A stretch of 64,000 nt of DNA, taken from assembly GCA_963716725.1 (NCBI GenBank), contig CAVQUB010000010.1:139873-203872 (forward strand). Reading direction: 5' to 3'. Below the pieces are notes generated by a model. It was not told the DNA's origin. It did not search any database and was given only the letters and a program-made list of their open reading frames with translations. Of this stretch, positions 1 through 64,000 are shown piece after piece; within the stretch, counting starts at the first letter, position 1, and every line of letters starts with the position of its first letter. This stretch comes from an uncultured delta proteobacterium (lineage in GTDB: Bacteria; Myxococcota_A; Polyangia; Polyangiales; Polyangiaceae). Position numbers and translations under genes: made by a program.

Positions 1-2
1 GG

Positions 3-950
3 CAGCTCCAGTCCCCCTTCGAGCTGGCGGTCGAAGGCGAGGTCCCCGACACTCCGACCGCGATCCAGCTCGGGCGCTTCGACGCCGACGGCTCGCAGCG
101 CGACATCGCCGTGATCGGCGTCAACCAAAAGCAGAGGCGACTCTGGCTCGTGCCCACGACCGGCGACGCCGCGCTCTCGGTGAACACGACGACCTCCACG
201 GCGCTGCCCGCCGAGTTCGATCCCTGCGGCTCCTTCCTCGTGCCCATCGACGTCGGCGGAGGCCAGGACGACCTCTACCTCGTGGGGCGCGCGAAGCCAC
301 CGCAGTCCGGGACCCAGATCCTCGTCGCGAAGGCGGGCTCGGGGAAGTGGGAGATTGGCGCGCCGGTAATCCTGGACGACCTCATGATTGTCCCGCACTT
401 CATTCGCTACATCTTCTGCCGCGACACCGTTCTCGATTTCGACCTGCCGGACATTAGCGAGATCTTGGAGTCGAAAGTGACACACTTCGGTGACGTCGAG
501 GTGGCAGACCTCGATGGCGAGGGGCCCCGGGAGCTCGTCTTGCTTTCGTTCGAGGCGACTGAGTCCGAGGCAGCCCCCTTTGCAGCCAAGCTGGTGGTGC
601 TCCGCGGTGGCAACCTCGACGCTGCGTCGCGCATCGACATCGCCTTGCCCGCCGATCGGCATCCGTTCTCGTTCGCGATCCTCAACGCCGACGGCGATCC
701 GGAGCCGGAGATCGCCTATGTTTCACCGCAAGGCATCTACGTCGCGGACCTCGATCTCGAGGCCCGCACGCTCACCGACTTGACCACCGTGATGGACGTA
801 GCAAGTGCGCAGGGCGGGGCTTCGTCCTTCGGCGACAGCGCGCCGCTCAACATGGTGTCGGGCGACTTCAACGGTGACGGCATCGCGGACATCGCCATGG
901 CCTATCAGCTGTCCACGGACGTCTACTTCGGGAAGGCGGTGAACCCATGA
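3..950 (+). CDS. FG-GAP/VCBS-repeat (beta-propeller) extracellular protein, 5'-truncated by the window edge
   Basis: The frame of ORF 111..950 is open back to position 3. Repeated Ca-binding FG-GAP-like motifs: GRFDADG, VADLDGEG, NADGDPEPEI, GDFNGDGIADIA. The stop overlaps the next ATG (ATGA). Confidence 0.8.
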   Translation, partial: QLQSPFELAVEGEVPDTPTAIQLGRFDADGSQRDIAVIGVNQKQRRLWLVPTTGDAALSVNTTTSTALPAEFDPCGSFLVPIDVGGGQDDLYLVGRAKPPQSGTQILVAKAGSGKWEIGAPVILDDLMIVPHFIRYIFCRDTVLDFDLPDISEILESKVTHFGDVEVADLDGEGPRELVLLSFEATESEAAPFAAKLVVLRGGNLDAASRIDIALPADRHPFSFAILNADGDPEPEIAYVSPQGIYVADLDLEARTLTDLTTVMDVASAQGGASSFGDSAPLNMVSGDFNGDGIADIAMAYQLSTDVYFGKAVNP

Positions 951-2173
951 AGCGCACCGGGGCTCTGCTCGCGCTCGCGGCCGCGCTCTGGTCGGCGCCG
1001 GCTGCTGCGGACGAGGCGCGCACCTACTTCGACATCGGCGCCAAGGCCTATCAAGCGGGGCGCTACCTCGACGCCGCGCAGGCATTCGACGAGGCGTATC
1101 GTCGATCGACTCGGCCGGGCCTGCTGTTCTCCCTGGGACAGGCGCATCGCATGGAGTACTTCGCGCGCAACGACCCGGCGCGGCTCCGGGACGCGATCCG
1201 CTACTACGAGGAGTATCTGGCCAAGGAGCCCCAGGGCAAGCGCGTGGTCGAGACTACCGAGGCCCTCTCGAAGCTGAAGCCCCTCGCGGCGGCGGCTGGC
1301 GAGAAGCCGGATTCGCCGGTCGCGCCTGCGCCGCCGAGTAAGCCCCGCGTGATGATCTCATCGCCCACGCCGGACGTGAAGGTGACCTTCGATGGGCGCG
1401 CGGTGAGCCACCCCTTCATCCAGGAGGTCGAGCCCGGCAAACACAAGGTCGTGCTCAGCGCGCCGGGCTTCGAGGACTACGTGCGCGAGTTCGTGGTGGA
1501 CGCCAAGACCGGCGCTCCGCCCCTCGACATCCCGCTGGAAGAACGGCCCGCGATGCTCGTGATTCAAGCGCCCGACGGCGCCGAGGTCGCGATTGACGGC
1601 CGTCTGCAGGGAGTCACGCCCTTGCCCCCGCTGCCCGTGGCCTCGGGCCGACACTTCGTGTCCGTCACCATGAACGGCAAGAAGGCGTTCTCCGAGAGCG
1701 TCGTGCTGAAGCGCGGGCAGAGAAAGAACCTCCCGGCGGGCCTCGAGAGCACAGGTCAGCGCACGGCGTCGTGGGTCCTGATGGGGATCGGCACCGGGGG
1801 ACTGGTGGCGGGCGGTGTGCTCGCTGCCCTGGCCTTGAACGAGCAGAACAAAGCAGAGGATCTGCTGGCCGCGACGAAGGGCCCCGGAAGCCAGGCGCCG
1901 GACACCATCGCTCGATACGATGAGCGCCGTGGGAACCGCGACGACTACCGAATGGCGGCCGTCATCACCGCGGCCGCGGGTGCCGGCGTGGGAACCCTCG
2001 GGCTGATGCTCTACGCTTTCGATCCGGCCAAGGCGCCGCTGCCTCCAGCCGAAGAGGCAGTCCCTGGTCAACCCAAGACGCCCGGCGGTCCCACGGCTCC
2101 GAGCATGGAGATCTCACTCGCGCCGCTGTGGGCGCCGGGCTTTGGCGGCGGCAGTGTGATTGGTCGGTTCTGA
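947..2173 (+). CDS. Secreted TPR + PEGA domain protein
   Basis: Signal peptide, TPR-like helices (YLDAAQAFDEAY..LLFSLGQAHR), two PEGA-like units (EVEPGKHKVVLSAPGF; GAEVAIDG..GVTPL), two Gly-rich hydrophobic segments, C-terminal ..SVIGRF. Confidence 0.8.
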   Translation: MKRTGALLALAAALWSAPAAADEARTYFDIGAKAYQAGRYLDAAQAFDEAYRRSTRPGLLFSLGQAHRMEYFARNDPARLRDAIRYYEEYLAKEPQGKRVVETTEALSKLKPLAAAAGEKPDSPVAPAPPSKPRVMISSPTPDVKVTFDGRAVSHPFIQEVEPGKHKVVLSAPGFEDYVREFVVDAKTGAPPLDIPLEERPAMLVIQAPDGAEVAIDGRLQGVTPLPPLPVASGRHFVSVTMNGKKAFSESVVLKRGQRKNLPAGLESTGQRTASWVLMGIGTGGLVAGGVLAALALNEQNKAEDLLAATKGPGSQAPDTIARYDERRGNRDDYRMAAVITAAAGAGVGTLGLMLYAFDPAKAPLPPAEEAVPGQPKTPGGPTAPSMEISLAPLWAPGFGGGSVIGRF

Positions 2174-2197
2174 ACGCGAGCTTGCCGGCTGCTTCTG

Positions 2198-2956
2198 CTA
2201 GCCGCCGGGGCAGGTCACCTGCAGGTTGCCCGCGGAGTCCGCCTTGCACATGTCGCCGCAGGACTCGCTCTTCAAACACGCGCAGCTCGGGCTCGAGCCG
2301 CAAGCTGTGGGGAGGGCTTTGCACGCAAACTCGTTGGGGTAGCCGCCGACATCGGAGATCGCCATCTGACAGTACTGTTGGCCGATGGTGCAGAAGATGG
2401 GACCACAGCCGAACATGCCCTGAGGAGCCGGGCAGCCGCCTTCGGCGGAGACGTCCTGTCCTCCCGATTGGCCCGCACAAGCGTTCCCTGCTTGCTGGCC
2501 GTCGCAGGTGCAGACCGGCGCGTAAAGCAGGTCGCAGCCTTGGGGGCGCTGCTTGCACGCACCCGGCGAGCCGGCGCCGCAGAGGTTGTCCGGGTAGTCG
2601 CACCACTCGCTGGCAGCGCAGGGTTGGCTGGGCGAGCAGGTGGTGCTGGCCGAGCAGATCCCGGTCGGCGGCCAAGAAGCGCCGGTCGGGCACTCGGGGT
2701 TGTTCGGCGTGGGGCAGATCGGAGCGACCGGGTTGCCCTTGGCGTCGCAGCACGGGACGAGGCTCTCGCAGGTGCCGCCCCCGCCGCCCGTCCCGCCGCC
2801 CGTCCCGCCGCCGATTCCACCGGTGCTGCCGCCGGTGCCGCCGCCGGCTTGACCGCCGGTATTCGCGCCGTCGCTGTCGGTCGAACCGCCGCAGCCGACG
2901 GCGAGCACAGCGAGCAGAGTGAAGGTCGAGAGCAGAGCTCGGGTCATGCCCGGCAT
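2198..2956 (-). CDS. Cys-rich lipoprotein with Kazal-like module
   Basis: Lipobox LAVGC, Gly/Thr linker, Kazal-like CDLLYAPVCTCDG..NAC. The start could be 2947, 2956 or 2965. Confidence 0.7.
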   Translation of the reverse strand: MPGMTRALLSTFTLLAVLAVGCGGSTDSDGANTGGQAGGGTGGSTGGIGGGTGGGTGGGGGTCESLVPCCDAKGNPVAPICPTPNNPECPTGASWPPTGICSASTTCSPSQPCAASEWCDYPDNLCGAGSPGACKQRPQGCDLLYAPVCTCDGQQAGNACAGQSGGQDVSAEGGCPAPQGMFGCGPIFCTIGQQYCQMAISDVGGYPNEFACKALPTACGSSPSCACLKSESCGDMCKADSAGNLQVTCPGG

Positions 2957-3042
2957 CGTTTGCAACTCATGTTCCAGGCGGTGGTGGCGAACAAACGCCG
3001 AAAAACCTCAGGGGCCTGTGCCGCGCTGTGCCAGGTCCCGGA

Positions 3043-4950
3043 TCACTTCTTCGCGCAGTTCGGGCACATCGGCTCGCTGTCGGCCTCGTCCACGCAGATG
3101 AGGTCCCACTTGCCGGTGCTGCTGTTGCAGCAGAACTTGTCCTTGGCGCACACGACCTTCGTGCACTCGCTGCAGGTCTCGGCGAGGGCCACGCCGGTCA
3201 CGCACTCGCTGTGGGTACCGCAGGCGTCCTTGGCGCAGGCCCCACCGCATTCGGGCTTGATGGTCGGGTCCTTGAGCACGTAGTCGACGCATTTCTGGGA
3301 CCACTGGCCGTTCTGGGCGTCGCAACACGATGGATCGTGGTTGCAGACGGCCAAGGTGCAGGTGGTGCACGACTTTTTCATGGCCGCGCCCGTCTCGCAC
3401 GGCGTGTGGGAGGTGCAGGCCGGATCCTGGCAGGGGCTCGCGCAGATGGCCGCGACCTCGGCCACACAGAGATCGTCCCAGCCCTTGGTGCAGCAGAAGC
3501 TGTCGACGGCGCAGATCGCCGCTTCACAGACGCCGCACTTGGGATCGAGGGCGTCGCCCGTGGTGCACTTGTCGTGCCCGCAGTTGCCGCTGGTGGTGGT
3601 GGTGCCCCCGCTGCCGGCACCGCAGCCGTCGAGGGGGTTGGCGCAGGGCAGGCAGACGCCGTAACCACCCGCCACCTCCTGGCACTGCATGTGGAGCTGG
3701 TGCTTCTTGTCCTTGCCGAACAGGTAATCCATCAAGAACGCGCCGGCGATCTGCATCAGGGGGTCGCCCTTGAACAAGCTGCTGACGAGCGGGTCGAGCT
3801 CGATGGGCTTGCAGTCTGCGTCGTCGTTGCAGGGCACGCAGACGCCGCACTTCTTGTCGCCGATGATCTCGATGCTGGCGCAGGCATTCATCGGGAATTT
3901 CTGAATCGCGTCTTGGATCTTGACCTTCTTGATGCCCAGGTTGATTTCGGGGCCACCGACCAGATCCCGGATGATCTTGCCGATGTTCACGTCCATGCTC
4001 ACGCCGGCGCAGTTGGCGTCGCCCGAGCAGGTGTTGGTCACTCCGTCGAAAGGAGCCGGCAAGACGGCACCCGACGAGAGCAAGTCCGTGCAGCCCGTGG
4101 CCGGGTGCGTGCACGTGCCGTGCGTCCCGCCGTTGACCGGGAACTTGCACTTCCAGGTCTCGTTCGAGCTGGTATTGCCGCAGCCGTAACACTCGGCGTC
4201 GGTCTTGCAGTCAGCGCCCTCGCCGCCGGCGGAGCCGCAGGGCTTGATGCACTTCCCTCCCGAGCACTCCATGCCGGTCACGCAGGCCTTGGTGGGCGAG
4301 CACTCCGAGCAGACGTGGTTGTTGCACGCGAAAGCCTGCACGCCGCCGACCTCGCACTTGCCGCAGTCGCTGTCCTGCGAGCAGTTGGTCGGGCATTTGT
4401 CTTCGCAGGTGCCCGTCGCGCCGCAGCCCTGGTTGCCGGTACACGAGGAGGCATTGCCGCCGACGCAGGCCACGCACTTGTTGGTGCCCGTGTCGCAGAT
4501 CTGGTGCATCGGATCGCAGGCGGCGCAGTCGGCGTCCTTCTGGCACGAGATCGTCGGGGTGCCGGTGGAGTCCGCGGGGCAGGTCAGCTCTTCCGGCGCG
4601 CAGGTGCCGAAGCCCGTGCACTGCTCACCGGCCTTGCAGTCACTCTTGCTCTTGCACGCGATGCAGCGTGTGTTCGGGATGTCGCAGATCGTGCGACCGT
4701 AGGAACAACCCTCGCACTCGGCGTTCGAGTGGCAATTGTTCAAGAGGCACATGCCCGAGCCGAAGGCGCCGCCGCCGGCGGCGCCGCCCAGCCCGCTGTC
4801 GTCTCCCCCGCTGCCCCCGCTCCCGCCGCCGCCGCCGTTGGAGGGGGGGCCGCTGCCGTCGCTGTCGCCGCCGCAGCCGGGCAGCGCCGCAGCGAGGGCC
4901 AGGCCCGCAGCGAGAGTGGTGGCCAACACGCCCTTCAAAGACAAAGCCAT
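3043..4950 (-). CDS. Large Cys-rich lipoprotein (paralog 1) with three C-terminal ..VC..D.FCC...WD..CV modules
   Basis: 635-aa ORF, lipobox LPGC, Gly linker, very high Cys content, collinear with 5085..6953. Confidence 0.8.
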   Translation of the reverse strand: MALSLKGVLATTLAAGLALAAALPGCGGDSDGSGPPSNGGGGGSGGSGGDDSGLGGAAGGGAFGSGMCLLNNCHSNAECEGCSYGRTICDIPNTRCIACKSKSDCKAGEQCTGFGTCAPEELTCPADSTGTPTISCQKDADCAACDPMHQICDTGTNKCVACVGGNASSCTGNQGCGATGTCEDKCPTNCSQDSDCGKCEVGGVQAFACNNHVCSECSPTKACVTGMECSGGKCIKPCGSAGGEGADCKTDAECYGCGNTSSNETWKCKFPVNGGTHGTCTHPATGCTDLLSSGAVLPAPFDGVTNTCSGDANCAGVSMDVNIGKIIRDLVGGPEINLGIKKVKIQDAIQKFPMNACASIEIIGDKKCGVCVPCNDDADCKPIELDPLVSSLFKGDPLMQIAGAFLMDYLFGKDKKHQLHMQCQEVAGGYGVCLPCANPLDGCGAGSGGTTTTSGNCGHDKCTTGDALDPKCGVCEAAICAVDSFCCTKGWDDLCVAEVAAICASPCQDPACTSHTPCETGAAMKKSCTTCTLAVCNHDPSCCDAQNGQWSQKCVDYVLKDPTIKPECGGACAKDACGTHSECVTGVALAETCSECTKVVCAKDKFCCNSSTGKWDLICVDEADSEPMCPNCAKK

Positions 4951-5084
4951 GCTGGGAGGATAGCAGAGACGGCTCGGCGCGCGCGCCTCCCGCTTGGCCC
5001 CGAGAGCCGCGGTCCGGCCCCCCTCGCGGTCGGCGAGAGGGGCTTCTTCGTTGCCGCGACGGGCTCAGGCCCGCCGCGCGCCCG

Positions 5085-6953
5085 TCACGGACAGGTGCAG
5101 CCGGTCGTGGTCTTGGCCTTGGTGACGCACATGCTGTCCCAGGAGGTGCTGCAGCAGAACGCGTCGGCCGCGCAGACGTTCGTCGCGCAGGTGGAGCAGG
5201 TCTTGACCAGCGGGCCGCCCGTGGAGCACTCGCTGTGTGCGCAACCCGTGCCGCAGGCCGAGGCGCAGGCCGTCTCGGCTTTGGACTCGGTCACGCACTG
5301 GCTATCCCACTTGTTGTCACAGCAGAAGGCGTCCTTGTCGCAGACCGCCTTGGTGCACGCGCTGCAAGTCGGGCTCAGCGCCTTGCCTTCGGTGCAGGGC
5401 GTGTGGTCGCAGGTCGTGGTGCCCCCACCGGAGCAGCCGTTCGGGCAATATTTGTCGACGGCCTTGATACAGATGTCGTCCCACGCGGTCGTGCAGCAGT
5501 ACGAGTCGTGCTTGCAGACCTCGGAGGCGCAAGAGTCGCAGCTCTCTTTGAGCGGGCCACCCTTCTCGCAGACCTTGTGGTCGCACGAGCCGGTGCCGCC
5601 CCCGGTGGTCTGGCCGCAGGCCTTCAGTGGGTTCGAGCAGGGCATGCAGACGCCGTAGCCCGCCGCCACGTTCAGACACTGGAAGTGCAGGCTGTGGTCC
5701 TTCTCGGAGCCGTACAGCACCTCGAGCAGGAGCTTGCCGGCGATCTGCACCAGCGGATCGCCCTTGAACAGGTCGAACGAGACCTTGTCCATGTCGATCT
5801 TCTGGCAATCCGAGTCGGCCTTGCAGGGCACGCAGACGCCGCACTTGACGTCGTTGATCAGGTTGATGCTCGCGCACTTCGGCATGCCGTACTTGACGAG
5901 GGAGTCCTGGATCTTGATCTTCTTGCCGAAGACGTCGATTTCTGGCCCCCCCACCAGATCACGCACCAGCTGGCCGACGTTGTACTCGATGCCGACCCCG
6001 GCGCAGTTCGTGTCCGTGGAGCAGAGGTTGGTCACCTTGTCGTAGGGGGGCGGCAAGACGGCGCCCTGACCCAGATCCGAGCACCCCGTGGCCGGCGCAG
6101 CGCAGACTCCGTGCAGCCCGCCGTTGAGCGGCAGCTTGCAGTCCCACTTCGGCGCCGTCGTATTGGTCGGATCGCCGCAGCCTTCGCAGTCGGCCTTACC
6201 GTTGCAGGTGCCGGCGGCTTGGCCCGGGATGCCACAGGGCTTGATGCAGGTGCCCTTCTGGCAGACGAAGCCAGCGGCGCATGCGTAGGTGTCGGAGCAC
6301 TCCGCGCACTTGTGGTTGTAACAAGCCTTGGCCTTCTTGCCGGCGGTGTACTCGCAACGCATGCAGTCGTTGTTGGTCGTGCAGCTGTCGGGACACTTGT
6401 GGGAGCACTTGTTGTCCACGCAGATGTCCGACTCGGAACACTGGCTCGTGTTGGTGTCGGTACAGGCGACGCACTTGCTCTTGGCGGCGTCGCAGATCTG
6501 GTGCATCGGGTCGCAGGCGGCGCAGTCCGCGTTCGACTTGCAGGTGACGGTTGGCTCACCGTTGGCGTCCGCCGGGCAGGTCTGGCCCGTCGGCGCGCAG
6601 GTCCCGAACGACGTGCACTCTTGCCCCGCAGGGCAGCCTTGGCCGGTCGACGGGTCGCAGGCGACGCAGCGGTTCTCGGAGACCTTGCACTTGTTGCGGC
6701 CGGAGGTGCAGCCGGAGCAGTCGGCATCCGAGCTGCAATTGTTCAAGAGGCAGACATTCGACGAGCCGCCGGATCCCCCGGCGCCGCCCAGGCTGCCGCC
6801 GGAGCCCCCGGTGTTTCCCGTGTTTCCGGAGCCGCCAGCGCCCCCGGGGCTGCTGGCGTCGTCGTCGCCGCCGCAGGCCGGAGCGAGAGTGATCGGAATG
6901 GCCACGGCACAGGCCGCAATGAACAAGCCCTTGAGGCGATGGATGAAAGACAC
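5085..6953 (-). CDS. Large Cys-rich lipoprotein (paralog 2)
   Basis: GTG at 6953 is preceded by a GAGGAGG RBS. Lipobox APAC. Shares blocks with paralog 1 (CLLNNC, DCAACDPMHQICD, RDLVGGPEI, LFKGDPL.QIAG). Confidence 0.8.
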   Translation of the reverse strand: MSFIHRLKGLFIAACAVAIPITLAPACGGDDDASSPGGAGGSGNTGNTGGSGGSLGGAGGSGGSSNVCLLNNCSSDADCSGCTSGRNKCKVSENRCVACDPSTGQGCPAGQECTSFGTCAPTGQTCPADANGEPTVTCKSNADCAACDPMHQICDAAKSKCVACTDTNTSQCSESDICVDNKCSHKCPDSCTTNNDCMRCEYTAGKKAKACYNHKCAECSDTYACAAGFVCQKGTCIKPCGIPGQAAGTCNGKADCEGCGDPTNTTAPKWDCKLPLNGGLHGVCAAPATGCSDLGQGAVLPPPYDKVTNLCSTDTNCAGVGIEYNVGQLVRDLVGGPEIDVFGKKIKIQDSLVKYGMPKCASINLINDVKCGVCVPCKADSDCQKIDMDKVSFDLFKGDPLVQIAGKLLLEVLYGSEKDHSLHFQCLNVAAGYGVCMPCSNPLKACGQTTGGGTGSCDHKVCEKGGPLKESCDSCASEVCKHDSYCCTTAWDDICIKAVDKYCPNGCSGGGTTTCDHTPCTEGKALSPTCSACTKAVCDKDAFCCDNKWDSQCVTESKAETACASACGTGCAHSECSTGGPLVKTCSTCATNVCAADAFCCSTSWDSMCVTKAKTTTGCTCP

Positions 6954-7121
6954 GGGAGCCTCCTCTGAGATGCTAAGCCGAGCCGTCAGGATAGCTAACC
7001 CCGACGACAAAGGAAAACCGCGCGCGGTGTACACCCAGGGCCCCAGCCCTGCAACCGCCGCGGGGGGCGCATGTGGGTCCCTCGGTGCCTGTTCGAGCCG
7101 AGGGCGGTTTGCTGCTGAAAA

Positions 7122-8549
7122 TCACTTCAGGCGGTAGACGACCTCGGAGCCCACCAACAGGTCGTGGGCCGCGCGTTTGTCGGACTGAAAGGCCGCCAAG
7201 GCGAGGCCCGCCGCGTACAGCAGGCTCAGGAGCACGTTCCCCAGAGCAACCGCCAGGACCAAGCCCTTGAAGGCGTCGACGTCCGTGAGCTGGATTTGCC
7301 GGATGGCGAGCTGCAACCCGCCGCGCCCCTCAGTCAGTAAAATCACGAGTCCGGCGAAGAACGGCAGCCACATGCTGGCCACGGTCCGCAACAGCGAACG
7401 CCCGACGCCCAGAGGACCTCCGTCAAGGCCCCGCACCCGTAGATTCATCAGCGCCTTGCCTAGGGTCTGTCCGCGAGTGGCGTGCGCGGCGGTGACGTAG
7501 GCCAAGTGCAAGAACAAACCTGGCAGACCCAAGAGGCCGATGACCAGACTCGCGAGAGCGACGTCGATGCCCACCGCGGCGCCGCGGACCCAGAAACCGC
7601 CGAAGCGCACCTTTTCGGGCGCGGCGGCGTCGAGCGCGGCGAGCAGGTCGTCGTAGCTCGGGAAGCGGTCATCGGGCGCCTTGGCCATCAAGCGCTCGAT
7701 GATCGATGCCAGGGGCTTCGGCGTGTCCGGGGAGGCGCTGGCGAGCTTGGGCGGCGGCTCGGTCAGATGCTTGCTGATGACCGCCACCGGCGTCTTGGCG
7801 TCGAAGGGCGGCTTGCCGGAGAGCAGGTGATAAAAGGTGCATCCGACCGAGTACATGTCCGCCCGGTGATCGATTTCGTCGCCTTTCGCTTGCTCCGGCG
7901 CCATGTAGAGCGGGCTGCCGACGACGGCGCCGTCGCGAGTGATCTTCGAGTCGGTGCCTCCAACGGGTTTCGCCACTCCGAAATCGGCGATCTTGACCGA
8001 GCCGTGCTTGTCGATCAGGAGGTTGCTCGGTTTGATGTCGCGGTGGATGATGCCCGCCGTCTGCGCGTCGCGCAGGCCGCGCGCCACCTGAATCATCAGC
8101 GCGCGGGCCCGTTCCGGCGCGATGCGCTCGTGGCGTTCGACGAAGCTCTCGAGATCCCCGCCGTCGACCAGTTCCATGGCGAAGAAGAGCGAGGTCTTCC
8201 CGCTCTCGTCCGCGGCGGGCGTTCGACCGATGTAGTAGATGTGTGCGACGTGCGGGGAGTTGAGTCGCGCCTGCGCCCGCGCTTCTCGCAAGAACCGCTC
8301 TTGGAGCTCGCCGCTCTCCGCGAGATCGTGGGGCAACACCTTGATGGCGACCCGGCGGTCCAGGGAGCGATCGTGCCCCGAATACACCGCGCCCATGCCG
8401 CCGCTGCCCAGGGGTTTGTCGACGTCGAAGTGGTCGAAGCGCTTTCCTACCCAGCGTCGGATGTCCGCGCTGGGTGGCTTGGATGTTGCGCGCGGACCAC
8501 TCTCGTCGAGCAGTGTGGTCTCGAATGCGTCAGCCCCTTGGACGCTCAT
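7122..8549 (-). CDS. Ser/Thr protein kinase fused to a C-terminal RDD-family membrane domain
   Basis: Kinase motifs LGSGGMGAVY, VAIK, HRDIKPSN, DFG, YMAPE. RDD hallmarks GFWVRGAAVGID, GQTLGK, KRAAHDLLVGS. Confidence 0.88.
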   Translation of the reverse strand: MSVQGADAFETTLLDESGPRATSKPPSADIRRWVGKRFDHFDVDKPLGSGGMGAVYSGHDRSLDRRVAIKVLPHDLAESGELQERFLREARAQARLNSPHVAHIYYIGRTPAADESGKTSLFFAMELVDGGDLESFVERHERIAPERARALMIQVARGLRDAQTAGIIHRDIKPSNLLIDKHGSVKIADFGVAKPVGGTDSKITRDGAVVGSPLYMAPEQAKGDEIDHRADMYSVGCTFYHLLSGKPPFDAKTPVAVISKHLTEPPPKLASASPDTPKPLASIIERLMAKAPDDRFPSYDDLLAALDAAAPEKVRFGGFWVRGAAVGIDVALASLVIGLLGLPGLFLHLAYVTAAHATRGQTLGKALMNLRVRGLDGGPLGVGRSLLRTVASMWLPFFAGLVILLTEGRGGLQLAIRQIQLTDVDAFKGLVLAVALGNVLLSLLYAAGLALAAFQSDKRAAHDLLVGSEVVYRLK

Positions 8550-8645
8550 CACGGATCCCTTGGACAATGTTCCCACCACGGGGGGCCAGGAGCAATGCTC
8601 GTGCCAGAGCCAGCTGCGAACGCGGGGACGCAGCCGGCGAGGCGG

Positions 8646-9065
8646 CTAGTACGGACTCGCTCCGAAGGCATCTCGCAGCCGATCCTCGACGCTCGGGTTC
8701 GGGCTGGGCAGACCGATGCGCAACGTGATGGTCGTGTCGTCGCCCCACGGCCACCAGAGCCCATACACGATGGCGCCGCCGCTGGAGTTCGTAGAGAAAA
8801 TCCACTGGTCGGCGCGGACTCCGCCGGTCTTCTCGGCGATCTGCTGCACCAAGGGCGGGGCCGTTCCCAGCGTGCGGTGGTTCCAGCGGCCAGGGAAGGT
8901 GATCGCCAGAGCCCCGTTGGCCTCCTCGACGAGCTCCACCGAAAACGCGGAAGCGACGCAGGAGAAACGCGAATCCCAGCTCCAGCCCCGCTTGGGCCAC
9001 TTGGCGCGGAACTCGGCAAGCTGCGACAAGAGGGGGTCGAAGGCGGTGTTCGATCGCTGGTTCAT
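8646..9065 (-). CDS. Hypothetical protein (Trp-rich, about 139 aa)
   Basis: ATG at 9065, ordinary globular composition, fills the gap between neighbouring genes. Confidence 0.65.
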   Translation of the reverse strand: MNQRSNTAFDPLLSQLAEFRAKWPKRGWSWDSRFSCVASAFSVELVEEANGALAITFPGRWNHRTLGTAPPLVQQIAEKTGGVRADQWIFSTNSSGGAIVYGLWWPWGDDTTITLRIGLPSPNPSVEDRLRDAFGASPY

Positions 9066-9098
9066 TCGCGTCCCGCAGCGTAGCCCGGACCGGGGTGG

Positions 9099-10163
9099 GT
9101 GTGGAACTCTCTTGCCGAGAGCGGCCCGCCGGGCTTCCATCCCTGCGTGCGGTTCCACCAGCTTTGGAAGGCCGCGAGCCTCGCGCTCGTCGCGGTGGCC
9201 TTGCTGATCTGTCCGGTGGCGCGGGCCGATGGCGACGCCGAGCTGATCCGCGCGCGAAAGCTCTACGCCCAGGGTTTGACTCAGGAAGCTGCCGGCGACT
9301 GGGCCGGCGCCCTAGCGACCTTCGAGGACGTGGCGCGCATCAGGGCCACGCCCCAGGTGAGATTCCACTTGGCCCGCTGCAAGGAGCATTTGGGGCGCTT
9401 CAACGAAGCGCTGGGCGGGTATCGAATCGCCGAATACGAGGCAGAACAGGCGGCGAGCAAGGAGCCGACGCTGCTCGACGAGGTGAGGAAGGCGCGCGTC
9501 GCCCTCGAGGGGCGCATCCCGAAGCTCACGATCGCGAGGGGCAAGGGGGCGGAAGCCATCAAGATTGAGCTCGACGGGGTCGCGCTCGGTGACACTCAGA
9601 TCGGGCAGCCCATCACCTTGGATCCGGGACCGCACGTCGTGACCGGGATCGTCGAGCGGGGCAAGACCTTCAAGAAGATGCTGAACGTGGCCGAGGGCGA
9701 CGCAGTCCGAGTCGAGCTCGACGTGCCGGACGAGCTGGTGGAGCAGCCTGTCGCGCCGCCGCTCGCAACGAACCCGGTCGAGCCCCCACGCGGGCCCGCC
9801 GAGCCCCCGGGACCTCCCGCTCGGCAGGCGCGCTCGGCTGCGCCCTGGATCATCGGTGGGATCGGTGTCGCGAGCCTGGCGGCGTCGGCCGTGTTCTATT
9901 CGCTGCGCGCGAAGGCCGAAGACGAGCTGGACCAGGGGTGTCTCGGCCGCACCTGTCCCGACACTCTGAAGGGTACCCAGCAGAACGGCGAGACCTACGC
10001 AGCTCTCACTGGAGTCACGCTCGGGATCGGCGTCGTCGGGGTCGGCGCGGGCGTGTTGATGTTGCTCGGACAGAAGAGCCCCGCTCCGAGCTCGACCCAG
10101 CCCACGGCCGCGCTACAACTGGGTCGGGGCGCCGCAGCGGTCAGCTTCCGCGGGCGCTTCTGA
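9099..10163 (+). CDS. Secreted TPR + PEGA-like protein
   Basis: Signal peptide, TPR (WAGALATFEDVAR..VRFHLARC), PEGA-like IELDGVAL..LDPGPHVV, Pro-rich linker, two Gly-rich hydrophobic helices, C-terminal ..SFRGRF. The start may be slightly downstream. Confidence 0.78.
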   Translation: MWNSLAESGPPGFHPCVRFHQLWKAASLALVAVALLICPVARADGDAELIRARKLYAQGLTQEAAGDWAGALATFEDVARIRATPQVRFHLARCKEHLGRFNEALGGYRIAEYEAEQAASKEPTLLDEVRKARVALEGRIPKLTIARGKGAEAIKIELDGVALGDTQIGQPITLDPGPHVVTGIVERGKTFKKMLNVAEGDAVRVELDVPDELVEQPVAPPLATNPVEPPRGPAEPPGPPARQARSAAPWIIGGIGVASLAASAVFYSLRAKAEDELDQGCLGRTCPDTLKGTQQNGETYAALTGVTLGIGVVGVGAGVLMLLGQKSPAPSSTQPTAALQLGRGAAAVSFRGRF

Positions 10164-10174
10164 TCTGCTCAAAG

Positions 10175-11221
10175 GTGCGGTTGATACACGGATTTCGCGT
10201 CCTCGGAGCGTGGGCAACGCTGCCCGTCGTGCTCGCCTGCAGCATCGAGCTGACCGGGAGCGCTGATCCCGATTCAGGCGCCGCCGGGAGCGGAGGCTCG
10301 ACCGTGGGCGGCTTCGGCGGCGGGGGCGCCAGCGACGACGCTGGCGCTGGCGGCGTTGCCGGTTCTCCGAGCAGCTGCGCCTCCGGATTTCAGTGCGTTC
10401 CCACGGCGAGCCTGCAGTGGGCGTATGCGTTTCTCGCGCTCGATGGCTTCGCGAATGGCGCCGGGCCACCCTGTCCCGACGGCGCCGATCCCCAAACTTA
10501 TGCCAGCCTGCCGTCGGGAGCCGGAGGTTGCGCGCCCTGCCAGTGCGCGCCGCTCCAAGGCGGAGTCTGCACCGTCCCGCTCCTCTGTGCAGAGAATGCT
10601 ACCTGCGCGAACGCGCAGAGCTACACGCGAACTGACGGCGACTGCGCGGGCAAGACCGGGAGCCCGACGCTCAGCTGCATGCTCGGGCCGCCGACGGTGG
10701 TGACGCCGGGCACCTGCGCCGCGAGCGGAGGCAGCGTTACGCAGATGGATCCCTTCGAGAAGCGAGCGTCGCTGTGCCTGGTCAAGGAGGGACCGGCGTG
10801 TGGGGCGACCTCGACCTGTGTTCCCGTGGGAACCGGCGTCTACGCGCCGTCGGTTTGCGTCTACTTGCCCGGCGAGCAGACCTGTCCCGGCGACTGGCCG
10901 ACGTCGACCGTGATCTATCAGAAACACCTCGACCAGCGCGTGTGCTCACCCTGCACTTGCTCGCCCGGCTCAGTGACCTGCCTGGCCGAGTACCAGTTCT
11001 ACGACGACATGTTGTGCGCCGGCAGCGGCAAGAAGGTGGCGAGCACCGCCTGCACCAACGTCAGCGGCGCGATCAACGATTTCTGGGCGGGCTGGGGCTA
11101 CAAACGCAGCGGAGCGCCGGTTCAAGGTGGCGGCTGCGTTCCCGGTGGCGGCATCCCGAGCGGCGGGATCGTGGGCGATCCCAACGCCGTTATCACCGTC
11201 TGCTGTCGGCAAGCGCAGTGA
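10175..11221 (+). CDS. Cys-rich lipoprotein
   Basis: Part of ORF 9938..11221. Likely GTG start at 10175 just after the upstream stop. Lipobox VVLAC, Gly linker, two internally similar Cys-rich halves, ends ITVCC. Confidence 0.7.
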   Translation: MRLIHGFRVLGAWATLPVVLACSIELTGSADPDSGAAGSGGSTVGGFGGGGASDDAGAGGVAGSPSSCASGFQCVPTASLQWAYAFLALDGFANGAGPPCPDGADPQTYASLPSGAGGCAPCQCAPLQGGVCTVPLLCAENATCANAQSYTRTDGDCAGKTGSPTLSCMLGPPTVVTPGTCAASGGSVTQMDPFEKRASLCLVKEGPACGATSTCVPVGTGVYAPSVCVYLPGEQTCPGDWPTSTVIYQKHLDQRVCSPCTCSPGSVTCLAEYQFYDDMLCAGSGKKVASTACTNVSGAINDFWAGWGYKRSGAPVQGGGCVPGGGIPSGGIVGDPNAVITVCCRQAQ

Positions 11222-11264
11222 GGTAGAGTCTCCCGGGTCGGGTCTCGAGACTCGCGCGCCGGAC

Positions 11265-12470
11265 ATGCTCGAATTCGAAGACCCCCAAGAGCTCGTGGGT
11301 GCCACCTTGGATCGACGGTGGCGCCTGAAGCGCGTCTTGGGGCAAGGCGGCCTCTCGGCGGTCTTCGAGGCCGAGCCTGTGGAGGGTGGTGGGACCTCAG
11401 CGGTCAAGGTGTTGCGGGCCGAGTTCGGAGAAAACCAGGAGGTCGTGACCCGGTTCCTGAACGAGGTGCAGGCGAGCGCTCGGGTCGACCATCCCGGAAT
11501 CGCACGGGTCTACGAGGCGGCGCGAGCGCCGGACGGGACGCCGTACTTGGTCATGGAGCTCCTGCCGGGCGAGGCCCTGGCCGATCGAATGAATCGCGGT
11601 CGCGTTCCGGTCGAACAAGCGGTGGGCATCGTGCAGAACATCCTGCGGGCGCTCTCGGCCGCGCACGCCGCCGGCGTCGTGCACCGCGACCTGAAGCCCG
11701 GAAACGTGTTCTTGACCGGCGCCGCCGACGGCGGAACTGAAGCAAAGCTGCTCGACTTCGGCATCTCGCTGGTGCTCGACGCGGCCGGCGGCATGCACCG
11801 GAAGACACGCACCGGGATGATGCTGGGTACGCCCGGCTACATGAGCCCGGAGCAGATCAAAGACATCAAGCACGCCGACGCTCGGGCCGATCTCTGGTCC
11901 TGCAGCATTCTGTTCTACGAGCTTCTCACTGGAGTTCCGGCGTTCGAGGCAGAGAACGAGTTCGTGCGGGTCACCAAGGTCCTCACCAGCTCACCGACTC
12001 CCATCGAGCAGGTGGCTCCTCAATTTGCGCACTGGGGCCCCTTCTTCCAGCGGGCGCTCGCCCGAGAGTTGGCGGGGCGATTTCAGACCGCCTACGAGAT
12101 GGCGCAGGCGATCGAGAGCGTGGCGCGCTCGGGACAGATGCCCAGTCCCTTGCTGCCGTCACCGGTCACCGCTGGCGCGGCTGAGTTCCCGACTGGGGCT
12201 GCGCAGCCCTCTGCGCCTGCGGGTCAGTACCCGGCCAATCCTCCGCCTCCCGCCCCAGAGGCGGCCGCGCCGAGACGCTTCGGCGGTGACACGGCGGTGT
12301 CGGCGGGGCTGCCCGGTGGCGCGTCGTCCCCCCAGTCGATGCCGCCTTCGGTGCAGGTGGTCACGGTCCCTCGCCGGGGGCTCTCGCTGCCCCTGCCGCT
12401 GGCGCTGATCCTCTTCGGCATTGCCTTGATGCTCGGCTTTGCCGCCGGGCTCTTCGTCGGCAGGTGGTGA
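11265..12470 (+). CDS. Ser/Thr protein kinase with C-terminal transmembrane anchor
   Basis: LGQGGLSAVF, AVKVL, HRDLKPGN, DFG, GTPGYMSPE, then a Pro-rich linker and a terminal hydrophobic helix. Confidence 0.88.
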   Translation: MLEFEDPQELVGATLDRRWRLKRVLGQGGLSAVFEAEPVEGGGTSAVKVLRAEFGENQEVVTRFLNEVQASARVDHPGIARVYEAARAPDGTPYLVMELLPGEALADRMNRGRVPVEQAVGIVQNILRALSAAHAAGVVHRDLKPGNVFLTGAADGGTEAKLLDFGISLVLDAAGGMHRKTRTGMMLGTPGYMSPEQIKDIKHADARADLWSCSILFYELLTGVPAFEAENEFVRVTKVLTSSPTPIEQVAPQFAHWGPFFQRALARELAGRFQTAYEMAQAIESVARSGQMPSPLLPSPVTAGAAEFPTGAAQPSAPAGQYPANPPPPAPEAAAPRRFGGDTAVSAGLPGGASSPQSMPPSVQVVTVPRRGLSLPLPLALILFGIALMLGFAAGLFVGRW

Positions 12471-12504
12471 CGCCTGGGGCGGGCTCGGGTAGAAGTCGCC
12501 CACC

Positions 12505-13035
12505 ATGACCGAGCTCGACAGCCGCTGTCTCGAAGCGTTCCCGAACTGGTTGCGCACCCTCGGCGACGATGCGCGTGCGCTCGCGGCCCTGGTCGAGTCG
12601 AGCGCGACGCCCGCGTCGGTTCGGCGCGGGTCGGCCGCCGCCTTGAACTACCTCCTGCGTTCTCTCGATCTGATCCCGGATGGAATCGAGGATCTAGGCT
12701 TCATCGACGACGCCTTCGTGTTCAGGGTCGCGGCGGTCAGCGCCGACGCCGAGGGAGCAGAGCCTGTGCTTTCGCGCCTGGCCGCGGAGGCCGCGACCAT
12801 CCGCGAGTTTCTCGAAGGCGACTACGAGCGTCTCGAGAACTATGTCGCGGCGCTCGGCAGCGCGCCGTCGCGGGGCCGCACGGTCGACGACATCCTCGCC
12901 GATGCATCCGTAACCGCCGAGTTCGTGCGCGATATCCGCGGCTGGGCCGACGCTTACACGGCCCCGACCTTTCATCGCGACGCGAAGAACCTGGTCAAGT
13001 TGCGGAGCTTCCTGGCGGCAAAGCTCCCGAAGTGA
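12505..13035 (+). CDS. DUF1232/YkvA-like protein
   Basis: Motif ALNYLLRSLDLIPDGIEDLGFIDDA matches the Y..SP.D.IPD....G..DD pattern of DUF1232. Confidence 0.75.
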   Translation: MTELDSRCLEAFPNWLRTLGDDARALAALVESSATPASVRRGSAAALNYLLRSLDLIPDGIEDLGFIDDAFVFRVAAVSADAEGAEPVLSRLAAEAATIREFLEGDYERLENYVAALGSAPSRGRTVDDILADASVTAEFVRDIRGWADAYTAPTFHRDAKNLVKLRSFLAAKLPK

Positions 13036-13038
13036 AGC

Positions 13039-14775
13039 TCAGGCAATCGAGCGGGTACTGGCGTTCGCCCAGGGTTGCTCGGTGACTTCGTGCGTGGCTT
13101 CGCTGCTCTTCAGCTGAGCCATCAGGTCGCGACACTCCGGCCGCTCTTTGAGGCATTCCATCAGTGCGCTGCTGCCGTCGGTGAACGCCTTCTCCATACG
13201 GATGCCCTCGCGGGTGCGTGTTGCCACCTTCTCGCGTCCGCTCGCCAAATCTTCTTCCAGCGCTTCGGCGTAGCGCGCGAGCTGAGCACGAAGATCTTCG
13301 ATCTGTCGGCGCAAATCTCGGGCGATGGACTCTCGCCCCGTGCGGCGAGTCTCTCGCGTGGAGAGCCACTGACGTTTGGCTTCGACCATGGCGCGCGCGG
13401 CGCCGGCGCTCTCGAAGATGGCCCGTGATCCCTGGCCGGAGCGTTCGGCACTGTCGGCTTGCCCCACCTTGTCCTTGGCCAGTTGCATAGCGGCGGTGAG
13501 CTCGCGCCGCGCGGCTTCTTCTTCTTCACCGTAGGCAGCTGCGTCGCGCAGCGCGCGGCTCTCTTCTTGAGCCAGCTCCTCGACCTTGCGGCCGATCTCG
13601 GCGCGCAGTGCGCGTCCGCGCCGCTCGAGCGCCTCGAGCTTGCGAGTGTGGCTCGCGATTTCACCTTCGAGACCGTTGGCCTTCGCGGTGACCTCCCAGA
13701 TGCTGGCCATGGCTTGGGCCAGCTCGGGCGTGGCGTTGCCCGCGGGGAACGCTCGCGCCAGCATGCGGGCGAAGAGGCCCGCGCGGTTCGCCCACTCGGT
13801 GACCGGGGTGGTCTTCGGCGGCGGCGGAGGCGGAGGCGCGACCTGGGGCTGCGGATCCCCGGCGCTCTCCTTGTCCCACGAGGTGCTGGGCAGGGACCGT
13901 TGCAGCGCCTTCAGCTCTTCGAGCAGATGATGGCCGTCGCGGTAGCGCTTGCGCGCCTCCTTCTCGAGCAGCTTGAGGATGATCTTCTCCGCGACCGGGT
14001 TCACGTCCTTCTTGATGCCCGCGGGTCGGGGTGCGGGCGCCGTTCGCTGCATTTCGAGCAGTGTGTCGCGATCGGTGGCGCGGAACGGGAGCTGTCCCAC
14101 CAACATCTCGAAGAAGAGCACGCCGAGCGCGTAGAGATCCGATTGCGGGCCGGCCTGCTCTCCACGCGCCTGCTCCGGAGACATGTACTCGGGCGTCCCG
14201 AACACGGCGCCCTTGGGCGCGAGTCGCGGATCGTGGGCGAGAGCAGCGAGCCCGAAGTCGAGGATCTTCACGAAGTCTTTGCGACCGCCGCGCTGCGTGA
14301 GCAGGATGTTGTCGCTCTTCAGATCGCGATGCACGACGCCGAGGTCGTGGGCGCGCGCGAGCGCTGCTCCCATCTGCTCGAGGATGTCCACGCCGCGGGT
14401 GAGCGGCATCGGACCGCGCGCGAGCTCGGTCGAGAGGGGAGTGCCGATCAGGTACTCCATGACCAGATACAGCTCGCCCTCGTCGGTCTCGCCGATGTCG
14501 TGGATGTCGATGATGTGGGCGTGATCGACCCGGTTGGCGGCGCGGGCCTCGCGCAGCATCCACGCCCGAAGGTGGGTCTCGCCGCGGAGGTCGGGCCGAA
14601 TCAGCTTCACCGCAACGACGCGGTCGATGAGCACGTGACGGGCGCGGTACACGATGCCCATGCCGCCCTCGCCGATCCGCGCCTCGAGGCGATAGCGCCC
14701 CGCAATGACCTTGCCGATCGCGGGATCCTCACCGCGTCCACGTGAGCTCGAGCGTTGCGGCGCTGCTTGTGCCAT
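13039..14775 (-). CDS. Cytoplasmic Ser/Thr protein kinase with long C-terminal coiled coil
   Basis: IGEGGMGIVY, VAVK, HRDLKSDN, DFG, GTPEYMSPE. Heptad-rich E/R/A C-terminal half, no TM segment. Confidence 0.9.
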   Translation of the reverse strand: MAQAAPQRSSSRGRGEDPAIGKVIAGRYRLEARIGEGGMGIVYRARHVLIDRVVAVKLIRPDLRGETHLRAWMLREARAANRVDHAHIIDIHDIGETDEGELYLVMEYLIGTPLSTELARGPMPLTRGVDILEQMGAALARAHDLGVVHRDLKSDNILLTQRGGRKDFVKILDFGLAALAHDPRLAPKGAVFGTPEYMSPEQARGEQAGPQSDLYALGVLFFEMLVGQLPFRATDRDTLLEMQRTAPAPRPAGIKKDVNPVAEKIILKLLEKEARKRYRDGHHLLEELKALQRSLPSTSWDKESAGDPQPQVAPPPPPPPKTTPVTEWANRAGLFARMLARAFPAGNATPELAQAMASIWEVTAKANGLEGEIASHTRKLEALERRGRALRAEIGRKVEELAQEESRALRDAAAYGEEEEAARRELTAAMQLAKDKVGQADSAERSGQGSRAIFESAGAARAMVEAKRQWLSTRETRRTGRESIARDLRRQIEDLRAQLARYAEALEEDLASGREKVATRTREGIRMEKAFTDGSSALMECLKERPECRDLMAQLKSSEATHEVTEQPWANASTRSIA

Positions 14776-14850
14776 CGATGTTGTTTTCCGTCCTTCGAGG
14801 AGACCTCGGATGCTAGCGGAAAGCCCGCGCGCGCTCCAGAGGTGGGGTCG

Positions 14851-15516
14851 TCAGAAGACGAAGCGCATCACCGGCACACGGACCTCGGTCGACTGTTTGA
14901 CGCCGAATTCCATGATCTCAGTGCGGGTGAAGGCGTTTCGGACCTCGACCGCGGGCACACTCAGCGTCACCGCGGTGGGACTCAGGCCCACGAGAGCCGG
15001 CGGCGCGGTGTACAGCTCCGCCTGCTGCACCGGGCGACGGGCGATCCGGCGGGTACGCGCCTTCTTGACTGCGCCTTGCGGGGCGGGGGCTGCGCTCGGC
15101 TGGGCCGGCTCGGCTGCCGGCTCGTCCGCCGGGGCCCGGTCTTCCGTGGCGTCGACGGAGGGGGCTTGGTAGGCGGTGGCGTTCAACACAGCCACGGTGG
15201 TCGGGATCGCGAGGGCCATCCCGCCAGCGAGCAGATAGATGCTGATCTTGGGCTCGGCGCCGTCCTCGATGAAATAGCCGCCTACGCCGCCGGCGATGCC
15301 GCCGGCGATGCCGCCCACGGCGTAAGCCCACGGCTTCTTCACCTTGATGGCCGCTTCCACCAGCATGATCACTTCGGCACCCAGCAGCGCTCCGCCAGTG
15401 ATGCCTTTGCCCGTTGCAGACGCCTCGGTCGCGTCCTCGGCGGCGCGCGCCGGGTTTCCGCTGAAAACCAGAGTCGCCGCGACAGCGGCTCCCGTGAGCA
15501 GGTGAAGAATACGCAT
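14851..15516 (-). CDS. Hypothetical exported/membrane protein with glycine-zipper-like helices
   Basis: ATG at 15516 with GGAGG RBS, signal peptide ending ARA, GGIAGGIAGGVGG segment, C-terminal ..VMRFVF. Confidence 0.7.
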   Translation of the reverse strand: MRILHLLTGAAVAATLVFSGNPARAAEDATEASATGKGITGGALLGAEVIMLVEAAIKVKKPWAYAVGGIAGGIAGGVGGYFIEDGAEPKISIYLLAGGMALAIPTTVAVLNATAYQAPSVDATEDRAPADEPAAEPAQPSAAPAPQGAVKKARTRRIARRPVQQAELYTAPPALVGLSPTAVTLSVPAVEVRNAFTRTEIMEFGVKQSTEVRVPVMRFVF

Positions 15517-15668
15517 CGTTCCTCCGCAGGTGGGTCCCCGATCTCCGGTGTCCCAGCGTGCTGAAATGTTCGCGAAGGGTACCCTGGCCCCGGCCGGCCA
15601 CCAAGGCCTAGCGCGGGGCCCCGGATTTCTGGGCGGCCGGCAGGGCAAAGACGGGCTAAATCAAGGGC

Positions 15669-16664
15669 ATGGGAGCCCTGGGCTGGCGCGCGGTGGTGGG
15701 AGCCAGCCTCGCGGTGCTCGGGGTACTCGCGCTGGGCCTGGCTGCGGGCGGCATCCGGCTCCTGCCGTGGCTCTGGGCGCCCGAGGTGCCGATAGAGGTC
15801 GCGCTGCCCTTTGCCCGGGCGCTCGGCGCCGCCGCCACCGAGACGGCGCTCGTGGTCGGGGCGCCGGTGGGTGCCGCCCTCGCGGTTGCGGGCTTCGTCG
15901 ACCGCGGCGAGGCCCGCGCGCTGTTCGCAGTGGGGGCATCGCCCCTGCGCCTGGTGCTGGGCGCATCGCCCCGCATCGCGGCATTCGTGTTGGCTGCCGC
16001 TCTGGTCGGCGCAGCTTGGGGCTCCAGCGCGGACGTCCCCGGTCGCTTCGCCGCGGAGCTGGTCGAGCAAGGACGCGCGAGCTGCGCCCGCGCCACATCA
16101 CCAAAGAGTGCGCAGGTCCCCTTGGTGGGAGTGACGTGGTTGTGTTTTCCGGGCGAGCCCCCGCGCGTGACCGGGGGGTTGCCTGGGCTTGGCGAGTTCG
16201 GTTCGTTCACTGCGCGAGCGCTCAGGCCGAGCGACGATCTGCGCCAAGTGCGCTTCGATGAGCTCCGCGTGTTCACGAGGAAGGTCGATGACCAGCCATC
16301 CCTCGAGCTGTCGGTGCAGACGGCGACGGTTCGCGGCCTGCCGGGTTGGGGACGGAGCGCAAAGCTCGGATTGGTCGTGCGGAGCGCCCTCTCGGCCGGC
16401 ACGGCCATGGTGCTCGTGCTCGGGGTGGTCTTCAGTGTGCTTCACCTCGGAGTCACGCGACGGCTTGGCGCGCTCGCCCTCGGCGGCCTCCCGTCGCTGG
16501 CCGCGTTCACGTCACTCTCGCGCTTCGACGCCAGCTCGCTGCCCGCGGCGGCGTGCCTTCTCGTCCCCTTCGTCGGAGCCGCGGCGCTGGTTGGGGTCGC
16601 GCTCGGGGCGCGAGCCTTTCCGGCGGATCTGCGCTGGCTCCGGCGGCTTTCCCGGCGACGCTGA
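15669..16664 (+). CDS. Membrane protein, possibly a divergent LptF/LptG-family permease
   Basis: 3 TM + soluble domain + 3 TM layout. The motif DRGEARALFAVGASPLRL resembles the LptF/G E..A....G.S..R motif. Confidence 0.5.
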   Translation: MGALGWRAVVGASLAVLGVLALGLAAGGIRLLPWLWAPEVPIEVALPFARALGAAATETALVVGAPVGAALAVAGFVDRGEARALFAVGASPLRLVLGASPRIAAFVLAAALVGAAWGSSADVPGRFAAELVEQGRASCARATSPKSAQVPLVGVTWLCFPGEPPRVTGGLPGLGEFGSFTARALRPSDDLRQVRFDELRVFTRKVDDQPSLELSVQTATVRGLPGWGRSAKLGLVVRSALSAGTAMVLVLGVVFSVLHLGVTRRLGALALGGLPSLAAFTSLSRFDASSLPAAACLLVPFVGAAALVGVALGARAFPADLRWLRRLSRRR

Positions 16665-16719
16665 CCGCGGTCCCAGCGCGTTGCCCGATCGTGCCGGCAA
16701 TGTTAAACGTCGCGCTCCC

Positions 16720-17007
16720 ATGGGTGCCGGCCCTTGGCAGCTCGCTGTCATCGCCCTATTGCTTCTCGTCTTCTTCGGCAGAAGCCGGCTGGGGGAGATC
16801 GGGCGTGGGCTCGGTCGAGGCCTGCGGGCGCTCCGCGAGAGCGTGAAGGCAAGAGACGGTGAGGCCGGAGACGACGATGACACCGACGATGACGACGACG
16901 AACCCGCGCTCCCCCGGCGACGCGCCGGCAAGGGCGAAACTGGAGTGAGGAGCCGCCGGCACGTGATGGCAAAGCCACGCGAGCCGGACTCCGAGGCCGA
17001 CGACTGA
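16720..17007 (+). CDS. tatA: Twin-arginine translocase TatA/TatE-family subunit
   Basis: MGAGPWQLAVIALLLLVFFG..RLGEIGRGLGRGLRALRESV gives a TM helix, FG hinge and amphipathic helix, followed by a charged tail. Confidence 0.75.
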   Translation: MGAGPWQLAVIALLLLVFFGRSRLGEIGRGLGRGLRALRESVKARDGEAGDDDDTDDDDDEPALPRRRAGKGETGVRSRRHVMAKPREPDSEADD

Positions 17008-17015
17008 AGGAGCTG

Positions 17016-18218
17016 ATGGTGCCAACGAACCTCGCAAAACGACTGGAAGCGGTGGCGCCGAGCGCGACCCTCGCGATGACCGCAAAGGCCGCGGAGCTCA
17101 GGGCGAAAGGCCGTAAGGTCTACGCTTTTGGCGTGGGCGAGCCCGACTTCGAGACGCCCGAGCACATCCGCCTCGCGGCGCAGGCAGCGATGGGCAAGAG
17201 TTCGCACTACACCGCGGTGCAGGGCACGGCCAGCCTGCGCGAAGCGATATGCGTCGCGACCGAACGGGACCGTGGGTGGCGGCCGACGCCGGACGCCGTC
17301 ACCGTATCGGTTGGAGCGAAACACGCACTCTTCAACCTGGCGATGGTGCTCTGTGACCCCGGTGACGAGTTCGTGATCCCCGCCCCGTATTGGGTGAGCT
17401 ACCCGGAGCAGGTGCGCTTGTTCGGAGGCGTCCCAACGATCGTCGAGACCAGCGCCGAGCGCGGCTTCCGCATGACTCCCGAGGCACTCGATGCGGCCAT
17501 CGGACCGCGGACCAAGGCCGTCATCTTGTGCACTCCGTCGAACCCGAGCGGAGCGGCCTACGACGCCGGCGAGCTCTTGGCTCTGGCCGAGGTGCTGAAG
17601 GCGCGCGACGTATGGATCGTGCTCGACGAAATCTACGGCGACCTGACCTACGAGGGTTTCGAGCACGTTTCGCTGGCCAAGCTGGCGCCGGAGCTGCGGG
17701 ACAAGATGATCGTGGTCGATGGCGTGAGCAAGACCTACGCGATGACCGGCTGGCGCATCGGCTGGTCCATCACGCCGCCGGCGCTGGCCAAGGCCCTGCT
17801 GAAGGTGCAGGGGCAGTCCACCACCAACGCCACCGCGATCGCGCAGGCCGCGGCGGAGGCAGCGCTGCTCGGTCCCCGGGAACCCATCGCCGAGATGGCC
17901 CGGATCTTCGCCGAGCGCCGGCGCCGAATGGTCGAGGGGTTGAACGGAATCCCGGGCATGCGCTGTGACTGGCCGCGCGGCGCGTTCTACGCGTTTCCCG
18001 ACGTCACGGGCCTCTACGGTATCCAGTGGGGCGACCGGCGGCTCGCGAGCGCGGACGACGTTTCGCTCTGGCAGCTCGAGGTCTGCGGGATCGCCGCGGT
18101 GGCGGGTGAGCCCTTCGGTGCGCCGGGCCACGTGCGCTACAGCTACGCTGCGGCCGAGTCCGTGATCGACGAAGCGCTCTCCGTCCTCGGCGCAGCGGTC
18201 GCTTCTGCAAAGCGTTGA
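17016..18218 (+). CDS. PLP-dependent class I/II (aspartate-type) aminotransferase
   Basis: GVGEPDF, PSNPSG, DEIY, SKTYAMTGWRIG (PLP lysine), GAFY. Confidence 0.93.
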   Translation: MVPTNLAKRLEAVAPSATLAMTAKAAELRAKGRKVYAFGVGEPDFETPEHIRLAAQAAMGKSSHYTAVQGTASLREAICVATERDRGWRPTPDAVTVSVGAKHALFNLAMVLCDPGDEFVIPAPYWVSYPEQVRLFGGVPTIVETSAERGFRMTPEALDAAIGPRTKAVILCTPSNPSGAAYDAGELLALAEVLKARDVWIVLDEIYGDLTYEGFEHVSLAKLAPELRDKMIVVDGVSKTYAMTGWRIGWSITPPALAKALLKVQGQSTTNATAIAQAAAEAALLGPREPIAEMARIFAERRRRMVEGLNGIPGMRCDWPRGAFYAFPDVTGLYGIQWGDRRLASADDVSLWQLEVCGIAAVAGEPFGAPGHVRYSYAAAESVIDEALSVLGAAVASAKR

Positions 18219-18225
18219 CCATCGA

Positions 18226-19128
18226 ATGTCGAACATGGCCGAGGCAGTGGATGCAGTGACCCGAACCCGAGATGCGACGCGCGTTGCCGGTGCGCTGTTT
18301 CAGCTCGCGAAGCCTGGCGTCACTCGCATGGTGCTGGTCACCACGGGCATCGGCGCAATCCTGGTGCCGGGCCGGATCGTGCTCCCGAGGTTGGCCCTGA
18401 CCGTGACCGCGACCGCCGCGGTGGTCGCGGCGGCCAACGCTCTCAACATGTACCTCGAGCGTGACGTGGACGCCCGCATGGCGCGCACCCGGACCCGGCC
18501 GCTTCCGTCGGGACGTCTCTCACCGGAGGTGGCCCTCTGGTTCGGGGTCGTCCTGGCATTCACTGGGATTTCGGCCCTCACTTTCCTGATCAACCCCCTC
18601 TCCGGCCTGCTGTCCGCGCTGGCCATTTCTCTCTACGTCCTGGTCTACACGCCGCTCAAGCGCGTGACGCCCTACGCGCTCCACGTGGGCGCTATCCCCG
18701 GCGCCATCCCGCCCTTGATTGGTTGGGCCAGCGTGACCGGCGAGCTCTCGCTGCCGGCGCTGAGCGTGTTCGCCATCCTGCTCGTCTGGCAGATCCCACA
18801 CTTCCTTGCGATCGCGATCTTTCGCGCGTCCGAGTACGAGGCAGCGGGTCTGGCCGTGTATCCGTCGGTGCGGGGCGTGCCGGCCGCGAAGCGAGCAGTG
18901 ATCGCGTACTCATTTTTGTTGCTGGTGGTGAGCGGACTGCCCGTCGTCGCCGGAATCGGCGCGACTTGGTACCTTGGCGTCGCGGCTGTGCTCGGCGTGA
19001 CGCAGATCGTGATCGCGCTCCGGGGCCTGGTTGCCCCGGACCTGAGTCAGTGGGCTCGCTCGTTGTTCTACGCGACGCTTCCCTACCTGCTCGTGGTCTA
19101 CGGCGCCTTGGCGCTGACCGCGTCATGA
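18226..19128 (+). CDS. cyoE: Protoheme IX farnesyltransferase (heme o synthase)
   Basis: NMYLERDVDARMARTRTRPLPSG, YTPLKR, GAIPGAIPPLIGW, WQIPHFLAI. Confidence 0.93.
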   Translation: MSNMAEAVDAVTRTRDATRVAGALFQLAKPGVTRMVLVTTGIGAILVPGRIVLPRLALTVTATAAVVAAANALNMYLERDVDARMARTRTRPLPSGRLSPEVALWFGVVLAFTGISALTFLINPLSGLLSALAISLYVLVYTPLKRVTPYALHVGAIPGAIPPLIGWASVTGELSLPALSVFAILLVWQIPHFLAIAIFRASEYEAAGLAVYPSVRGVPAAKRAVIAYSFLLLVVSGLPVVAGIGATWYLGVAAVLGVTQIVIALRGLVAPDLSQWARSLFYATLPYLLVVYGALALTAS

Positions 19129-19220
19129 GCCACGGTCCTCCGATGCGCTGGTGGGCTTGGGCGCTCTTCGCCGCCGCCTGCCTGGCTATCCCGCTGGTTG
19201 GCTATTGGCTCGGGCGCTGA
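19125..19220 (+). CDS. Putative 31-aa single-pass membrane peptide coupled to cyoE
   Basis: ATG overlaps the cyoE stop (ATGA). Product MSHGPPMRWWAWALFAAACLAIPLVGYWLGR. Confidence 0.35.
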   Translation: MSHGPPMRWWAWALFAAACLAIPLVGYWLGR

Positions 19221-20308
19221 GCGGGCAGCTCTCGCGCAGCCGCCAGGGCAGCGAGCAGCGAGCCGAGCAGCAGCGCCAGTGCCAACACCGGGATGTCCGT
19301 GCCGGTTCGGGCGAGCAACGCCATCGCGATGGCACTGCGCGCGTAGGGTCGATCGGCGCGGGAGAGCAGCGAGGCCGGAACCGCCAGCAGCAACGTGACT
19401 CCCAGGGCGACGTGCAGCAGTTGCGGCACGAAGGGGAAGGGATGCCTCGAGAAGCCCTGGATGGCCTTGGTTAGGAGCCCGAGCACGCTGTCAGTCGGAG
19501 GCGAAAGGTAGAGGCTCACAGCTGCGAGCCCGATGCCGAGCGCCACGACGGGCGGCCACACGGCGAGGGCCAGCTTCTTGTGAGCCGCCGCGAGCCACAG
19601 AACGGCGATGACGAGAGTGGTCAGATCGAGAACCCAGGCCACGGTGGCCAAGGTCTGTGCGACGCGAAACAGCCGGGTCAACGCTTCGTGGCTTGCCCAT
19701 ACGGCGAGGGCCCGCGCCGAGACGCTGACGAGGGCGGTGAGTCCTGCCAGCCCGACGACGATGCCGGCGGCCCGCGTGTGGTCTCGGAGCGCCGTCGGGA
19801 CACTGGCGAACAGCGCCATGAATGACGAGAGCACCGCCAACCCGAGCACCAGGAGCATGGGCAACTCGCGGGTGGCCGACGCCATGACGAGAGTGACGAC
19901 CCCGGCGGTGGTCGGTGCGACGACGAGTCGGAAGGCCACGCTCAGGTTGCTCTCGACCAAGATCGCGATCAGCAGCTGAATCGCCAAGAGACAACCCCCG
20001 ACCACTGCGAGTTGCGCGAGCAGCGCGGCGGCGTTGTCCGAGCGGGTGATCCACTGCTCGAGACCGGAGCGCCAGCCGAGCAGCGCGGGCACCACGATGC
20101 GACCGGACACGAGCGCGAAGAAGAACAAGAGCACCAGGGCCGCCAGCACCCAGCGCCGAGCGCTGGTGAACAATCGCGCCGGGGCGTGGGTCGCGCGACC
20201 CTCGCTCGGCGGCTGCTCTTCAGAGGCGGCGCGGTCGGACTCGGGCGGCCGAGTGCCGTCGGTCCCCTCTGGGGTCGCGCTCGCGCCTTCGGTCTCGTCG
20301 CTGCTCAC
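19202..20308 (-). CDS. Hypothetical polytopic membrane protein
   Basis: 368-aa ORF with many hydrophobic helices, directly downstream of the TonB-like gene. Confidence 0.7.
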   Translation of the reverse strand: MSSDETEGASATPEGTDGTRPPESDRAASEEQPPSEGRATHAPARLFTSARRWVLAALVLLFFFALVSGRIVVPALLGWRSGLEQWITRSDNAAALLAQLAVVGGCLLAIQLLIAILVESNLSVAFRLVVAPTTAGVVTLVMASATRELPMLLVLGLAVLSSFMALFASVPTALRDHTRAAGIVVGLAGLTALVSVSARALAVWASHEALTRLFRVAQTLATVAWVLDLTTLVIAVLWLAAAHKKLALAVWPPVVALGIGLAAVSLYLSPPTDSVLGLLTKAIQGFSRHPFPFVPQLLHVALGVTLLLAVPASLLSRADRPYARSAIAMALLARTGTDIPVLALALLLGSLLAALAAARELPAQRPSQ

Positions 20309-20331
20309 TCACGGCCTCGCCGGAAACCGAC

Positions 20332-22107
20332 TTACCTGAGTGATGCGCGCTTTTCCAGCGCCCGAGTCCAATTGAACCATCCGTGGCGCTGATCTGCCGG
20401 GGAGGTCTCCTGGGGATCCCCCGGTCGCCACGGCGCCGGCTCGATGCTGGGCGGCGTAGATTTGGGCGCGCCTTTGAGGATGAAGGGGTGCGCGAAGTAG
20501 GTGGAGCAGGCGTAAAACGGGTTCCGATAGAACTCCCAGTGGAAGTACACCTTGCCGTCGCCGGAGACGATTTCGCGGGGCGGAGCGCCGAAGGGGCTGG
20601 CCCGCATCACGCTCTCCAGCGCGGCGATGTCGAAAGCCGTCACTCCGCTGGTGTGCGTGACGCCCATCCGCACGACCTTGCCTTCGTCCTTGTCTAGGAC
20701 GATCTCGAGGTGCGTCTTCATGTCCGCACGGTTCATCGGGTGCGTCCCCGGCAAGGTGTCTAGGGACGCCAAGAAAGAGTCGGCAAAGATCGGGTGCAAC
20801 CGGTTGTGGACCGCGTTCAGGAAGCTGGCGAAGGGAACACGCGCGGTGTTCAGCGCGGTTTGGTTCCCCGGCTTGACGCTCGCCACGTAGTTCTCGATGG
20901 ACGCCCGCCAGCGCTCGATGCCCAGGGACTTCCACGAGCCCCGGTGCGCGCTCTTGCGGCGTTCCGAGTCGCGGTGTTTCTCCTTGATCAATCGATCGCG
21001 ACCAACTGCGGCCAGCGCTTGTCGCGGCGACAGGTTCAGATTCACTCCGCTCGAGGTCGTGCCGAGCGCGCCGAGTCCGAGCATGGAGCTAGCGCCTCCT
21101 GCGCCCTTCATCGGCGGCAGGCGCTTCTTCTTGGCGCGTCGGGCCTTCTGAGCGGCCTGCGCGGCGCGCGCCTCAGCCACCGACCAACTGCCTTGAGCCG
21201 AATCGGTCGTCCCGGGAGCGGGATCGACTTCTTCCTTGGCTGCCCGCGCTTTCTGCCCCGCTTGCGCCGGGTCCTTACCGGCCCGCTTCGAGGCCTCGCT
21301 GCCCTTGTCGCTGCTCGGGGCCTTCGCTTCGGTGCCGGGTGAAGGCGGCGGAGCTTGGGCCGCGGCGGTCTGCTCGGGCTTGCCCTCTTCGTCCGGGCTG
21401 GTCGGAGCGCGATTGTCGCCTGCCTGGTCTTCGGACTGCGCGACGCGGGACTCTTCCGAGTTGCCCGGGTTCTTGTGCGCGGAAGCGTGGGCGCCGCCGG
21501 GAGTGGGCTTGGGATCGTTCTGGTCGGTCGATGTGATCCGAGCCTGGGTTTCCTTCTTCACGCGGTTGGCCTGGTCGGCGATGTGCGCGGCGTTCGGGTT
21601 GTCCTTCTGGTCCTTGTCCTCGACGTGTTGCACCACGGCGACGCGCTTCTGCACCTGGGCCTTCGGGAGGTCTTTGGGCTCCTCCGGCTTCGCCTCTTCC
21701 TTCTTGGCTTCCTTCTTCTCGACCTCGACCTTTGGCGCCTCGGGCTTCGGATCGGTCACCTCCGGCGGAGTCGGATCTTCCTTCTTGGCTTCCTCTCGCT
21801 TCGCCGTGGACTCGTCCTTCTCGGAGGGGTCCTCGGTCGGATCCGCCGGGTCCTCTGCTTCCTTCGAGGACGACTGCGACTTGGACTCTTCGGGCGGGGT
21901 GCTCTCGTTCGCCGACTCATCGACCAGCGCGATCTCGACCTCCCCCGCGCCGCGGATCTGCCGCTGTACGCTGGCCGCGAAGCGCTTGATGTCGAGGGTC
22001 TCCTCGAAGGCCCGTGAGAGCTTGGACGCACCCCCGCCCCAGACCAAGTGCGCGAGCAGCGCCGTGGCGATCCAGAGAAAAAGCGGAATGTTCGAGTCGC
22101 GAGTCAT
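20332..22107 (-). CDS. TonB/TolA-like energy-transducer protein
   Basis: N-terminal TM with conserved His (ATALLAHL), long E/K/P-rich disordered linker, C-terminal TonB_C-like domain (EIVLDKDEGKV..TSGVTAFDIAALESVMRASPFGAPP). Confidence 0.75.
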   Translation of the reverse strand: MTRDSNIPLFLWIATALLAHLVWGGGASKLSRAFEETLDIKRFAASVQRQIRGAGEVEIALVDESANESTPPEESKSQSSSKEAEDPADPTEDPSEKDESTAKREEAKKEDPTPPEVTDPKPEAPKVEVEKKEAKKEEAKPEEPKDLPKAQVQKRVAVVQHVEDKDQKDNPNAAHIADQANRVKKETQARITSTDQNDPKPTPGGAHASAHKNPGNSEESRVAQSEDQAGDNRAPTSPDEEGKPEQTAAAQAPPPSPGTEAKAPSSDKGSEASKRAGKDPAQAGQKARAAKEEVDPAPGTTDSAQGSWSVAEARAAQAAQKARRAKKKRLPPMKGAGGASSMLGLGALGTTSSGVNLNLSPRQALAAVGRDRLIKEKHRDSERRKSAHRGSWKSLGIERWRASIENYVASVKPGNQTALNTARVPFASFLNAVHNRLHPIFADSFLASLDTLPGTHPMNRADMKTHLEIVLDKDEGKVVRMGVTHTSGVTAFDIAALESVMRASPFGAPPREIVSGDGKVYFHWEFYRNPFYACSTYFAHPFILKGAPKSTPPSIEPAPWRPGDPQETSPADQRHGWFNWTRALEKRASLR

Positions 22108-22177
22108 CGCGGCACGGTGCGTGAGGCCCGTCTAACGTAACACCCGACCCCCGGACCAGCAATCGAGCGGGGGCCCG

Positions 22178-23020
22178 CTAAACCTTCGAGATCACTTCCC
22201 AGTGGTCGGCGATTTCCTGCGCCGTCCAGACTCCCTGGTCGGAGTCCTTGAACTTTCCGGCGCTCTCCACGACCTTGTAGATGCTGAGCTTTCCGCCTGC
22301 GACGGAAACCACGGCACCGCTCAGGTCCCGCGAAAGGTCGCTCCCGAGGAACAAGTGCGCCGGGGCCACATGCTCCGGGGTCATGCTCTGGATCTTCTCG
22401 AACATCGGCAGATCTTCGGTCATGCGAGTCTTGGCGATGGGGGCCACGGCGTTCACGCGGATGCCGTGGCGCTGGAGCTCGATGGATGCGGTGCGCGTCA
22501 ACCCGTAGATGCCGGCCTTGGCCGCCGAGTAGTTGGCTTGACCGAAATTGCCCAGCATGCCCGAGACGCTGGTGGTGTTGATGATGCTGCCCGGGGAGCC
22601 TTGGGCGCGCATCTGCGTCGCCGCCGCCTGCGTGCAGAGGAAGCTCCCGGTCAGGTGAACGGCGATCACGGCGTCCCACATCGCGTCGTCCATCTTGAGC
22701 AGGGTCTTGTCGCGCAAGATGCCGGCATTGTTGACCAGCACGTCCAGCCGTCCAAAGGCATCGACGGCGGCCGCCACGATGGCGCCGGCGCCGGTGCGGG
22801 TCGCGACGGAGTCCGGGTTTGCGACGGCCTCCCCGCCAGCGGCGCGGATCTCGCTGACCACGGCGTCGGCGGGAGAAGCGCTCTCTCCGGTGCCGTCCCG
22901 CGCTCCGCCCACGTCATTCACCACGACCTTCGCGCCTTCGCGGGCGAAGAGCAGCGCCGTGGCCCGGCCGATGCCGCCACCGGCGCCCGTGACGATCGCG
23001 ACCTTACCTTCGAGAAGCAT
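22178..23020 (-). CDS. Short-chain dehydrogenase/reductase (FabG-like/3-hydroxyacyl-CoA dehydrogenase-like)
   Basis: TGAGGGIG, NNAGILRD, catalytic YSAAK. Confidence 0.92.
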   Translation of the reverse strand: MLLEGKVAIVTGAGGGIGRATALLFAREGAKVVVNDVGGARDGTGESASPADAVVSEIRAAGGEAVANPDSVATRTGAGAIVAAAVDAFGRLDVLVNNAGILRDKTLLKMDDAMWDAVIAVHLTGSFLCTQAAATQMRAQGSPGSIINTTSVSGMLGNFGQANYSAAKAGIYGLTRTASIELQRHGIRVNAVAPIAKTRMTEDLPMFEKIQSMTPEHVAPAHLFLGSDLSRDLSGAVVSVAGGKLSIYKVVESAGKFKDSDQGVWTAQEIADHWEVISKV

Positions 23021-23029
23021 GCGCCGTGA

Positions 23030-23407
23030 CTAGCGCGCTTGGGTCACTGCGTCACGCGGAGCGTCGCTTCGCCGTGGCGCGACCAACAAATCAACCACCA
23101 ACGCCAGGGCAGTTCCAAAGGCTGCGCCCGCCACGTCCCAGGTGAAGTCCTTCGCGCTGGCGTGGCCGTGACCACTCGCGTCGTAGATCTCCTTCGCCCC
23201 GCCCAGGGTGAGCGAAAACCCGGCGCCCGCGGCGGCCCGCTGCCAGCGTTCGTCGAGCAGCGCGGTCGAAGCAGCGTATCCGCCGGCCGCGAGGCCGGCA
23301 GATGCCCCGAAATGCAGCGCCTTGTCCCGACCCCACCAGGGATCACTTTCCTCGGCACGAGCGGGTGCGGACAGGGACGTCAACGCAAGAAAGAGAAGGA
23401 GTCGCAC
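23030..23407 (-). CDS. YfiM/DUF2279-like exported membrane protein
   Basis: Signal peptide, [26 protein letters not shown] motif. The start is uncertain. Confidence 0.65.
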
Positions 23408-23536
23408 GGCCCCGACGCTCCCACGGCCACGCCGCGCCGTCGACTGGGCGCCGATCTCGGCACGCGAAAGTGCGCTGACGAAGCGGACGCGCGCCGTGTT
23501 CCCGCAGGGGCACCTGCGCGCTAGGCTGGCGCGCCC

Positions 23537-25597
<2,061 letters not shown>

Positions 25598-25607
25598 GGC
25601 CGCGGCT

Positions 25608-26921
25608 TCACTTTGCGATGCGTTCGATCACGAGCGGCGCCACGGTCGGCGCCTTCTTGCCGATCGTAAATGCGGCGGCAGTGCGGGCCACCAGGGCGGC
25701 CGCGTTCTTCTTGTTCGAGAGGTGCAGCAGCGCCAGCGGCTCTCCCTTCGAGACGCGGGCGCCGGGCTTGGCACACAGCTCGATGCCGACCGCCGGATCG
25801 ACCTTCTGATCGGCGCGGGTGCGGCCGGCGCCGAGCGCGACCGCCGTGAGCCCGAGCTCGAGCGCGTCGGTGCGCGTGACGAAGCCAGCCGCGGGAGCGG
25901 GCACCTCCACCCGGTGGCGGGCGCGGGGCAGGCGCGACGGATCGTCGACGACCCGCGGGTCGCCGCCCTGGGCCTTGACCATACGGGCGAGCACCGCCAG
26001 GCCGCTGCCGTCGGCGAGGGCTCTTTCCAGCTGTTTTCGCGCCTCGGCAGGCTTCTTCGCCGCGCCGCCGAGTAGCAGCATCTCGGCGCCGAGGGCCAGG
26101 GTGAGCTCGCGAGTGTCTGCGGGGCCTCGGTCCATCAAGATCTCGATGGCCTCGCGGGTCTCGAGCGCGTTGCCGATGGTCGTGCCGATGGGCACGCTCA
26201 TGTCCGTGAGGAGCGCCACGACCTTCTTGCCGGCGCGAGTCCCGACGCGCACCAAGGCCTTGGCCAATGCCCGGGCCGCCGCCAGGTCCTTCATGAACGC
26301 GCCGCGGCCGACCTTCACGTCGAGCACCAGGCCGTCGATGCCTTCGGCGAGCTTCTTGGACAGGATGCTGGCGACGATCAGCGGGATGCACTCGACGGTG
26401 CCGGTCACGTCGCGGAGCGCGTAGATGCGCTTGTCGGCCGGGGCGAGGCGCGAGGTCTGGCCGATCATCGACACGCCGACCTCGCGCACGATGCGCTCGA
26501 AGTTCTTCGCGTCGATGTCCACGCGATAGCCGGGGATGGCCTCGAGCTTGTCGAGCGTGCCGCCGGTGTGCCCGAGGCCGCGCCCGGAGATCATCGGCAC
26601 CGCCACGCCGCAGGCCGCGACCAGGGGCGCGAGGCAGATGCTGATCTTGTCGCCGACGCCGCCGGTCGAGTGTTTGTCGACCTTGCCGCGCTTCACGCTC
26701 GGCAGGTCGAGCACGTCGCCGGAGTGCAGCATGGCTTCGGTCAGCGCTACGGTCTCCGCGTCGTCGAGGCCGCGCAGGAAGGTGGCCATCAGCCAGGCGC
26801 TCATCTGGTAGTCGGCGACCTCGCCCCGCACGAAGGCGTCGATGAAGGCGCGGACCTCGGCGGGGGAGTGGGTGCCACCGTCGCGCTTGGCGATGATCAG
26901 CTCGACCGGGCTCTTGTTCAT
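25608..26921 (-). CDS. deoA: Thymidine/pyrimidine-nucleoside phosphorylase
   Basis: ATG at 26921 (MNKSPVELIIAKRDG), DKHSTGGVGDK, SGRGLGHTGGTLDKLEAIPG, ASILSKK, LDVKVG.GAFM. Confidence 0.93.
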   Translation of the reverse strand: MNKSPVELIIAKRDGGTHSPAEVRAFIDAFVRGEVADYQMSAWLMATFLRGLDDAETVALTEAMLHSGDVLDLPSVKRGKVDKHSTGGVGDKISICLAPLVAACGVAVPMISGRGLGHTGGTLDKLEAIPGYRVDIDAKNFERIVREVGVSMIGQTSRLAPADKRIYALRDVTGTVECIPLIVASILSKKLAEGIDGLVLDVKVGRGAFMKDLAAARALAKALVRVGTRAGKKVVALLTDMSVPIGTTIGNALETREAIEILMDRGPADTRELTLALGAEMLLLGGAAKKPAEARKQLERALADGSGLAVLARMVKAQGGDPRVVDDPSRLPRARHRVEVPAPAAGFVTRTDALELGLTAVALGAGRTRADQKVDPAVGIELCAKPGARVSKGEPLALLHLSNKKNAAALVARTAAAFTIGKKAPTVAPLVIERIAK

Positions 26922-26937
26922 GGCCGTACAAAACCAC

Positions 26938-26966
26938 CGCGCCCCGGCGGTTGTCACCGGGGCGCG
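26938..26966 (-). terminator. GC-rich hairpin, possible intrinsic terminator/attenuator between the surface-protein operon and the phosphorylase gene
   Basis: 10-bp perfect stem CGCGCCCCGG/CCGGGGCGCG with a 9-nt loop, followed on the minus strand by GTGGTTTTGT. Confidence 0.5.
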
Positions 26967-26989
26967 AGGATGTTTGGGTTTTCCCGGGG

Positions 26990-38038
<11,049 letters not shown>

Positions 38039-38217
38039 GCGCACACCCTCGAAATATTGGCCCCATGAGGCGGCCGTGTCGAGCCGAGCCTGCCCGCTCG
38101 ACTCAAGGAAGCTGAGCCACTCTGAAAGCTACACGGTCGGGGTCCGGTCCTCAAGGCTCGAGCGGACTTTCTGGCGCACTTGGACCTACAGCAATTGTCG
38201 AGGTTGTCTGGGCCGGA

Positions 38218-38234
38218 GCCGCAAGTCTTGCGGC
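38218..38234. promoter_or_regulatory. Perfect 8-1-8 palindrome, candidate operator in the divergent promoter region
   Basis: GCCGCAAG-T-CTTGCGGC between the starts of gene A (-) and the WYL gene (+). Confidence 0.4.
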
Positions 38235-38278
38235 CGCCCGGTGACGCGGCCCTCGAGGAACGCTAATGCTCGGTCCCA

Positions 38279-38340
38279 GCCTCGTCCGCCTCGTCCGCCT
38301 CGTCCGCCTCGTCCGCCTCGTCCGCCTCGTCCGCCTCGTC
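38279..38340 (+). repeat. Perfect 9-bp tandem repeat (GCCTCGTCC) x ~6.9
   Basis: Directly visible. Ends immediately before the GGAGA RBS of the WYL gene. Confidence 0.95.
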
Positions 38341-38353
38341 GGAGATCTTGCCC

Positions 38354-39393
38354 ATGGCCAAGCCGCTCGGCCGCCCGAAAGGGCGCTTCACTCAGCATCG
38401 CCGCCTCGACGTGGTGCGCGATCTTCTGGCTCGGCAGCCCCGCGGGCTCACGCTCTACGAGCTCGCCGACGCCATCGACGTGAGCGCGCGCACGATGCGC
38501 CGCTACCTGAAAGAGATGGAGCGCGAAGACGACCTCGAGAGCCACCAGGTGAAGGGCGGGGGGCGCTGCTCTGGCGCATCCGGCAGAGCGAGATCTCCCG
38601 CAAGGTCGAGCTCCGGCGCACGCAGGCCTACGCGCTGCTCGCGGCGCGTCGTCTGTTCGAGCCGATGCGAGGCTCGGCCCTGTTCGACGAGATCGATCTC
38701 GCCATCAACAAGCTGCTCGCGTTCGCCCAGCGTCCGGGGCGGGGGCCGAACGCGGGGCTCGCCGATGCGCGCCTCGAAGACCGCTTCTTGTACCTGCCCT
38801 TCGCGCCGAAAATGTACGCGGAGAAGACCGAAGAGCTCGACGACCTGTTCCAGGCGGTCTCCGATCTGCGGCCGCTCAGTCTCGCCTACCGCAGCGCTGC
38901 CAAGAAGACCGAAGAGCGCATCACCATCCATCCCTACGCGTTGGTGCTTCACCGCGACGCCATCTACTGCGTGGGCTTGCACGTCGACAAAGACGAAATC
39001 CGCACCTTCGTGCTCGACCGCATGCGCGACACGGACTGCGGGGTGTCCGAGCGCTTCACCTTGCCCGATGACTTCAAGATCGACGACTACTTTCAGGGGG
39101 AGTTGGGCATCTGGCGCAGCGAGACGCGGCACAAGGTGGTGATCGATTTCGACGCTCAAGGAGCCGACTACCTGCGCACGCGCAAGGTGCACGGCTCCCA
39201 GAAGCTGCAGGCCATCGCGGGTGGCGGCGTGCGGCTCAGCATGACCCTGGGGAATCTGAACCCCGTGGTGAGCTGGGCGCTCGAGTGGGGACCGCGCGCC
39301 AAGGTGGTGGAGCCCCCGGAGCTCGTCGAGAGGGTGCGCGCAGAGCTGGACCAGGCGCTGGCGCAGTACAAGAAGAAGCGCTCCAAGAAGTAG
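38354..39393 (+). CDS. HTH-WYL-WCX transcriptional regulator (PafBC/DriD-like architecture); apparent frameshift in a G6 run at 38558-38563
   Basis: N-terminal wHTH LTLYELADAIDVSARTMRRYL in one frame. WYL-type RITIHPYALV....IYCVG....EIRTFVLDRM and WCX-type WALEWGPRAKVVEPPEL in the other. Confidence 0.88.
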
Positions 39394-39425
39394 CGACCGC
39401 GGCCGAACGCCTGCCGCTACTTCCC

Positions 39426-40040
39426 TTACTTCCCCTGCGCGCGGTAGTGCCGGTAGTACGCCAGCACCTTGCCGACGTAGGCCTGGGTCTCTTCGTAGGG
39501 GGGGATGCCGCCGTTGCGGATCACGGCGTTCTCGCCCGCGTTGTAGGCAGCGACGGTCAGCTCCAGATCGCCGTTGAACATGTTGGCCAGCACTCGCAGG
39601 TACCGCGTGCCGCCGAAGATGTTCTGCCGAGGATCGAAATGATCGGTGACCAGCATGCGCTCCGCGGTCTCGGGGATCATCTGCATCAGCCCGCGGGCGT
39701 TGGCTCGGGACACCGCTCGCGGGTCGAAGTCGCTCTCCACCTTGATCACGGCGCGGACCAGCTCTTCGGGGATCTGATAGAGCGTGGCGGCCTGCCGGAT
39801 GTACAGGTCGTAGCGCGAGAAGCGCTCCGGGGAGGTGTCCCGAGGCATGAAGACCGGGATCTTCGGCTTGTCCTTGGCGTAGAGCGCGCTCGACTGGCCC
39901 GTGGGGCGGCTCGTGAAGCTCACCACGCCGTCGGAGTCGACGGTCTTGTAGATGTCCGCCCGCCCGGTGCCGCTGAAGGTGAGCAGGGCCGCGCCGGCGA
40001 CTGTCGCGGCGAAACGGAGGTGGGTCGAGGGCAAATTCAC
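39426..40040 (-). CDS. Lytic transglycosylase (SLT domain) with N-terminal DUF4124-like module
   Basis: ADIYKTVDSDGVVSFT, AVIKVESDFDPRAVS..ARGLMQ, AAYNAG, IPPYEETQAYV. The start is approximate. Confidence 0.88.
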   Translation of the reverse strand: MNLPSTHLRFAATVAGAALLTFSGTGRADIYKTVDSDGVVSFTSRPTGQSSALYAKDKPKIPVFMPRDTSPERFSRYDLYIRQAATLYQIPEELVRAVIKVESDFDPRAVSRANARGLMQMIPETAERMLVTDHFDPRQNIFGGTRYLRVLANMFNGDLELTVAAYNAGENAVIRNGGIPPYEETQAYVGKVLAYYRHYRAQGK

Positions 40041-40156
40041 GAGCTTGCGCGGATCGTACGGGAAACGCCGGGGCCCGGTCCAAGAATTCCGCCTTCGATA
40101 AGTCGGCTCGCGCCGGGTACACTCCGACCCCCGGCGCCAAAGGCCCGGGAAGCGCC

Positions 40157-41806
40157 ATGCCCGAACGAGAGCCCCAGACCGATCGCCGCCGGCGCCGCCG
40201 CCGCGGCCCACCACAGAAGCCTCAGCAGTCCGCGGTCGCGGCCATCGCCGCGGCCAAGCCGCCGGTCGACGTGGCGAAGCCCGCCGACGCGCCCCTGTCC
40301 GAAGCAGAGGCCGCCGAGATGCGCGTGCACCTGCGTTTTCTCAAAGAGCATCGGAAGATCCTCGCGCTCAAGCTGAATGCGGCCGAGGACTTGCTGCTCA
40401 ACGGCGCGCGGGAGCCCACCCACCGCGGCGTGTGTCAGCACCTGCTCGACAAAGTCGAGAAGAGCCGGGTCGAGCTGGCCGCGCCGCGACTCGATCTCGG
40501 AAGTCGCATGCGCCTGCTCGAGGGCATCATCCGCTTCTCGCCGGACATCGCCTACCTGTTGCTCTACCTCGAGAGCCTCAAGGACGCCTCCCGTCCCGAT
40601 GCAGTGCCGGCGCTCACGGCTGCGCTGCGGCGCATCGACTTCGAGACGGTGAGCGCGGCACAGATGCGCCGGGTGCTCGACCTGATCGTGGAGCTCACCC
40701 GCGAGCGCGATCGACCCCAGCTCCTGTTCAGCCTGCTCTCGAGCTCGACCTTCCAGAAGGCCTTCGATGCTTCGGCCGAGCGCCTGCCGGACGCGCTTGC
40801 CGGCATCGTCGTGCCGCTGCGAGCTGCCCACGCGGTCATCGTGCGGGGCGCGCCGAACCCCACCGACGCCGACTCGCTGGCGCGCGGTGCGGAGATGCTG
40901 CTCTCGCTCCCCGAGAGTGTGCTGAGGAGCCAGTCGCCAGCGGTCTGTCGCCGGCTCTTCGAGGTCGGCATCGAGCTCGCCACCGAACCTCGGGACAAGT
41001 GCACCGCGGGCTTGCGCGTGCTCTTCGAGGCCATGCCGCGCGGCGATCGCGCCTACGCCGATGCCGCCCTCGCGCTGTCGCGCTGGCTGCTCGCGCGAGG
41101 CCTCGAGCGTGACGCCCGGGCGCTCTTCGCGGTCCTCGCCAAAGACAAGGTCGAGGTCCCACGCCACTGGGTCGTCGCCCTCGACGGCAAGCGCATCGGT
41201 GGCATCGGGCTCACGGAGCGACCACCGCGTGAAGACCCGAACCGGGCGCCCCGGGAGTCGTTCGTGAGCGGTGTGCAGCTGTCCAAGCAGCGGTCCGTGT
41301 GGCTGCGCGTCGGCGCGCCCTCCGACGTCGAGCGCTACGCGCGGGCAGCGGAGCTGTCCAAGAGCATCGCCCTGGTCGGCGTGGCGCCTGTCGTCGAGCA
41401 CGGGCTCACCGAGCAAGGCCAGCCCTACCTCGCGGTGGAGCATCACGGGCGCGCGGCCAACGAGGTCCTGCTCGGCAAATCGGGGACGACCAAGTCCTCG
41501 GCCCTCGCCCTCTGCGGCGAAGCGTCGGCGATCCTCGGGGCGCTGGGCCTGTGCGGGGTGCGGCTCCCCGACGTGCGCTTCCGTCGCTTCGCCGTCGATG
41601 ACCACGGACGGCTCTGGCTGCGCGACCTGATGGACGCAGAGCGCGCCGCCGACGCGGCGGAGCACAACACCCGGCTCGCCCTCGAGTTCTGTTTCGATGT
41701 GCTGACGCGAGTGCCGCGCTTGGCGCTTTCGAGCGCCAGCGAAGAGAGCCTGCGCGGGGCGACCGACACCGTCGCGCTCGCGCGGGCCCTGGAAGCGCTC
41801 GCCTGA
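40157..41806 (+). CDS. Hypothetical protein: helical N-terminal region plus degenerate kinase-like C-terminal region
   Basis: 549-aa ORF. GVAPVVEHGLTEQGQPYLAVE and GRLWLRDL resemble kinase subdomains without HRD/DFG. Confidence 0.65.
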   Translation: MPEREPQTDRRRRRRRGPPQKPQQSAVAAIAAAKPPVDVAKPADAPLSEAEAAEMRVHLRFLKEHRKILALKLNAAEDLLLNGAREPTHRGVCQHLLDKVEKSRVELAAPRLDLGSRMRLLEGIIRFSPDIAYLLLYLESLKDASRPDAVPALTAALRRIDFETVSAAQMRRVLDLIVELTRERDRPQLLFSLLSSSTFQKAFDASAERLPDALAGIVVPLRAAHAVIVRGAPNPTDADSLARGAEMLLSLPESVLRSQSPAVCRRLFEVGIELATEPRDKCTAGLRVLFEAMPRGDRAYADAALALSRWLLARGLERDARALFAVLAKDKVEVPRHWVVALDGKRIGGIGLTERPPREDPNRAPRESFVSGVQLSKQRSVWLRVGAPSDVERYARAAELSKSIALVGVAPVVEHGLTEQGQPYLAVEHHGRAANEVLLGKSGTTKSSALALCGEASAILGALGLCGVRLPDVRFRRFAVDDHGRLWLRDLMDAERAADAAEHNTRLALEFCFDVLTRVPRLALSSASEESLRGATDTVALARALEALA

Positions 41807-41903
41807 TCGGCGCGCCTACTCCGAGTCGGTCAGGTAGGTGTAGCTTCGCAGCGCCTGCTCGTAGTGCTGCATGAGCGTGCGCATCTGCTCGTTGGTCAGG
41901 CGT
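41567..41903. repeat. 337-bp direct repeat, left copy (3' end of 40157..41806 plus a non-functional copy of the speA 3' end)
   Basis: Matches 48730..49066 at a constant offset of 7163, with 8 substitutions counted by eye and no indels. Confidence 0.95.
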
Positions 41904-41926
41904 TCGGCACGAGATCGCCTCGATGC

Positions 41927-43426
41927 TCACGAACCCCCGACCCCACCCTTGCTGGGGTGGTGCTCGTCGTAGAGCGATGGGTACGCGCACTTCGAGGCGG
42001 CGTTCACGATGCGGTAGCCGATGAGCGGGTCGGACTGGTCGTCGTGGTCGAACGAGTCGCTGTAGTCGAGGAACCCGAACCACAGCTCGTCCTGGTAGCG
42101 GAGGAGCTGGAGGTTTCGGGCGTCGAGACCCGGCGAGAGCGACGTGTCGCAAGTGTCGGTGCGCCAACACGACTCAAACGAGTGGGTGACCACCGGCCGC
42201 TGCTCCGCGAGTGCGTCGCCTTCGATTTCGAACGCGTCGATGTGCGCGTGGATCTTGCCCATCATCATCCACCCCTTCGAGGTTCGCGAAAGCACCCGCT
42301 GGCGCATGCCTCCCGCAGGCTCGGGGATGACAATTGCGGGGGTCTCGGGCACGAAGCCGTTGAGACGTTGCACGTAGCTGTCGTTGTCGATGTTCTGTCC
42401 CATCCAGCCCAGCACCACCTGCTCCCCGTCCAGAGCAACCGCGGGCCACCCGGAGAACTTCGACGACTCTGGCGGAACTCCCTGCGCTGCGACCGCCCTG
42501 GCGAAATACGGGTCGTCGGGAAAGAGCGGCGTCCCGTCCCGCAGGTGGCCGCTGAGGCTCACGCCGCTGCCTCCGGGGTAGGCGAACACCGTCGTGCCCG
42601 TCACGGGATCGGTCGCGACGGAGAATGCGTCTTGCACCACGGCGGAGGACGCGACGACGTCGGGCCCGGAGAGCAACGTGCCGTCCGGGGAGAGCCGAAC
42701 CAAGCGAATGCCCCAGTCTTGCAGGCCGGGGTTGCTGAGCCCGAAGTGCAACGCGAAGGCCTCGCCGTCCCAGGCGATCTCCCAGAGGAAGAGCTCCGAG
42801 GTCGGCCAGGGTGGAGTCCACACCGTTTGCTTCTCGGGTTGGTCGAGACGGGTGAGAAGGATCTTTTGGATTGGATCCGCGGCGAGTGATGGTCGGTACC
42901 CAATTCCAATGGCAGTTGTCCCGTCGGGCGAAACCGCCACGTCTGCAACTGCACCGCTCAAAACCCATGGCGAGATCCCTTCGGGGAATACGTCGTAGAT
43001 GGCGTGGCCAAAGGTCGCGCCGCTGGATCCGGGGAACGTAGTCAGGACCATGTGCGCCGTGAGTCGCTCGGAGTCGCTCGGGTCGACACTGTAGGCACTC
43101 CACACCATGTGGAGACCGGTCGCGTCCCTCCAGAACGGGTGCACGGGGAGATGGGTGCTCCTGATCGACACCGAGGCCCAGGTGCGTGTGGGCGGGAGCA
43201 TGGAGACACTCACCCTGTACTCCACGCAATCGCTGCTCGCCTCACCACCGGTTCCGCCCCCGCCTGCGTCGCACACGCAGGGCTCACCCGGCTCGGCGCC
43301 AGCTTCTTCGCCGTCGCTGCACCCGATCAGGCTCAGCGCAAGCAGCGCGACGTAGGCCCAGCGCGCGAGCCCGGCCGGGTCGTCGCAGGCGCGCGTTGCG
43401 CCACTCCCTGCCGCGGGTGGCTTCAA
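41927..43426 (-). CDS. Putative lipoprotein, beta-rich (propeller-like)
   Basis: Likely TTG start overlapping the upstream stop (TTGA) with a GAGGGG RBS. Lipobox SLIGC. Repeated strands EIAWDGEAFALHF / PAVALDGEQVVLGW. Confidence 0.7.
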   Translation of the reverse strand: MKPPAAGSGATRACDDPAGLARWAYVALLALSLIGCSDGEEAGAEPGEPCVCDAGGGGTGGEASSDCVEYRVSVSMLPPTRTWASVSIRSTHLPVHPFWRDATGLHMVWSAYSVDPSDSERLTAHMVLTTFPGSSGATFGHAIYDVFPEGISPWVLSGAVADVAVSPDGTTAIGIGYRPSLAADPIQKILLTRLDQPEKQTVWTPPWPTSELFLWEIAWDGEAFALHFGLSNPGLQDWGIRLVRLSPDGTLLSGPDVVASSAVVQDAFSVATDPVTGTTVFAYPGGSGVSLSGHLRDGTPLFPDDPYFARAVAAQGVPPESSKFSGWPAVALDGEQVVLGWMGQNIDNDSYVQRLNGFVPETPAIVIPEPAGGMRQRVLSRTSKGWMMMGKIHAHIDAFEIEGDALAEQRPVVTHSFESCWRTDTCDTSLSPGLDARNLQLLRYQDELWFGFLDYSDSFDHDDQSDPLIGYRIVNAASKCAYPSLYDEHHPSKGGVGGS

Positions 43427-46400
43427 AGCTCGAGCCCCTCGGCCTCGGCCCACGCCGCGAGAGTTCGCTCCAGCTCCAACGCTTCTTCAAGGGCCTCTCG
43501 CGCCTTGTGTTTGTTCGGAGTGTGCAGCAGCGCCCAGGCCTTGGTCTTCTCGGCGGCGATTTTGTTCAGTGAGATCAACGCTCCCAGCGCGCGCTTGTCG
43601 TGCTTCTGAGCCAAGAGCACCAGCATCTTCGACCTCGACTTGGCGACATGGATCAGCGAGCCCGCGATCAGCGCTCGCGCTGCGTGGTGCTCGCCGCCGT
43701 CGAGTCGGTCGAGAGCGCGCTCCTCGAGCGCGATCGCCTCGTCGACTTCGGCCTGGGCCGCGACCCGCAGAGGCAGCATGACGGGAGGGGACTCGTTACC
43801 CGCGCCGTCTTTCACCTTGACCCAGATCGCCGCTGCGGGTTGATCCGCCAGCGTCAGTGTGGGGCCAGAAGAAAACGGCTGCCAGGTCGCGCCCTCGAAG
43901 TCGGAGCGCAACGCGATCATCATCGACGGCGTTCCGGTGCTCGCGATCCCGTCGCATGCCGGTCCGTGACCGCGATGTCGACTTGGCTCGTCGGTGGCAG
44001 CGAGCCGCAGCTCCACTCGGCGCGTCCGCGTCCAGGTGCGCCCATCGGCGAGCTGGACGGTCACCTCCGGAGCGATTGGATCCCGCCGTGGGATCACGCA
44101 GGTGGGGGCGGACCAAGGGCCGACGTGTCCAGACACCGACACGCGGGTCCGGAAGCAGCTCGATTGGTCGTTCGGCGAGGCCAGCTCGATGGTCGTGGCG
44201 CCGGCCAGCGGCCGCTCCGCCATCACGGCGAACGGAGCGGTGCGCGTGGGCGCGTTCGCGACCATCAGCGTCGCCCCGGAGACGCCTGGCGGAGCCAGCG
44301 CGGTCACGATCACGGAGTCGTTGCACGCGGTGACCACTGGTTGGACGTCGAGCCGCACGTCGTCGCGGCCGTCGTGCGGATCCAGCCCGAGCGCGGCTTC
44401 CGAGCCATCGCTCTCGCCGCCGCCGTCGCTGTCCGGTTGCAGCGGATCGGTGTGAGCAACGAATTCTTCGTGACTGGGCAGTCCGTCGCCGTCCGGATCT
44501 GCCTCTCCGTCCGCGACGCCCGGGTTGGTGCCCTTCTGGAGCTCCCACCAATCCGGCATCCCGTCGCCATCGGTGTCCGCGCCGTCGTGCAGCGCGGTGA
44601 CGTGCCAGCGCTCGCGCTTGAAGGGGTGGCCGGCCGTCGAAAGACCGGTGGCCACCACCCGGATCCGATACACGCCGGCCTCGCTGCCGCCGAAATAGCG
44701 CGCTGCGTAGACCCCATCTCCCTCCCTCCCGTCCCCGTGGTCGCCATCGTCGAACAGCGTGAGCGACGCCAGTGCTCCGCTCGGGCTCTCGACCTCCGCC
44801 TTCACGAACACACCGGCCAGCGGCAGTGTCTCCAGCACCGCCGCGCGGAGCATCAAGTCGAGCCCGACCCAACTGCTGTTCTCCGTCGCGTCGGCGGTCG
44901 CTTCGATGGCTCGCTCGTGCGTCGGGTGCACGCGCGAGATGAGACTGATGGCCGCACCGCGCAGCGCTGCTTCGACGAAGGTGGAGGGTTGCCCGCCAGG
45001 CAGCGGCACGTACACCGGGGGAGCGGTGAATCCGGAATGCTCCCACTCCCAGGTCCACTGCCCGGCGGGCGGCAGAGCGACCTTGAAGACCGAGCCGGGC
45101 GTCTGCTGAACCGGCGGGATGGCGACCCCGTTCGGAGCGACGAGACGAAGTCGGGACGCGAGATCGACCGGATCGCCCAGGGTCGAGTACACGGAGACGA
45201 GCAGCTCCTTCGCTCCGGGCTCGACCTGGATCGGCGGCAGCTCGGTCGGATCGGGGGTCAGGGGTCGCGTCGCGAGCACGCGTTCGTGACCGCTCGCCCG
45301 GTTCATCGCGCTGCGGAACGCGTCTGCGAACTCCAGCCGGTGGAACGTCTCGAGGCTCGGGACGGCCACCGGCGGATCGTCATGGCTATAGGCGAACACC
45401 CCGCCACCGATCTCGGCGAGGTTCCCCAGCTCGACCGTGTCCGCGTCTGCTCCAATTGCGATCGCCGATACGATCGGGACTCGTTGTTTTGCGGCCTTGC
45501 GCTTCCAGTAGGCCAAGTTCCCACTGAACCACGGCAGGTTGTCGCTCGGGTCGGGATCCGTGTCACCGGATGGCAGCATCGAACCGTCCGTGTTCGCTTC
45601 GGGCTCGAAGTCCTGGAGATAGTACCGGCGTGGCTCCCAGCCCGCGTTGTTCTTCCCATCCGAGAGCACGCTCATGTGCAGCAACACGTCGGTGGGGGGC
45701 GCGCTGCCGTACGCGAGCGCTAGGTTGGACTGCGCCTCGAGGACGCCGTCGCCGATGGACGTCCAGCCGGGAGGAGCCGTGATCAGATCGACCGCGGCGT
45801 TGAAGACGCCACGCCCGAGGGGCGTCATCTTCAGGTAGGGCACGCTCATTCCCCCGATCAGGGTCTGGGCGTCGTTGTTGAAGGTGACGAGCCCCACTTC
45901 GTCGCTCACGGTCATCGCTTCACCCAGCAGCTTGGCGGCGTCTTTCATCGCCTGCAGCTTGCCCAGCGAGTTCATGCTGCCGCTTTTGTCGAGCACGAAC
46001 TGGGTCACGAGTCGCGTGCTCGCGTTCATGGCCAGCGCACCGCTCTCGGTGTCCGAGACGATCCCGATCCCGAACTCTTCCGCGGACACGACCAGATCCA
46101 AGGCGCCCGGCAGCGTAGACGGATAGAACGCCGGCGGCACTTCGCCGAGCGCCCAGTAGAGTCCCGAGCCCAGGTTGGTGATGGTGAAGTCCGTGCCGTT
46201 CACCAGCGCGCAGGCCGGCGCCTTCGGGCCCGCGCACCCCGGCGTTCGGAGCTTGAAATTGCTGGGAGCCAAGCCGCTCAGCGGCTCGTTGTTCTCGTCA
46301 CGAACCACGAACTGCGCCACGAACGACCGCGGGGCCTGGGGATCTCCGATCTGGGCCGGTCGCACCGAGAGCGGATCGAGGATCTCGAGTCGCGGATCGA

Positions 46401-48468
46401 CCTCGCCGATCAGCCACTTGAACGACGCGGCCTTGCGCCCGGCGCTCGCCAGCACGAGCACCTCGTCGTAGGTCCCCACCGGGACCGGGATGTCGAACGT
46501 GCCCGTCGCGTCGAGGGGACACATGCCCGTCTTAGCCGGCTTCTTGCCGTCGGGGTCGATGTTGCAGCCCTCGACGATCATCGGGACGCCGTCCGTCTTG
46601 ACCAGAAACAGGCGGAAGCGCGGCTGGGTGGACTTGGTCGCGATCAATCGTACGCGCGCCAGACCCAGACCCTTGCCGGGATGGAACGACAGCAGCGTCG
46701 TTCCAAACGGCTGCAGGGTGATCTCGCTGTCGCTGGCGAAGCCTTGCCCGGGCAAGAGCGATACGCGCGAGGGAGTGCACTTGTTCCCGGTGCATACGGC
46801 GTAGTTGTCCAGCTCGCGTTTGGCGCGGCGCAGGTAGTCCTTGCCGATCCCCACCAGATCGCCGGGGACCTCGAGCTTGCCGCCGGCCGCGGCTTTCCAC
46901 GTGGACAGCGGCGGTTCGGGCTTCGGCGTCTTGGGCACGAGGGCGCTCCCCGCCCCCGCGTTCGCGTCGCCCACCCACTGGAAGAACCAGCGCAGATCGT
47001 CGGTCGAGTAGTCCTTCAGCAGCGCGGCGGTGTGCAGGTCGAGGATCACGGCTTCCAGACCGCGGCCAAGCTCCTTGGTGAGCACGGCGTCCACCACGTC
47101 GAGGGCCGGCTTCGCGGGCGCAGCCTTGAGGCCCTGAAATACGTGCCCGAGGAAGTCGGCGCCCTCGTCGGAGCGGCGGAAGCCGAGGGCCTTGAACGGG
47201 TCGGCCAGGATTGCCGACTCGCTCGACGCCGGGTGCGCGGCGGTGCCTGTGGGCATCGAATATTGCTCGATCGCGTAGCGCCAGAACACGCTGCCGACGT
47301 AGCTCCAGTTCACCGGATCGCTGTTCGGCGTCAGCAGCCAGTGATTGGTGTTCCCGACGCTGCCGATGGTGTTCTCACCGAGCTTGCGCGACGACACGCA
47401 CTGCTCCGGCTTCACGCCGGGGTAGTTGAACAGACACATGAAGGCGTCCACGCCGACCGGCGCCGTTTCGGCGAAGGAGACGTCGAACTGCTGGGTCGTC
47501 CCGTACGCCCGCTGCCATGCACCCTGCAAGTTGTGGAAGAACTCGTGCCCCATGAAGGCGAGCTGCACGCCTGCAGCGACAGACAGGTTTTGGACTCCGG
47601 AGAGATCGGTCCTGAGGAAGAACTGTCCGAGCCCTCCGTGGGCGGCACCGTCGTCGGCGAACGCCCAGACCAACGTCGGGCAGTATGACCCGCTGCACGC
47701 CTTGCTCGAGCCGTTGGCCCAGACCGGGGGCGTGATCTTGGGGGATGGCAAGGACGGAAAGAGCCCTGACTCTTGCCAATCTGCGATGCCGGGCATCCGC
47801 TCCACCACGAACTTAGTGCCCGCCGCGTCCACACACGCCTGCGTCGCGTTGGCGCCGCTCTTGTTGCCCTGCGTGCAGACGTCCCCAAGGAGCCCGCCGA
47901 ACGGATCCTTCACCGTGCTCGGCACGGCCAGCACCTTGAACTTCGGCACGCCGTCCAAGGGCTGTGCGACCGGACACCAGCCGCCGACGTTGAGCGCGCT
48001 GAGCGTGCTCTCTTCGTTGACCTTGAGGAACAGGAACGTGCCGGCATTGTTCGCGTCGTCCCAGTCGAAAGGGAGCCCCGGGGTCTGCTCTGTCGCTCCG
48101 GGCACGCTGAACGACTTGACCCACGTCGCGTTTGCCGGCTTGCCGCCGGGCTTGGCCGTGTCGTCGAAGACCAACCAGTCGAGATCCGGTACCGACTCCG
48201 ACGCGGGACACTTGACCTTGCCGCTCGGGGACACGCGACAGATCTCGAGCCGGGTGGTCGCCTGCAGGGCGGCTGCCTTGTCCGGATCATCGGCGGCGCT
48301 GCGGGTCACCCAGCCGTACTGGATGCGCACGCTCCGCTGCGCCGCCGTCGCCCCGAGCACTCCGGTTCCGCTTTGTGGCGACGCGACGCCGATGCAGCGC
48401 GACACCTGCGCCCGCAGCGGCTCGGCCGCGCTCACCGGCGCCGCCCAGAGCGCAAAACCAAGAGCCAC
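43423..48468 (-). CDS. Giant secreted HEXXH metallopeptidase-like / VWA / Ca-binding repeat protein with CLCA-like C-terminal architecture
   Basis: 1681 aa. Signal-peptide end ..WAAPVSA, GHEFFHNLQ, FVLDKSGSM..TSIGDG..LSDGKNN, LFDDGDHGDGREGDGVYAARYF, DTDGDGMPDWWE/DPDGDG/DSDGGG repeats. The true start may be GTG 48541 with a one-base error near 48503. Confidence 0.82.
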   Translation of the reverse strand: MALGFALWAAPVSAAEPLRAQVSRCIGVASPQSGTGVLGATAAQRSVRIQYGWVTRSAADDPDKAAALQATTRLEICRVSPSGKVKCPASESVPDLDWLVFDDTAKPGGKPANATWVKSFSVPGATEQTPGLPFDWDDANNAGTFLFLKVNEESTLSALNVGGWCPVAQPLDGVPKFKVLAVPSTVKDPFGGLLGDVCTQGNKSGANATQACVDAAGTKFVVERMPGIADWQESGLFPSLPSPKITPPVWANGSSKACSGSYCPTLVWAFADDGAAHGGLGQFFLRTDLSGVQNLSVAAGVQLAFMGHEFFHNLQGAWQRAYGTTQQFDVSFAETAPVGVDAFMCLFNYPGVKPEQCVSSRKLGENTIGSVGNTNHWLLTPNSDPVNWSYVGSVFWRYAIEQYSMPTGTAAHPASSESAILADPFKALGFRRSDEGADFLGHVFQGLKAAPAKPALDVVDAVLTKELGRGLEAVILDLHTAALLKDYSTDDLRWFFQWVGDANAGAGSALVPKTPKPEPPLSTWKAAAGGKLEVPGDLVGIGKDYLRRAKRELDNYAVCTGNKCTPSRVSLLPGQGFASDSEITLQPFGTTLLSFHPGKGLGLARVRLIATKSTQPRFRLFLVKTDGVPMIVEGCNIDPDGKKPAKTGMCPLDATGTFDIPVPVGTYDEVLVLASAGRKAASFKWLIGEVDPRLEILDPLSVRPAQIGDPQAPRSFVAQFVVRDENNEPLSGLAPSNFKLRTPGCAGPKAPACALVNGTDFTITNLGSGLYWALGEVPPAFYPSTLPGALDLVVSAEEFGIGIVSDTESGALAMNASTRLVTQFVLDKSGSMNSLGKLQAMKDAAKLLGEAMTVSDEVGLVTFNNDAQTLIGGMSVPYLKMTPLGRGVFNAAVDLITAPPGWTSIGDGVLEAQSNLALAYGSAPPTDVLLHMSVLSDGKNNAGWEPRRYYLQDFEPEANTDGSMLPSGDTDPDPSDNLPWFSGNLAYWKRKAAKQRVPIVSAIAIGADADTVELGNLAEIGGGVFAYSHDDPPVAVPSLETFHRLEFADAFRSAMNRASGHERVLATRPLTPDPTELPPIQVEPGAKELLVSVYSTLGDPVDLASRLRLVAPNGVAIPPVQQTPGSVFKVALPPAGQWTWEWEHSGFTAPPVYVPLPGGQPSTFVEAALRGAAISLISRVHPTHERAIEATADATENSSWVGLDLMLRAAVLETLPLAGVFVKAEVESPSGALASLTLFDDGDHGDGREGDGVYAARYFGGSEAGVYRIRVVATGLSTAGHPFKRERWHVTALHDGADTDGDGMPDWWELQKGTNPGVADGEADPDGDGLPSHEEFVAHTDPLQPDSDGGGESDGSEAALGLDPHDGRDDVRLDVQPVVTACNDSVIVTALAPPGVSGATLMVANAPTRTAPFAVMAERPLAGATTIELASPNDQSSCFRTRVSVSGHVGPWSAPTCVIPRRDPIAPEVTVQLADGRTWTRTRRVELRLAATDEPSRHRGHGPACDGIASTGTPSMMIALRSDFEGATWQPFSSGPTLTLADQPAAAIWVKVKDGAGNESPPVMLPLRVAAQAEVDEAIALEERALDRLDGGEHHAARALIAGSLIHVAKSRSKMLVLLAQKHDKRALGALISLNKIAAEKTKAWALLHTPNKHKAREALEEALELERTLAAWAEAEGLEL

Positions 48469-48587
48469 CGCGATCGCGGCTGTCGAGCTGCCGGCGTTGA
48501 GGCCCGACGAGCGCGAGCCGCCGCGGCTGCGAGTCCGCCACGAACGGTCAAGCCACCGCGCACCGGCAACACGGCACGAAACGTGCT

Positions 48588-48606
48588 CTGCCTGCCTGCC
48601 TGCCTG
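48588..48606. repeat. (CTGC) x 4.75 microsatellite upstream of the island genes
   Basis: ctgcctgcctgcctgcctg, adjacent to the palindrome GCACG-AAA-CGTGC (48574-48586). Confidence 0.8.
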
Positions 48607-48729
48607 AGTTCACCCCTTGCTCCCCCTCCATCACGCCACCTCCACCTGTGATGCGACCAGAGTCGAATCATTCGGTCAAGGCGTCGTGGGCAGACGCGCG
48701 CGAGCGGCAGAAAACGGCTCGCGACCTGG

Positions 48730-49066
48730 CCCGACGTGCGCTTCCGCCGTTTCGCCGTCGATGACCACGGACGGCTCTGGCTGCGCGACCTGATGGACGC
48801 AGAGCGCGCCGCCGACGCGGCGGAGCACAACACTCGGCTCGCCCTCGAGTTCTGTTTCGATGTGCTGACGCGAGTGCCGCGCCTGGCGCTCTCGAGCGCC
48901 AGCGAAGCGAGCCTGCGCGGGGCGACCGACACCGTCGCGCTCGCGCGGGCCCTGGAAGCGCTCGCCTGATCGGCGCGCCTACTCCGAGTCGGTCAGGTAG
49001 GTGTAGCTGCGGAGCGCCTGCTCGTAGTGCTGCATGAGCGTGCGCATCTGCTCGTTGGTCAGGCGT
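48730..49066. repeat. 337-bp direct repeat, right copy (truncated remnant of the 40157..41806 3' end plus the functional speA 3' end)
   Basis: ORF 48736..48969 repeats the last 77 aa of 40157..41806 with one E/A change. Confidence 0.95.
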
Positions 49067-50890
49067 CCGCTCTGGACCGCGCGCTCGGCTTGCTTGCGCA
49101 CCGCCTCGACCATGCCCTCCGGCTGATACTCCACGTAGCGCAGCACGTCGGCGATGCTGTCGCCCTTGACCACGTGCCGAACCTCGTAGCCCTCTTCGGT
49201 GAGGCGCACGTGCACGGCGTTGGTGTCACCGAAGAGATTGTGCAAGTCCCCGAGGATCTCTTGGTATGCGCCGTTCAGGAACATGGCCATGAAGTAGGGC
49301 TCGTCCGGCCGGTAGTCGTGGACCTCGAGCACCTGCTTGTCCTCCTCGACGTCGATGAAGCGATCGATCATGCCGTCGCTGTCGCAGGTGAGATCGGCCA
49401 AGCGAGCGGTCACCGTCCGGCTGCTCGTCGAGCCGGTGGATGGGCATGATCGGAAAGAGCTGATCGATGGCCCAGATGTCCGGCGCCGACTGGAACAGGC
49501 TGAAGTTGCAGTAGTAGATGCTGCTCATCGTGCGGTCGAGATCCCAGAGCTCTTCGGGCACGAACTTGAGCTTCTTGACCTTGCTCTGGATCTTCTCGCA
49601 GCAGTTCCAGAATAGGCGTTCGGCGCCGGCGCGCTCGCGCAGGCTGAGGTAGCCGTACTTGAACAGGTTCTGCGCTTCTTCTTTGGCCTGCGTCGCGTCG
49701 TGCCAGGACTCTTGGACGTTCTTTGCGCTGATGCCCTTGTAGGTCTCGTAGAGATCCTTGAGCAGCCGGTGGGCTTCGGGCTTGGGCTCCACCGGGGCGC
49801 CAAAGCGCACCTCGTTCACGCCCACCACCTCGAAGACCAGCATCGAATGGTGCGCGGCGACGGCCCGCCCGCTCTCGCTCACCAGCGTCGGGCACTCGAC
49901 GTCGGACTTGTTGCAGGCGGCCTGGACGTGGGCGACCACGTCGGCGGCGTACTCCTCGAGGGTGTAGTTCCTCGAAGCGTGGAAGTCCGTCTTCGATCCG
50001 TCGTAGTCGATGGCGAGGCCGCCGCCCACGTCGAGGTAGCCCATCTTGCAGCCCATCTTCGCCAGCTCGGTGTAGATGTTCGCGGCCTCTTGGATCGCGT
50101 TCTTGATCGGGATGATGCTGGAGATCTGGCTGCCGATGTGGAAGTGCAGGAGCTGCAGGCAGTCGAGCATGTCCTTGGCGGCCAGGCGGTCCACCAGCTC
50201 GACGATCTCGGTCATGGTCAGGCCGAACTTCGCGCGGTCTCCCGCCGAGTTCGCCCAGCGCCCGACGCCCTTGGCGCTGAGCTTGCTGCGCACGCCGAGC
50301 AGGGGCCGGATCCCCAGCTTCTCCGTGGCACGGAACACGTGGTCGAGCTCTTCGATGCGCTCGAGCACGACGATCACCTGCTTGTCGAACTTCTGCGCGA
50401 CCAGCGCGGTCTCGATGTAGTGCAGGTCCTTGTAGCCGTTGCAGATGATCAGGCCGCCGACGTCCTGCATTGCCGCCAGGGCGATCAAGAGTTCGGGCTT
50501 GCTGCCGGCTTCGAGCCCGAATTGCCACGGGCGTCCGAACTCGACGACGTCTTCGATCAAGTGCCGTTGCTGGTTCACCTTGACCGGGAACACGCCGCGA
50601 TAGATGCCTGGGTACTCGTACTCGACGATGGCGCGCTCGAAGGCCTCGTTGATGTGCTTGATGCGGTGTTCGACGATGTCGCTGAAGCGGATGAGCAGCG
50701 GCAGGTCGAGCCCACGAGCCTCGAGGTGCTGCACCAACTCGAACAGGTTGATGTTGCGGGGCCGGGTCGGATCCGGCGCGACCTGCACATGACCCTCGTC
50801 GCTCACGCTGAAGTAGGGCAGACCCCAACCTTGGATTTGGTAGAGTTGCGCGCTCTTCTGCGGGCTCCAGGGCTCTCCGTTTTCGACCAT
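48979..50890 (-). CDS. speA: Biosynthetic arginine decarboxylase; apparent frameshift near 49415
   Basis: FPVKVNQ (PLP Lys), GLEAGSKPEL, CNGYKD, LHFHIGSQI, DVGGGL.IDYDG, SESGRA, NFSLFQS.PD.WAIDQLFP, then DLTCDSDG and GAYQEILGDLHNLFG in a second frame. Confidence 0.93.
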
Positions 50891-51009
50891 CTCGTTCAAC
50901 TTGCCTCCCGGGCGGCGTCGACACGCTCGTGACCACTTTCGTTCGCCGGACGAGCAGGCGAAGCAAACGTCGGAATCGGGCGCATCGCAAGCGATAATCC
51001 GGCGGCGGG

Positions 51010-51998
51010 TCAGCCCGGCGCCCAGAGCGTCGTTGGTAGGCCGCCGCGTTTCCACAGGGCCAGCAGGTCCATCAGACAGCGCGACGGTGATGTGCACCAG
51101 GAAGCCCGAGTAGATGCTCCGCGTGCGCATGGCCAGGCTCCCGAGCACGACGCCCGCCACGATGGCGCCGTGGGCCTCGAGGTAGGGCTTGCCGTAGTGG
51201 ATCATGCAGTAGGGAACCGCCATCACGAAGATGGCGCTGGCCCCCATGCTCTTTCGGAGCGCGCCCACTATCCAGCCACGGAAGAAGGCCTCGAGCGCCA
51301 GGAACTGCACGAAGTAGATGGCCTCCCAGGTCAGGAAGTCGAACCAGCTCCGGGAGCTCTGCTTGTAGAACGGGTAGTAACCGCCGAAGTCGGGCTGCGA
51401 CGCCACCAGCAGCATGGCCGGCAGCACGAAGGCCAGACACAGCCCGTAGATCCAGAGGTGGCTGAAGAAGCCTCTCACCCGAAAGCCCATGTCGAGCAGC
51501 TTGTCGTCTGGGGAACAGCAGCTTCCACAGGGGCAGGGGGATGATCACGTAGCCGAGGACGCGGCTCGAGACCCACCAAGCGTAGCCGTACAGCTCGTCG
51601 TACTTCGCGAGCTTCACGAAGCTCCAGCCGCCGCGTTCCAGATCGGCGAGCATGGGGCGGACCAGCTGGTCGTAGATCTGGCGACCGCCGTAGTACTCTT
51701 GAAGCGTCAGCACGACCGCGGCGATGAGCAGACAGGCCGCGGGCCGCAGATCGTGCTTGCCGGCCTGGACGAGCAGGGCGCGATGCTCGGCGGCGTCGCG
51801 ATCGAGCTCCCGCCAGGTGTCGCGAAAGAAGCGCCAGATCAGCGGGGCGATCAGGCACAGGATGGGCAGGGGCAAGAGCGCCTTGATCGGCGGGTAGCCG
51901 AGCAGCGCGTCCCACCAGGACCGGAGCGCCAGCGGAGCGAGCGGCAGCGTCAGCCCATCGGACAGCTCTGGTCCCAGCGTGGCGAGCCCGTCGAGCAT
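51010..51998 (-). CDS. CPBP (Abi/CAAX type II) intramembrane glutamic protease; apparent frameshifts near 51505 and 51073
   Basis: LEAFFRG, MIHYGKP.LE, RTRSIYSGFLVH motifs and multiple TM helices. Confidence 0.8.
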
Positions 51999-52008
51999 GA
52001 TGGGGTGC

Positions 52009-53451
52009 TCAGCCGTTGCCTCGCGCGATTTCGGCGGCGGCTTCGAGCCGTGCCACCGATCGCTCGCGACCGAGCACGCTCATCACCTCGAACAGCCCGG
52101 GGCTCGCGCTCCGGCCGGTGAGGGCGACGCGAGCGGGCTGCGCGACGTCCTTCATCTTCACTTGATCGCGCTCGGTCCAGATCCGCACCGCCTCGTCCAA
52201 TGCCTCCGCGGTGAAGACCGGCGCACTGCGGCAGATGTCCGCCAGCGCCGACAGATGAGGCACTGCGGCTGGGACCAGCAGCTTGGCCCGTGCCTGCGGA
52301 TCCAGCTCGGGCGGGTCTCGGAAATAGTAGTCGAGGGCCGCGGCGGCTTCGACCAGGGTCCGGGCGCGCTCGCGGATGGTGGGGATGGCTGCGGTCAAGG
52401 TGGGCTCGGGCACCTCGTTCAGGCCGCGTGCGCTCATGAATGGTCGGACTCCCGTCGCGTAGTCCTCGGCCGAGGTCAGATCCGGGCGCTTCAGGTGCTC
52501 GAAGGCCACGTCTGCGAACTTCTTCTCGTCGAACTTGCCGTCGGCCCTGTTGACGCGGGCCCAGTCGAACAGCCGCACCAGCTCGTCGCGGGTGAAGATC
52601 TCCTGGTCGCCGGACGACCAGCCGAAGCGCACCAGGTAGTTGAGCACGCCCATCGGCGTGAAGCCGCGCTCGCGGTAGTCCTGCACGCGCACCGAAGCGT
52701 GCCGCTTGCTGAGCTTCTCGCCCTTGGGCGAGAGCATCATCGGCAGGTGAGCGAACTCCGGCGCTTCCCAGCCAAAGGCCCGGTACAAGCAGGACCTGCT
52801 GCGGCGTGTTTCCGATGTGATCGCGGCCGCGCGCGACCAGCGTGATGCCCATCGCGTGGTCGTCGACGACCGCCGCCAAGTTGTAGAGCGGGAAGCCATC
52901 CGTGCGCACGATGACGAAGTCCTGTTGCACCTCGTTCGGCGTGCGGATCTCGCCGAAGACCTTGTCCACGAAATCGGTCGAGCCCTGGTCGCGGCGACTT
53001 GAAGCGCACGACGTGCGGCAGGTCGGGCTCGTCCTTCCGCTCGCGACAGGTGCCGGGGTAGACGAACTGCGCCTTCGGGTCCCGCTCCTTGAGCGCGGCG
53101 CGCTGCGCGTCGAGCTCTTCTTTGGTGCAGTAGCAACGATAGGCCTTGCCGGCGCGGATCAGCTGCTCGACAGCGTCCCGGTACAGCTGCTTGCGCTCGC
53201 TCTGGAAGTACCGGCCGTGCGGCCCGCCGACCTCCGGCCCCTCTTCCCAGTCGAGGCCGAGCCAGGTCAGCGCGTTCAGGATGGCCCGCACGCTGTCCAG
53301 GCTGCTCCGCTCCTGGTCCGTGTCCTCGATCGCGAACCACGAACACGCCGCCCTGGCTCTTGGCCCAGAGCCAGTTGAAGAGCGCGGTCCGAGCCCCGCC
53401 GATGTGCAGGTATCCACTCGGAGAAGGGGCGAAACGCACGCGCGGTCCCAT
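52009..53451 (-). CDS. gltX: Glutamate--tRNA ligase; three apparent frameshifts (about 53335, 52985, 52790)
   Basis: RVRFAPSPSGYLHIGG, IEDTD, AYRCYCT, YNLAAVVDDHAMGIT.V.RG.DH, KLSKRH, RVALTG..ASPG. Confidence 0.93.
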   Translation of the reverse strand: MGPRVRFAPSPSGYLHIGGARTALFNWLWAKSQGGVFVVRDRGHGPGAEQPGQRAGHPERADLARPRLGRGAGGRRAARPVLPERAQAAVPGRCRAADPRRQGLSLLLHQRRARRAARRAQGAGPEGAVRLPRHLSRAEGRARPAARRALQVAATRARPISWTRSSARSARRTRCNRTSSSCARMASRSTTWRRSSTTTRWASRWSRAAAITSETRRSRSCLYRAFGWEAPEFAHLPMMLSPKGEKLSKRHASVRVQDYRERGFTPMGVLNYLVRFGWSSGDQEIFTRDELVRLFDWARVNRADGKFDEKKFADVAFEHLKRPDLTSAEDYATGVRPFMSARGLNEVPEPTLTAAIPTIRERARTLVEAAAALDYYFRDPPELDPQARAKLLVPAAVPHLSALADICRSAPVFTAEALDEAVRIWTERDQVKMKDVAQPARVALTGRSASPGLFEVMSVLGRERSVARLEAAAEIARGNG

Positions 53452-53556
53452 GGGTCCGCCGCGTTAGCATGGTTTTGGCGCTGGGGGCATTGCCTAGCCC
53501 CGGCCGCACTGCTAGAAGGCCCGCCCTCACGGCTCTCTGCCGTTCGGAGACGACCC

Positions 53557-53970
53557 ATGAAGAAGACCCCCCTGGCCCAGGCCACCGAGCGATTCACCAC
53601 CAAGGCAAAGCTCGTCGAGGCCGTTCAGAAGTTGACGACCGACGACCTGTGGCTCGACCGCGTGAACAGCGCGAAGGGTCTCGCCCGCGTTTCGAACGCC
53701 AAGCTGGTTCGCCTGCACGACGTTCTCACGCAGGTGAAGAAGGACTTCGGCTCCCGCGCCAAGCTCATCGACGCCGTCCTCACCCTCGAGAAGCGCGGCA
53801 AGGACGCCGGCTACAAGAGCCGGCTCGAGCAGTATCCGTTGCCGCGCTTGGTCGACCTGCACGGAGCGGCGTCGCGCCGCGCCAAGCGCTCCGACGCCAA
53901 GGCCAAGGCCGCCCCCGCCAAGAAGGCGCCCGCGGCCAAGAAGGCCAAGAGCGCCAGCGCCAGCGCCTGA
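53557..53970 (+). CDS. Small basic hypothetical protein with Lys/Ala/Pro-rich tail
   Basis: ATG 53557 with GGAGA RBS, strongly GC3-biased codons, tail AKAKAAPAKKAPAAKKAK. Confidence 0.75.
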   Translation: MKKTPLAQATERFTTKAKLVEAVQKLTTDDLWLDRVNSAKGLARVSNAKLVRLHDVLTQVKKDFGSRAKLIDAVLTLEKRGKDAGYKSRLEQYPLPRLVDLHGAASRRAKRSDAKAKAAPAKKAPAAKKAKSASASA

Positions 53971-53987
53971 GTTCGAGTTCGCCGGGG

Positions 53988-54494
53988 TCAGAGACCCTTG
54001 TCGGCGATCCACTGATTGCTGAAGTCGGCGCCCTTCTTGTAGCTGTCTTCCATGTCGGCGATGATTCGCTTTTCGAGCATTCCGCCGACTCCGAAGATCT
54101 TGGCGACGACCGTGCAGTCGAAGTGCCGAACGCACTTGTCGCCCTGCGACTTGGTGTAGAGCGTGCCCTTGATGGTCATCTTGTCGGCGAGCTTGTTGGG
54201 CGTGATCACGATCGAGTAGCGCCGGGTCTTCTTGTCGAAGACGCCATCTTCTCGGTAGCCGAGCCCCTCGCCGATCACCGCCTTGAGCGGCCCCGGCATG
54301 GGTCCCAGTTTGGGCACCACGTTGATGCTGCGCCGGAGCTCGCTCTCGGTCTCGTCTTGCTTCAGCTTCTCGTAGACGGGAAATGCGAGGGCCTTCTTGA
54401 ACAGGTCCTCGTTGTAAGCGTCGTCGAAGAACATCTTGTCCCAGAAGGCGTCTTCGCTGCAGTTGTAAACGTGTTCGATGCGGACGTCGGCCAT
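53988..54494 (-). CDS. DUF2505-like (SRPBCC/START-fold) protein
   Basis: 168 aa, C-terminal AKIFGVGGMLEKRI pattern. Confidence 0.7.
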   Translation of the reverse strand: MADVRIEHVYNCSEDAFWDKMFFDDAYNEDLFKKALAFPVYEKLKQDETESELRRSINVVPKLGPMPGPLKAVIGEGLGYREDGVFDKKTRRYSIVITPNKLADKMTIKGTLYTKSQGDKCVRHFDCTVVAKIFGVGGMLEKRIIADMEDSYKKGADFSNQWIADKGL

Positions 54495-54549
54495 GGCGGC
54501 ATCCTAATTCGCGCCCTCGCCCCCGCACCAGCTATAGAATGCGACCCTC

Positions 54550-55275
54550 ATGACCACCGCGGCCCGTCCCGCCGGCCCGGCCGCCCCCCTGCGACCGCCG
54601 GGATTCTTGCGGCAGACGCTGGTCATTCTGCGAAAAGATCTGCTGATCGAGCTGATGAGCGGCGAGGTGATCACCACCAGCGCCTTCTTCGGCGTGCTCG
54701 TCGTGATCATCTCGTCCTTCTCGTTTTACGGTGGTCCGGCCACGAAGCAGCTCGTCGCCGCCGGCACGCTCTGGCTGTCCATCGCGTTCGCCACGGTGCT
54801 GGCCCTCGGACGGGCCTGGCAGCGCGAGCGTGAAGAGGGAGCGCTGGCGGGTCTGCTGGTGGCGCCGGTGTCTCGGGCGGCCATCTTCGCCGGCAAGACC
54901 CTGGGCCTGATGGCGTTTCTGGGGGTCATCGAGCTGGTCGTGGTCCCGCTGACGGCCCTGCTCTTCTCCGTCGATCTGCTGGAGGTCGGGCCGGCGCTGC
55001 TGGTCATCTGTCTGCTCTCGACCCCCGGGCTCGCCGCGACGGGCACCCTGTTCGGCTCCATGACCGTCCGCACCCGCGCCCGAGACCTGCTGCTCGCCAT
55101 CGTGCTCCTGCCGCTGCTCTCGCCGACCTTGCTCGCGTCGGTGGCCGCCACCCGCGAGTTGCTCGGTGGGGCGTCGCTGTCCGAGCTGGGCGACTACCTG
55201 AAGCTGATGGGCCTCTTTGACGTGATCTTCGTGACGGGTGGGCTCGCCCTCTTCGGGATGTTGATCGACAGCTGA
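54550..55275 (+). CDS. ccmB: Heme exporter protein B
   Basis: ILRKDLLIE, LGRAWQREREEGAL.GLL, IFAGK, LLLAIVLLPLL.P, six TM helices. Confidence 0.88.
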   Translation: MTTAARPAGPAAPLRPPGFLRQTLVILRKDLLIELMSGEVITTSAFFGVLVVIISSFSFYGGPATKQLVAAGTLWLSIAFATVLALGRAWQREREEGALAGLLVAPVSRAAIFAGKTLGLMAFLGVIELVVVPLTALLFSVDLLEVGPALLVICLLSTPGLAATGTLFGSMTVRTRARDLLLAIVLLPLLSPTLLASVAATRELLGGASLSELGDYLKLMGLFDVIFVTGGLALFGMLIDS

Positions 55276-55288
55276 AGCGGAGCTGCGT

Positions 55289-56554
55289 TCAGCCGAGCCC
55301 GAGGTCCCGTCGCACGCGGGCGGCGGTGGCGGCACCGGAGGCCGCCGAGTCCTTGGCCCCGATCACGCTGCCGGTGCCATACAAGCCTGGCCCGAGCACG
55401 CCGCCGTCCTCCGCGCGCAGGCGATAGCCTTCCAACGCGTCGAACTCGAGGCTCGCACCCGCTTGAACGGCGAGCTCCGCCGCGGGTGAGCCCGGTCCGC
55501 CGACCACGATGGCGTCCACGCGCTCGCGCCGCTCGCCCTCAGCCGAGCGCAGGACGATGCCCGAGACTCTCGAGCGCCCGGCGGAGCGCACGACGTCCGT
55601 CGCCCGCACGCGCAGTACCTCGGCGTGTCCGTCCAGAGCGCTGCAGAAGGCGTCCTCCGCGGCGCCTTCGCCCAGGAGCGCGACTCGCTTTCCAAGCGAG
55701 ATCCCCCCGCGCCACAGGGTGAGCGCGGCGGTGGCGGAGTAGATACCCGGCAGATCGTTCTCGCCGAAGGCGCCGACGGGGGCGTGACGGCCGCTGGCGA
55801 GGATGACGGCGCGCGCGACGAAGAGCGTTGCGCCGTCGGGACCGAGAGCGACGGCGTGCAGGCGTCCGTCGCCGCGTTCGGGCTCGCGAAAAAGCGCGAT
55901 GGCCGTGGTCTCGGCGCTGAGCTCGGCGCCGCGTGCGCTGGCTCTCGCGACGAGCTCGCGGCCGCGATCCGGGTTCAGCGCGCGCTGTCTGCCTCCGAGG
56001 GCCGGCCCGTCGTCGACCAGCACCGGGCAGCCGGGCAGATCGGCGAGAGCCCTGAGCCCGGCCGCGCCGCCGCCGATCACGAGCACGTCGAGCTCGCGGC
56101 GGACCGCGTCCTTCGCGGCTTCGCTGGTGTCGGGCAAAGTCCCGAGCCCGGCGACGCGGCGCGCGAAGCTCTGCACGATGCTCGAGACCCCGCGGATCCC
56201 AGCGAACAAGCGGTGATGGTCGATGCCGCGCGGGAACAAAAAATCGGCGGCCCGAAGCGCGTCGACGCCCCGGGTTCCGAGCACGTTCTGGGTCTCGATC
56301 TGCTCGCCGCCTCGCGCGGGTCGGAGGCAGGTCATCACGTTGGGCTCGCCGTCGACGCGGGCCAGGCAGCCGTCGCAACCGCCACGCAGGCAGTACGGTC
56401 CGCGGGGTCGGTGCAGCTTCGGACTGCGCGCCAGGGGAAGCCGATTGGCCGCGATCAGCGCGTGGGCGAGGGGCTCACCGCGTTCGGCGACGACGCGGTC
56501 CCCGTCGTGGCTGATCTCGACCGGATCTCTCGGGGGTTTTACCCGCGCGGGCAT
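55289..56554 (-). CDS. 2Fe-2S + FAD-dependent oxidoreductase (sarcosine oxidase alpha N-terminal-like)
   Basis: RSPKLHRPRG, CLRGGCDGC..NVMTC, DVLVIGGGAAG, FGENDLPGI. Confidence 0.8.
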   Translation of the reverse strand: MPARVKPPRDPVEISHDGDRVVAERGEPLAHALIAANRLPLARSPKLHRPRGPYCLRGGCDGCLARVDGEPNVMTCLRPARGGEQIETQNVLGTRGVDALRAADFLFPRGIDHHRLFAGIRGVSSIVQSFARRVAGLGTLPDTSEAAKDAVRRELDVLVIGGGAAGLRALADLPGCPVLVDDGPALGGRQRALNPDRGRELVARASARGAELSAETTAIALFREPERGDGRLHAVALGPDGATLFVARAVILASGRHAPVGAFGENDLPGIYSATAALTLWRGGISLGKRVALLGEGAAEDAFCSALDGHAEVLRVRATDVVRSAGRSRVSGIVLRSAEGERRERVDAIVVGGPGSPAAELAVQAGASLEFDALEGYRLRAEDGGVLGPGLYGTGSVIGAKDSAASGAATAARVRRDLGLG

Positions 56555-56638
56555 GGCCGCTGGAGCCTATCTCGGCTCTCCGAGCCCGGAGCCATGGAAT
56601 CGCCATCGGCCAGGGAAATGCTTTAGTGTCGGAGCCGC

Positions 56639-57244
56639 ATGCGCCTCGGCTTGATCGGTCCCGCCAACGACCGCGACGACCTCCTCGAGCGCGCGGTGCG
56701 TTTCCTTTCCAAGGAGCGCGCGGTGCACCGAGCCGTCTATCTCGGTCTCGACCCCGCGCTCGAGCGGGTGGTCGGCGCCTTGGCGTCGCGGGCCGTGGGG
56801 GACGACCCCGGGGTGGGCGCGGTGTGGCAACGAGCGGCGGTACGTTGTGGCCAAGCGGCTCCTGCCGAGATTGACCGATTCCTCGAAGCCGAACGCGAGC
56901 GGCTGTCCCTGATGGTGTTCGGGGCGCTGCCGGGCGAGGACACCCGCTTGATCGAACTGCTCTGCGGAAAGGTCGCGGTGATGATCCACGACAAGGCATT
57001 GCTCGACGAAGACGACATCGCATCGGCGACGTTCTTGGTTTTCGGAAAGAGTACGGAGCCGATGGTCAAACCCATCGGCAGCCGCTGGTTCCTCACCCCG
57101 GGGCCGCTCGCCTCGGGGGGCGTCATGGTCCTGGATGACGGTTCGGGCGTGGTCGAGCTGTCGCTCTACGACGACCAGCAGCGCGAGGTGCGTCGTGAGC
57201 GGCTCATGACGCCCAGCGACGGTCGACTCAAGGTCCGACCGTGA
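56639..57244 (+). CDS. Hypothetical protein with degenerate YfcE/Vps29-like metallophosphoesterase fold
   Basis: Motif spacing MRLGLIG / VYLG.D / VMIHD / LVFGKSTEP / FLTPG parallels the phosphoesterase motifs, but most metal ligands are missing. Confidence 0.6.
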   Translation: MRLGLIGPANDRDDLLERAVRFLSKERAVHRAVYLGLDPALERVVGALASRAVGDDPGVGAVWQRAAVRCGQAAPAEIDRFLEAERERLSLMVFGALPGEDTRLIELLCGKVAVMIHDKALLDEDDIASATFLVFGKSTEPMVKPIGSRWFLTPGPLASGGVMVLDDGSGVVELSLYDDQQREVRRERLMTPSDGRLKVRP

Positions 57245-57810
57245 GCTCGCGGTCGCGGGTCGCGGTGTTCGGTGGCAGCTTCAACCCACCCCACGTGGCC
57301 CACGTCTTGGCCATCAGCTACGTGCTGGCGTGTTTCGACCTCGACCGTGTCCTCGTCGTGCCCGTGTTCGAGCACGCTTTTGACAAGGATCTCGCGCCCT
57401 TCGAGGCTCGAGTGGAGCTCTCTCGGGCGGCCTTCGGCTGGCTCCCAGGGGTCGAGATTTCGCCCATCGAAGAGCGCTTGCCGCAGCCGAGCTACACCAT
57501 CGTGACCCTGGAAAAGCTGGCCGAAGAGCACCCAGATTGGGCGCTGCGACTCGTCGTGGGATCGGACGTTTTGCACGAGCGCGACAACTGGCGAGCTTTC
57601 GATCGCATCGAAGAGTTGGCGCCGCTCATCGTACTTGGGCGCGCCGGGGCGCCGCATCCCTCCGCACCGGCGGCGCTCTTGCCGGAGGTGTCGTCGACTC
57701 GCGTGCGTGCTCTGTTGCGCTCGGCTGACCCCGCGGCCGAGCGCGAACTCGAATCGTTGGTCCCGCGCGTCGCGCTCGCTCAGATCCGCGAGCGAGGGCT
57801 CTACCGATGA
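57241..57810 (+). CDS. nadD: Nicotinate-nucleotide adenylyltransferase
   Basis: FGGSFNPPHVAH, SYTIVTL, VVGSD, VSSTRVR. Confidence 0.9.
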   Translation: MSSRSRVAVFGGSFNPPHVAHVLAISYVLACFDLDRVLVVPVFEHAFDKDLAPFEARVELSRAAFGWLPGVEISPIEERLPQPSYTIVTLEKLAEEHPDWALRLVVGSDVLHERDNWRAFDRIEELAPLIVLGRAGAPHPSAPAALLPEVSSTRVRALLRSADPAAERELESLVPRVALAQIRERGLYR

Positions 57811-58649
57811 AGGTCCTGTTCATCGGTCGCGGCAAGGTCGCGCGCGCGCTGCAAGCCCAACTGCGCAAGACCGACCACCCGTCGCGCTTGATCCCATCTC
57901 GCGGTCGCTTGCCAGACCTGGGCGACGACGTGGATCTGGTGGTGCTCTGCGTGCGGGACGACGCGCTCGACGCCCTGGTCGGACGGCTCGTCGCCCAGCG
58001 CCCGAGTCGCGCGGCGATCGTGCACGTCGCCGGCGGACGTGGACCCGAGGTGCTTTCGGGCCTCGCCGGTCGCTGTGCGGGCGTCGCGCGAGCCCATCCG
58101 CTGGTGAGCTTCGCGTCGGCGCGGGTTCACCCCAACCTCGATGGTGCGCTCTGGATGATCAACGGTGATCGGGTGGCCGTCCTCCGTGCGCGCCGGCTGG
58201 CGCGAGCGCTGGGCGGGGTGCCTCGGAGCTGGCCTGGCGTCGCGCCGGCGAGCTACCACGCCGCGGCGGCGTTGGCGGCCAACGGCACCGCGGCGCTGGC
58301 CGCCGCCGCGACTCGGGTCCTCGTGGACGCAGGTGCGCCCCCGGCGGAGGTCCTGCCGGCCATTGCCGTCCTGTTGCGATCGGTCGTCGAGAACCTCCAG
58401 CGCTTGGGCCTGCCGGGCGCGTTGACCGGGCCCATCCGGCGCGGAGATGCCGGCGCAGTGGCTGGCCACCGGGCCGCAATGTCGAGTCAAAGCGTTGAAA
58501 TACAAGAGCTTTATAGATGGTGTGGGCTCGCTCAGCTCGGCCTCGCACACGCGCTGGGCGAAGCGCCCCCGGCCGATCTTGCGGCGGTCGAGCGCGCGCT
58601 CCGGCCCAAGCCGCGGGTGCGTCCCCGACGGAATCCCGCGACGCGGTAA
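57807..58649 (+). CDS. Rossmann-like + DUF2520 domain protein
   Basis: IGRGKVA, VRDDAL, HPLVSF, YHAAAALAAN, ALTGPIRRGD..V..H. Confidence 0.85.
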   Translation: MKVLFIGRGKVARALQAQLRKTDHPSRLIPSRGRLPDLGDDVDLVVLCVRDDALDALVGRLVAQRPSRAAIVHVAGGRGPEVLSGLAGRCAGVARAHPLVSFASARVHPNLDGALWMINGDRVAVLRARRLARALGGVPRSWPGVAPASYHAAAALAANGTAALAAAATRVLVDAGAPPAEVLPAIAVLLRSVVENLQRLGLPGALTGPIRRGDAGAVAGHRAAMSSQSVEIQELYRWCGLAQLGLAHALGEAPPADLAAVERALRPKPRVRPRRNPATR

Positions 58650-58676
58650 TCCACCGGGGATCACGCTGGTCCCGCG

Positions 58677-61600
58677 TTGCCGGACCCCGGTTTCGGGGCT
58701 ACGGTTCCGACTGCCTTGGCACCCTCAGCCGAACGTCTCGAGCCGGCCGTCGGACTCGTACGAGCGAGCGCTTTCGTCGCGCTCGACGATCGAGTTCGGC
58801 GCGTGGATGCGCGCGGCGCGGTGTGCGTGCGGGTCGCTGACGCGCGTGGCCTCGACGCGGTGGAAAGCCACATCGAGCGTCGCGTGTCCGCCCTCGGACG
58901 CCGCTGGGTACGTGCCGACGCGTCGGCGGATAGCGCTTGGCGCGACGTCGCGCTGCGTTTGGGCCTGAGCCCTCTGCCGAGCGACGCCGAAAGCCTCGCG
59001 GACCTGCTCGAGAGCGCCGCGTCGCGAGCCCGCGCCGTGGTCGTCGTCCGGATCCGCGGTGGCAGCGAATGGGATCTCGCGGTGTCGCGCTTCGTCGTGA
59101 ATCGTGACAGCGATGCGCTCTTCGTCTTGCTCACCTCGAGCGATGACAAAGTCGATCCCAGTTTCGCCCCCATCGACCTCCCGGCCGAACTCGACGGCGT
59201 AGCGCTCGAACGCTGGTGGGAAGCGGTAGCCGCGCCGCGGCCCACGAGCCTGGTGGAACTCAGCGCCTGGTTCGATGCCGCGGCGAGCGTCGCACCGCGC
59301 TGCCCGGAGCGCGATTGGGCGGGGCTCGCCCCGTCGCCGCGCGCCTGCTTCGAGCGCTTGTCCCTCGCGCGCCGCGCGTGGCCGGTCCACGCCCTGGACG
59401 CTCTGGCCACGAGCACGGATCTCGCGCCGTTGGTCGACGCTGGCCTCGCGGTGGTGCGTGACGGCATGATCTCCGTGCCAAGCGTGGACATCGATTCACC
59501 CACGCCCGAGAGCGTCGCCGTCGTGGCGCGCGGACTCGCTCAGGTCTTCCCACGGGATGCCTGGGCGCTCGCCCGAAGCGCCGAGCTGTCGGCGTCGCTC
59601 GGTCACATCGCCGAAACCGAACGCGCGATGCACCTAGCGCTCACCCTGGTGGAAGACGAAGCCAGTCGTGGTGAGCTGTGGGCGCGGTTCACCGATGTCC
59701 TTGCCTCGAGCCCCGCCGCCGAGGTGGCCGAGGTCCGGTTGCGGGGCGCCGAGCTGGCTCTTGCGCTCGGGGACGGCGACACGGCGCTGGCGTGGGCCCA
59801 GGCTGCCGGGCCCGTCGAACCGCGCTCGCGGGCCGCCTTCGTGCTCGGCCGCGCCGCCCTCGCCCGCGGCGACCTCGTCACCGCCATCGCCGCTCTCGAG
59901 CGAGCGTCCGAGCTGTTTGGCGCCGACGCCGAAGGCCGCAGCGAAACCTGCGTTCAAATCGGCGAAGTGCGCTACGCCATGGGTGAGCTCGACGCCGCCG
60001 AGGGGCTTGCGCGACGAGCGCTCGACGGCTCCGTAGCCTCGGGTGTTCGTCTGTCCGCGCGCAACCTGCTCGGCAAGCTGCTCTTGGCCCGCGGCGACTG
60101 GGCCGGCGCGGACGCTCACTTTGCCGCCGACGCCTGCGAAGCGATCGGTGCTGGAGACCTGACCGCCGAGCTCCGTGCGCGCGTGAACCGCGCCATCGCG
60201 CTCTTGTCCTGCGGCGCTTCCGAGCCTGCGCGCGAGATGTTGACTCGAGTGCTCCGTGACGCCGAGGCGCGAGGCGAGCGACGAGCCATCGGCTTCGCGC
60301 TGAGCAACCTCGCGGTCCTCGCCATCGAGCGCCACGACTACGGTCACGCGCTCGAGCTGCTCGAACGCACCATCGGTGCGCACCGGCGCCTGGGCGATCG
60401 CCTCGAACTTTGCGCGCGACGTTTCGAACTTGGTGGAGCTTCGGCTCCGGCTCGGGCTCGGGGAGCAGGCGGAGCAATTGCTACGCTTCGCGCGGAACAC
60501 TCTCGGCCCCGGTGCCCCCGGCTCCCGCGCCGCCGAGCTGGCGCTGGCGTCGGCCCGGGTTCACCTGTGCCGCGGACGGACGCCGGAGGCAGAGCGCGAG
60601 GTGCGCGTCGCGCTGCGCTGGGCTGGCATGTCGAGCGACGGAGACAAGCTCGGCGAGTGCCACCGCCTCGCCGCCCGAATCGCCCTCGACGACGGCGCCG
60701 TGCAGATCGCCGAGGCGGAGCTCGCTCGGGCCCTCGCCCTCGCCAAGGCGCCCTACGATCACGCGGAAGTCGCGCTGCTGGAGGCCATGACCCTGCGCGC
60801 GAGCGGAGCGTCGGCACGCGCGGCGAGCGATCGCGCCGTCGCGGCGACCCGCGAGGCAGGGGACGAAGAACTCGCGCGCGAAGCGCACGTGCTCGCAGCC
60901 GAGTTGGCGCTCGACGAACACGACGCGGCGAGCATGCAGTCCCATCTGCGCTCGGCCCGGGCGCTCGCGGACGACGTGATCGCCAGCCTGAACGGCGCGC
61001 TCTGCGAGGCATACGTTGCGCGGCCGGCCCTGCTCAAGCTCTCGCGACTCGAACGCCTATCGGTCGAGTGCTCGGACATCGATTCCGAGCCCGTGTCCCT
61101 TCCTCCCACCAGCGAGGCGCCCCGCGCGTCGCGCGGCGCCCCGGTTTACGTCGGGCGGCATCCGAGCGTCCGTGCACTGCTCGACTCGGCGGCGCGCGTC
61201 GGCAAGACGGGCGCGACCGTGCTCATCCGCGGCGAGAGCGGCACCGGCAAGGAGCTGATCTCCGAGCTGATTCATCTTCAGAGCAACCGAGCCCAGGGAC
61301 CGTTGGTGAAGGTCAACTGCGCGGCGCTCGTCGAGACCCTGCTCTTGAGTGAGCTCTTCGGTCACGAGAAGGGCGCCTTCACGGGCGCGAGCGCGCGCCG
61401 GCGCGGGCGCTTCGAGCTGGCCAACGGCGGCACGCTCTTCCTCGACGAGATCGGCGACATCTCGCCGCGCACCCAGGTCGCGCTGCTGCGCGTGCTCGAA
61501 GAACGTCGAATCGAACGCGTCGGTGGCGCGACGCCCGTCGACGTCGACGTGAGAATCGTGTGTGCCACGCACCGCGATCTCCCCGCGATGGTGGAAAGCG

Positions 61601-62208
61601 GTCAGTTCCGCGAGGACCTCTACTACCGCCTCAGCGGCATCACGCTGGAGGTGCCGGCTCTGCGCGACCGCGTCGCAGATCTGCCGCTGCTCTGCGAGGC
61701 CATCTTGGACCGGGCGGCGCGCGAGCGCGGGGATACGCCGAAGGCCTTGAGCCGGGATGCGCTCGAGCTCCTGGCGCGCCACCGCTGGCCGGGCAACGTC
61801 CGCGAGCTCGAGAACGCGCTTCGCGCTGTCTCGGTGCTGTCCGACGGCGACGTGATCGGCGCGCATGACTTCGTGGAGCACGTGGACGCTCTCAGAAAAG
61901 CCTCACTCGAGCCGCCGCCGTCGCGTCGGCAATCGGGCGAGTCGACTCGCCCTAGCGCCGTGGTGGGAGCCGGGGTGCCGGCGTCCGGTGATCCGGTCAC
62001 TGACGTCGCTTACCGTGAGATCCGTGGCGGCGCGGTGAGCCTCTCGGACTTGAAGCGAAACATCGAGCGCGACTGCATCGAACGCGCTCTCGAGGACGCT
62101 GGTGGGAACATTACTCGCGCCGCGGCGCTTCTAGGAATGAAGCGCCCGCGGCTCAGCCAACTGGTCAAGCAGTACGGATTTCTGGTCAACGGGGCGGAGG
62201 ATCAGTGA
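58677..62208 (+). CDS. Large sigma54-dependent enhancer-binding protein with TPR-like region; apparent frameshift near 60405
   Basis: [47 protein letters not shown], Fis [14 protein letters not shown]. The upstream ORF supplies the helical repeats. The start is uncertain. Confidence 0.88.
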
Positions 62209-62573
62209 TGAGACGGCAACTTTGGATGTGCGTTGCGGCGTCGGCCTTCTTCGGCCTTTCGGGCTGCATGGTCGACAGCGGCGAGCCCACCGGCGAGGAG
62301 CTCGGCGAGGCCGGCGCTGCGCTGGGCGCGGAACCTACGGGCGGGGTCGCCACACCTGCCGGTGATACGGCGGCGGGACGGCCACCGTCAATCGTGAGCG
62401 CGGATGACCCGAGCGGTCCCACGCCCTACCCCTGGCAAAGTTCCGACGACCCGAGCGGCCCCACGCCCTATCCCTGGGATGACGAGGGCGACGATCCCAC
62501 CGAAGATGGCCACACCCAGCCCAGCGACCCGACTTCGGGCAGCACCGCGCACGCCTCGAGCACGAAGAAGTAG
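62205..62573 (+). CDS. Small acidic lipoprotein with duplicated [11 protein letters not shown] motif
   Basis: GTGA overlap with the activator stop, GGAGG RBS, lipobox LSGC, 33-bp repeat units at 62403-62435 and 62445-62477. Confidence 0.75.
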
Positions 62574-62655
62574 CCTGGATTCGTCGGGTCTGGCGCGCAG
62601 CTTCGGGTGGGGATAGGCACCCCCGCTCTCCGCCTCCGGTGTAGGCTGCCAGCGC

Positions 62656-64000
62656 GTGGATCTACGTACGCGCACCTCGCTGTTCTGCGGCGCACTCGCT
62701 CTGGCGATCGCGGTATCGATTCTGCTTCGCGGGCGCAGGCGGCGCGCGCACCTATTCTTTGCCGCGTTCGCCGCGGACATCGGCCTTTGGTACGTGACTC
62801 AGTGGGCGTACCACTTCGTGCGCTCCGAGGTCTGGGTGCGGTTCACAGCCGTGTTGGCCGTATTGCTGCCGCAGTTTGCGGTGCACCTGTTCGAGGTGCT
62901 GGTACCCCAGCGAGAGAAGCGCTCGACGCTGATTCGAGTCTCGGGCGTCTTGATGATCCCGATGATGGTCCTCGTGCTCTCGCCGGAGCACAAACACGGC
63001 CTCGTGCGGGGCGCCGTCATGCTCTACGTGTTCGGGCTGATCGCGGCCAGCCTCTGGTCGTTGGCCCTTCGCGGCGAGCGCAGCCGGTCGCGGGCGACCC
63101 AGCAACGGGTGCGGTTTCTGGTCGTGGTCGGCGCCCTGGCGGCTGCCTTCACCCTGGCGGACTTCCTCTGGTTCGTCGGCGCGCCTCTGCCTCCAGTCGG
63201 TGCCGTGCTGAGCATCGTGTTCTTGTTCATCCTCTCGGAGTCGATGATCCGTGAGCGACTCGTCGACCTGTACGACATCCTCGGTCGCCTCATGGTCTCG
63301 ACCGCCCTGGCGTTCACCCTCGCCGGCATCTTCTACGTCTTCGTGGTGCTGGTGGGCGGGTTCTCGACCATGTACCTGAACGCGATCCTCGCCGCGATCG
63401 TGCATCCTCGTGCTCTTCGACCCGCTCAGGGACAAAGTCGAGCAGTACATCCACTTCGCGTTCTTTCGCGAACGGGTCGATCTGGACCGGGCCATTGCCA
63501 AGGCGCGCCAAGAGCTCGCGCACGTGCTCGAGACGCGAGAGATGATGCAGGTGGCGCTATCGGCCATCGAAGCCTCTCGAAGGGCGACCGCGTCGGCGCT
63601 CTACCTCCGTGATCCGACGGGGCCCGACTTCGAGCTCGGGCACTCCTTTGGACCGGAACCTCCCCCTCGCATCGACTCGGCAACGGCCCGGCCGCTGCTC
63701 GACCGCCTCGCCGCCTCGCCCTCGGTGGTCCTCGAGATGATTCGGCACGACGCAGCGGAGCGACGGCGCGGCGGGGTGAGCGTGTCGCTCGAAGCGGACG
63801 AGCGCGTGCTGGCCGCAGCGGAGGTGTTGGGCCCCTACAAGCACGGCGTCTGCCTGGCTGTTCGCGGCGAAAGCCAGGCCGTGGTCGGTGTCCTGTTGGT
63901 GGTCGACAATCGAGTCTCCGATGCCTTCAGCAGCGAGGACGTGACGCTGCTCGAAGCGCTGTGCGTGCAGATGTCGGTCGTGATCGAGAACTCGCAGCAG
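62656..64000 (+). CDS. Multi-TM + GAF sensor, probably a histidine kinase; 3'-truncated by the window; apparent frameshift near 63403
   Basis: About 8-9 TM helices, then after the shift ILVLFDPLRDKVEQYI.. and a GAF-like end (GVLLVVD..DAFSSEDVTLLEAL..QMSVVIENS). The kinase core is not in the window. Confidence 0.72.

Follow-up and report, generated by a model that had tools for sequence, protein, structure and literature searches.

In the window (the whole 64-kb stretch of DNA analysed, whose host organism is uncultured), a two-gene cassette encoding a secreted VWA protein and a lipoprotein lies between the convergent genes gene X and speA, inside a pair of long direct repeats, here called arms (Table 1). 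No family was assigned to gene X in the Pfam/NCBIfam search, and its close relatives among 108 homologs are labelled Polyangiaceae. A metagenome scan with this gene gave 5 loci from 451 candidates, none from the same species. The extra base behind a frameshift in speA (49415) is missing from the contigs of runs X1, X5 and X10, so we take this frameshift to be an assembly error.

Table 1. Features of the cassette locus (positions in the window)
Feature	Position	Strand	Description
Gene X	40157..41806	+	549-aa conserved hypothetical protein, intact
Arm 1	41567..41903	+	337 bp; live gene X end, 9-bp gap, displaced speA tail
Dead speA tail	41816..41902	-	28 codons and stop; 2 synonymous differences from the live copy
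Insert	41904..48729	-	6826 bp, 67.5% GC
Lipoprotein gene	41927..43426	-	499 aa; TTG start overlaps upstream stop; lipobox-like LIGC read from sequence
VWA protein gene	43423..48468	-	1681 aa, secreted; signal-peptide-like start, VWA, choice-of-anchor X, TSP3 calcium-binding repeats
Non-coding stretch	48622..48686	-	65 bp, upstream of VWA gene; 89% to cassette remnant in G005 C95
Arm 2	48730..49066	+	337 bp; displaced gene X tail, gap, live speA end
Dead gene X tail	48730..48969	+	79 codons and stop; carries A530
speA	48979..50902	-	Arginine decarboxylase, start approximate; Pfam PF02784/PF17810/PF17944

The arms align without gaps at an offset of 7163, with 329 of 337 positions identical, and the likeness ends abruptly at both sides. 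Each arm joins the two gene ends across the 9-bp gap, with the final 79 codons and the stop of gene X (plus strand) on one side and the final 28 codons and the stop of speA (minus strand) on the other. Seven of the 8 substitutions are synonymous, the remaining one being E530A. The alignment reproduces exactly the 337-bp repeats, 8 substitutions and single E/A change of the initial annotation, and the arm layout bears out its claim that both host genes stay intact while each gains a dead copy of its tail. Genome-wide, the arm occurs exactly twice and the insert once.

For the lipoprotein, a database record has the exact sequence with the same start. Its AlphaFold2 model is all-beta (mean pLDDT 77.8), Foldseek matches are generic propellers with 7-14% identity, and the protein is predicted to be a beta-propeller. 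In the VWA protein, Pfam matches VWA and TSP3_bac, and NF041940 scores above its cut-off. An HExxH zinc-peptidase-like region (GHEFFH) is present, the motif being kept in 3 of 3 aligned homologs; the nearest Atlas clusters, DUF6055 and Peptidase_M30 at 0.93-0.95, are a lead only. A sequence search against solved structures found no match, and a single-sequence fold prediction was dropped (pLDDT 34). CLCA proteins have a peptidase-like N-terminal region followed by VWA and choice-of-anchor X, and the VWA protein shares these elements in the same order; on the other hand, it has extra TSP3 repeats, and the CLCA profile TIGR00868 scores far below its cut-off (42.6 bits vs 900.85). The layout is CLCA-like, but the protein is not a CLCA family member. 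The non-coding stretch 48622..48686 is a candidate regulatory region, in which no sigma-70 consensus and no convincing sigma-54 site were found. Matches to C7 and others near 48570-48606 were dismissed as a CTGC microsatellite.

The initial annotation had reported no recombinase, transposase, tRNA site or terminal inverted repeat, and profile searches and repeat listing agree. With Pfam and NCBIfam profiles, which an enzyme of unknown family could escape, no mobility gene was found in the insert, and its two genes match no nuclease or methyltransferase family. The 38 alternative-frame ORFs across the insert gave no Pfam family and no relic of a mobility gene. The window has no tRNA, the longest 25 of 104 repeats include no inverted pair located at the ends of the insert, and no shared terminal motif was found. 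The nearest tyrosine recombinase on the contig is about 114 kb away.

The source assembly is metagenomic and prone to frameshifts (84% complete, 3.9% contamination), so the locus could be a chimera of two co-occurring strains, and the arm 1/cargo junction is not among the short-read contig pieces listed. However, one contig of run X1, covering 47015-48882 with 0 differences, crosses from the cargo to arm 2. Independent run X5, from another study, has letters identical to the arm 1 region over 41318-41765, cargo pieces and the arm 2 letters of speA, again with 0 differences, and both novel junctions would have to exist regardless. We therefore regard a chimera as barely plausible; judged from these contigs, the locus is not an obvious assembly artefact of that kind. 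The doubt raised on this point in the initial annotation is thus met at the cargo/arm 2 junction and stays at the arm 1/cargo junction. Runs X17-X20, with small shares, were left out of the run comparison.

Comparison with relatives, which the initial annotation had proposed, revealed the empty site. A single repeat copy is found in 4 of 6 congeners (G001, G002, G003, G005), and in the same-species run X10 a contig joins 41817 to 48981. These empty sites support the view that the cassette is an insertion at the gene X/speA junction. Excision between the arms would restore both gene ends, in line with the earlier claim that the cassette is re-excisable. In another run, X16, cargo pieces 1-3% diverged occur with X10-type gene X letters, at a depth of about 2 that is too thin to place them.

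At 41720, 41728 and 41745, X10 carries the arm 2 letters (48883, 48891, 48908) in its live gene X, and A530 is found in the live gene X proteins P0003, P0110 and P0112. The dead gene X tail therefore shares three letters, including A530, with live same-species alleles, so that the arms are two alleles, as had been claimed. Compared with P0003 and P0110, gene X differs only at positions after residue 251, and the 3' half of the live gene X is another allele than that in the remaining same-species records. Arm 1 is probably the incoming allele and arm 2 probably the resident one. Outgroup letters at the 8 arm sites place derived states in both arms and give no direction.

Seven or more synonymous changes in 8 have a probability of 0.0004-0.0013 under purely neutral change, and of 0.009-0.021 if an identical duplication was followed by synonymous changes only in the live copy, which is the fairer null. 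The latter corresponds to a local identical duplication during break repair or template switching, to which decay and gene conversion from other strains would have added the differences afterwards. The composition of the cassette would suit such an origin, being host-like since its tetranucleotide distance is at the 76th percentile among 300 random genome stretches; the first step needs no donor, and later allele exchange could bring synonymous differences. Yet decay alone meets the low probability just given and leaves the arm 2 letters in live alleles unaccounted for, and with allele exchange added the account merges into the one that we prefer below. We consider local duplication highly improbable.

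The pair of VWA and lipoprotein genes is also present at other loci in the genus, 3 of 8 having target-type repeats of their own (46, 143 and 164/191 bp). Five of the 8 have no target-type repeat, one of these containing a transposase-like repeat instead; the 601-bp repeat of G006 C2 looks transposase-like in translation and was put aside on that ground. By the raw criterion of the control, repeats occur at 6 of 14 tested loci vs 2 of 300 random windows of G000, the only background used for repeat frequency. The repeat search found none at G147, G090, G116, G020, G102, G003b and G005 C29, C71 and C95, where several contigs are short. Two further repeats were left unclassified, one of 255 bp within a larger duplication (G157) and one of 81 bp that is intergenic (G115). 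Two G002 copies of the pair are 89-91% alike with unrelated arms. Since the same gene family has other, locus-specific repeats elsewhere, we regard the 337-bp arm as target DNA, and the earlier idea of a self-targeting cassette whose arm is fixed is not supported, the pair having other repeats or none at other loci. At two repeat-bearing targets, the fetched loci of 3 of 3 and 4 of 4 congeners have a single tail and no cassette; an empty site was also looked for at the 46-bp G002 arm, where none was shown. In G002b and G003a, non-synonymous changes and a deletion set the dead tails apart from the live ones; other displaced tails in G000 are synonymous-rich as well (30 of 45 codons). The junctions lie 16-35 bp beyond the lipoprotein stop, with no shared sequence. 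Carriage by phages was dropped, as the VWA protein is encoded in 0 of 206 candidate stretches of viral contigs. A scan of genome contigs by VWA alignment returned 9 distant non-myxobacterial loci from 600 candidates.

The cassette could also be what remains of an element driven by an integrase or nuclease, such as an integrative island with a replacement gene end or one of the hairpin-ended units of this genome, the enzyme and ends having been lost or the element moved in trans. In favour are 19 tyrosine-recombinase matches in the genome and the many loci, speA tails in G006 among them, where a displaced gene tail follows immediately on a hairpin end. The hairpin-end family was nevertheless rejected at the insert ends: its model (30 genome hits, E<=0.01) scores no higher than 1.6 bits within the insert, vs 46.7 for the positive control, and at most 3.7 bits at the G002a, G002b and G003a ends, so the insert differs from those units in having no such end before the tail. 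The last 50 bp are weakly like three C23 repeats (42.8 bits, where 100 shuffles gave up to 40.1), a likeness dropped because it is marginal and falls on an unrelated gene's stop region. The junctions without common sequence, the variable arm lengths and the lack of a relic in the 38 ORFs also argue against a remnant, which we find quite unlikely.

We lean slightly towards a passive two-gene cassette, with no enzyme of its own, that acquired its long target duplication by host recombination. The cassette would first have been joined illegitimately beside the gene X/speA junction in some strain. A linear fragment with the donor's gene X 3' half, speA tail and cassette would then have reached a strain whose locus was intact, where RecA would swap a homologous anchor exceeding the arm by about 0.5 kb or more. 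The far end would be joined, or undergo crossover, where arm 2 begins, displacing the resident tail downstream. Survivors would be duplications spanning the 9-bp gap, which alone leave both genes whole; since any such duplication spares both, the sparing can be survivor bias and not targeting, a point also made in PMC2853133. Afterwards, the repeats may permit loss, amplification or spread among strains by ordinary recombination.

The linear donor with a longer anchor is favoured over a 337-bp circle because live gene X diverges upstream of the arm. X10 differs from the locus at 29 of 773 positions in 41045-41817, while four pieces further downstream together show 21 differences in 2098 (Fisher 3e-6 as a descriptive value); among the differences listed, at least 13 lie upstream of the arm. 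This divergence is one-sided, 12 of the 29 differences are without listed positions, and letters were read at 3 of 8 arm sites. The mirror case, with the speA side incoming, also fits. Independent recombination could also be the source of the upstream divergence, gene X being less conserved than speA. Against this account count the X10 changes present in neither arm (41785 and the stop region), the lack of microhomology found outside the arms, the 5 of 8 genus loci with no target-type repeat, the 46-bp G002 arm with no empty site shown, and the non-synonymous changes and deletion of the G002b and G003a tails. In its favour, beside the divergence, are the empty sites, the arm 2 letters in live alleles, the target-type repeats at other loci, the unrelated arms of the G002 copies and the synonymous-rich tails of G000. 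The genome has two recA genes, comEC, dprA and ku, with a ligD match just below cut-off; uptake and end-joining genes are common and hence no proof of the route.

The initial annotation had preferred a single crossover of a circle made of cassette and arm. Such a circle could come from a trimmed, re-circularised donor or by excision from a carrier, and the arm may have been longer at first and later trimmed to 337 bp. This route predicts the same end structure and allelic arms, and ku with the near-cut-off ligD match is in keeping with it. There is a precedent in E. coli, where duplications in 56 of 60 clones, of 109-950 bp in the 14 sequenced, the size class seen here, were ascribed to single crossovers of a trimmed, re-circularised donor; that donor was a laboratory plasmid built with a homology arm, at about 6e-9 per recipient (PMC3240628), whereas evidence of a circle was not found here. 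With a 337-bp arm, moreover, everything upstream of 41567 should be of the resident type, yet this part diverges from X10, whose letters match arm 2; no circle joint is among the joints listed, and the arm is not common to different loci. The circle thus keeps its precedent and is weakened in its 337-bp form, and we regard it as possible, if on the improbable side.

Rather unlikely is a dedicated route of gene capture in Polyangiaceae, host-encoded or with an enzyme in trans, that places sequence-unmarked cargo behind gene ends by means of a foreign end allele, and that the VWA-lipoprotein pair would use repeatedly, leaving 46-337-bp duplications and no integrase, nuclease or terminal motif. 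If true, long target duplications would arise independently of restriction enzymes. With 8 allelic markers and a known empty same-species strain, haplotype data could separate the linear anchor from the circle.

This type of scar is already published; what is unusual is its occurrence with cargo free of a DNA-cutting enzyme. With no nuclease in the cassette, its scars at several loci point to host recombination instead, and to a route by which surface or secreted proteins move among myxobacteria, missed by integrase-based island finders. In the partial literature covered, whose supplements may hold closer cases, no report of a VWA-lipoprotein cassette or of such scars in myxobacteria was found.

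Among known systems, integrative islands with a replacement gene end have an integrase at one end and a common att target; here there is no such integrase, and related cassettes occupy unrelated loci with unrelated arms. Classical homology-facilitated illegitimate recombination removes target DNA without duplicating it (PMC3240628). PMC5361080 describes this recombination, with displaced gene ends, for Vibrio T6SS effector-immunity arrays and for Rhs loci; an anchor on incoming DNA, a non-homologous join displacing resident sequence and later ordinary recombination are shared with our account, but there the module takes the place of a toxin domain from its own family, and here unrelated cargo stands behind housekeeping-type genes. 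Unconventional circularizable structures, as described in PMC7843796, are defined by circles detected by PCR, mostly with resistance genes within mobile elements. Long direct repeats, and not transposition genes, surround their cargo, as here; however, they require an excised circle, and the assembled contigs compared here gave no circle joint among those listed.

Furuta 2010 (PMC2853133) describes inserts below 20 kb with no mobility gene, two-copy imperfect direct repeats (417/423, 388/397, 384/412 and 195/208 in Table 3) and an empty site in a relative, the repeats often spanning a start or stop so that the gene stays whole. Those inserts carry restriction-modification genes, which the authors suspect of causing DNA breakage by cutting, the formation of long target duplications being still unproven. 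The present locus has a duplication above 30 bp (337 bp, 329/337), an insert of 6826 bp, empty sites (the four congeners and X10), no mobile gene by Pfam and NCBIfam only, and a repeat that is not multicopy. Its cargo, with no nuclease or methyltransferase match, departs from that class; moreover, the arm here includes the ends of two convergent genes, and an empty strain of the same species shows that it is of allelic origin. The closest known case is thus an insertion with long target duplication, minus the restriction-modification genes.

The two arms had been described in the initial annotation as 337-bp direct repeats with 8 substitutions at an offset of 7163, and the alignment agrees, being free of gaps and sharp at both ends. 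Each contains the final 79 codons of gene X, a 9-bp gap, and the final 28 codons of speA. Close homologs of gene X carry a Polyangiaceae label, on which basis we regard the host as a myxobacterium. The genome assembly (7.9 Mb, 35 contigs) contains the arm twice and the insert once. The empty locus expected in relatives was found in 4 of 6 congeners (G001, G002, G003, and G005), where gene X abuts speA with a single arm; in G004 and G006, gene X is located elsewhere in the genome. From 22 public sequencing runs listed, 5 from two studies hold at least half of the words, and contigs from 4 of these were compared. In run X10, of the same species, a single contig joins 41817 to 48981, an empty site. 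The 6826-bp stretch is an insertion. An assembly chimera seems scarcely credible: one contig of run X1 crosses the cargo/arm-2 junction with 0 differences, and in X5, from a different study, arm 1, parts of the cargo, and the end of speA are all matched, but the arm-1/cargo junction is absent among the contig pieces listed for the runs compared.

Codon comparison agrees that 7 of the 8 arm differences are synonymous, the remaining E/A change being E530A. Neutral decay would produce such differences with P of 0.0004-0.0013, and an identical duplicate decaying beside a conserved live copy with P of 0.009-0.021; both are unlikely, and we consider a local duplication very improbable. At 41720, 41728, and 41745, the live gene X of X10 reads as arm 2 does, and A530, the residue of the dead tail, occurs in the same-species homologs P0003, P0110, and P0112 (E in P0113). 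The arms are alleles, as had been proposed. The foreign tract seems to be longer than the duplication, since X10 differs from the window in 29 of 773 letters within 41045-41817 (12 of these sites without listed letters, which counts against this reading) but in only 21 of 2098 across four pieces lying downstream. Of the listed differences, 13 precede the arm, and 7 of those fall within the 50 bp next to it. Moreover, P0003 and P0110 match gene X exactly up to residue 251 and diverge from it thereafter. On the other hand, X10 has changes matching neither arm, and conservation is lower in gene X than in speA. The mirror direction of transfer fits equally well.

The insert has a host-like composition, and its two genes, both on the minus strand, are coupled. 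The larger encodes a 1681-aa protein with Pfam matches to VWA and TSP3, a choice-of-anchor X domain above cut-off, a weak CLCA match far below it, and a conserved GHE(F/Y)FH motif, around which the closest Atlas clusters are DUF6055 and Peptidase_M30 (a lead only). It is predicted to be secreted and to act as a calcium-binding zinc peptidase or adhesin. Its stop is overlapped by the TTG start of a 499-aa lipoprotein with a predicted beta-propeller fold. The reported lack of a recombinase or tRNA att site holds: none of 38 other ORFs across the insert has a Pfam match, no tRNA was found in the window, and the closest tyrosine recombinase on the contig is ~114 kb distant. A decayed integrative element appears improbable.

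As the stops lie just 9 bp apart, a gap-spanning duplication leaves both genes whole and any other kills one. The convergent genes are spared, as claimed, but this tidy outcome may reflect survivor bias and not targeting. Were the two arms to recombine, both gene ends would be restored.

The VWA family is present in 20 of 301 family genomes and in 5 of 7 within the genus. Repeats were searched at 14 of 27 other listed places and at the G005 remnant. The raw criterion (at least 40 bp, at least 83%, insert up to 11 kb) was passed by 6 of the 14 loci against 2 of 300 random windows of this genome, although relatives are not independent of one another and a single genome served as control. Target-type repeats occur at 3 of 8 genus loci (46 bp and 164/191 bp in G002, whose two cassettes are 89-91% alike, and 143 bp in G003), with none at the other 5. 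The 164/191-bp and 143-bp repeats are 3' ends of unrelated genes. In the loci retrieved from 3/3 and 4/4 congeners, these two target genes show a single tail with no cassette; the comparison yielded no empty site for the 46-bp arm. No sequence common to the cassette junctions was found among the loci compared. The arm is part of the target. Since repeats are locus-specific or absent and junctions unshared, the "self-targeting" suggested initially could apply at most within the species, after a first insertion.

Elsewhere in this genome, displaced tails (dead copies of gene ends) are likewise rich in synonymous differences, at 30 of 45 codons, counting ungapped cases placeable by an ORF filter among 38 repeat pairs. 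A hairpin family of ~130-210 bp, ending in GGGGAGGCAG-N4-A and variants, stands directly before displaced tails of varied length. Its end profile has 30 hits in this genome at E<=0.01, none on the contig of the window, and the profile search found no such end at the junctions of this cassette. The speA end is a recurrent target within the genus.

Features of the locus and of related loci (unprefixed positions, the window; G000, this genome; G002-G006, congeners; C, contigs; L, fetched loci)
Position	Feature	Remark
40157..41806 (+)	gene X	549-aa conserved hypothetical
41567-41903; 48730-49066	arm 1; arm 2	
41904..48729	insert	
48979..50902 (-)	speA	arginine decarboxylase
41039	18- or 27-residue in-frame insertion in P0003, P0110 (codon 294)	missing from window and 3 congeneric proteins
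49415	extra base breaking speA	missing in X1, X5, X10; assembly error
51075	extra base fusing CAAX-protease gene to speA	missing in X1, X5, X10; assembly error
51293, 51436	two substitutions	read differently in X1, X5, X10; assembly errors
30126-33032 / 34175-37063	~2.9-kb tandem duplication, 95% identical, offset ~4040	cysteine-rich MopE-repeat gene, heavily frameshifted in assembly
38279-38341	9-bp unit x ~7 tandem repeat	immediately upstream of WYL gene
G002 L025:7423-7557/7963-8099	137-bp, 88% repeat, displaced WYL gene tail	around ~400 bp; junction single-copy at window 39307-39393
L031:7640-7820	~170-bp palindromic insert, GTACGA/GTACTC repeats	related metagenome contig, between gene X and speA
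G000 C23:15687-18527	366-aa gene preceded by two copies of own C-terminal 79-87 codons	cargo between; product presumably resembles Rpn/YhgA nucleases
G006 L027:5140-5663, 6783-7305	two displaced speA tails	hairpin element ending GGGGCAACAAA directly before each; small two-gene insert between, which we take to resemble a toxin-antitoxin pair
G003 L077:6924-14235	three arrayed hairpin elements	behind CAAX-protease-like gene, just before VWA cassette
G003 L029:931-1134/2962-3165	204-bp repeats, 99%, gene 3' end	insert beside VWA cassette
G003 L029:2692-2963/6525-6796	272-bp repeats, 96%, gene 5' end	insert beside VWA cassette
G005 L022:8971-11421	decayed cassette: lipoprotein, VWA 3' stub, 65-bp upstream element	no long repeat left; site empty in G000 (C2 ~21900)
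L076:5557-5606	45-50-bp palindromic repeat near G002b cassette end	multicopy across genus; 16 matches in G000, none in this insert

An insertion, allelic arms, and variable target-derived repeats are the documented facts. We lean slightly towards an exchange anchored by homology, with a carrier strain as donor, in which a homologous anchor of the incoming DNA would have been exchanged with the resident locus and its far end joined at arm 2; the initial join of the cassette would have been homology-free. The single crossover of a circle, as first proposed, is a possible but less probable route, with a precedent in E. coli generating 109-950-bp duplications (PMC3240628). A decayed element, a local duplication, and a chimera fit less well than either. 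Genome searches identified recA, comEC, dprA, and ku, with a ligD match close to the cut-off; this gene set is compatible with both routes and proves neither.

A literature search, with supplementary files outside its scope, found no report of this cassette. Displacement of the HFIR type has been proposed for Vibrio arrays (PMC5361080). The closest likeness is with insertion with long target duplication, whose published repeats include 417/423 and 384/412; four of the five criteria outlined there, including size and imperfect identity, apply to this insert, whereas the restriction-modification genes of that class are missing (PMC2853133). It therefore works like this class, as outlined in that source, without being a strict member. 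The structure is real and its scar of a known type; what gives it value is the nuclease-free cargo, together with allelic markers by which the mechanism becomes testable at this locus.
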